Made by a program: the position numbers and the translations under genes. The notes below the pieces were generated by a model. That model had not been told where the DNA came from. It ran no database searches and saw only the letters and a list, made by a program, of their open reading frames with translations. Positions 1 through 22,538 of a stretch of 22,538 nucleotides of DNA are shown one piece after another. Positions within the stretch are counted from its first letter, which is position 1, and each line of letters begins with the position of its first letter. The DNA comes from a virus. Lineage: Duplodnaviria; Heunggongvirae; Uroviricota; Caudoviricetes. The stretch lies in IMG/VR virus record IMGVR_UViG_2667527827_000002; one strand, 5' to 3'.

Positions 1-9537: not shown

Positions 9538-10347
9538 TCAATGAACGGTATCGAGCAGCTTTAACAGCTCAGGGAATCGGGATTCGAAGAAATGCGGCTG
9601 CGTCTCACGCGGATTTGCGGGACTGGTGATGTTCTTGCCGAACATGCAGCCTTTCGCCGTCAGCGACCAGAATTTTTTGATGTTGTTAATCCCGGTACGG
9701 CTGTATCGTTCGCGCTGCTCGACGATCCCCAGCTTCACCATCTGGTGATATGCCTGATTAGCCGTCAGGCGGATACCATACTGCTTCAGCAGTGCACTCA
9801 GCGACAGCGTCGGGCGGCTTGAGCCATCAGGCGCGTCAGCAGGTGCATCAATGGCATAGCGCGGTGCCAGATTCGGTAAGCCAACAGCCTCCTGGAGTTT
9901 CTGACAGGCACCAAGCACTGAAGAGTTAGACAGATTTAACTCCCGGCGCATAAAGTCCAGCAGGATCACGCCAGCCTGCATCTTGTCAGCAGCCTGTCCG
10001 GATAACTTTTCCGGCGCGCTGGTTACCATATCGAAAGTACGGATCACCTTCAGATGGAATGACGGGCTGATCCACATTGCATAGGCATACACCAGTTCCT
10101 TACAGACATACGTTCCCCGTTCATTTCCCCCATGAATCACACTCACCGGGTCAACACCCAAATTCTGGGTGTTGGTTAATTCATGAACAAGCTCAACAGT
10201 TTGTTGGCTGGAAAGAAACTTTCCTGGCTCCTTGGTTCTGGCATTTGCACCAGATGCTACTGCTGCGCGATGCAGATCGTTCAGGCTGTAACGCCCATAA
10301 GCATCACGACGAACTTCAATACCATCAATGACCATCAGATTATTCAT
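9538..10347 (-). CDS. KilA-N domain protein (antirepressor-like)
   Basis: 269 aa. ATG 10345-10347 with AGGAG about 9 nt upstream. N-terminal …MVIDGIEVRRDAYGRYSLNDLHRAA…KEPGKFL… matches the KilA-N DNA-binding domain pattern. Confidence 0.8.
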   Translation of the reverse strand: MNNLMVIDGIEVRRDAYGRYSLNDLHRAAVASGANARTKEPGKFLSSQQTVELVHELTNTQNLGVDPVSVIHGGNERGTYVCKELVYAYAMWISPSFHLKVIRTFDMVTSAPEKLSGQAADKMQAGVILLDFMRRELNLSNSSVLGACQKLQEAVGLPNLAPRYAIDAPADAPDGSSRPTLSLSALLKQYGIRLTANQAYHQMVKLGIVEQRERYSRTGINNIKKFWSLTAKGCMFGKNITSPANPRETQPHFFESRFPELLKLLDTVH

Positions 10348-10366
10348 ACTTCGTTTCTCCTCTTAA

Positions 10367-10756
10367 TCAGGCAGCTGCACCCGCCGTTTTCTCGTACTTA
10401 CTGATAGTGATCTCGACCTTCCCTTCCGGGATAACCGGTCCCCACTCCACCAGCATTCTTTTCACCTGACTGTCGTCTTCCCACACCCCCGCGTGGGTCA
10501 GGGCGTCAAACAGCGCCTTGTTATAGTTGTCCAGATCGCGGATCCTGTTATCCGGAGGAAACAACACGATCTCCACTGAAGCAGGTGCCGACGTTGGTTT
10601 CGGCAGACGACGTAACTGCTCAACTATTGCTGCACACGCCGCGCTCTGGAATTTGCGCCCCGCCGCGCTTATCAGGCTCTTACCTGCAAACGCCACTTTG
10701 TTGGGGTGTCGCCAGTACGTGTTCACGCTGGGCGGAAAAGGCAGTATTAGCTTCAT
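10367..10756 (-). CDS. rusA: Holliday-junction resolvase RusA-like endonuclease
   Basis: 129 aa. MKLILPFPPSVNTYWRH… …DLDNYNKALFDALTHAGVWEDDSQV… are RusA-family hallmarks. The ATG overlaps the upstream stop (ATGA). Confidence 0.85.
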   Translation of the reverse strand: MKLILPFPPSVNTYWRHPNKVAFAGKSLISAAGRKFQSAACAAIVEQLRRLPKPTSAPASVEIVLFPPDNRIRDLDNYNKALFDALTHAGVWEDDSQVKRMLVEWGPVIPEGKVEITISKYEKTAGAAA

Positions 10757-11079
10757 ACTTTCAGGCCCCTCTCATGTAACCAGTGGGCTGCACGCAACCT
10801 GGCGTTCTCCTCACCGGCAAGCAGTGCGCGGATGATACCGACCGCCTCGCTGTCGTCGTCCTTCACCGCGGTATGAAGCGTGATGCCCCGGGCCACGCCA
10901 CGCTTTATCGTGATGACGCCTTTTTTCTCCAGTGCGCGAAGATGCTCCACCGCTGCATTCACTGAACGGTATCCCAGCATGGTTGCCACCTCCTGATTGG
11001 TTGGCGGGAAGCCACGTTCTTTCTGATAAGAAATCAGCATATCCAGCACCTGCTGCTGGCATTGAGTTAACGTCGTCAT
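10753..11079 (-). CDS. LexA N-terminal DNA-binding-domain-like protein (no protease domain)
   Basis: 108 aa. MTTLTQCQQQVLDMLISYQKERGFPPTNQEVATMLGYRSVNAAVEHLRALEKKGVITI… closely parallels the LexA winged-helix N-terminus (…[55 protein letters not shown]…). It lacks the S24 peptidase part. Start and stop overlap neighbours (ATGA). Confidence 0.75.
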   Translation of the reverse strand: MTTLTQCQQQVLDMLISYQKERGFPPTNQEVATMLGYRSVNAAVEHLRALEKKGVITIKRGVARGITLHTAVKDDDSEAVGIIRALLAGEENARLRAAHWLHERGLKV

Positions 11080-11729
11080 GCCGCCATCTCCCTGACCAGT
11101 TTTTCTGCCTGCTGGCGAACCTGCGCCAGAAAGGCCTCACCACATGCCTCAAGTTCATCGCGCCCGATGTAGCTGATTGCCGGTCCCTTCCAGGTCTTGT
11201 CGAAAACAGCAATAGCACCAGCGAAGAAAGCGCCTGTCGGCACCTGCTTCTCATCCTTCGGGATAAACCAGGCAGGCAGTTCAAAACCAATACGCCCGCG
11301 AATAAAAGCAATATGATCTGCATCTTCCGGCCACCACACTTCGCTGGTGGCAGCTTTGATCAGGAAAACATAGCGCCCGCCTTTATCACGCATGGCACTG
11401 GCATGCTTCATGATGTAACGCATGCCGGTGATGTATTGCCCCTCATGCTGACTGGCGCGGCTGTATGGGGGATTACCAAAGGCAGCACCTTTAAGCTCCG
11501 CAAGGCGTTCTGACCAGTCATGCGCCAGCGCGTTGTCTTCCGCCGTGTAATACGCAGCACATTTGGCGTTATCACCGTCAGTGAACAGATCCAGAACAAA
11601 CGGGCCAAACAGGGTGTTAATTCCCCAGAAAATGTTGTCCGGCGTGCGCCACTGATCGCCCACTTCCTTCAGTTCATGGGCTGGTTTGTTCCGCAGTTCC
11701 GCCAGCGCCTGGCAATATTTATTACTCAT
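11076..11729 (-). CDS. Phage Dam-type N6-adenine DNA methyltransferase (NPPY motif)
   Basis: 217 aa from ATG 11727-11729, which shares one base with the upstream TAA. Motif …AFGNPPYSRA… The track's longer version uses a GTG at 11762. Nin-region position is typical for orphan phage Dam. Confidence 0.85.
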   Translation of the reverse strand: MSNKYCQALAELRNKPAHELKEVGDQWRTPDNIFWGINTLFGPFVLDLFTDGDNAKCAAYYTAEDNALAHDWSERLAELKGAAFGNPPYSRASQHEGQYITGMRYIMKHASAMRDKGGRYVFLIKAATSEVWWPEDADHIAFIRGRIGFELPAWFIPKDEKQVPTGAFFAGAIAVFDKTWKGPAISYIGRDELEACGEAFLAQVRQQAEKLVREMAA

Positions 11730-12217
11730 TAAGCCCCCACGTAATTCCCTGAGAGATACCACTCTTCACCTGATGCAGCCCGCTTACTGCTTTTCCGTAA
11801 ACACCGTTCACGACGCGCCAGAAAATTGTTTCGTTCTGGCTGGGAGTGGCTTTCACGGAATGCCGCCATCCACACCGTTGCAGCACGACGGTATAAGCCC
11901 CTCGACTCCAGTTCTTCAGCCTGGCGGGTCAGGCACAAAATCACCCGGGGGTCGTTAGTGCCGACATAGAACTTGCGCACAGGTCTGGTTTCACGAACTG
12001 GTTGTGGTTCCGGCTCCTGCGCTCTCTCAGTCAGGCGCGAGAAATGTCTGCGTGTATCTCCTTCACAACGGTGAGCCACACGCCCACTCTGACGTAACTT
12101 GCTTGCTGACTGCAGAACGCGCTGCCGTGAGTAACCTGCAAAAGCATCCGCAATGTCTCCGGAAGTACAGCCCGGATGGGCTTCAATGAATTTCTGAACT
12201 TCATTCAAAATACTCAT
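11729..12217 (-). CDS. PerC-family-like phage protein (YfdN-like size), N-terminal wHTH-like extension
   Basis: 162 aa from ATG 12215-12217 (GGGGGTGA just upstream). C-terminal …LESRGLYRRAATVWMAAFRES…ERNNFLARRERCLRKS… resembles the PerC/Pch motif pattern as I recall it. Confidence 0.6.
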   Translation of the reverse strand: MSILNEVQKFIEAHPGCTSGDIADAFAGYSRQRVLQSASKLRQSGRVAHRCEGDTRRHFSRLTERAQEPEPQPVRETRPVRKFYVGTNDPRVILCLTRQAEELESRGLYRRAATVWMAAFRESHSQPERNNFLARRERCLRKSSKRAASGEEWYLSGNYVGA

Positions 12218-12219
12218 GC

Positions 12220-13212
12220 TCACCCCCTGAATCCTGCCGGGATCTGGCTGTAGTCCACGTTGTCGTAACTGGATTTGAAATATGGGTCTTCGCGTTTTTC
12301 TGTGTATGTGCTGACGGACGGCGATAAGCGCAGGGAAAGCTCATCCCATTTTTCCCGCAGCTTCGACGGGCTGAGCACGTTACGGCACCAGAACGGATCG
12401 CGGCTGACGCGGCTGTACATCTCGCAGATTTGTTTGTGAGTACGACCATCCTGCACACACATCAGGCGAATTTCGTTTGCCCAGGCTGTCCAGTTCGGTT
12501 CTTTGGGACGAACCACCTCGCCGTCACATTCGGCGGCCTGCTCGTACAGGGCGATGATTTTTTTCCAGAGCCACTGTGCGCAGGTCAAATCATCCTGCGT
12601 TCCCCACTGGCGCTTTTTAGGGCTGAATACAACCGCATCAGGATGGCGAGTTAAAAACTCCTGTTCAGCCGTTTGCGTGTCCGGTTGCGAAGCGTCCGGA
12701 CGAGAAGAGGTTTTATTCTCTGTAGTAATCTCTGTTGTATTCTCTGTAAGATCATTGGGCCATTTTGACCCGATGACAGCGTGTCGTTTTGAACCAATGG
12801 ATCGTGTCATTTTGCGCCCATCCATCAGGTCACTTTGACCCGATGGAGAAGTGCATTTTGACCTGATGGATTCGTTCACTTTGACCTCTTCTAAAAGCTC
12901 ACTTTCATAGTTGATCGTGTAGAAGTTGGTCATGTCACGCTTCGATTTATTGAGTTGCTCGCGACGCAAAACCCCAAGTGATTTCAGGCTTGCAAATGTG
13001 CGTTTCAGAGTGGACTCTGACCAGAACGGAAACTGCTCCAGCCACTGTTCTGTCGTGTTATAAACCCAGCGAATTCCGCCATGCTCAGTGCCTGAATTCG
13101 TTTCATTCAGCCAGTAATGAAGCTGCTGCAACACAATTGCCTCATTCAGACCAATACGGCATGCAAGATCACGATTTATCACAATGGGCTGGGATGTCAT
13201 TAACAGGCTCAT
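12220..13212 (-). CDS. Phage replication initiation protein (lambda O-like, iteron-binding), ori embedded in the gene
   Basis: 330 aa. ATG 13210-13212 overlaps the upstream stop (ATGA). Six 23-bp-spaced direct repeats lie inside the coding sequence and encode a repetitive linker (…SIGSKRHAVIGSKW…), as in lambda O. Confidence 0.75.
   Translation of the reverse strand: MSLLMTSQPIVINRDLACRIGLNEAIVLQQLHYWLNETNSGTEHGGIRWVYNTTEQWLEQFPFWSESTLKRTFASLKSLGVLRREQLNKSKRDMTNFYTINYESELLEEVKVNESIRSKCTSPSGQSDLMDGRKMTRSIGSKRHAVIGSKWPNDLTENTTEITTENKTSSRPDASQPDTQTAEQEFLTRHPDAVVFSPKKRQWGTQDDLTCAQWLWKKIIALYEQAAECDGEVVRPKEPNWTAWANEIRLMCVQDGRTHKQICEMYSRVSRDPFWCRNVLSPSKLREKWDELSLRLSPSVSTYTEKREDPYFKSSYDNVDYSQIPAGFRG
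12761..12888. repeat. Iteron array (six direct repeats, consensus about CAYTTTGACCYGATGG, 23-bp period): putative phage origin of replication
   Basis: Copies begin at about 12761, 12785, 12808, 12831, 12854 and 12877. An adjacent relatively AT-rich stretch with three tctctgt repeats (about 12700-12755) lies on the downstream side relative to the O-like gene. Confidence 0.75.
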
Positions 13213-13433
13213 GCCGCACCTCCGAGATGCTTCATGTTTTTTCCGGAGCGAAAGGCTATAAGCGGCATACTGACGCGGTAATTACGGCCCAGCGGTTCAC
13301 AAATCACCTTCTGACATTCACGGTCAACCAGGCTAACACGTAGAACATGCCCTGCAGGCGTGGTGTACCACTGACCGGGGCGAGGACAACGGAAAGTCTG
13401 ATTGGTAAATCGTTTGAAAATATTCCGGATCAT
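13209..13433 (-). CDS. Hypothetical small phage protein (74 aa)
   Basis: ORF with ATG 13431-13433 overlapping the Rha stop (ATGA), and its own stop overlapping the O-like start (ATGA). No recognisable domain; supported mainly by coupling and operon context. Confidence 0.5.
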   Translation of the reverse strand: MIRNIFKRFTNQTFRCPRPGQWYTTPAGHVLRVSLVDRECQKVICEPLGRNYRVSMPLIAFRSGKNMKHLGGAA

Positions 13434-14578
13434 TTGCGCCCCCTTACCTCTGAAGAGTTCAGCGACGAATGAATAAGACGGGCAAGAAATGCCGCATCGT
13501 TAATTCGGTCATACAGACTTACAGCCAGAGGTGATTCAGCTTTTTCCAGCATGGGATAAAGCTGCTGCAACCAGACCTGATGAATTGATGAAATGTAGGA
13601 ATAGAGAACGCTGGCGTTATGTGCAACGTCGCTCGGTACAGCGGGCTTTGAAAGCTGTTTCTCCATCTGGTTAAAGGCATTGATGTATGCCTCTTTGAAC
13701 TGGGCAGCACGTTTACCCGTGAAACCCATAGCAAGAAACGCAAAGCCGTCGCGGGTTATTTGATAGCAAGGTAGTTTGCGGCCTGTGCAATCGGTGTAAT
13801 CACTCACCGAAAAATTGCGGGCAGTGAATGATGCGGAACATTCAAGCGTGCGGATCTTTTTCAGTACATCGTCATGACGTTTGGAGAAGAAGTTGGCAAC
13901 AGCCAGGGATGAAGTAACAGCCTGACCATCAACGATGGCAATTTCAGGTTGAGTGAGGGTTGGGATCGTAGCCATGATGGCAGTCTCCGATAACAGTGAA
14001 TTACCTTCACCACCGGAAACGCCAATTTCGCTGGTGGTGAACTGAACGGGGTTGGCGTAACCGGCGTTATCGGAAACCGGCGCACCTTTCGGTGCCCCCG
14101 TCCAGCCCACCATAATTTGGGTGTGCACAGACGCAGACGATAAAAAAGACGCTGGCGCGTCATATATCGCCGATAACATTTCCAGGACGCCAATCCCGAC
14201 ACCCGCTTTATAAGGTGCCTGAACAGTGTAACGTCCCGGAATGGCAGAATCAATGTGCTGGTGGTCCTTCACACTCAACAAAATCACGCCTGAATTTCCA
14301 CAAAGGACTAAAGCACTCATGCGGGTAGTCTTTGCGAAGATAGATAACGCGCTGTGTTTCTGGCTCCCAACGAATAACATGGACATAAAGCCCTCTTCCG
14401 TCACGAAACCAGCGGTTAAGTTCCTGCACAACTCGCCCCCCACAGTCAGGTAAAGTTCTCTGTGGTTACTTACAGCCAGGTGATTTGGTAATCTGCATTC
14501 ATGCCGTAACAACAGGTGTTCAGCGACGCTGACCACCAGCTGTTGCGACAAACGGTTATTTGCCGTTAAACTGTTCAT
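13430..14578 (-). CDS. Rha-family phage regulatory protein with an unusual ~200-aa N-terminal extension (alternative: Rha alone from internal ATG 13975)
   Basis: 382-aa open frame. ATG 14576-14578 overlaps the stop of the upstream CII-position gene (ATGA). The Rha/ORF6N-like domain (…AIVDGQAVTSSLAVANFFSKRHDDVLKKIRTLE…CYQITRDGFAFLAMGFTGKRAAQFKEAYINAFNQMEKQL…) occupies residues about 205-305. An internal ATG at 13973-13975 has GGAG 9 nt upstream. Confidence 0.7.
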   Translation of the reverse strand: MNSLTANNRLSQQLVVSVAEHLLLRHECRLPNHLAVSNHRELYLTVGGELCRNLTAGFVTEEGFMSMLFVGSQKHSALSIFAKTTRMSALVLCGNSGVILLSVKDHQHIDSAIPGRYTVQAPYKAGVGIGVLEMLSAIYDAPASFLSSASVHTQIMVGWTGAPKGAPVSDNAGYANPVQFTTSEIGVSGGEGNSLLSETAIMATIPTLTQPEIAIVDGQAVTSSLAVANFFSKRHDDVLKKIRTLECSASFTARNFSVSDYTDCTGRKLPCYQITRDGFAFLAMGFTGKRAAQFKEAYINAFNQMEKQLSKPAVPSDVAHNASVLYSYISSIHQVWLQQLYPMLEKAESPLAVSLYDRINDAAFLARLIHSSLNSSEVRGRK

Positions 14579-15138
14579 GCGTTAGTTTCTCCACAGACAC
14601 AAAACGCCACGACGCCCGGAGCTGCACACTCGCGGGCGTCACTCTTTTCTGGAGCGCAAAAGATTTTGTAGACCAGTGCTGCATGCTCCTGGAGCTTCGA
14701 AATTGACAGATACAACTCATCATTAATTGCTGTCTGCTCGTGTGGCTCCACTACCCCATCTTCGATTGCCGAACGAATCTGCTTTGAGTAACTCCCGATC
14801 TGTTCGATGACTTCCAGCAGGCGCTGGTTTATATCGGCGTTCTCTACTTCCTCAAGTTCAGGAAGCGATACAAACACCCCACCAGCAGACTGTGCGACAG
14901 CATCCGCAATGTAGTGAGTGCCAGCCGCGCGCTGTAAAATCATTGCCCATCCCAGCGGGAAAATCTGATCGCCATCTGCACGAAGGCGGTTGAATAAAGC
15001 GTTCTCTGTTACATCCAGCCACTCAGCAGCTTCAGCGTAACCTCCCGGCAACGCCGCGATAGTTTTTCTGACAGCTTTCACGTACCACTCAGGCTGTTTT
15101 TCTACTTTCCAGTGATGCTTACCCACGGTTAGCCTCAT
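14575..15138 (-). CDS. Phage regulatory protein in the CII position (possibly YdaT/CII-like family)
   Basis: 187-aa ORF directly downstream of the Cro-like gene. ATG 15136-15138 has no obvious SD. The family assignment is tentative, based on position and size only. Confidence 0.6.
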   Translation of the reverse strand: MRLTVGKHHWKVEKQPEWYVKAVRKTIAALPGGYAEAAEWLDVTENALFNRLRADGDQIFPLGWAMILQRAAGTHYIADAVAQSAGGVFVSLPELEEVENADINQRLLEVIEQIGSYSKQIRSAIEDGVVEPHEQTAINDELYLSISKLQEHAALVYKIFCAPEKSDARECAAPGVVAFCVCGETNA

Positions 15139-15169
15139 CGTTCTGTGGTTAAAAATTGAAGGTGTTCTG

Positions 15170-15370
15170 TTAATCTTTCGGATAGATATCCGGTCTTAAG
15201 TCAGATTTCGTAATTGCACCTGACGTGCATTGCTCAAGTTTTTTAGCCAGCACAAAACTGGCTTTTTTATAACCATTGAAAACCAGCCGTAAGTAGCCTG
15301 GTGTTGAGCCAACTTTTCCGGCCAACTCGCCCTGCTGTTCTTTGGTTAAAGAGTCCCAATACGCTTTCAT
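15170..15370 (-). CDS. Cro-like HTH regulator (YdaS/Cro family-like)
   Basis: 66 aa from ATG 15368-15370 with GGAGG 10 nt upstream. HTH-like …LAGKVGSTPGYLRLVFNGYKKASFVLAKKLE… Divergent from the repressor gene. The 167-aa track ORF is an upstream read-through across the operator region. Confidence 0.7.
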   Translation of the reverse strand: MKAYWDSLTKEQQGELAGKVGSTPGYLRLVFNGYKKASFVLAKKLEQCTSGAITKSDLRPDIYPKD

Positions 15371-15372
15371 AC

Positions 15373-15444
15373 AATATGTACCTCCGATATACATATTACA
15401 TGATTGAGATGAACCTTCAAGATACTTGTACCCTATCGGTACAA
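15373..15444. promoter_or_regulatory. Immunity-region operators and divergent promoters (OR/PR/PRM analogue)
   Basis: O1 15373-15397 is aatatgta-N9-tacatatt and overlaps a candidate Cro promoter -10 (TAATAT on the minus strand = plus 15393-15398; -35 TTGAAG = plus 15415-15420). O2 15426-15444 is ttgtacc-ctatc-ggtacaa and overlaps a candidate -35 for a leaderless repressor transcript starting near 15461. Confidence 0.55.
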
Positions 15445-15460
15445 AGGTTTTAATTTCGTT

Positions 15461-16135
15461 ATGAAAACAGTCCATGACATCCGGCGGTCTAACGCCAGAA
15501 AACTGAGAGATGGTGTTGGCGGGAATTCTTCCTTTGCCACCATGATTGATCGCGAGCCAACCCAGACCAGCAGGTTTATGGGAGATGGTGCTACTAAAAA
15601 TATCGGTGACAGCATGGCACGGCACATCGAAAAATGTTTCGACCTGCCTGTCGGATGGCTTGATCAAGAACACCAGACAACAAACATCACAAAAAAACCT
15701 GATGTTTCAATTACTAACAAACAAATAACGTTAGTCCCTGTCATATCATGGGTACAGGCCGGAGCATGGAAAGAAGTTGGCTATTCTGAGGTTGATTTGA
15801 GCACAGCAGAAACTTATCCCTGCCCTGTACCCTGTGGCGAAATGACTTATATCTTGCGGGTGATTGGTGATTCAATGATTGATGAGTACCGCCCGGGAGA
15901 CATGATTTTTGTTGATCCTGAAGTCCCTGCCTGCCACGGTGACGACGTTATTGCATTGATGCACGATACAGGCGAAACCACCTTCAAGCGGTTGATAGAA
16001 GATGGAACACAGCGTTACCTCAAAGCATTAAACCCAAACTGGCCTGAACCTTACATTAAGATCAACGGTAATTGCTCTATAATTGGTACAGTGATTTTCT
16101 CAGGAAAACCAAGAAGATACAAAATAAAGGCCTAA
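15461..16135 (+). CDS. CI-like prophage repressor with C-terminal S24 (LexA-like) autopeptidase domain
   Basis: 224 aa. C-terminal domain …VIGDSMIDEYRPGDMIFVDPE…GETTFKRLIEDGTQRYLKALNPNWPEP… closely parallels lambda CI/LexA, with the Ser in GDSM, the Lys in TFKRL and a candidate Ala-Gly cleavage site (…VQAGAW…). ATG sits at the end of the operator region, consistent with a leaderless mRNA. Confidence 0.9.
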   Translation: MKTVHDIRRSNARKLRDGVGGNSSFATMIDREPTQTSRFMGDGATKNIGDSMARHIEKCFDLPVGWLDQEHQTTNITKKPDVSITNKQITLVPVISWVQAGAWKEVGYSEVDLSTAETYPCPVPCGEMTYILRVIGDSMIDEYRPGDMIFVDPEVPACHGDDVIALMHDTGETTFKRLIEDGTQRYLKALNPNWPEPYIKINGNCSIIGTVIFSGKPRRYKIKA

Positions 16136-16147
16136 TCAATATTTATA

Positions 16148-16170
16148 ACCTGCTTCGGCAGGTTTTTTTA
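16148..16170 (+). terminator. Rho-independent terminator after the repressor gene
   Basis: cctgc-ttcg-gcagg hairpin (16149-16162) followed by tttttttat (16163-16170), 13 nt after the repressor stop. Confidence 0.7.
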
Positions 16171-16173
16171 TAC

Positions 16174-16201
16174 TTGACAATGTACCCTTGAGATACATAA
16201 T
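16174..16201 (+). promoter_or_regulatory. PL-like early-left promoter with embedded operator O3
   Basis: -35 TTGACA (16174-16179), 16-bp spacer, -10 CATAAT (16196-16201). The spacer and -10 contain atgtacccttgagatacat (16180-16198), which matches O1 (atgtacctccgatatacat) at 15 of 19 positions. Confidence 0.55.
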
Positions 16202-16619
16202 GTATCTAAAAGAAACATAACACAGGCAAGATTAAACTAAATTTGGTTGTAACACGGCGTATGGCACATGCGTCGTTAGCGGTCTGGGGACGTTAAAGGG
16301 GACAATCCACTCCTTGCTCGAGCAAACAAACCAGGTAGCCGGAATGTGCAAGTCAATGATGATGCTGATAAGACGCCTAACCAGCGTGGCGATTCGGTTT
16401 GACGCCTGGGAAGAGACCAGGGTGCAACGATGAGGGCATTTATGGAACCGCGACAAAGTGTGGTGCCGTAACTGGCTAAGTGCTCTCAGCGTTGTGGTGA
16501 ATGCGCAGGCTGATGCGCGAAAGACATTGCAGCTATTGCGGAAAAGAGCTGTTCGGCGGGGCAATTAAACGCCCGTGAGAGTCTGAAATAACCGCAAGCC
16601 GGAGATCAGCACCGGTCAC

Positions 16620-16685
16620 CACAACAGCCACTGCTTTGGCGGTACCAGTTTGTACACTTGCTTCCGGCTGGTACCGCTCTTTTTA
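16620..16685 (+). ncRNA. Candidate DicF-like leader-derived sRNA ending at an intrinsic terminator (tentative)
   Basis: 10-bp perfect inverted repeat gcggtaccag (16639-16648) / ctggtaccgc (16668-16677) followed by tcttttt. The 5' arm region TTTGGCGGTACCAGTTTGTAC resembles the DicF core as I recall it (UUUGGCGGUAUCAGUUUUAC). Lies in the early-left leader, as dicF lies downstream of dicA in Qin. The recollection is unverified. Confidence 0.3.
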
Positions 16686-16690
16686 CAAAA

Positions 16691-16772
16691 CAGAGAAGAG
16701 CATCACCGGACGACGGGCTCATAACCCAATCCATCCGGGCGGCTGCCACCGCAGGTGTTCTTCTCTGTTTTG
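16691..16772 (+). terminator. Second large terminator-like structure in the early-left leader
   Basis: Closing stem cagagaaga (16691-16699) / tcttctctg (16759-16767), extendable to about 14 bp, followed by ttttg. It encloses about 50 nt with internal GC-rich sub-hairpins (ccgga…tccgg, gcgg…ccgc). Lies about 50 nt upstream of the first early-left gene. Confidence 0.35.

Positions 16773-22538: not shown

Follow-up and report, generated by a model that had tools for sequence, protein, structure and literature searches.

The DNA-binding domain of LexA is known in several forms that are detached from, or deprived of, self-cleavage. The free cleavage fragment LexA(1-84) binds operators specifically but weakly, and Ind- LexA (G85D, S119A; PDB 1jhf, 1jhh) holds the SOS genes repressed during DNA damage. 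Among phages, a literature search found only one characterised truncated LexA homologue, gp6 of GIL01. This 66-aa protein of the Bacillus tectiviruses GIL01 / Bam35 is 44% identical to the N-terminal domain (NTD) of host LexA, binds GaCACAnnTGTGaC, a non-LexA palindrome at -43.5 of the late promoter P3, and activates P3, with Lys38 of its helix 3 being critical (PMC6182141). Another small protein of GIL01, gp7, acts by binding LexA (PMC6182141).

The locus compared with these systems here lies in a stretch of viral DNA of 22,538 nucleotides (IMG/VR record IMGVR_UViG_2667527827_000002; the whole stretch is called the window below). Pfam matches and PGAP-annotated relatives identify the window as an SfV/e14-like lambdoid prophage, within which a complete 108-aa ORF, preceded by a Shine-Dalgarno sequence, encodes a LexA-like protein (Table 1).

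Domain architecture and operon setting

Profile searches place the protein firmly with the DNA-binding domain of LexA. Residues 1-65 match the whole 65-position model of Pfam PF01726 (LexA_DNA_bind) with 69 bits (E 2.9e-19, cut-off 23.7), residues 1-108 match positions 1-106 of 106 in PHROG 362 ('transcriptional repressor', E 1.6e-59), and the best phmmer matches among PDB sequences are E. coli LexA structures (E about 1e-15), including the DNA-binding domain 1lea (E 6.5e-16). Across residues 1-90 the protein is 43% identical to E. coli LexA (BLASTP). The TIGR00498 lexA equivalog, at 70.5 bits against a cut-off of 110.95, stays below threshold and is matched at positions 1-91 of 203 only. An AlphaFold2 model (pLDDT 80) predicts a winged helix at residues 1-68, a low-confidence linker at 71-75 and two helices at 74-87 and 93-103; residues 1-68 of the model superpose on LexA structures 1lea and 3jso with an rmsd of 1.0-1.2 Å over 66-68 residues (Foldseek).

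A profile search for Peptidase_S24 (PF00717) in the protein and the adjacent frames gave no match; the protein ends at residue 108, and its C-terminal side is closed by the start of RusA, which overlaps its stop codon in an ATGA. Several features of LexA proper are absent: the S24 Ser/Lys catalytic dyad, the Ala84-Gly85 self-cleavage site and an equivalog-level score. Profiles and model alike thus show a LexA-type winged helix with no S24 autopeptidase attached, as an earlier note made from the sequence had proposed. The different winged helix-turn-helix family for which that note had allowed did not emerge, LexA_DNA_bind remaining the best placement; a winged helix of the replication-initiator type was considered and rejected, the DnaD/O-like PHROG and Pfam matches being weak (E 0.01-0.2). 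Rejected likewise was a role as a defence or anti-defence component, for which the PADLOC match was marginal and irrelevant.

Where LexA has its S24 domain, the phage protein has a predicted two-helix hairpin, set behind a variable, acidic linker. The tail (residues 74-103) is kept down to 40% identity in at least 10 enterobacterial genera, with the consensus EAVxLLRALxAGExxARxRAxxxLxxxG, and we infer that it most likely supplies dimerisation, replacing the S24 domain in that respect. Residues 83-90 (RALLAGE) align with the cleavage-site region of LexA (RVAAGE), with Ala88-Gly89 of this allele opposite the cleavage site itself. Because the Gly is not conserved (it is replaced by N, K, D or E in relatives), the segment seems to be a relic of that region and holds no cleavage site, and the idea of a trans-cleavable substrate with a retained Ala-Gly was rejected on the same ground.

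The operon around the gene is gap-free. On the minus strand, a cro-like and a CII-like gene come first, followed by the Rha/Ash region, an ORF of 74 aa, a replication-type gene, PerC and Dam; the order then continues with the LexA-like gene, RusA, KilA-N, DUF968, Q, a WYL-like ORF, the late terminator, an ORF of 75 aa and an N6_N4 methyltransferase. ATGA overlaps join the LexA-like ORF to its neighbours on both sides, and a scan of the coding strand from 10400 to 12400 found neither a sigma-70-like promoter nor an intrinsic terminator. The ORF accordingly sits, as previously suggested, inside the early (nin) operon, and its position makes it part of the nin region on the delayed-early pR transcript. 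It is equally distinct from the cleavable CI repressor of the prophage, an S24-type protein encoded on the opposite strand. A 10-N scaffold gap at 5715-5724 makes the host-like genes to its left uninformative on the prophage end, and an apparent truncation of the prophage after the methyltransferase was rejected as an artefact of this gap.

Table 1. Features of the LexA-like gene, its product and the surrounding prophage; residue numbers are those of the LexA-like protein.
Feature	Position	Strand	Basis
LexA-like ORF, complete, 108 aa, ATG-to-TGA	10753-11079	minus	ORF call, profile matches, dN/dS 0.02-0.12 in frame
Shine-Dalgarno AGGGAG, 8 nt 5' of ATG	11088..11093	minus	Read from sequence
ATGA overlap, Dam stop / LexA-like start	11076..11079	minus	Sequence; translational coupling
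ATGA overlap, LexA-like stop / RusA start	10753..10756	minus	Sequence
Predicted LexA-type winged helix-turn-helix, residues 1-68 (helices 6-22, 28-35, 40-52; strands 56-58, 66-68)	10876..11079	minus	PF01726, AlphaFold2, Foldseek
Predicted recognition helix SVNAAVEHLRALEK, residues 39-52; Ser39, Asn41, Ala42, Glu45 kept, Glu44 replaced by Val	10924..10965	minus	LexA alignments
Predicted beta-hairpin wing, residues 56-68; Arg64-Gly65-Ile66 invariant	10876..10914	minus	Alignments, model
Variable linker, residues 69-73; acidic, indels among relatives	10861..10875	minus	pLDDT <50 at 71-75, alignments
Predicted two-helix hairpin in place of S24, residues 74-103 (helices 74-87, 93-103)	10771..10860	minus	AlphaFold2 model, alignments
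S24-type CI	15461-16135	plus	Pfam
Dam	11076-11762	minus	Pfam and PGAP-annotated relatives
RusA	10367-10756	minus	Pfam and PGAP-annotated relatives
KilA-N	9538-10347	minus	Pfam and PGAP-annotated relatives
DUF968	8541-9536	minus	Pfam and PGAP-annotated relatives
Q antiterminator	8152-8538	minus	Pfam and PGAP-annotated relatives
N6_N4 methyltransferase, late operon	5776-6828	minus	Pfam and PGAP-annotated relatives

Distribution, selection and accessory status

The gene is widespread, occurring in 2233 of 5426 complete E. coli genomes (~41%) with up to four copies per genome, where the copies are annotated 'LexA family protein/transcriptional regulator'. It is the same gene as SfV orf42 (listed as 'unknown'), the 'LexA DNA binding domain protein' of mEp460, PHROG 362 and NCBI WP_000210144 ('LexA family protein'), and at 96-99% nucleotide identity it occupies the same dam-rusA position in SfV, SfIV, cdtI, mEp460, Stx2c-converting phages and others. 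Homologues that bear the tail extend to Shigella, Citrobacter, Salmonella, Cronobacter, Klebsiella, Enterobacter, Atlantibacter, Kosakonia, Raoultella and Hafnia. The annotation is therefore ordinary and already known, and a full-text literature search found no study of the coliphage protein. Neither this wide annotation nor the C-terminal hairpin had been mentioned in the earlier note. Newly described here are the conserved C-terminal two-helix hairpin, the exact presence or absence of the ORF between Dam and RusA, and the family-wide replacement of Glu44.

Selection on the gene is strongly purifying. Among 83 DNA alleles, pairwise dN/dS lies between 0.02 and 0.12 and the pooled differences amount to 704.5 synonymous vs 109.5 non-synonymous, an excess of synonymous change that confirms the reading frame. 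The gene neighbourhood is similarly stable: RusA lies directly downstream in 78 of 80 IMG/VR loci, KilA-N and DUF968 follow in all 59 of those long enough to judge, and the gene is preceded by Dam in 49 loci and otherwise by PerC. This synteny extends to Cronobacter and Salmonella, whose upstream methyltransferase is of another Pfam family. In two relatives (L212 and L231) Dam is joined straight to RusA by the same ATGA and the LexA-like ORF is exactly missing, so the ORF is a dispensable, cassette-like accessory gene.

The DNA-reading surface and SOS boxes

E. coli LexA contacts DNA through Ser39, Asn41, Ala42, Glu44 and Glu45 (PMC3091678, PMC13416735), a list taken from secondary citations (the two given) and numbered in register with the phage protein. 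Four of these five residues (Ser39, Asn41, Ala42 and Glu45) are the same in the phage protein, and Glu44 has become Val. Helix 3 reads SVNAAVEHL against SPNAAEEHL in LexA (7/9 identical), and over residues 36-54 identity is 13/19. The earlier description of the recognition region as parallel to LexA almost residue for residue holds for most of this stretch but slightly overstates the case, given the Val at position 44. The exchange at that position is systematic: none of 122 short family members has Glu there (V 45, A 24, T 17, N 16, F 10, L 8), whereas 10 of 12 full-length LexAs from the same searches keep it. At position 45, 109 of the 122 have Glu or Asp, and the residue differs by sub-branch (E, D, L, T, G). 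In the alignments, the family and LexA share Ser39, Asn41, Lys53 and Arg64-Gly65-Ile66 without exception, and because these residues of helix 3 and the wing are so constant, the protein has very probably retained the ability to bind DNA.

Candidate operators were scored by a heterology index (HI), in which a lower value is a better match and a strong site has HI <9; its matrix was compiled by hand from 29 E. coli LexA sites. The search of the prophage for LexA boxes that the earlier note had suggested yields four occurrences of CTGT-N8-ACAG in the window against 0.35 expected, but only one of the sites in the window is strong, and that one is also found in relatives that lack the gene. It lies at 6801-6820 on the minus strand (TACTGTAAAAATAAACAGTG, HI 5.0; the best of 100 shuffles reached 8.2) and falls at codons 3-9 of the late-operon methyltransferase. 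Alleles of the methyltransferase down to 65% identity carry a box at the same +8 offset, with box sequences that differ and HI values of 1.9-5.6. Since this box is kept whether the LexA-like gene is present or absent, it is probably a genuine site for host LexA, independent of the gene. A specific pairing of the gene with the methyltransferase-start box was rejected on this ground and because the methyltransferase occurs in only 14 of 59 gene-bearing loci; the co-occurrence of 22/27 in box-anchored loci is equalled by the linked RusA, KilA-N and DUF968. In the conserved block from PerC to DUF968 a scan found no SOS-like site, the best HI being 14.5-16.

Beyond the window, 1.3 Mb of related loci contain 43 boxes with HI <9. 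They occur in four settings: within the cI coding sequence (L003); in a subset of relatives, immediately 5' of the KilA-N variant that follows RusA (L039); on the 5' side of a divergently transcribed accessory gene, or moron (L012); and at the start of the methyltransferase. Among 48 related loci with both flanks, 26 lack a strong SOS box in the interval from -6 to +7 kb around the gene. When loci are anchored on Q, at least one strong box is present in 28/32 with the gene vs 12/35 without it, a difference that is confounded by relatedness; in the same set, 9 of 15 close relatives without the gene still carry a box. Klebsiella prophages encode a 41%-identical homologue behind a dinI-like gene, and a near-perfect SOS box (HI 1.9) overlaps the -10 of the promoter of this operon. 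This branch of the family has Leu44-Leu45, and the box therefore probably serves host LexA; the arrangement is nevertheless a contextual link to the SOS circuit.

Candidate functions and comparison with known systems

The function that we favour is that of a small accessory transcription factor descended from the LexA DNA-binding domain, in which the S24 domain for self-cleavage and dimerisation would have been swapped for a short two-helix hairpin, itself most likely dimerising. Such a protein would be made from the delayed-early pR/nin message (PerC, Dam, LexA-like, RusA, KilA-N, DUF968 and Q), and membership of that message implies that its production would start after CI inactivation, when RecA* has also destroyed host LexA. 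It would bind SOS-box-like palindromes with CTGT-type half-sites and, because RecA* could not cleave it, would re-impose repression on LexA-type operators, either those of host SOS genes or those of the LexA-controlled morons and antirepressors that are common in this phage lineage. The uncleavable LexA mimic acting on SOS-box-type operators, as the earlier note had put it, is plausible and we hold to it tentatively. A helix 3 with 7/9 LexA identities and four of the five contacts, the strong SOS boxes often found in relatives and the Klebsiella operon with its SOS box and dinI-like gene all speak for it; one must set against these the loss of Glu44 from all 122 family members, the 26/48 loci without a strong box, the independence of the box in the window from the gene and the precedent of gp6, whose specificity is a different one.

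A wider claim is rather unlikely, namely that a LexA surrogate proof against RecA, present in one to four prophage copies in ~41% of E. coli strains and in many other Enterobacteriaceae, silences SOS-box promoters anew. Were it true, the protein would act when a prophage is induced, or weakly during lysogeny, and its targets could include host genes such as sulA, umuDC and recN, LexA-controlled antirepressors and morons in the same prophage or in its rivals, and colicin operons. Induction timing, mutagenesis and inter-prophage competition would be reshaped, and the exchange of Glu44 throughout the family would be an adaptation by which affinity was regained after the loss of the LexA dimerisation domain. 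Should SOS boxes be bound, the DNA-damage response of E. coli and Shigella would be subject to modulation by a very common prophage gene, a natural counterpart of engineered non-cleavable LexA, with possible effects on prophage induction, toxin release, SOS mutagenesis and antibiotic tolerance; the phages that carry the gene include Stx2c-converting, cdtI and Shigella serotype-converting phages.

In the main rival reading, which is possible if somewhat doubtful, the protein is instead a phage-specific regulator of the GIL01 gp6 type with a non-SOS palindrome of its own, which turns one or a few phage promoters up or down and leaves the host SOS regulon untouched; an antirepressor, a late-region moron or a lysogeny gene are examples of targets for such a regulator. 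The family-wide replacement of Glu44 and the diversification of positions 44 and 45 by sub-branch are as expected for diverging specificities, most related loci are without a nearby strong SOS box, and gp6 itself, with an identity to the LexA NTD that is matched here (44% and 43%), yet recognises its own palindrome and activates P3. However, a candidate operator was not found and the operon is gap-free, and apart from SOS-type sites the late-promoter and immunity regions of the window are without a notable palindrome. A gp6-type operator was also sought near pR' and elsewhere in the window, with no candidate site found. The late genes are controlled by Q and do not require an extra activator, and helix 3 is far nearer to that of LexA than is the helix of gp6. 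The gene is, moreover, exactly present or absent in otherwise near-identical phages, and therefore no essential phage promoter depends on it. If an operator of its own were nonetheless what the protein reads, it would be one more small phage regulator, of local interest.

Action at the level of proteins, in which the head or the tail would bind LexA, RecA, ClpXP/Lon, RNA polymerase, RusA or KilA-N as a decoy or adaptor, is improbable. Conservation of the tail, the tight coupling to RusA (78/80 loci, with the ATGA overlap) and the LexA-binding gp7 of GIL01 would suit it. Yet among the residues in common with LexA, the best conserved belong to the recognition helix and wing (Ser39, Asn41, Lys53 and Arg64-Gly65-Ile66), which points to DNA binding; RusA is found without the gene in the two relatives in which the ORF is missing; and LexA dimerises via its C-terminal domain, which the phage protein does not have. 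The notion of a decaying, functionless remnant of a captured lexA, for which one could cite a length shorter than LexA and the natural phages that dispense with the gene, is effectively refuted by the dN/dS values over 83 alleles and by the conservation of length and tail across genera to 40% identity, and is opposed also by the good ribosome-binding site with translational coupling and by the presence of the gene in 41% of complete E. coli genomes.

Set beside the known systems, the SOS-box-binding surrogate that we favour draws its functional analogy from LexA(1-84) and LexA(Ind-). Those are host-gene products or mutants, whereas the phage protein is separately evolved, has a new C-terminal element and lacks the C-terminal end by which ClpXP recognises the LexA fragment. 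With E. coli LexA as a whole it shares the N-terminal winged helix (43% over residues 1-90, rmsd ~1.0 Å) and the Arg64-Gly65-Ile66 wing; it differs in being without Ser119/Lys156 catalysis, RecA*-stimulated cleavage and the LexA dimer interface, and in having Val44, the two-helix tail and its location in a nin operon. GIL01 gp6 is likewise a phage protein made from an early operon that consists of a LexA DNA-binding domain and has no cleavage domain, and its degree of identity to the LexA NTD is similar. BLASTP of gp6 against the phage protein gave no alignment at E values up to 100, leaving similarity at the level of fold and domain family only, and the two proteins are thus independent truncations of LexA. 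They differ further in that gp6 is without the C-terminal hairpin and has a helix 3 (SHKTAHRYL) much further from LexA than that of the coliphage protein, and in that gp6 activates a late promoter whereas the late genes of the coliphage prophage are under Q. The coliphage protein is best filed as an independently derived truncated phage LexA homologue, set apart by its conserved helical tail and its loss of Glu44.

SOS boxes in the window and at accessory genes of related phages

The strong SOS box of the window, with a heterology index (HI; lower is better, from a matrix of 29 E. coli LexA sites) of 5.0 vs 8.2 for the best of 100 shuffles, lies at the start of the N6_N4 methyltransferase and is independent of the LexA-like gene. 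Across methyltransferase alleles that are 65-100% identical, its offset from the ATG is constant at +8, with box sequences that differ from allele to allele (HI 1.9-5.6). A box kept in this way suggests that host LexA controls the start of this late-operon methyltransferase; a clear promoter was sought beside the box in the window and none was found. Between the late terminator and this box there is a weaker SOS-like site, TGCTGGATTTTTAGACAAGA (window 7221-7240, HI 11.5), 15 bp upstream of a 75-aa ORF (6979-7206), which taken alone is not significant.

Related viral loci (coordinates own to each locus) carry further boxes beside accessory genes. An intergenic box (L039 10765-10784) stands upstream of a KilA-N (antirepressor-like) variant that directly follows RusA; among the Q-anchored loci, collected by their Q gene, this box occurs 14 times, and the LexA-like gene is present in 14/14. 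Another (L012 14349-14368) precedes a two-gene moron of divergent orientation, placed between Q and the lysis genes. The KilA-N variant and the divergent moron are predicted LexA-controlled accessory genes of the phage lineage.

SOS boxes in cI and in a dinI-like operon

Within the coding sequence of one cI repressor allele (L003 7095-7114) there is a perfect SOS box, TACTGTATATAAAAACAGTA (HI 2.1), situated in the linker that joins the HTH to the S24 domain. The same box is present in 10 further loci and a variant, TACTGTATGTAAAAACAGTA (HI 3.2), in 7 more; that a 20-bp operator-grade site arose within cI by chance is unlikely. In two Klebsiella prophages (L287 and L288), a near-consensus box (3385-3404, HI 1.9) overlaps the -10 element of the promoter driving a dinI-like gene, orf96, a 130-aa LexA-like homologue, orf67 and DUF968, a single predicted SOS-inducible unit in which a LexA-domain protein is encoded along with a RecA inhibitor.

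Presence, absence and neighbours of the LexA-like gene

In two related loci without the LexA-like ORF (L212 at ~7782 and L231 at ~2417), the RusA start overlaps the Dam stop codon in the same ATGA as in the window, an exact ORF-for-ORF absence between neighbours otherwise 97-99% identical. The slot immediately upstream of the gene is filled in Cronobacter and Salmonella loci (L289-L292) by non-homologous DNA methyltransferases, whether PF05869 Dam, PF02086 D12-class or a PF00145+PF02086 fusion, with the remaining synteny unchanged.

Other modules and edges of the window

Features placed in the window
Feature	Coordinates	Strand	Remarks
SOS box TACTGTAAAAATAAACAGTG	6801-6820	minus	codons 3-9 of N6_N4 methyltransferase (5776-6828)
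Aldo-keto reductase	1-861		
BigA-like ORF	1069-5703		1544 aa
Weak WYL-like ORF	7459-8103		adjoins Q
C4 antisense RNA	14030-14117	minus	Rfam, 82.8 bits
isrK	14142-14218	minus	Rfam, 61.5 bits
PrtN-like pyocin-activator homologue	20981-21289		
SocA/Panacea-domain protein	21966-22538		139-aa partner upstream; pair region 21550-22538

Ten consecutive N at 5715-5724 mark a scaffold or contig junction, and because of this the aldo-keto reductase and the BigA-like ORF are not necessarily prophage neighbours; in relatives, the methyltransferase is followed by the lysis genes essD and rrrD. The SocA/Panacea protein, the PrtN-like homologue and the WYL-like ORF count as further accessory genes; the first of them, at the opposite edge, may constitute a toxin-antitoxin pair with its partner. 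Both Rfam RNAs of the early operon fall within a 382-aa 'Ash + Rha' ORF (13430-14578), the 5' part of which is probably RNA-coding rather than protein-coding, and together C4 and isrK look like an antirepressor control module of the P1 immI or Gifsy isrK-anrP kind.

Follow-up and report, generated by a model that had tools for sequence, protein, structure and literature searches.

YfdN, a conserved early-operon protein of lambdoid prophages, joins a predicted winged helix to a PerC/ANR-type core

PerC, encoded on the EPEC pEAF plasmid, and PchA/B/C, encoded by EHEC prophage morons, are known as switches of LEE and are the only PerC-family members reported to activate ler (PMC5931665). Pch relieves H-NS silencing at LEE1 (PMC4764244). 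PchD has no LEE effect and PchE one below 2-fold, the PICI homologues of EDL933 and CFT073 have none (PMC5931665, PMC11773190), and the PICI-encoded EcCIMP1_025 represses LEE1, its authors suspecting an ANR protein (PMC11773190). PchE is, in addition, a repressor of csgD and adhesins that promotes flagella (PMC6265319, PMC7369912). All of these proteins are single-domain, with 89–104 aa for PerC/Pch and 89–90 aa for PchD, PchE and the likewise mobile-element-borne PICI PerC-like proteins (EcCIEDL933, EcCICFT073 and EcCIMP1_025). ANR proteins (Aar, Rnr and Cnr), also single-domain, have 4–10 kDa, are usually encoded beside an AraC-family gene and bind H-NS, Ler and AraC-family proteins (PMC4983702, PMC10148876). 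With PerC and Pch known as LEE switches, a prophage gene labeled ‘PerC family’ is easily read as a virulence gene.

We analyzed a 22,538-nt stretch of viral DNA (Caudoviricetes; IMG/VR record IMGVR_UViG_2667527827_000002), here called the window, in which the initial annotation had placed a PerC/Pch-like regulator. The ORF is real and lies on the minus strand, which had not been specified: it comprises 162 codons from an ATG at 12217 to a TAA stop at 11729–11731. An in-frame GTG at 12223 offers an alternative start, used in the 164-aa RefSeq form. The ATG appears to be the better start because homologues begin with ‘MSL...’ at the same codon and a Shine–Dalgarno-like, G-rich AGGGGG lies 5 nt upstream. 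Plus-strand ORFs over the gene (for example, 11686–11958 and 12004–12189) were taken as chance, as the conserved minus-strand gene covers them, and no Rfam family mapping to the region was found. The gene is yfdN, a common and already annotated prophage gene. Its product is 96% identical to E. coli K-12 YfdN (b2357) across all 164 residues and matches PHROG 1324 at full length (E 6.5e-78), and RefSeq E. coli genomes label the same gene ‘yfdN: PerC family transcriptional regulator’. The K-12 protein, still annotated as ‘uncharacterized protein’, has no reported DNA binding, partner or regulon among the literature searched. Three published leads to a function were set aside: the scoring 2.5-kb fragment of a UTI89 filamentation screen carried ‘yfdN2’ and four other genes, undissected, while the glycogen-excess phenotype of an ASKA yfdN clone and a predicted interactome cluster, ‘negative regulation of transcription’, were too indirect. 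The small, basic protein (pI about 10) is laid out as follows:

11729..12217, minus strand: yfdN coding sequence, 162 aa from the ATG (from the ORF list and the sequence)
12026..12217, minus strand: predicted winged helix-turn-helix domain at the N terminus, residues 3–66 (164-aa numbering)
11951..12025, minus strand: proline- and charge-rich linker, residues 67–91, predicted disordered
11771..11950, minus strand: PerC/ANR-type three-helix core, residues 92–151
11732..11770, minus strand: C-terminal tail with the family-specific motif W-Y/C-L-A/S-G-x-Y/F-x-G

The C-terminal half is PerC-like, as first annotated. The Pfam search proposed at that time as a check returned a significant match to PF06069 above the curated threshold (36.2 bits against a gathering cut-off of 22.6, E 7.2e-9, residues 98–149), and PerC matches were present in 32 of 32 diverse YfdN family members (best E 4.3e-11). 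The match covers positions 5–56 of the 90-position model rather than its full length. AF2 models the core, with its motif AxxLExRGLYRRAATVW...ER...RRxxCL, as three helices (residues 92–107, 111–124 and 128–151; pLDDT about 90). A stretch of ~45 residues, ‘A..LE.KG.YRRAA..W......R.....R..C’, is common to YfdN, PerC and PchA/B/C, and the same core occurs in PchD, PchE and the PICI proteins. The motif L-E-x-K/R-G-x-Y-R-R-A-A-x-x-W...R...R-R-x-x-C aligns with PerC (E2348/69) and with PchA, PchD and PchE (Sakai), and the L, G, R-A, R and C columns are invariant among these four and the YfdN-type proteins (alignment A4). BLASTP gave 41% identity to PchA over 44 residues and 37% to PerC over 46; identity over the aligned stretch of A4 was 23% for PchD and 31% for PchE.

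Beyond the core, the proteins differ. PerC, PchA, PchD and PchE lack the YfdN tail and carry at that place ~35 residues (‘KQAV..Y..MG...FR.Y’; model positions 57–90 in PerC/Pch) that are missing in YfdN, which ends ‘WYLSGNYVGA’. Judged from the alignments, the conserved ‘WYLAGxYxG’ tail stands in for the last third of the PerC model in the YfdN type. Its G159 and G163 are nearly invariant among the 32 diverse members, and AF2 models it with low confidence. At 162–164 aa, with a winged helix and a linker added, YfdN also departs from the single-domain format of ~89–104 aa.

The N-terminal extension of ~100 residues in the initial annotation is real. It had been left unassigned there, and a structure model, fold matches and a profile now identify in it a predicted winged helix-turn-helix domain. 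AF2 predicts H1, a short strand, H2, the H3 recognition helix and a β-hairpin wing (helices 5–15, 21–27 and 33–46; strands 49–54 and 57–62; pLDDT 80–89). Foldseek matched this domain to the ArsR, SlyA, BlaI, MecI and SmtB winged helices (probability 1.00, rmsd 1.4–3.2 Å over ~60 residues). Among solved structures, a profile of the N-terminal domain (A3) matched MarR/EmrR 2fa5 (E 3e-5), BlaI 1p6r (3.6e-5) and MarR 3bpv (1.2e-4); the full-length family profile (A1) matched none of the PDB sequences at E up to 10. YfdN relatives match the Pfam families Penicillinase_R, MarR_2, HTH_24 and PaaX. These comparisons assign the N terminus to the MarR/BlaI/ArsR winged helix-turn-helix superfamily, with DNA binding predicted. 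Its 64 residues share the H1-b-H2-H3-hairpin topology of MarR/BlaI/ArsR domains and align with the MarR/EmrR and BlaI structures at the recognition helix. YfdN lacks, however, the MarR-type dimerization helices and the BlaI-type C-terminal sensor domain, in whose place the PerC core would be the effector part. Winged helices can also mediate protein–protein contacts.

Between the two domains, the linker has pLDDT values below 50 at residues 66–81, ranges from 6 to 29 residues across the family and is unconserved in sequence. The AF2 model (pTM 0.40) does not predict how the two domains are oriented to each other. This architecture is kept down to ~25–30% identity in YfdN-type proteins of 140–165 aa, with a mean pairwise identity of 37% for the C-terminal core versus 24% for the N-terminal domain.

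The genomic setting bore out the initial placement in an early operon. The gene belongs to a repressor-controlled early rightward operon, where it lies between an O-like replication gene and Dam/nin-type genes upstream of Q. The relevant neighbors are the following:

12220..13212, minus strand: O-like/DnaD-like replication initiator, upstream gene (PHROG 391 ‘replication initiation O-like’, E 1e-101)
11076..11729, minus strand: phage Dam-type N6-adenine methyltransferase, downstream gene (Pfam PF05869 Dam, E 9.8e-46)
10753..11079, minus strand: 108-aa protein consisting of a LexA DNA-binding domain only (Pfam LexA_DNA_bind, E 2.9e-19; PHROG 362)
15461..16135, plus strand: cI/LexA-like repressor of the ymfK type with an S24 self-cleaving peptidase (Pfam Peptidase_S24, E 1.5e-26)

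The O-like gene ends with a TGA 2 nt ahead of the yfdN ATG, and the dam ATG overlaps the yfdN stop (TAATG). The S24 repressor gene is divergent from this operon; in the closest complete prophage, ymfK is annotated as ‘LexA family protein’, with ymfT and ymfL adjoining. On the minus strand between 10500 and 16500, we found no sigma-70-like promoter match and, downstream of 13739, no terminator-like site. C4/isrK-like RNAs lie upstream and might gate read-through. The window prophage carries e14-type immunity genes (ymfK/ymfT/ymfL) and is truncated after a late-region methyltransferase; it is defective, having lost lysis and structural genes, while the repressor and early operon are intact. The order CII, O-like, YfdN, [methyltransferase], LexA-DNA-binding-domain protein, RusA ... 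Q is conserved in ~70 related loci, gathered with single distant proteins and a reduced alignment as queries. The O-like gene is the same yfdN neighbor in these loci, and the LexA-DNA-binding-domain gene follows yfdN, with a methyltransferase or nothing between, in almost all that are long enough. In K-12, yfdN lies in the cryptic prophage CPS-53, flanked by remnants of the same neighbors, yfdO (O-like) and yfdM (Dam).

From the tight packing of the operon downstream of a LexA-like self-cleaving repressor, we infer that YfdN is made only on prophage derepression, for example, during the SOS response. Published transcriptomics agrees: in CFT073, yfdN was upregulated 12.6-fold together with neighboring prophage genes and SOS genes (PMC5320621). 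The earlier suggestion that the gene couples prophage state to gene regulation is plausible in this sense, as expression upon derepression, and not beyond it.

On balance, we favor YfdN as a delayed-early, derepression-induced and DNA-targeted regulator that acts, through its PerC/ANR-type domain, on nucleoid silencers or partner regulators. In this model, yfdN is a conserved delayed-early gene of Enterobacterales lambdoid prophages, encoding a winged helix, a flexible linker and a three-helix PerC/ANR-type domain. The winged helix would put the protein on specific DNA sites, and its position as the fastest-diverging domain of the family is consistent with varying DNA specificity. The more conserved core would touch a common partner, by analogy with Pch and ANR proteins most likely an H-NS-family nucleoid silencer or another regulator, and the outcome would be a local change in transcription. 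Its targets are no less likely to lie among phage genes or further genes gained by horizontal transfer than among host virulence loci.

One alternative, which we consider unlikely, limits YfdN to protein contacts: as an ANR-like anti-activator, its C-terminal domain would sequester an AraC/XylS activator or H-NS, and the winged helix would serve dimerization or partner binding. ANR proteins act in such a manner by binding AggR, H-NS and Ler (PMC4983702, PMC10148876), and the repressing, PerC-annotated PICI protein mentioned above was itself suspected of being an ANR (PMC11773190). The YfdN core has the predicted three-helix fold of ~60 residues of the ANR family. The NCBIfam ANR model NF033650 matches residues 96–142 with 23.7 bits (E 3.1e-5), and a Foldseek search against BFVD superposed the C-terminal domain almost perfectly on a 60-aa phage ANR-family protein (rmsd 0.6 Å, TM 0.92, 24% identity; both structures predicted). 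That ANR score, however, is below the NCBI cut-off of 32, whereas the PerC score is above its own. Authentic PerC, PchA, PchD and PchE score 13.6–18.2 on NF033650, sub-threshold and over the same core. These sub-threshold sequence scores and predicted structures suggest a resemblance between the PerC and ANR families. A helical hairpin is a simple fold, for which a structural match by convergence is possible. In contrast to the small, single-domain ANR proteins, YfdN possesses a DNA-binding-type domain that matches the DNA-binding MarR/BlaI winged helices at the recognition helix, and no linked AraC-family gene was detected in the window.

We likewise regard as improbable a role purely within the phage, with YfdN either controlling the adjacent orphan adenine methyltransferase cassette or assisting the O-like initiator as a co-factor in the slot occupied in lambda by P/Ren. 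The start and stop codons of yfdN overlap or abut both neighbors, no P/DnaC-like loader gene was found after the O-like gene, and the next gene encodes methyltransferases of three unrelated Pfam families (Dam, D12 and MT-A70) in different phages, indicating a conserved functional slot. Lambda ren and yfdN both directly follow replication genes, and YfdN residues 1–68 match PHROG 142 ‘Ren-like exclusion protein’ (E 0.0039), as does the N-terminal profile lambda Ren in hhalign (probability 37.6%, 47 columns); the homology to Ren at which both matches hint is a weak lead and was not adopted. A functional bond between yfdN and the methyltransferase is made less likely by eight loci in which the LexA-DNA-binding-domain gene directly follows yfdN without a methyltransferase, as well as by Kluyvera prophages, where a two-domain YfdN-type protein is encoded after recE-recT and next to the integrase gene, away from replication and methyltransferase genes.

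The distribution of the family bears on the virulence reading of the initial annotation, in which a Pch/PerC-type YfdN would, upon induction, activate ler/LEE or an equivalent horizontally acquired locus. Matches to the window protein were present in 2,664 of 5,426 complete E. coli genomes, including K-12, and the family extends to Salmonella, Citrobacter, Hafnia, Enterobacter, Kosakonia, Pantoea and Kluyvera. Orthologues without substantive difference occur in phages SfV (orf40), SfII, SfIV, mEp460 and ST64B (sb43) and in Stx2c-converting phages. Over the C-terminal 83 residues, identity is 92–100% to E. coli/Shigella phage copies and 76% to that of Salmonella phage ST64B. In favor of virulence activation are the above-threshold Pfam match, the core in common with PerC and PchA and the carriage of yfdN by Stx2c/Stx2a-converting phages of EHEC. 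Moreover, yfdN, ‘the K12 unique PerC homologue’, was deleted from K-12 before ler::lacZ was measured lest it interfere (PMC5931665); an assay of YfdN itself on ler/LEE1 was not found in the literature. Against it, the alignable similarity spans just 44–46 residues of the core, the C-terminal third of PerC is missing, a DNA-binding-type domain is added and family members are found in K-12, about every second complete E. coli genome and several further genera of Enterobacterales. Membership in the PerC family does not predict LEE activation, other members being inactive or repressing (PMC5931665, PMC11773190). The known proteins are also encoded in other positions: pchA lies in reverse orientation, as a moron, between the Q/tRNA and lysis genes, perC belongs to the plasmid perABC operon, pchD lies in SpLE1 beside ibrA/ybdM and pchE in a satellite-like element by primase and SSB genes, whereas yfdN is packed within the early operon, in neither the independent-moron nor the per-operon setting of the LEE activators. 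The window contains no LEE gene. A function of YfdN as LEE activator is, thus, unsupported, and we consider virulence activation in general very unlikely.

Compared with the copy of strain 219, the window gene has 11 synonymous and four non-synonymous codon changes (dN/dS about 0.1, from small counts), which we take as signs of purifying selection. The comparison to the K-12 copy, with three synonymous and six non-synonymous changes, indicates no constraint in that cryptic remnant. We give almost no credence to yfdN as a decaying relic without current function, as the missing lysis and structural genes of the window prophage and the state of the K-12 copy could imply, since the frame is intact and 96–99% identical to functional-phage copies (SfII, SfIV, SfV, mEp460 and Stx2c phages), the motifs are conserved across genera, the strain 219 comparison points the other way and the surrounding repressor and early operon are intact.

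While yfdN and its PerC-family annotation were already known, the winged-helix assignment, the restriction of the PerC match to the core and the conserved operon slot are added here. The annotation should not be read as ‘virulence activator’, because the label covers a 45-residue core only, the gene is an ordinary yfdN and relatives are inactive or repressing on LEE. YfdN joins the PerC core to a recognizable DNA-binding domain that is absent from PerC, Pch and ANR proteins, and this fusion makes it a tractable entry to the function of the PerC/ANR core. Going further than the favored model of a DNA-targeted regulator, a more speculative and rather doubtful reading is that the YfdN type represents a DNA-targeted PerC/ANR module in which the winged helix tethers an H-NS-family-modulating domain, such that a prophage derepressed by SOS, even if defective as in the window, would lift or impose silencing locally on phage or host genes. 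If true, this would constitute a widespread, so far uncharacterized SOS-linked regulatory input, given that about every second complete E. coli genome carries a copy; two conserved neighbors, the adenine methyltransferase where present and the protein consisting of a LexA DNA-binding domain only, might share its circuit. As the entry point named above, YfdN could also show whether cryptic prophages, once induced by SOS, act through it on host gene regulation.

The gene at 11729-12217 is yfdN: its product shares 158/164 residues (96%) with K-12 YfdN (b2357, cryptic prophage CPS-53), and K-12 yfdN is flanked by the same neighbors, persisting as the remnants yfdO and yfdM. The coordinates in the initial annotation were correct, and the strand, which it did not state, is minus.

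12217 (ATG) to 11729-11731 (stop), minus strand: yfdN ORF, 162 codons

RefSeq instead starts the gene at an in-frame GTG (12223) that overlaps the stop codon of the upstream O-like initiator gene, giving the 164-aa form whose numbering the structure model below follows. We prefer ATG 12217, two codons 3′ of the GTG, because it corresponds to the ‘MSL...’ start of homologues in other genera and because a G-rich Shine–Dalgarno-like run lies 5 nt upstream, better spaced than for GTG 12223.

Megablast with the gene gave matches in 2,664 of 5,426 complete E. coli genomes, where the RefSeq label reads ‘yfdN: PerC family transcriptional regulator’. The gene is also present in the functional temperate phages SfII, SfIV, SfV (orf40), mEp460 and ST64B (sb43) and in Stx2c- and Stx2a-converting phages. 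YfdN matches PHROG 1324 (‘transcriptional activator’) end to end, and yfdN was termed ‘the K12 unique PerC homologue’ in a study that deleted it as a precaution ahead of ler::lacZ assays (PMC5931665). Gene, PerC label and prophage location are, therefore, already known. The K-12 annotation still lists YfdN as uncharacterized, and no experimental work on it turned up in our literature search. When 1.84 billion representatives were scanned exhaustively with HMMER, only 100 clusters reached E ≤ 1e-3; among these were full-length two-domain proteins (140-165 aa) with identities as low as ~26-39%. Hosts of the family are Enterobacterales (Escherichia, Shigella, Salmonella, Citrobacter, Hafnia, Enterobacter, Kosakonia, Pantoea and Kluyvera). 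Mean pairwise identity is 37% in the C-terminal core versus 24% in the N-terminal domain.

The C-terminal half had been proposed to be PerC-like, and a Pfam search bore this out: PF06069 matched residues 98-149 with 36.2 bits (cutoff 22.6, E 7.2e-9) and was likewise matched by 32/32 diverse relatives collected. As references we used authentic PerC (EPEC E2348/69 plasmid) and PchA, PchD and PchE (O157:H7 Sakai). In an alignment of these with the YfdN type, the motif ‘A..LE.KG.YRRAA..W...R...RR..C’ was invariant at its L, G, R-A, R and C positions. The PerC match is confirmed and not by chance. What we add is its restriction to a core common to ANR (AraC negative regulator) proteins. YfdN covers only model positions 5-56 of 90, the first two thirds, and the BLASTP alignments spanned 44 residues for PchA (41% identity) and 46 for PerC (37% identity), with no other stretch aligned. 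The last third of the model, ~35 residues with ‘KQAV..Y..MG...FR.Y’ in all four reference proteins, is absent from the YfdN type, which instead ends in a short, nearly invariant ‘W-Y/C-L-A/S-G-x-Y/F-x-G’. Against the NCBIfam ANR model, the YfdN core scored 23.7 bits, below the cutoff of 32, and the four reference proteins were also subthreshold (13.6-18.2 bits). In BFVD, a phage protein of 60 residues labeled ‘ANR family’ superposed on the C-terminal domain with an r.m.s.d. of 0.6 Å (TM 0.92; both predicted structures). We read these subthreshold scores and predicted structures as suggesting one ancient three-helix module common to PerC, Pch and ANR, with YfdN a two-domain derivative.

The N-terminal 100 aa had been left unassigned; they are a real extension, but one that can now be assigned. 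AlphaFold2, with 17 homologues as input, gave a model (mean pLDDT 76.5) in which both domains are well predicted and their mutual orientation is not (pTM 0.40). Helices 5-15, 21-27 and 33-46 precede a β-hairpin (49-54 and 57-62), an order that, in the model, is that of a winged helix-turn-helix; a disordered stretch (66-81) and helices 92-107, 111-124 and 128-151 follow. Nearly all Foldseek matches in the PDB were winged helices (ArsR, SlyA, MarR, BlaI, MecI, SmtB and PerR; probability 1.00, r.m.s.d. 1.4-3.2 Å over ~60 residues), with weak E values, which is not surprising at this domain size. An N-domain profile from 31 diverse members matched solved MarR/EmrR (E 3e-5), the BlaI DNA-binding domain (3.6e-5) and MarR (1.2e-4), with the alignment centered on the recognition helix, and individual relatives matched Pfam MarR_2, Penicillinase_R, HTH_24 and PaaX. 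Model and profiles together assign residues ~3-66 to a winged-helix domain, an addition of the present analysis, followed by a linker of 6-29 residues across the family without conserved sequence.

Placement in the early operon, as initially annotated, was also correct. The principal genes and their counterparts in fetched related loci (L handles) are as follows.

15461-16135, plus strand: S24-peptidase repressor, ymfK type, divergent from the operon containing yfdN
12220-13212, minus strand: O-like/DnaD-like initiator, the sole recognizable replication gene in the window
11076-11729, minus strand: Dam-type methyltransferase in the slot after yfdN
10753-11079, minus strand: LexA-DNA-binding-domain-only protein, 108 aa (Pfam E 2.9e-19; PHROG 362 ‘transcriptional repressor’)
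L008:5444-6268, L007:5471-6139 and L061:5432-6610: methyltransferases in the same slot
L075:3935-4387 (Kluyvera ascorbata), likewise L076-L080: YfdN-type gene, MarR_2-like winged helix and PerC core

From the repressor, the minus strand reads Cro-like HTH, CII/CP76-like, Rha/Ash, 74-aa ORF, O-like initiator and yfdN, followed by Dam, the LexA-DNA-binding-domain-only protein, RusA, KilA-N, DUF968 and Q. The O-like stop codon lies 2 nt from the yfdN ATG, and yfdN stop and Dam ATG share bases (TAATG). Consensus scans of the minus strand of 10500-16500 gave no sigma-70-like promoter and no terminator-like site downstream of 13739. Gene packing and the lack of such matches therefore support operon membership.

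The order CII, O-like, YfdN, optional methyltransferase, LexA-DNA-binding-domain protein, RusA ... DUF968, Q recurs in ~70 related loci, extending to those whose YfdN-type protein is only 25-37% identical. The slot after yfdN holds adenine methyltransferases of three unrelated families (Dam PF05869, D12 PF02086 and MT-A70 PF05063), a non-orthologous replacement at a fixed position, and in most cases the stop and start codons overlap; the slot is empty in eight fetched loci (L020, L021, L027, L031, L039, L044, L068 and L071). In Kluyvera prophages, the YfdN-type gene follows recE-recT and adjoins the integrase: exonuclease VIII/RecE-like, RecT, YfdN-like, DUF4060 and a small HTH protein, followed by the oppositely oriented integrase gene. 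The YfdN type is a phage early gene in every case. Despite the tight packing, we consider it unlikely, given the loci with an empty slot and the Kluyvera arrangement, that YfdN is a factor tied to the adjacent methyltransferase or replication genes.

Several features of the surrounding prophage were observed alongside.

14030-14117, minus strand: C4 antisense RNA (Rfam RF01695, 82.8 bits)
14142-14218, minus strand: isrK Hfq-binding RNA (Rfam RF01394, 61.5 bits)
1-5714: flank beyond the prophage end, with a truncated BigA/YdbA autotransporter gene (1069-5703) and pdxI/ydbC (1-861)

The two RNAs lie back to back in the part of the early operon that precedes the O-like gene and yfdN, and resemble the P1 immI/Gifsy-1 IsrK-type antirepressor control module. 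Both fall within a 382-codon Ash and Rha ORF (13430-14578) whose 5′ end is probably called too far upstream (RefSeq relative, 321 aa), and a terminator-like hairpin (14161-14148) falls inside the isrK match. The O-like gene is not followed by a loader or helicase gene of the P/DnaC/DnaB type; yfdN occupies the place held by P and ren in lambda. The 108-aa protein, lacking an S24 peptidase domain, is kept between yfdN/methyltransferase and RusA in nearly all related loci and might, once the prophage is induced, compete for LexA boxes; we found no study of it in the literature. The immunity region (15170-16135) is of e14 type (ymfK LexA-like S24 repressor, ymfT Cro/YdaS-like, ymfL CII/CP76-like), unlike the remaining SfV/mEp460/CPS-53-like early operon, which indicates a mosaic prophage. 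It stops abruptly after a late-region DNA methyltransferase (5776-6828; junction ~5715-5725), where the closest complete prophage continues with essD, rrrD and lysis, terminase and portal genes. The abrupt end and the lack of these genes indicate a remnant defective on that side that retains the repressor and the early operon. Among complete E. coli genomes, none covers ≥80% of the window.

Neither the present analysis nor the literature searched shows a function for YfdN. In UPEC CFT073, yfdN increased 12.6-fold along with neighboring prophage genes, with SOS genes also up in the same dataset (PMC5320621), which fits expression on prophage derepression. Overall, we lean toward YfdN as a derepression-induced, DNA-targeted regulator: derepression would lead to its synthesis, the winged helix would select DNA sites and the PerC/ANR-type core might act on a nucleoid silencer or partner regulator. 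We hold any anti-silencing step with much less confidence. ANR proteins directly bind AraC-family activators, H-NS and Ler (PMC4983702, PMC10148876); that YfdN is an ANR-like anti-activator working through protein contacts alone would accord with its core, but appears improbable for a protein with an N-terminal winged helix.

Activation of the virulence locus LEE, as by Pch, which displaces H-NS/StpA/Hha complexes to activate LEE1 (PMC4764244), seems a distinctly poor prospect for YfdN. PerC-family membership does not predict it, since relatives differ: PchA/B/C activated ler at least fourfold, PchE less than twofold, and PchD had no effect (PMC5931665); PchE represses curli as well as adhesins, while promoting flagella (PMC6265319, PMC7369912); and one PerC-family protein encoded on a PICI mobile element repressed LEE1, with two others without effect (PMC11773190). 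The region that tested PerC and Pch proteins all carry beyond the core is missing from YfdN. Its strongly conserved early-operon slot, also added here, differs from their positions: pchA is a reverse-oriented moron in Sp4 of Sakai between Q/tRNA and lysis genes, pchD lies in SpLE1 beside ibrA/ybdM, pchE in satellite-like Sp7 and perC in the plasmid perABC operon. That yfdN is a relic is very improbable, with an intact frame, conservation across genera and 11 synonymous versus four non-synonymous codon changes against the strain 219 copy (small counts), although three synonymous and six non-synonymous changes against the K-12 copy do not show constraint.

A specialist would not be surprised by the yfdN result. 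It cautions that the label ‘PerC family’ should not be taken to mean ‘virulence activator’. Even so, YfdN, encoded in roughly half of the complete E. coli genomes, offers a convenient way into the biochemistry of the PerC/ANR core.

Follow-up and report, generated by a model that had tools for sequence, protein, structure and literature searches.

The window analysed here, a stretch of 22,538 nucleotides of Caudoviricetes DNA (IMG/VR record IMGVR_UViG_2667527827_000002), carries a gene for a 330-aa initiator protein at 12220..13212 on the minus strand. The product combines an N-terminal winged-helix domain presumed to bind iterons (codons 1-105; 12898..13212, minus strand), a disordered linker, a helical C-terminal domain of the lambda O type (codons 190-298; 12319..12645, minus strand) and a disordered C-terminal tail (codons 299-330; 12223..12318, minus strand), of which the last nine residues, SQIPAGFRG, are encoded at 12223-12249. 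The layout predicted by AlphaFold2 is a folded region at about residues 1-100, disorder at 109-177, a helical region at about 178-298, and then the disordered tail. Overlapping the start of the initiator gene, and translationally coupled to it, is a small ORF of 74 aa (13209..13433, minus strand; DUF4222 in RefSeq; PHROG 1153, E 1e-45), and DUF4222 ORFs also lie upstream of the initiators at two other loci (L191 and L193). The gene that follows the initiator is PerC/YfdN-like (11729..12223, minus strand; Pfam PerC, E 7e-9; PHROG 1324 'transcriptional activator') and has a probable wHTH at its N-terminus; this N-terminal part also gives a weak match to PHROG 142 'Ren-like exclusion protein' (E 1e-3), and the gene occupies the position of lambda ren. 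The other ORFs of the window include Rha/Ash, CII, Cro, CI, Dam, a LexA DNA-binding domain, RusA, KilA-N and DUF968/HNH, together with Q, YfdQ, YfdR, an exonuclease and similar genes. The LexA-type protein (108 aa; 10753-11079, minus strand) consists of the DNA-binding domain only, without the S24 peptidase, and is kept in the module across phages. Toward one end of the window, beyond a PrtN/TorI-like gene (20981-21289), a gene with a SocA/Panacea antitoxin domain (21966-22538, minus strand) is accompanied by a small upstream partner ORF (21550-21969). Toward the other end is a methyltransferase gene (5776-6828), past which lie a BigA-like gene of 1544 aa (1069-5703) and an aldo/keto reductase gene (1-861), a region whose position is held by holin and lysin genes in phage mEp460_4F5; the window prophage may have been cut short, or these genes may be cargo.

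Six iterons of about 23 bp occupy 12753..12891 (unstranded; 12753-12775, 12777-12799, 12800-12822, 12823-12845, 12846-12868 and 12869-12891), with start-to-start spacings of 24, 23, 23, 23 and 23 bp, a core of CAYTTTGACC and the coding-strand consensus CATCrGGTCAAAATGrCCCrATG; copies 3 and 6 are more degenerate. When a 17-nt iteron consensus was allowed up to three mismatches, five matches were obtained in the 22.5-kb window, all of them in 12759-12868; shuffles gave an expectation of 0.18 matches, and five were reached in 0 of 100. Several units are imperfect palindromes by eye (e.g. CATTGGGCC-ATTTT-GACCCGATG), and a perfect 13-nt inverted repeat lies between copies 4 and 5. Next to the iterons, and likewise unstranded, is an AT-rich block made of three 12-bp repeats (TAtTCTCTGTag; 12714..12749), the presumed DNA-unwinding element, whose GC content of 0.34 is the minimum within the initiator gene. 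TCTCTGT repeats recur there with a period of 12 (12716-12723, 12728-12735 and 12740-12747); the heptamer by itself is not rare in the window, and it is the tandem 12-bp array that is unusual. The original prediction, of six direct repeats with 23-bp spacing beside an AT-richer segment with three tctctgt repeats, all within the initiator gene as in lambda O/ori, was thus confirmed, apart from one gap of 24 bp, and the order is that of lambda: reading along the gene, one meets the iterons before the AT-rich block. Together the two elements span codons 108-167 (iterons, codons 108-153), where the disordered linker is predicted by AlphaFold2, and since 23 is not divisible by three, the array is no by-product of a peptide repeat. 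Neither DnaA boxes (at most one mismatch, in 10077-14586, which includes about 1 kb around the origin) nor other host-factor sites near the repeats were found.

Membership of the initiator in the lambda O family, as originally proposed, holds for its C-terminal half. Residues 147-294 align with residues 135-270 of lambda O at 33% identity (BLASTP, E 1e-26), a PHROG search places the whole product with 'replication initiation O-like' (PHROG 391, E 1e-101), and the C-domain belongs to a family with 2637 representatives at 50% clustering by phmmer, lambda O among them. The N-terminal domain is not of the Pfam type found in lambda O: PF04492 (Phage_rep_O) gave no match to the initiator up to E 5, whereas lambda O itself scored 5.7e-36 in the same scan, and sequence searches of Pfam, NCBIfam and the PDB with the initiator returned nothing usable. 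The fold of the N-domain resembles those of RepA_N/DnaD-NTD-like winged-helix initiators such as RepA_N 4pta. Across the family, N-domain types assort independently of tail types. In PGAP/RefSeq the initiator bears the name 'hypothetical protein'.

That the repeats and the AT-rich block would constitute a lambda-type origin within this O-family gene is a prediction on which three independent comparative tests agree: the position of the array in the linker, the covariation of repeats with N-domains, and constraint at the level of the DNA. At least five N-domain types were recognized, and each comes with a distinct repeat array in the corresponding place, at a spacing of 15, 22 or 23 bp. In place of the window iterons, SfII and SfIV have 15-bp GATTTTGACGGGTCA units; at the iteron position mEp460 and Lys8385Vzw have GTGAATCTCCTGCAC-type units, locus L082 has GGGAAACCC units spaced at 23 bp, and locus L136 has CGCAGAAnnGCG units spaced at 22 bp. 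In all six, the C-terminal part of the gene is 96-98% identical to the window in DNA sequence and the N-domains differ; megablast identity to the SfII-type phages breaks at about 12722, in the AT-rich block, and in L082 that block stays with the C-terminal module despite a different N-domain and different iterons. Conversely, GGTCAAAATG iterons are kept with the window-type N-domain in three genera, as in homologues from Citrobacter (L008, 74% amino-acid identity) and E. albertii (L010, 71%), which retain both the N-domain type and the 23-bp spacing, while more distant homologues (L139, L141) have the iteron variant GGTCAAATTG. Comparison of the window with L008 and L010 separates constraint on DNA from constraint on protein. 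At the protein level the iteron codons have an identity of 0.61-0.70, against 0.71-0.81 for the folded domains, whereas the third codon positions of identical residues agree at 0.86-0.91 in the iterons and at 1.00 in the AT-rich block, where the folded domains reach 0.54-0.65 by this measure; nucleotide identity of the AT-rich block is 98-100% in diverged homologues. Selection thus appears to act on the DNA sequence of these codons, beyond the protein they encode. The same initiator (99% identical) with identical iterons occurs in a complete phage of 42.9 kb, mEp460_4F5.

The gene downstream of the initiator had been held to be neither P-like nor DnaC-like, and this is borne out by its assignment to the PerC/YfdN type by Pfam and PHROG alike; none of the profiles used matched its product to a helicase loader. 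A scan of the window, covering the substantial ORFs by Pfam and ten of them by PHROGs too, disclosed no DnaC/IstB, lambda P (PF06992), DnaB or primase among the main ORFs, and none came to light when both strands of the window, along with those of 115 similar loci, were searched by phmmer for likeness to DnaC, DnaC-like, P and DnaB proteins. Nor is a helicase or loader annotated anywhere in mEp460_4F5. The expectation that the module has no recognisable helicase loader accordingly survived, and the profile search of the window ORFs, which had been named in advance as a check able to refute it, found no loader homologue. The PerC-like gene is itself missing from several other modules whose initiators end in GFRG, and hence is not an obligatory partner. 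More generally, the genes after GFRG-tailed initiators vary by lineage (PerC-like, DUF1627, DUF977, ParB-HTH, methyltransferases), so that no conserved, unrecognised partner is evident.

The C-terminal tail of the initiator resembles that of the E. coli primosomal protein DnaT, a likeness to which 'primosomal protein I' annotations among the relatives gave a clue. The terminal SQIPAGFRG matches the SQIPPGFRG of DnaT (residues 171-179) at eight of nine positions, at the extreme C-terminus in both proteins, and in DnaT the residues I173, P174, G176, F177, R178 and G179 are invariant among 17 enterobacterial sequences. The last 24 residues of the initiator, REDPYFKxSYDNVDYSQIPAGFRG, are identical across three initiator types that elsewhere are only 26% identical, and the tail is predicted with a pLDDT below 50. 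Profile-profile comparison of the initiator family with the DnaT family (hhalign) aligned the tail and no other segment, and no match to the three-helix DNA-binding domain at the C-terminus of DnaT (PF17948), or other homology outside the tail, was found in the initiator. Because only the tail aligns, the likeness is that of a shared short linear motif and not of a homologous domain. The last 20 or so residues of DnaT are highly flexible by NMR (reviewed in PMC5778457), and the tail makes a modest contribution to cooperative binding of ssDNA (PMC4132743). It is the N-terminal domain of DnaT, not the tail, that has been proposed as a possible contact with DnaB/DnaC (PMC13377028), and the contact of the preprimosome with DnaB-DnaC is called unknown both there and in PMC11087952. 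All GFRG-tailed representatives with an organism name come from Enterobacteriaceae. Nothing relevant to the tail motif turned up in the literature searched, and in it we found no description of a DnaT-like tail on a lambda-O-type initiator or of the correspondence between tail and loader documented below.

A census of 237 non-identical loci with lambda-O-type C-domains, drawn from IMG/VR and assemblies, related the class of tail to the gene that follows. Initiator ORFs were located with an HMM of the C-domain, and ORFs on both strands were classified by phmmer against E. coli DnaC, one phage DnaC-like protein, four P-like proteins and DnaB. Sampling started from a small number of seeded searches and is clumped in phylogeny, the loci falling into 23 clusters at 80% identity (11 with Trp-rich tails, four with long DnaT-like tails and eight with short GFRG tails). 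Tails rich in tryptophan (..LDWDNTDWA.., ..HWNxxEAWENTL) are followed by a P-like gene in 60/60 loci; this class takes in L092-L148 and also lambda O itself (L188, 387-1286), which ends in LDLTNTDWIYGVDL, and suggests that the Trp-rich tail is part of the O-P contact. Long DnaT-like tails of 20 residues (..GRDINQISRPDNTVPPGFRG) have a DnaC-like gene next to them in 60 of 61 loci, starting 6 nt past the stop codon of the initiator and encoding a product 48% identical to host DnaC (L276-L338). Of the 116 loci with short GFRG tails, the window type, 115 show nothing P-like, DnaC-like or DnaB-like within 3-4 kb, and the sole exception (L010) actually has a tail of the long type. Cross combinations of tail class and loader class were absent among the 237 loci. 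A first notion, that the GFRG tail marks loader-less modules only, was refuted by L010 and by the 60 loci with DnaC-like genes; as revised, the GFRG tail would go with loaders of the DnaC type, whether of phage or host. Tail and next gene are immediate neighbours on the DNA, and part of this co-occurrence could therefore reflect linkage within mosaic modules. In several pairs the similarity between C-domains ends exactly at the start of the tail, as between L149 and P0427, which are similar only over residues 29-160 of 179. Two irregular arrangements were also noted. At five loci (L339-L343, about 4445-6466) a long DnaT-like tail is followed by ORFs of 70 and 518 aa that are not DnaC-like, and the loader gene is possibly disrupted; and one cluster at 90% identity (P0250 cluster 1) mixes 323-aa initiators with 246-aa DnaC-like proteins, a mixture suggesting that in some assemblies the initiator and DnaC ORFs are fused or read through.

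The arrangement of long-tailed initiators directly before a DnaC homologue mirrors that of the host chromosome, where E. coli dnaC starts 3 nt after dnaT (L006, 2239-3518). This parallel in layout offers a hint that the host dnaT-dnaC operon may have come from a prophage initiator-loader pair. DnaT shares with the initiators the terminal SQIP(P/A)GFRG on a flexible tail; unlike them it is without a sequence-specific DNA-binding domain, and it acts at forks with PriA and PriB.

Other comparisons place the module among known kinds. As with lambda O and its origin, an AT-rich block comes after the iterons, the C-domains are homologous, and N-domain and iterons recombine as one specificity module. 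The lambda origin differs in having four iterons of about 18 bp, where the window has six of 23 bp, and lambda has the P gene next, a Phage_rep_O N-domain and the tail LDLTNTDWIYGVDL, where the window has a PerC-like gene next, a tail ending DYSQIPAGFRG and no Phage_rep_O domain. A closer likeness is to the SfV/SfII/SfIV/mEp460, CPS-53 and Eru6 modules, which share the series of a Rha gene or small ORF, initiator, PerC/YfdN-like gene, Dam, LexA DNA-binding domain, RusA, KilA-N and DUF968; SfV/SfII/SfIV/mEp460-type modules are 96-98% identical to the window in DNA from the AT-rich block onwards. The phages of the SfV/SfII type have other sets of N-domain and iterons, and among them the window set is shared by mEp460_4F5 only. 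The window module corresponds to the yfdO-yfdN-yfdM region of the CPS-53 prophage of K-12, as the annotations of relatives also have it. Iteron-binding winged-helix initiators that recruit the host helicase without a replicon-encoded loader are familiar from plasmids (pSC101 RepA, R6K pi and RK2 TrfA), and the origins of iteron plasmids usually make use of DnaA boxes as well. These plasmid initiators are without a lambda-O-type C-domain or a GFRG tail, and the window is without a DnaA box within about 1 kb. Among Stx phages, the Eru6 region is described as having, upstream of cI, a Rha-family gene and a gene for an HTH replication protein, with neither helicase nor primase (PMC8951638). The window has this layout, its Rha/Ash gene (13430-14578) adjoining the initiator gene, although Eru6 itself is defined by protein identity (PMC8951638), and the reference Stx phage Stx2a_WGPS2 is 96% identical to the window over shared parts; the Eru1-3 classes encode helicases and do not fit. 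The nearest published item to a DnaT-tailed O-type initiator is DopC of Alteromonadales and related bacteria, in which an O-like N-terminal HTH is joined to a DnaT-related C-terminal piece (PMC5509034). A domesticated gene of the chromosome, DopC has no iterons and is paired with the P-like DopE, and its likeness to DnaT lies in the fold of the C-terminal domain (2ru8) (PMC5509034), whereas the window initiator has the tail only and no P-like partner. The module type is thus already catalogued descriptively (SfV/SfII/mEp460, CPS-53, 'Eru6') and is very common, and both origin and module add new members to known kinds; the literature searched gave no description of the origin, iterons or DnaT-like tail of SfV/SfII/mEp460-type phages.

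We consider it probable, on comparative sequence evidence, that at this locus a lambdoid prophage of the SfV/SfII/mEp460/CPS-53 type has its replication origin and its initiator gene, and that the tail and C-domain of the initiator recruit the host DnaB-DnaC complex. In such a scheme, the N-terminal winged helix would attach initiator dimers to the six 23-bp iterons, as the fold of that domain and its covariation with the iterons suggest, and the resulting nucleoprotein complex would, by analogy with the lambda origin, open the neighbouring block, whose three 12-bp repeats have 34% GC. No recognisable helicase or loader is encoded among the scanned ORFs of the window, and in the one complete relative none is annotated. 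The C-domain and the disordered IPAGFRG tail would then take the place of the O-P contact, and the host DnaB-DnaC complex would be drawn to the opened DNA; for both of these last steps the evidence is co-occurrence. The original prediction had left a choice between host DnaC and an unrecognised factor, and the DnaT-like tail, with the co-occurrence of tail and loader classes, favours host DnaC: the tail probably lets the initiator use host DnaB-DnaC directly. Counting against this explanation, the helical C-domain has no detectable homology to the C-terminal domain of DnaT, and the published views of DnaT put the possible DnaB/DnaC contact on its N-terminal domain (PMC13377028) and give its tail a modest part in ssDNA binding (PMC4132743). 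The adjacency of tail and next gene and the clumped sampling of the census weigh on the same side. The particular copy in the window may be a truncated remnant and possibly inactive.

Several other readings were weighed against this one. The tail motif is common to the initiator and to cellular DnaT, which acts with PriA and PriB, docking on PriA by a conserved hydrophobic interface of its C-terminal domain and on PriB by its linker (PMC13377028); the tail might therefore plug the initiator into the restart machinery as an origin-tethered surrogate of DnaT, with loading dependent on PriA. We think this unlikely, for nothing detectable in the initiator corresponds to the parts of DnaT that contact PriA and PriB (the core of the C-terminal domain and the acidic linker), and a role in the PriA/PriB route or in binding ssDNA leaves unexplained both the exclusion of GFRG tails from P-like genes and their coupling to DnaC-like genes. 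An unrecognised phage loader, with the tail serving some other end, is improbable to a similar degree. It might be the PerC/YfdN-like protein, the 74-aa DUF4222 protein, or the C-domain of the initiator acting as a DnaD/G39P-like loader, yet no downstream gene is conserved across GFRG-tailed modules, the PerC-like protein matches families of transcription regulators only, and lambda O has the same C-domain and nonetheless needs P. DnaA-dependent loading was dropped, there being no DnaA box (at most one mismatch) in 10077-14586.

Far less probable than either of these is that the repeats are relics, or mere code for a flexible linker, in a defective prophage with no working origin. The apparent non-phage genes found past the methyltransferase, where relatives have lysis genes, would suit such a view, as would the lack of DnaA boxes or other host-factor sites nearby. 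A repeat period out of codon frame, strong conservation at synonymous sites and covariation of the repeats with the N-domain are difficult to reconcile with it, and so is the occurrence of the nearly identical initiator, with identical repeats, in the complete phage mEp460_4F5.

Recruitment of host DnaB-DnaC through the tail, our preferred explanation, also admits a broader and more tentative extension, which we judge somewhat more apt to fail than to hold. The tail of O-type initiators would be a swappable label for the loader, Trp-rich tails addressing P and IPxGFRG tails addressing loaders of the DnaC type; the tail of DnaT would be the same label, and as such the missing contact by which PriA-PriB-DnaT captures DnaB-DnaC; and the dnaT-dnaC operon would descend from a prophage initiator-loader pair.

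Among the 5426 complete E. coli genomes of RefSeq, 3572 have this initiator or its C-terminal module (1715 of them at a coverage of at least 80%), and initiators of this type also occur in Shigella serotype-converting phages and in Stx phages. Loader-less lambdoid replication, without P, DnaC or a helicase of the phage's own, would thus sit in a very common type of E. coli prophage. The pattern of tails and loaders supplies a concrete hypothesis for the part of lambda O that addresses P, and another for the way in which DnaT hands DnaB-DnaC to a restart fork. With a tail peptide of 9-20 residues, both of these mechanistic questions become simple peptide experiments.

Follow-up and report, generated by a model that had tools for sequence, protein, structure and literature searches.

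Rha is a winged-helix DNA-binding family, and hundreds of Escherichia coli, Shigella, and Salmonella prophages, Stx-converting ones included, are annotated with a "Rha" or "Rha/Ash" protein of ~380 amino acids (aa). A frame of this kind lies in the window analyzed here (the whole 22,538-nucleotide [nt] stretch of IMG/VR record IMGVR_UViG_2667527827_000002), and its Rha domain begins ~200 codons after the start. The question raised by this locus is what those 200 codons are; a first-pass annotation had set a novel fusion of an unknown domain with Rha beside a separate functional element followed by a Rha gene with its own start. Here, we report that the 382-codon frame is a composite and not a single protein-coding gene (open reading frame [ORF] list, sequence, and shuffles). 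By sequence comparison, the locus is a member of a known regulatory module that has been misannotated as a fusion protein. It is very probably an antisense-RNA switch of the P1-immI/P4/Gifsy-1 type in the early rightward operon of a lambdoid (e14/ST64B/cdtI-like) prophage, with a 181-aa Rha made from the internal ATG 13975. The assignment draws on RNA family matches, on covariation both in RNA structure and (three-way) among target sites, on selection that is specific to frame, and on the conservation of the promoter and, across genera, of the whole module.

Features of the locus

Coordinates are given in Table 1. The geometry described in the first-pass annotation was confirmed, on a strand that it had not given: the ATG of the stop-free frame overlaps the TGA of the upstream YmfL/CII-like gene as ATGA, Phage_pRha follows at aa 222 to 307 of the 382-aa ORF (Pfam, 1.7e-30), and the internal ATG (13975..13973, codon 202) has its own GGAG (13988..13985). 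On the minus strand, the order is cro, ymfL, DUF4222, the cassette (PisrK; isrK with a1, b1, and a terminator; C4 with a' and b'; a2; and b2 over the Shine-Dalgarno [SD] sequence), Rha, a 74-aa gene, and replication genes. End to end, the extension consists of a ~50-codon linker, the wrong frame of DUF4222 (codons ~50 to 110), and the translated promoter, isrK, C4, and targets (codons ~117 to 201). The RNA genes and the out-of-frame DUF4222 had gone unseen in the first reading. Some ~1,570 E. coli genomes contained a match.

In the 181-aa product, Phage_pRha spans aa 21 to 106 (107.6 bits versus a cut-off of 29.9), tblastn homology to Rha in other genera starts at residue 1, and phage F039 has its Rha annotated from the equivalent of ATG 13975. 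At aa 1 to 116 of the 382-aa ORF, no known family was found in Pfam or NCBIfam, and NCBIfam gave no match for aa 1 to 120 or for the DUF4222 ORF. A single-sequence AlphaFold2 model of the 382-aa ORF had a pLDDT of 33 throughout, even over the real Rha domain, and is for that reason uninformative on the extension.

Table 1. Features of the Rha locus, in positions of the window
Feature	Position	Strand	Details
YmfL-family/Phage_CP76 "CII-position" gene	14575..15138	minus	PF06892, 5.3e-15; NF041471 phage_reg_YmfL, 7.4e-50
Long stop-free frame	13430..14578	minus	382 aa/codons; ATG 14578..14576; GGAG 10 nt upstream
DUF4222 gene, 59 aa	14250..14429	minus	PF13973; GTG start, GGGGG SD; other frame than long ORF
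Putative PisrK promoter	14225..14253	minus	-35 TTGATT 14253..14248; 17-nt spacer; -10 TACACT 14230..14225
IsrK-like RNA	14142..14218	minus	RF01394, 61.5 bits versus gathering 50; a1/b1 target copy and intrinsic terminator
a1	14193..14187	minus	UUGGCGU; within IsrK-like RNA
b1	14177..14170	minus	GUUAUCGG; within IsrK-like RNA
Intrinsic terminator	14161..14142	minus	GACGC-GCCA-GCGUC-U6; stem 14161..14148 plus U6; end of IsrK-like RNA
C4-type antisense RNA	14030..14117	minus	RF01695, 82.8 bits versus gathering 45; full-length model 1-87
AUG in C4 5' stem	14113..14111	minus	Corresponds to first AUG of Gifsy-1 orf45; in frame with Rha
b' loop	14074..14066	minus	UCCGAUAAC; within C4
a'	14058..14052	minus	ACGCCAA; within C4
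a2	14025..14019	minus	UUGGCGU; downstream target of a'
b2	13994..13986	minus	GUUAUCGGA; downstream target of b'
Rha-family gene proper, 181 aa	13430..13975	minus	ATG 13975; Phage_pRha (PF09669), 4.9e-31; TIGR02681, 2e-30
74-aa gene	13209..13433	minus	ATGA-coupled to Rha stop; conserved "hypothetical protein" in cdtI, mEp460, WGPS2
Replication gene	12220..13212	minus	Follows 74-aa gene in early-right operon

The isrK-C4 cassette

Pairing in C4 was scored on the Rfam consensus structure (a long outer stem and two hairpins) over 18 sequences, including P4 CI and Gifsy-1; 97.9% of cells were paired, and 17 of 27 pairs were compensatory, with both sides changed (controls: 0/500 shuffles; slid registers, 34 to 47%). 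The minimum free energy fold was the Rfam structure (-47.8 kcal/mol). Perfect matches in the window measured 7 and 8 nt for a' and b' against a1 and b1, and 7 and 9 nt against a2 and b2, the longest being b' with b2. A predicted duplex of b' with the leader (13996..13984; 13 bp with wobbles; -18.8 kcal/mol; 0/500 shuffles) covers the GGAG of Rha, 9 nt before the ATG. Among 21 sequence clusters, every locus had its own matched triplets, a1/a'/a2 and b1/b'/b2 covarying across specificity types (mean complementarity, 7.9 nt cognate versus 4.75 nt noncognate). Such combinatorial a/b types would form a diversifying, RNA-based second layer of immunity in lambdoid phages. The reading of the extension as a separate element, with Rha starting at 13975, is borne out in this form: an out-of-frame DUF4222 gene plus an isrK-C4 cassette whose b' loop is predicted to pair with the GGAG.

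No separate icd-like ORF lies between the end of C4 (14030) and ATG 13975, and the regulated start is that of Rha itself. The frame from the AUG in the C4 5' stem runs stop-free and in phase into Rha and does not form a short, orf45-like ORF ending in AUGA. At other loci with the same C4 core, a 73-aa ORF occupies the icd position and is Icd-like by annotation in E. coli genomes.

The IsrK-like RNA also gave a subthreshold match to RF03163 (c4-a1b1; 20.4 bits). The -10 of its putative promoter is separated by 7 nt from the 5' end of isrK, and the DUF4222 stop TGA (14252..14250) falls within the -35. A consensus promoter scan of 13300..15500 returned no sigma-70 site, and the putative PisrK has only 8/12 consensus matches; because the scan missed it, the call is made on positional conservation, with position and hexamers kept at a fixed distance across genera, Gifsy-1 and P4 included. 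In Gifsy-1, PisrK has been shown to be a promoter and drives anrP transcription (PMC4825925).

A C4-type RNA stood ~55 nt upstream of the Rha start in all 20 Rha-relative loci (19 genomes, about a dozen genera), as C4 with isrK in 18 and as sRNA-Xcc1 without isrK in 2. Out of 19 loci examined, 10 had the upstream frame closed 21 to 192 nt before the Rha ATG, with SD and ATG kept. Distant relatives hence retain isrK-C4-Rha while the extension is closed, which is the kind of frame disruption that the first-pass annotation had itself named as counting against a conserved extension. The contents of the frame change with the locus (an out-of-frame DUF4222 in the window; toxin-antitoxin genes lying antisense in Edwardsiella and Izhakiella), and the proteins downstream at different loci (77 aa, 120 aa, and Rha) have only their start region in common.

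The open frame

Within the 603-nt extension, stops numbered 0 in its own frame versus 11 and 10 in the other two, and openness exceeds chance, since only ~1/3000 mononucleotide shuffles were stop-free. In a comparison of 11 clusters, stops fell at 17 and 15 distinct positions in two of the frames and at 0 in the third, the one that gives the Ash match (see below). No such bias was seen in clusters whose downstream gene was a different one (22/16/25 over the three frames). In both the viral set and the genome-contig set, an ATGA/GTGA overlap on the upstream gene recurred in a wide variety of upstream contexts, and 8/9 open frames in the latter set began with one. Antisense to BrnT/BrnA or TumE, the frame stayed open for 639 to 969 nt (0 stops versus 10 to 22; 0/3000 shuffles stop-free). 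Openness is not obligatory, because stops occur in three loci of enterobacterial type (Serratia Ag1, "Ca. Symbiopectobacterium endolongispinus," and Erwinia tracheiphila) and in all nonenterobacterial loci.

The earlier argument that a stop-free stretch of this length is probably coding stands as far as stops are avoided and the ATGA overlap is usual; a conserved protein domain finds no support. On those same two grounds, the long frame may be translated, though not as a conserved domain, and the pattern suggests that the stop-free, usually ATGA-started frame in enterobacterial relatives is translation passing through without a functional domain. Tentatively, and at a little under an even chance, we propose that in enterobacterial prophages selection keeps this pass-through frame without protein-level conservation, its role being translation itself. 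A translated frame overlapping the DUF4222 gene would be unusual.

A purely noncoding leader, with nothing translated in frame upstream of 13975 and with openness arising from shared ancestry, GC-rich RNA stems, or chance, is unlikely. It would agree with pN close to pS in every frame of the RNA region, with the frames closed in other genera, with the blank returned by family searches at aa 1 to 116, and with the uninformative single-sequence AlphaFold model, but all 32 distinct stop positions in the 11 clusters fall outside this frame, with no such bias ahead of other downstream genes. The ATGA/GTGA overlaps, which come with SD sequences in many unrelated contexts, and the long open runs opposite other genes also argue against it, as does the translation of the homologous orf45 in Gifsy-1 (PMC4825925).

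Selection and the DUF4222 gene

The DUF4222 gene was matched by Pfam at 9.5e-14 (51.1 bits versus a cut-off of 27; profile positions 4 to 51 of 53), and the same ORF is annotated by PGAP in E. coli XYEH3314. Its frame gave pN/pS of 0.043/0.378 and 0.103/0.705 (ratio, ~0.11 to 0.15), indicating purifying selection, whereas the long frame over the same bases had pN above pS (0.133/0.040 and 0.242/0.170). At bases 330 to 603 of the long frame, differences were spread evenly over codon positions, with pN close to pS in all frames, and amino-acid-level constraint was detected nowhere in bases 150 to 603. For Rha, pN/pS was 0.125/0.496 (0.25). On these substitution patterns, coding selection is found only in the DUF4222 frame and Rha. 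E. coli 01_3327 was considered as a frame-disrupted homologue and rejected; PGAP gives it a shorter Rha and a partial DUF4222, yet both frames are intact in the sequence, and the difference is for that reason one of annotation choice only.

The DUF4222 overlap also bears on a third reading, which we regard as quite improbable: that the long ORF is YmfM read through into downstream elements, its first ~112 codons specifying a cell-division inhibitor of the YmfM type (E. coli K-12 e14). K-12 ymfM, too, overlaps ymfL as ATGA and opens with MNSLT, YmfM is 33% identical to aa 1 to 99 of the long ORF (10% gaps), and filamentation from a pBAD-ymfM clone is described in the passages searched of the ymfM paper (bioRxiv 10.1101/2020.11.19.390815). 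Those passages contain no frame-specific mutants, however, and YmfM has no Pfam family match. An alternative frame within K-12 ymfM is a clear DUF4222 (8.6e-19), and the window DUF4222 is 64% identical to this e14 copy without gaps (43% to the Izhakiella copy). The resemblance seen in the YmfM frame does not exceed that of the overlapping gene and is weak, as expected for a shifted reading of a conserved gene, and selection falls on the DUF4222 frame, not the YmfM frame.

The Ash match

The single domain match in the extension is Phage_ASH (PF10554; aa 117 to 212; 3.6e-17; 63.2 bits versus a cut-off of 26), and it coincides base for base with isrK, C4, and the targets. PF10554 also matches the old "cI protein" ORF of phage P4, exactly over the CI RNA/C4 match. 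The even codon positions and the near equality of pN and pS over these bases show no purifying selection on Ash as a protein independent of the RNA genes. From these coincident matches, it appears that PF10554 was built as a protein family from the translations of RNA genes (P4 CI RNA/seqA). The use of Ash as a protein marker, as for epsilon of P4 in one survey of P4-like satellites, calls for caution. The claim of the P4-satellite paper that Ash is the P4 epsilon antirepressor was rejected: epsilon belongs to PF25738, and the ORF that Ash matches is "cI."

A real two-domain, 382-aa "Ash-Rha" (or YmfM-Ash-Rha) fusion, its N-terminal 200 residues a domain of unknown function, is what annotation and the Stx-phage literature assume and what the first-pass annotation offered as a novel fusion, and we give it very little credence: the frame is open and is one annotated CDS in cdtI, mEp460, ST64B, WGPS2, and RefSeq E. 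coli genomes, Phage_ASH matches, indels among homologues are in frame, stops are avoided, and Rha/Ash proteins are listed in the Stx "Eru" paper (PMC8951638; bioRxiv 10.1101/2021.11.24.469858), but the long frame lacks amino-acid-level purifying selection, half of the extension is the shifted frame of a conserved gene, the Ash profile is translated isrK and C4 and matches the discredited P4 cI ORF, the frame is filled wholly differently between loci and absent as an extension from distant homologues, and the alternative downstream proteins share only a start region.

Proposed switch

Three elements of the antisense-RNA switch are inferred: which way regulation runs, that C4 is processed, and that Rha acts as an antirepressor. 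C4 would be made from a read-through transcript of the isrK promoter, and its a' and b' would pair with a2 and b2; because b2 overlaps the Rha SD, we propose that this pairing blocks Rha translation. In P1, C4 is matured from a precursor by RNase P, and its translational block leads to Rho-dependent termination. By analogy with P1 and P4, the C4 block here may also promote premature termination. The short IsrK, carrying the decoys a1 and b1, would titrate C4, and titration through such decoys would explain the activation of anrP in Gifsy-1, where IsrK in trans raises anrP translation 139-fold (PMC4825925). The decoy step is our own proposal, since the Gifsy-1 authors attribute IsrK activation to alternative mRNA structures, not to titration of C4, and constitutive STnc1160 did not relieve toxicity in that work (PMC4825925). 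Rha would be what the cassette regulates; it occupies the place of an antirepressor, a role assumed from position, and a literature search on Rha as an antirepressor in Stx phages gave nothing decisive.

Secondarily and with less certainty, ribosomes on PR transcripts probably read through the cassette. Translation would start at an ATGA on any upstream gene, pass through out-of-frame or antisense genes and then PisrK, IsrK, the terminator, C4, and the targets, and enter Rha in phase. After induction, PR transcripts translated in this way could escape Rho-dependent polarity, pairing with C4, and the isrK terminator, so that the RNA switch would act solely on RNA made from the internal promoter in the lysogen. 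An N-terminally extended Rha would arise as a by-product or, like Ant1/Ant2 of P1, constitute a second isoform. The open frame conserved through the cassette suggests one hypothesis for the way in which induction integrates translation with Rho and antisense RNA. In the hundreds of prophages so annotated, the arrangement would be a 181-aa Rha under an IsrK/C4 switch with an unannotated DUF4222 gene, which alters how their induction circuitry is modeled.

Comparison with known systems

The window ORF is, by sequence, one of the "Rha-Ash" proteins of Stx "Eru" phages (PMC8951638; bioRxiv 10.1101/2021.11.24.469858); unlike in that protein reading, its Ash part consists of RNA genes and is not a protein domain.

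Gifsy-1 isrK-orf45-anrP (Hershko-Shalev et al. 2016, PMC4825925) shares the promoter, IsrK with terminator, the C4-like STnc1160 (Rfam C4, 69 bits), the SD target copy, and a regulator of the Rha/ORF6N kind, AnrP carrying an ORF6N domain related to Rha. On our own reading, the complementary a and b sites also appear in the same arrangement. The AUG in AAUUAUGGUGGG is common to both systems and begins an ORF that crosses C4; Gifsy-1 orf45 overlaps STnc1160, is translated, and is required for anrP translation (PMC4825925). The Gifsy-1 cassette follows the Q antiterminator gene, whereas the one described here lies between ymfL/DUF4222 and the replication genes; orf45 has 45 codons and ends as AUGA on the anrP start, whereas the present frame is in phase with Rha and reaches upstream to the ymfL ATGA; and the output is ORF6N there and Phage_pRha here.

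P1/P7 immI c4-icd-ant (Citron & Schuster 1990, 1992; via PMC8198154, PMC8546580) has a C4 of the same Rfam family, with copies of the a'/b' targets upstream (a1 b1) and downstream (a2 b2) of c4 and with b2 over the ribosome-binding site of the first downstream ORF. In both, the output is a secondary lysis-lysogeny regulator, by position in the present case, and specificity types differ between related phages. P1 has icd between C4 and the output, whereas there is none here; its output is Ant1/Ant2 instead of a Rha-family protein; its cassette is a separate C1-controlled operon, whereas the present one is embedded in a lambdoid PR operon; and an intrinsic terminator follows a1/b1 here (the IsrK form), unlike in P1.

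The P4 immunity region, seqA-CI RNA-seqC (Ghisotti, Deho, Forti et al., via PMC4825925, PMC3632133), has the same order and spacing, with isrK matching seqA (60.8 bits), C4 matching CI RNA (74.9 bits), and a promoter at the same distance. Its RNA gene, too, is spanned by an open frame, the 137-aa ORF formerly called "cI protein," which ends on the epsilon start and gives the Ash match. In P4, what is controlled is the termination of transcription before epsilon and the alpha primase, and the downstream gene is not Rha; the P4 ORF is out of frame with the next gene, whereas the frame in the window is in phase with Rha.

Results

The stop-free frame described in the first-pass annotation was confirmed at full length and lies on the minus strand; also confirmed were the overlap of its start with the stop of a gene in the CII position (a YmfL/Phage_CP76 protein), the Rha domain about 200 codons in (Pfam match, residues 222 to 307), and an internal ATG at 13975 with its own GGAG. 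The openness is indeed unlikely by chance: the 603-nt extension 5' of ATG 13975 holds 0 stops in the long frame, the remaining frames having 11 and 10, and about 1 in 3,000 shuffles of the extension is stop-free. The suggested fusion of a novel domain to Rha did not survive, bases 150 to 603 of the long frame being without protein-level constraint; the annotation had correctly observed a composite region that is mis-annotated. The functional products of this region are most likely a DUF4222 protein, IsrK RNA, C4 RNA, and a Rha of 181 aa initiated at ATG 13975.

Features of the window and of comparison loci (L-numbers denote collected comparison sequences)
Feature	Location	Strand	Remarks
Long frame	13430..14578	minus	382 codons, ATG start
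Upstream ORF (YmfL/Phage_CP76)	14575..15138		TGA shares ATGA with long-frame ATG
DUF4222 ORF	14250..14429	minus	59 codons; full-length domain, Pfam 9.5e-14; frame other than long ORF
DUF4222 stop TGA	14252..14250		within TTGATT
PisrK -35-like TTGATT	14253..14248	minus	17 nt before TACACT
PisrK TACACT	14230..14225	minus	7 nt before isrK 5' end (14218)
Pfam Ash match	14230..13943		residues 117-212 of long ORF
isrK	14142..14218	minus	Rfam 61.5 bits, threshold 50
C4 antisense RNA	14030..14117	minus	Rfam 82.8 bits, threshold 45
a2 target, UUGGCGU	14025..14019	minus	
b2 target, GUUAUCGGA	13994..13986	minus	
GGAG	13988..13985		of ATG 13975 (codon 202)
74-aa gene	13209..13433	minus	ATGA-coupled to Rha stop
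CI repressor	15461..16135		S24 LexA-like
e14 ymfM	L203 4323..4661		NC_000913.3 1203822..1204160
e14 DUF4222 ORF	L203 4502..4681		genome ~1204001..1204180
P4 'cI' CDS	L206 (NC_001609) 8168..8584	minus	RefSeq 'transcriptional repressor'
P4 C4	NC_001609 8420..8507	minus	Rfam
P4 isrK	NC_001609 8615..8692	minus	Rfam
Gifsy-1 cassette	L204 (NC_010392) 1492..1735		
sRNA-Xcc1 (RF02221)	L134 2367..2453		Providencia alcalifaciens, 72 bits
sRNA-Xcc1 (RF02221)	L159 2362..2452		Ca. Phlomobacter fragariae, 63 bits
Open frame across toxin-antitoxin insert	L130 1619..2257		Edwardsiella hoshinae; likewise L128, L131
Open frame across toxin-antitoxin insert	L133 1289..2257		Izhakiella australiensis
Tandem C4 cores	L034 7837, 8490		
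Tandem C4 cores	L045 7021, 7890		
Tandem isrK/C4	L136 1299..1493, 2258..2446		
Tandem C4	L186 2004..2082, 2361..2447		
Tandem Ash/Rha units	L202		two units

The window was scanned against Rfam (curated thresholds), giving exactly two matches, isrK and C4, both within the extension on the ORF strand. The hexamers of the putative promoter directly 5' of isrK (PisrK) recur with the same sequence and at the same distance in loci of many genera, Gifsy-1, and P4; Gifsy-1 PisrK drives the downstream operon (PMC4825925). IsrK carries recognition elements a1 (UUGGCGU, in a hairpin loop) and b1 (GUUAUCGG) and ends in a terminator motif (GC stem plus U6). The C4 minimum-energy fold (-47.8 kcal/mol) is the Rfam structure, with b' (UCCGAUAAC) in the second loop and a' (ACGCCAA) in the adjoining single strand. 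The predicted b':b2 duplex (13 bp, -18.8 kcal/mol; 0 of 500 shuffled targets as good) covers the GGAG of ATG 13975.

Selection was assessed by frame-specific Nei-Gojobori counts against ST64B-type (a related phage) and L086-type homologues. For bases 150 to 329 of the long frame, pN/pS was 0.043/0.378 and 0.103/0.705, respectively, in the DUF4222 frame and 0.133/0.040 and 0.242/0.170 in the long frame, with differences concentrated at long-frame second codon positions. Over bases 330 to 603 (promoter, isrK, C4, and targets), pN approximated pS in all frames and differences were even over codon positions; Rha (bases 604 to 1149) behaved as a normal gene (0.125/0.496 in the long frame, ST64B type). 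Homology to the window Rha (tblastn) extends from the first residue of the 181-aa product, which, with conservation of the Shine-Dalgarno sequence and ATG, makes the annotation's alternative start at 13975 the most likely one. Frame-disrupting differences, which the annotation had named as evidence against its reading, were found: of 19 loci from other genera, 10 have the frame closed 21 to 192 nt 5' of the conserved Shine-Dalgarno and ATG. Downstream proteins (Rha of 181 to 187 aa, 77 aa, and 120 aa) share only the start region M-A/T-T-I/V/L-P, which places a mosaic boundary just 3' of ATG 13975. The GenBank record of Stx2 phage F039 has isrK, C4, and then a Rha CDS starting after them.

Residues 1 to 120 of the long frame match no family in Pfam or NCBIfam; the DUF4222 ORF is also annotated by PGAP in another E. 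coli genome. In e14 of E. coli K-12 MG1655, ymfM ('cell division inhibitor YmfM', 112 aa, without Pfam family) is overlapped in another frame by an unannotated 59-aa ORF that is a clear DUF4222 (8.6e-19). Between e14 and the window, the DUF4222 frame is 64% identical, ungapped, versus only 33%, gapped, for the YmfM frame. The searched passages of the ymfM paper describe filamentation from a clone of the entire ORF and contain no frame-specific test, which leaves the DUF4222 protein as a possible active product.

The Pfam Ash (PF10554) match of the long ORF covers just isrK and C4. In P4, residues 22 to 85 of the 'cI gene product (AA 1-137)' match Ash over the stretch that is the Rfam C4 match (CI RNA), with isrK (seqA) just 5', and the P4 immunity factor is an RNA (summarized in PMC4825925 and PMC3632133). 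In a survey of P4-like satellites, PF10554 served as the epsilon profile and epsilon was equated with Ash; we rejected this equation, as P4 epsilon belongs to PF25738. Because Ash matches the P4 'cI' ORF over C4 and epsilon lies in another family, the 'Ash domain' of Stx-phage 'Rha/Ash' proteins is best read as conceptual translation of conserved RNA genes.

Comparisons drew on 120 viral contigs with the C4 5' core and 74 loci from other species with genes for Rha relatives. Across 18 diverse C4 sequences (including P4 CI RNA and Gifsy-1), 97.9% of Rfam structure positions paired, with compensatory changes at 17 of 27 pairs; shifted registers paired only 34 to 47%. The a and b elements vary among loci yet change jointly at all three places (IsrK, C4, and targets), with a/b types UUGGCG/GUUAUCGG in the window, UUGGCG/GCUACC in phage cdtI, GUGGAAA/CACCAAAG in phage mEp460, GUGGAAA/CAACAUAG in ST64B, and others besides. 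Mean C4-to-b2 complementarity is 7.9 nt for cognate versus 4.75 nt for non-cognate pairs, and in most types examined b2 lies immediately next to the Shine-Dalgarno that serves the downstream ATG. Among cluster representatives (L001, L002, L003, L005, L006, L013, L022, L025, L026, L062, L064, L077, L083, L088, and L096), a and b assort independently, UUGGCG being combined with at least five b types and CACCAAAG with two types of a. Such assortment points to recombination having shuffled RNA-based immunity specificities between lambdoid, P4-like, and other elements.

A C4-type RNA lies about 55 nt 5' of the Rha start in 20 of 20 Rha-relative loci scanned (Citrobacter, Serratia, Edwardsiella, Pantoea, Izhakiella, Symbiopectobacterium, Erwinia, Aeromonas, Marinomonas, Endozoicomonas, Providencia, and Phlomobacter). 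C4 and isrK both match in 18; in Providencia and Phlomobacter, the Rfam scan gave no isrK match and sRNA-Xcc1 occupies the C4 position, so placed that it may be a C4 relative with the same role 5' of Rha-like genes. Some prophages carry tandem isrK-C4 cassettes 350 to 950 nt apart; those of L034, L045, and L202 differ in a/b specificity, and each has its own Rha or short downstream ORF.

The core of the locus is known biology, with one testable, somewhat surprising twist. In 11 clusters with the M-A/T-T-I/V/L-P start, the in-phase frame is stop-free from -110 to the ATG, versus 17 and 15 distinct stop positions in the other frames; 10 clusters with the same C4 core and other downstream genes have 22, 16, and 25 over the three frames. 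The open frame usually starts at an ATG or GTG overlapping the upstream stop (ATGA/GTGA), with a Shine-Dalgarno, and such overlaps recur in many different upstream contexts among both the viral and the genome-contig loci (8 of 9 open frames in the latter). In Edwardsiella and Izhakiella prophages, it begins on the stop of a DUF4222 gene and runs for 639 to 969 nt opposite BrnT/BrnA or TumE toxin-antitoxin genes without a single stop, against 10 to 22 in other frames (0 of 3,000 shuffles stop-free). The toxin-antitoxin genes, either BrnT/BrnA or TumE plus an HVO_A0114-type HTH protein, are inserted between the DUF4222 gene and isrK in reverse orientation. Closed frames occur in Serratia Ag1, Ca. 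S. endolongispinus, Erwinia tracheiphila, and every non-enterobacterial locus; at several closed loci, a different frame spans C4, ending in ATGA on the gene start.

The window otherwise holds ordinary lambdoid early regions at 8541..12223 (minus; early genes on this strand include S24 CI repressor, PerC-like, Dam methylase, RusA, KilA-N, and DUF968/HNH) and 15461..20399 (plus; DUF2303 and DUF551). Pfam recognized no N-like antiterminator among the window ORFs tested and no family in the 74-aa gene, whose pattern (G..Y...G.V.RV....E...VI.E...R.Y.V...L..F) resembles DUF4222; in L045 and L079, a homologue is the upstream partner, and the open frame of the next cassette has its start overlapping that gene's stop.

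Discussion

The coincidence of the 'Ash' domain with RNA genes, the systematic upkeep of an open frame without protein-level constraint, and the DUF4222 gene hidden in its 5' part appear not to be generally appreciated. We judge the chances about evenly balanced for pass-through translation of the window's long frame, that is, translation without a functional domain as product. Ribosomes coupled from ymfL on transcripts of the early rightward promoter (PR) would then read across the cassette, keeping the terminator from forming and C4 from pairing and averting Rho-dependent polarity; PisrK transcripts in the lysogen, without that coupled start, would remain under C4 control. In Gifsy-1, the homologous short orf45 across C4 is translated and needed for anrP translation, its nucleotide sequence conserved and its amino acid sequence not (PMC4825925).

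The locus is a member of the known isrK/C4 (seqA/CI) phage RNA-switch family, and lambdoid prophages with IsrK-C4 pairs were noted earlier (PMC3632133). C4 of P1 represses antirepressor synthesis (PMC8546580, PMC8198154), and P4 CI RNA terminates transcription by pairing with seqA and seqC (PMC4825925). The Gifsy-1 operon is transcribed from PisrK, IsrK in trans raises anrP translation 139-fold, and AnrP induces the prophage (PMC4825925). At the window locus, C4 would repress Rha translation, IsrK would serve as its decoy, and Rha would act on the CI repressor or otherwise favor lytic growth.

The C4 loop of Gifsy-1, CGGUGAU, shows complementarity to AUCACCG immediately 5' of the anrP GGAGG and to UCACCG in IsrK, and a' ACGCCAA matches UUGGCGU on both sides. 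Given this complementarity, the published activation of anrP by IsrK could be titration of the C4-type repressor STnc1160, discussed but not favored by the Gifsy-1 authors (PMC4825925). Unlike P1, the window locus is without icd, its output is Rha, and its place is within the PR operon. Gifsy-1 differs in cassette position and in the upstream ORF, which at the window locus shares the phase of the regulated gene and is coupled to ymfL.

What the first reader, a model, noticed from the sequence alone, without database searches (positions are those of the whole stretch)
15373..16201. Three related ATGTAC-core operator palindromes linking the CI/Cro switch to the PL-like promoter
O1 and O3 are near-identical 19-mers (15 of 19 identical, ATGTACC-N7-TACAT) placed over the Cro promoter -10 and the PL spacer/-10 respectively. 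O2 is a different-spacing variant (TTGTACC-N5-GGTACAA) over the candidate repressor promoter. This reads as a minimal bistable switch with only one or two operators per side.
Basis: seen in the sequence. Interest (0 to 1): 0.4.

Follow-up and report, generated by a model that had tools for sequence, protein, structure and literature searches.

The report
Prophage e14/SfV-type repressor operator sites
The three palindromes are real binding-site candidates for the repressor of a well-known E. coli/Shigella prophage type (e14, SfV). They all share one 19-bp design and belong to a conventional set of five sites (three plus two), so this is an ordinary lambda-like switch, not a minimal one.

Summary
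The three 19-mers exist: O1 15376-15394, O2 15426-15444, O3 16180-16198. A joint pattern finds 3 sites where 0.03 are expected by chance. The region is the cI/cro immunity cassette of prophage e14 (ymfK/ymfT), phage SfV, SfIV, cdtI and Stx2c phages, at 95-99% DNA identity. The SfV GenBank record already marks exactly 15376-15444 as a 'putative operator region'.

- O2 is not a spacing variant. All three sites are xTGTACC-N5-GRTACAx.
- The switch is not minimal. In 29 related loci (repressor 61-100% identical) five sites sit at fixed spacing.

Half-sites stay invariant while the N5 centres of O2 and O3 drift. A matrix trained only on 23 non-E. coli/Shigella relatives ranks these five sites as the top five hits in the 22.5-kb window.

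Promoter placement (inferred unless stated):
- O1 covers the PR start and the cro ribosome-binding site.
- O2 covers the -35 and spacer of the repressor promoter. Its leaderless transcript is shown experimentally for e14 ymfK.
- O3 fills the PL spacer.

This is an already annotated, lambda/933W-like three-plus-two operator layout. No binding data were found. Interest is low.

The parts
15170..15370 (-). cro-like gene (ymfT/croE homologue), 66 aa, YdaS-type helix-turn-helix
   Evidence: ORF. Pfam YdaS_toxin/HTH_3 and PHROG 'transcriptional repressor'. 98% identical to e14 YmfT. Annotated cro in SfV.
15376..15394 (.). O1 (the PR-proximal operator): ATGTACC-TCCGA-TATACAT. Covers the predicted PR start and the cro Shine-Dalgarno GGAGG (15381-15385, minus strand).
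   Evidence: PWM score 19.4, third best in the window. Half-sites conserved in 29 loci; the centre keeps TCC, which is the SD on the other strand.
15393..15398 (-). Predicted PR -10 (TAATAT on the minus strand). Its last 2 nt are the outer 2 nt of O1.
   Evidence: Read from the sequence. Relatives have CATAAT, TATAAT or TAGAAT at the same place. 8/12 with the -35, so below the scan threshold. Inferred, no TSS data.
15409..15427 (.). Contains the predicted PR -35 (TTGAAG on the minus strand, 15420->15415). Centred about 43 nt upstream of the cI start. Overlaps O2 by 2 nt.
   Evidence: 2 mismatches to the consensus. PWM score 9.4, fifth best in the window against 4.6 for the sixth. Left half ATGAACC is near-invariant: exact in 25 of 29 loci, including the non-consensus A at position 4. 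Always 33 nt after O1 and 17 nt before O2. The right half is less conserved.
15426..15444 (.). O2 (the PRM-proximal operator): the perfect palindrome TTGTACC-CTATC-GGTACAA. Its left half doubles as the PRM -35 (TTGTAC 15426-15431).
   Evidence: PWM score 22.6. Half-sites invariant and the 5-nt centre freely variable across 29 loci.
15449..15454 (+). Predicted PRM -10 (TTTAAT), 17 nt after TTGTAC and 6 nt before the A of the cI ATG, which gives a leaderless cI mRNA
   Evidence: An nnnAAT hexamer is conserved 6-9 nt before the ATG with no usable SD in relatives. e14 ymfK mRNA is shown by differential RNA-seq to have a leader under 10 nt (PMC4681348).
15461..16135 (+). cI repressor (ymfK/cohE homologue), 224 aa: N-terminal DNA-binding domain plus S24 autopeptidase domain
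   Evidence: Pfam Peptidase_S24, E 1.5e-26. CTD matches the lambda cI CTD in PDB. An NTD profile matches the phage SPC32H repressor NTD 5d50, E 1.7e-8. VQAG (98-101), GDSM (136-139) and K176 are invariant.
16147..16171 (+). Intrinsic terminator after cI
   Evidence: 7-bp stem, T run. Annotated terminator in SfV and Ayreon. Conserved in relatives.
16174..16201 (+). PL-like promoter: TTGACA, 16 nt, CATAAT (11 of 12)
   Evidence: Annotated promoter in phage Ayreon. TTGACA and CATAAT are near-invariant in 29 loci.
16180..16198 (.). Fills the PL spacer and the first 3 nt of the -10.
   Evidence: PWM score 22.7, best in the window. Half-sites invariant, centre variable.
16200..16218 (.). Starts at the last 2 nt of the PL -10 and covers the predicted start (about 16208).
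   Evidence: 2 mismatches. PWM score 12.0, fourth best. Left half is ATGTACC in most relatives, always 20 nt after site a. The right half is weak or variable (GAAACA, GATACA, GGAAC) and absent in a few loci.
14575..15138 (-). cII-like gene (ymfL homologue), context of the PR operon
   Evidence: Pfam Phage_CP76. PHROG CII-like activator.

Best explanation
The palindromes are the operators of the cI/cro immunity switch of an e14/SfV-type lambdoid prophage. A dimeric helix-turn-helix repressor (CI, RecA-cleavable through its S24 domain), and probably Cro too, recognises a 19-bp dyad, xTGTACC-N5-GGTACAx.

There are five sites, not three.

Between cro and cI:
- O1 sits on the PR start and the cro ribosome-binding site.
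- A deliberately off-consensus middle site sits on the PR -35.
- O2 sits on the -35 and spacer of PRM, the promoter that makes a leaderless cI mRNA.

After the cI terminator, two abutting sites bracket the -10 of PL.

Inferred logic:
- In a lysogen, CI at O1 plus the middle site and at the two OL sites shuts PR and PL.
- Occupancy of O2, by excess CI or by Cro, shuts PRM.
- SOS cleavage of CI releases PR and PL.

Shown here: the sites, their geometry, their conservation, their overlap with promoter elements, and the protein domains. Shown in the literature: the leaderless ymfK transcript. Inferred: who binds which site, in what order, and any cooperativity or PRM activation from the middle site.
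For: - Site statistics: 3 strict sites against 0.03 expected. The only 5 hits within 2 mismatches in 22.5 kb all lie in the two regulatory gaps.
- A half-site matrix trained only on 23 non-E. coli/Shigella relatives ranks exactly these five as the top five in the window: 22.7, 22.6, 19.4, 12.0 and 9.4, with the next hit at 4.6.
- Phylogenetic footprint in 29 loci from Escherichia, Shigella phage, Hafnia, Edwardsiella, Klebsiella, Pantoea, Rahnella, Serratia, Proteus and others (CI 61-100% identical). Spacing is identical throughout (33, 17 and 20 nt). Half-sites are invariant. The N5 centres of O2 and OLa are free.
- Promoters: PL scores 11/12. The PRM geometry is conserved, and the e14 ymfK mRNA is leaderless by dRNA-seq (PMC4681348).
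- Proteins: the S24 domain, VQAG, GDSM and K176. The NTD is homologous to a solved phage repressor DNA-binding domain. Cro is a YdaS-type HTH.
- Prior annotation: the SfV record marks 15376-15444 as 'putative operator region'.
- The immunity cassette's mosaic junction lies at about 16231-16235, just past the second OL site.
- A distant Variovorax homologue has a different 11-mer in the same 3+2 layout.
Against: - No binding, footprint or reporter data for this repressor were found. No open-access paper in the library prints these sequences.
- The two extra sites are weak. As isolated hits anywhere in 22.5 kb, their scores arise by chance in 9% and 21% of simulated windows.
- The right half of the middle site and of OL site b drifts in relatives, and OL site b is absent in a few loci.
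- Conservation of the middle site could partly reflect the PR -35 it contains.
- PR scores only 8/12 and has no mapped start site.
- The middle site and O2 overlap by 2 nt, so simultaneous occupancy is unproven.
Confidence: 0.78

Rival explanations
1. One reading: a minimal switch with just three operators. One sits on PR, one spacing-variant sits on PRM, and one sits on PL.
For: The three strong sites score far above the other two (19-23 against 9-12). The weak sites' right halves are poorly conserved.
Against: O2 has the same 19-bp geometry as the others. The left halves of the two extra sites, ATGAACC and ATGTACC, and their exact distances are kept in essentially all 29 loci, although neighbouring non-site bases drift. 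They are the fourth and fifth best matrix hits in the whole window and lie directly beside strong sites. A distant homologue with another operator sequence also shows 3+2 copies.
Confidence: 0.12
2. The conserved blocks are only promoter and translation signals (-35, -10, SD) of PR, PRM and PL. The dyad symmetry is incidental and no dedicated repressor reads it.
For: Every site overlaps a promoter hexamer or the cro SD. TTGTAC doubles as the PRM -35, the AT ends double as -10 ends, and TCC in O1 is the SD.
Against: The same 7-nt half-site recurs ten times in inverted pairs at a fixed 12-nt offset at three different promoters. GTACC and GGTAC lie in promoter spacers, where sigma-70 promoters impose no sequence. 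The variable N5 centre flanked by invariant arms is the signature of a dimeric DNA-binding protein. A repressor and a Cro are encoded on either side.
Confidence: 0.04
3. O2 acts as an RNA hairpin or intrinsic terminator, or the sites are LexA (SOS) boxes read by the host repressor.
For: The terminator scan lists 15426-15444 as a stem-loop followed by a T-rich tail. e14 functions are SOS-inducible (bioRxiv 10.1101/2020.11.19.390815).
Against: The T-rich tail is not kept in relatives (CTAACTATT, GGATGTCT). The arms never vary, so there is no compensatory change to support RNA pairing. The dyad has TGT and ACA 11 nt apart, not the CTGT-N8-ACAG of SOS boxes (established knowledge). The same source states that the e14 division inhibitor is not under LexA control.
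Confidence: 0.02

Closest known systems
Immunity region of prophage e14 (ymfK/cohE, ymfT/croE) and phages SfV, SfIV, cdtI, Ayreon and Stx2c phages
   Same: The same cassette. DNA is 95-99% identical over cro, the OR gap, cI, the terminator and PL. CI differs from e14 YmfK by one residue, and Cro is 98% identical. All five sites are at the same positions. The SfV GenBank record marks 15376-15444 as 'putative operator region'.
   Different: Small allelic differences inside the sites. The right half of O1 is TATACAT here and in SfV, against TGTACAT in e14 K-12. The O2 centre is CTATC against TTAAC. The left half of OL site b is ATGTATC here, against ATGTACC in e14 and SfV. DNA downstream of about 16232 comes from a different mosaic module.
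Bacteriophage lambda OR/OL switch (CI, Cro, PR, PRM, PL)
   Same: Divergent cI and cro around a tripartite OR. The same operator type recurs at PL. CI carries an S24 domain with a VQAG cleavage site like lambda's. The cI mRNA is leaderless (PMC4681348). The middle site is centred about 43 nt upstream of the PRM start, comparable to lambda OR2 (lambda position from established knowledge).
   Different: The dyad is 19 bp with a GTAC core rather than 17 bp. OL has two sites, not three. Centre-to-centre spacings are 33 and 17 bp, with a 2-nt overlap, instead of 24 and 23 bp. The PR-proximal site lies on the start and the SD rather than on the -10. The best palindrome sits on PRM, not on PR. OL is only about 0.8 kb from OR. 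Cro is a YdaS-type HTH. No N homologue is reported for SfV/SfIV (PMC3851460).
Shiga-toxin phage 933W operator layout
   Same: Three operators at OR and only two at OL, as reported for 933W (Tyler et al. 2004, as summarised in PMC8065619).
   Different: An unrelated immunity type. The 933W operator sequences and repressor were not compared here. For 933W binding was measured; here it was not.
Salmonella phage SPC32H repressor (PDB 5d50)
   Same: The N-terminal 77 residues are homologous to the CI N-terminal domain family of this locus (profile E 1.7e-8).
   Different: The C-terminal part is unrelated. SPC32H Rep has no S24 domain and is inactivated by an antirepressor (from memory of Kim et al. 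2016, not checked here). Its operators were not compared.

Membership tests
Lambdoid CI/Cro immunity switch | Divergently transcribed repressor and cro genes flanking a short gap with several copies of one operator | tested here: met
   cro 15170-15370 (-) and cI 15461-16135 (+), with a 90-nt gap holding three dyads.
Lambdoid CI/Cro immunity switch | Repressor = N-terminal HTH DNA-binding domain plus C-terminal S24 (LexA-like) self-cleaving domain with an Ala-Gly site and a Ser/Lys dyad | tested here: met
   Peptidase_S24 E 1.5e-26. Lambda cI CTD hits. VQAG 98-101, GDSM Ser138 and Lys176 are invariant. The NTD has no Pfam HTH hit, but its profile matches the repressor NTD 5d50 at E 1.7e-8 and phage CI NTDs 7nkv/8c3l. 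Cleavage itself was not tested.
Lambdoid CI/Cro immunity switch | The same operator type at a second early promoter (PL) on the far side of cI | tested here: met
   Two dyads bracket the -10 of an 11/12 promoter after the cI terminator.
Lambdoid CI/Cro immunity switch | Operators overlap PR, PRM and PL so that occupancy excludes RNA polymerase | tested here: inconclusive
   The PL overlap is clear. The PRM position fits the experimentally leaderless ymfK transcript (PMC4681348). PR is only an 8/12 prediction supported by conservation. No start-site data exist for PR or PL.
Lambdoid CI/Cro immunity switch | CI and Cro both bind the operators, with opposite preference orders and cooperative CI binding | not testable with these tools
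   Needs EMSA, footprinting or reporter assays. No published data were found.
e14/SfV immunity group (same immunity specificity) | Near-identical repressor, Cro and operator sequences | tested here: met
   CI differs from e14 YmfK by one residue (V4I). Cro is 98% identical. The half-site cores are identical in the window, SfV and e14. 1,327 E. coli records carry at least 80% of the cassette.
LexA/SOS box | CTGT-N8-ACAG 16-bp dyad | tested here: not met
   The dyad is TGTACC-N5-GGTACA, with TGT and ACA 11 nt apart. The SOS-box consensus is from established knowledge.

The most novel reading that the evidence does not exclude
The switch may be wired differently from lambda in a way conserved across Enterobacterales.
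- The only perfect palindrome sits on the repressor's own promoter, not on PR.
- The PR-proximal site acts at the start and ribosome-binding site rather than at the -10.
- A conserved, deliberately off-consensus site (A instead of T at position 4 in 28 of 29 loci) overlaps the PRM site by 2 nt. The two could be mutually exclusive or bound on opposite faces of the helix.

This geometry could give a toggle between PRM activation and PRM repression within 36 bp. It would be a compact alternative to lambda's OR2/OR3 plus long-range looping.
Probability: 0.2. Interest if true: 0.35.

Novelty: already known. Interest (0 to 1): 0.15.

Why it matters
The practical value is modest. The work gives a cleaner and transferable operator model: a 19-bp dyad, five sites, and their promoter overlaps. 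It applies to an immunity type carried by about a quarter of complete E. coli genomes (1,324 of 5,426 hold at least 80% of the cassette), by E. coli K-12 itself (e14), and by serotype-converting, Cdt and Stx2c phages. That could help predict superinfection immunity and SOS-induced toxin or division-inhibitor expression. It could also guide simple footprinting or reporter experiments. It does not open a new kind of mechanism.

Tried and rejected
- Small ORF. The conserved ATGAACC might have started a 14-codon ORF (15409-15453). Rejected: Symbiopectobacterium L025 has an in-frame stop at codon 9, the frame runs on in L018 and L021, and there is no SD.
- O2 as a terminator hairpin (flagged). Rejected: the T tail is not conserved and the arms show no covariation.
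- A lambda-like operator in the PR spacer at 15396-15414, by analogy with PL. No match to the dyad.
- Rfam search of the PL leader 16100-16900. Only a sub-threshold STnc50 hit (22 bits against a gathering score of 55).
- Literature. The SfV genome paper (Allison et al. 2002) and the e14 analysis (Mehta et al. 2004, PMC331406) are not held, so I could not check how many operators their authors proposed. A full-text search for the operator sequences found nothing. A search by PDB codes was uninformative.
- Pfam on the CI N-terminal 89 residues. No family, even at E 10. Homology was recovered only with a profile against PDB.
- No structure prediction was run, because the profile match was judged sufficient for the question.

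Full report
**What is in the sequence**

Reading 14400-17200 and listing ORFs shows a classical divergent pair.
- A 66-aa gene lies on the minus strand (15170-15370).
- A 224-aa gene lies on the plus strand (15461-16135).
- After it come an intrinsic terminator (16147-16171) and an 11/12 sigma-70 promoter: TTGACA 16174-16179, a 16-nt spacer, CATAAT 16196-16201.

- O1, 15376-15394: ATGTACCTCCGATATACAT
- O2, 15426-15444: TTGTACCCTATCGGTACAA
- O3, 16180-16198: ATGTACCCTTGAGATACAT

A pattern that covers all three (WTGTAC-N7-RTACAW) hits only these places in 22,538 bases. Chance expectation is 0.03, and 0 of 100 dinucleotide shuffles reach the observed count.

**First correction: one geometry, not two**

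Written in the same frame, all three sites are 7+5+7.
- ATGTACC-TCCGA-TATACAT
- TTGTACC-CTATC-GGTACAA
- ATGTACC-CTTGA-GATACAT

O2 is the perfect version of the same dyad, not a different-spacing variant.

**Second correction: five sites, not three**

Allowing up to 2 mismatches to WTGTACC-N5-GRTACAW adds exactly two more hits in the whole window. Both lie inside the same two regulatory gaps.
- 15409-15427: ATGAACCTTCAAGATACTT. It lies between O1 and O2 and shares 2 nt with O2.
- 16200-16218: ATGTATCTAAAAGAAACAT. It lies one base after O3.

**Identity of the locus**

- The plus-strand protein has a Peptidase_S24 domain (E 1.5e-26).
- The minus-strand protein is a YdaS-type HTH.
- The next gene in the PR operon is a CII (CP76)-like regulator.
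- Megablast shows that the 1.2 kb around the finding is 95-99% identical to several known elements: the immunity regions of phages cdtI, Ayreon, 2H10, SfV and SfIV, a series of Stx2c phages, and E. coli ymfT-ymfK of prophage e14. At least 80% of the stretch is present in 1,324 of 5,426 complete E. coli genomes.
- The SfV GenBank record (U82619) annotates cI, cro, a terminator and a 'putative operator region'. Transferred to window coordinates, that region is exactly 15376-15444, from the first base of O1 to the last base of O2.
- Phage Ayreon annotates the promoter after the terminator.
- The SfIV genome paper states that these genes encode cI and Cro, identical to those of SfV (PMC3851460).
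- cohE/ymfK is treated in the literature as the SOS-sensitive CI-like repressor of e14 (bioRxiv 10.1101/2020.11.19.390815; PMC8249747).

So the finding concerns a known, annotated immunity region.

**Comparative test of the sites**

Distant blastn recovered two diverged phage cassettes, Hafnia phage yong2 and Edwardsiella phage EPP-1, at about 70-74% DNA identity. In both, the match runs from O1 to just past 16216.

A scan of species-representative genomes with a CI alignment gave 24 more loci. They come from Klebsiella, Leclercia, Pantoea, Rahnella, Serratia, Proteus, Symbiopectobacterium and others, with CI 61-100% identical.

In all 29 loci the five sites occur at the same distances: O1, +33, +17; and OL site a, +20. 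The conservation profile has the shape expected for a dimeric DNA-binding protein.
- The arms xTGTACC and GGTACAx are essentially invariant. Among 138 trained half-sites, G3, T4 and A5 never vary.
- The 5-nt centres of O2 and of OL site a change freely.
- The centre of O1 keeps TCC because it is the cro Shine-Dalgarno GGAGG on the other strand.
- The left half of the middle site, ATGAACC, is nearly invariant, including its departure from consensus at position 4. Its centre keeps CAAG, which is the TTG of the PR -35 on the other strand. Its right half is more variable.
- The left half of OL site b is ATGTACC in most relatives. Its right half (GAAACA, GATACA or GGAAC) is weak and missing in a few loci.

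A half-site weight matrix was trained only on O1, O2 and OL site a of the 23 relatives outside the E. coli/Shigella e14-SfV-type loci. It ranks the five sites as the five best 19-mers in the window: 22.7, 22.6, 19.4, 12.0 and 9.4, with the sixth at 4.6.

Taken alone, scores of 12.0 and 9.4 arise somewhere in a random 22.5-kb sequence in 9% and 21% of simulations. The case for the two weak sites therefore rests on their position beside strong sites and on their positional conservation.

**Promoters**

PL:
- The promoter is explicit.
- Site a fills the spacer and the first 3 nt of the -10.
- Site b begins with the last 2 nt of the -10 and covers the predicted start, about 16208.

PRM:
- TTGTAC (15426-15431, the left half of O2), then 17 nt, then TTTAAT (15449-15454), then 6 nt, then the A of the cI ATG.
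- The hexamer nnnAAT is kept 6-9 nt from the ATG in relatives, with no usable SD.
- This predicts a leaderless mRNA. Differential RNA-seq in E. coli K-12 lists ymfK of e14 among only five mRNAs with leaders under 10 nt (PMC4681348).

PR (minus strand):
- The best candidate is TTGAAG (15420->15415), then 16 nt, then TAATAT (15398->15393).
- It scores only 8/12 here. Relatives have CATAAT, TATAAT or TAGAAT at the same place and keep the TTG.
- O1 overlaps only the last two bases of that -10. It mainly covers the predicted start (about 15386) and the SD.
- The PR operator arrangement mirrors PL site b: in both cases the outer AT of the dyad is the end of the -10.
- The PR and PL start sites are inferred, not measured.

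**Proteins**

- The CI C-terminal domain matches lambda cI, UmuD and LexA structures.
- It has VQAG (98-101), GDSM and Lys176, all invariant in the relatives aligned.
- The N-terminal 89 residues hit no Pfam family.
- A profile of 19 N-terminal domains matches the N-terminal domain of the phage SPC32H repressor (5d50, E 1.7e-8) and two 'phage repressor protein CI' entries.
- Cro matches solved 'Cro' entries only weakly (E 0.01), but it has a YdaS/HTH_3 signature.

**Mechanism proposed**

- CI dimers, and probably Cro dimers, read the 19-bp dyad.
- In the lysogen, CI on O1 and the middle site blocks PR at the start and at the -35. CI on the two OL sites blocks PL on both sides of the -10.
- O2 occupancy blocks PRM. 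This gives negative autoregulation by CI, and shut-off of cI by Cro in lytic growth.
- RecA-stimulated self-cleavage at Ala100-Gly101 relieves repression.
- The middle site is centred about 43 nt upstream of the cI start. That is the position from which lambda CI at OR2 activates PRM (established knowledge). Activation here is speculation.
- The 2-nt overlap of the middle site with O2 (17 bp centre to centre) puts the adjoining half-sites on roughly opposite faces of the helix. Whether both can be filled at once is unknown.
- Everything about binding order and cooperativity is inferred.

**Supporting context**

- The immunity-specific DNA ends just after OL site b. SfV and e14 homology to the window stops at about 16231. 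Phages with other immunities (mEp460, Stx2a phages) start to match at about 16235.
- A distant homologue in Variovorax (N-terminal domain 34% identical) carries a different 11-mer, TAGCRWWACGC. Three copies lie in the divergent gap and two lie around a TTGACA after the cI terminator, where 0.01 copies are expected by chance. The 3+2 layout may therefore be a trait of the wider family.
- The same site counts are reported for phage 933W (PMC8065619).

**Verdict**

- The 'different spacing' and 'minimal switch' claims are wrong.
- The feature is the already annotated operator region of the e14/SfV immunity type, laid out like a conventional lambdoid switch.
- I found no experimental mapping of these operators. 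The two papers most likely to discuss them are not held, and no open-access text prints the sequences.
- Interest is low. The refined five-site model is a useful but incremental annotation.

Noticed in passing
window 14030-14218 (-), inside ORF 13430-14578 (-): Rfam finds a C4 antisense RNA (14030-14117, 82.8 bits) and an isrK RNA (14142-14218, 61.5 bits). Both lie inside the 382-aa ORF whose residues 117-212 Pfam calls 'Ash protein family'; a Rha domain follows. This looks like a P1 immI-type, RNA-controlled Rha/antirepressor module just downstream of the cII-like gene. The long ORF, and perhaps the Ash match, may be a translation across RNA genes.
   Followed up: partly
window 16241-16300: A 60-nt stretch of the PL leader is 95-97% identical to P1, P7 and related plasmid-prophages. 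In P1 it lies at 71010-71069, directly after the tRNA-Ile gene and upstream of ban, in unannotated DNA. The function is unknown. No Rfam family reaches its threshold there.
   Followed up: partly
window 16201-16821: About 620 nt lie between PL and the first clear ORF (16822-17184, PHROG of unknown function). They hold no convincing gene and no N-like antiterminator gene. Relatives carry a different module here, beginning ACAGGCAGGACGCCCACGAAGTAGCC.
   Followed up: no
window 5715-5724 and 1069-5703 (-): A run of ten N marks a scaffold join. To its left is a 1544-aa BigA-like adhesin ORF, which looks like host DNA. Phage homology (mEp460, cdtI) starts at 5725.
   Followed up: partly
L030 (Variovorax paradoxus) 1426-1487 and 2326-2361: A distant cI homologue has five copies of TAGCRWWACGC. 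Three lie between cI and the divergent gene, and two lie around a TTGACA after the cI terminator. This is the same 3+2 layout with an unrelated operator sequence.
   Followed up: partly
window 15421-15432 and the same place in L009-L020: Where the middle site abuts O2, many relatives form a tight everted palindrome, AAGGTAC-TT-GTACCTT, made of the two inward-facing half-sites. The window has the weaker AAGATAC-TT-GTACCCT. It may matter for whether both sites can be occupied at once.
   Followed up: no
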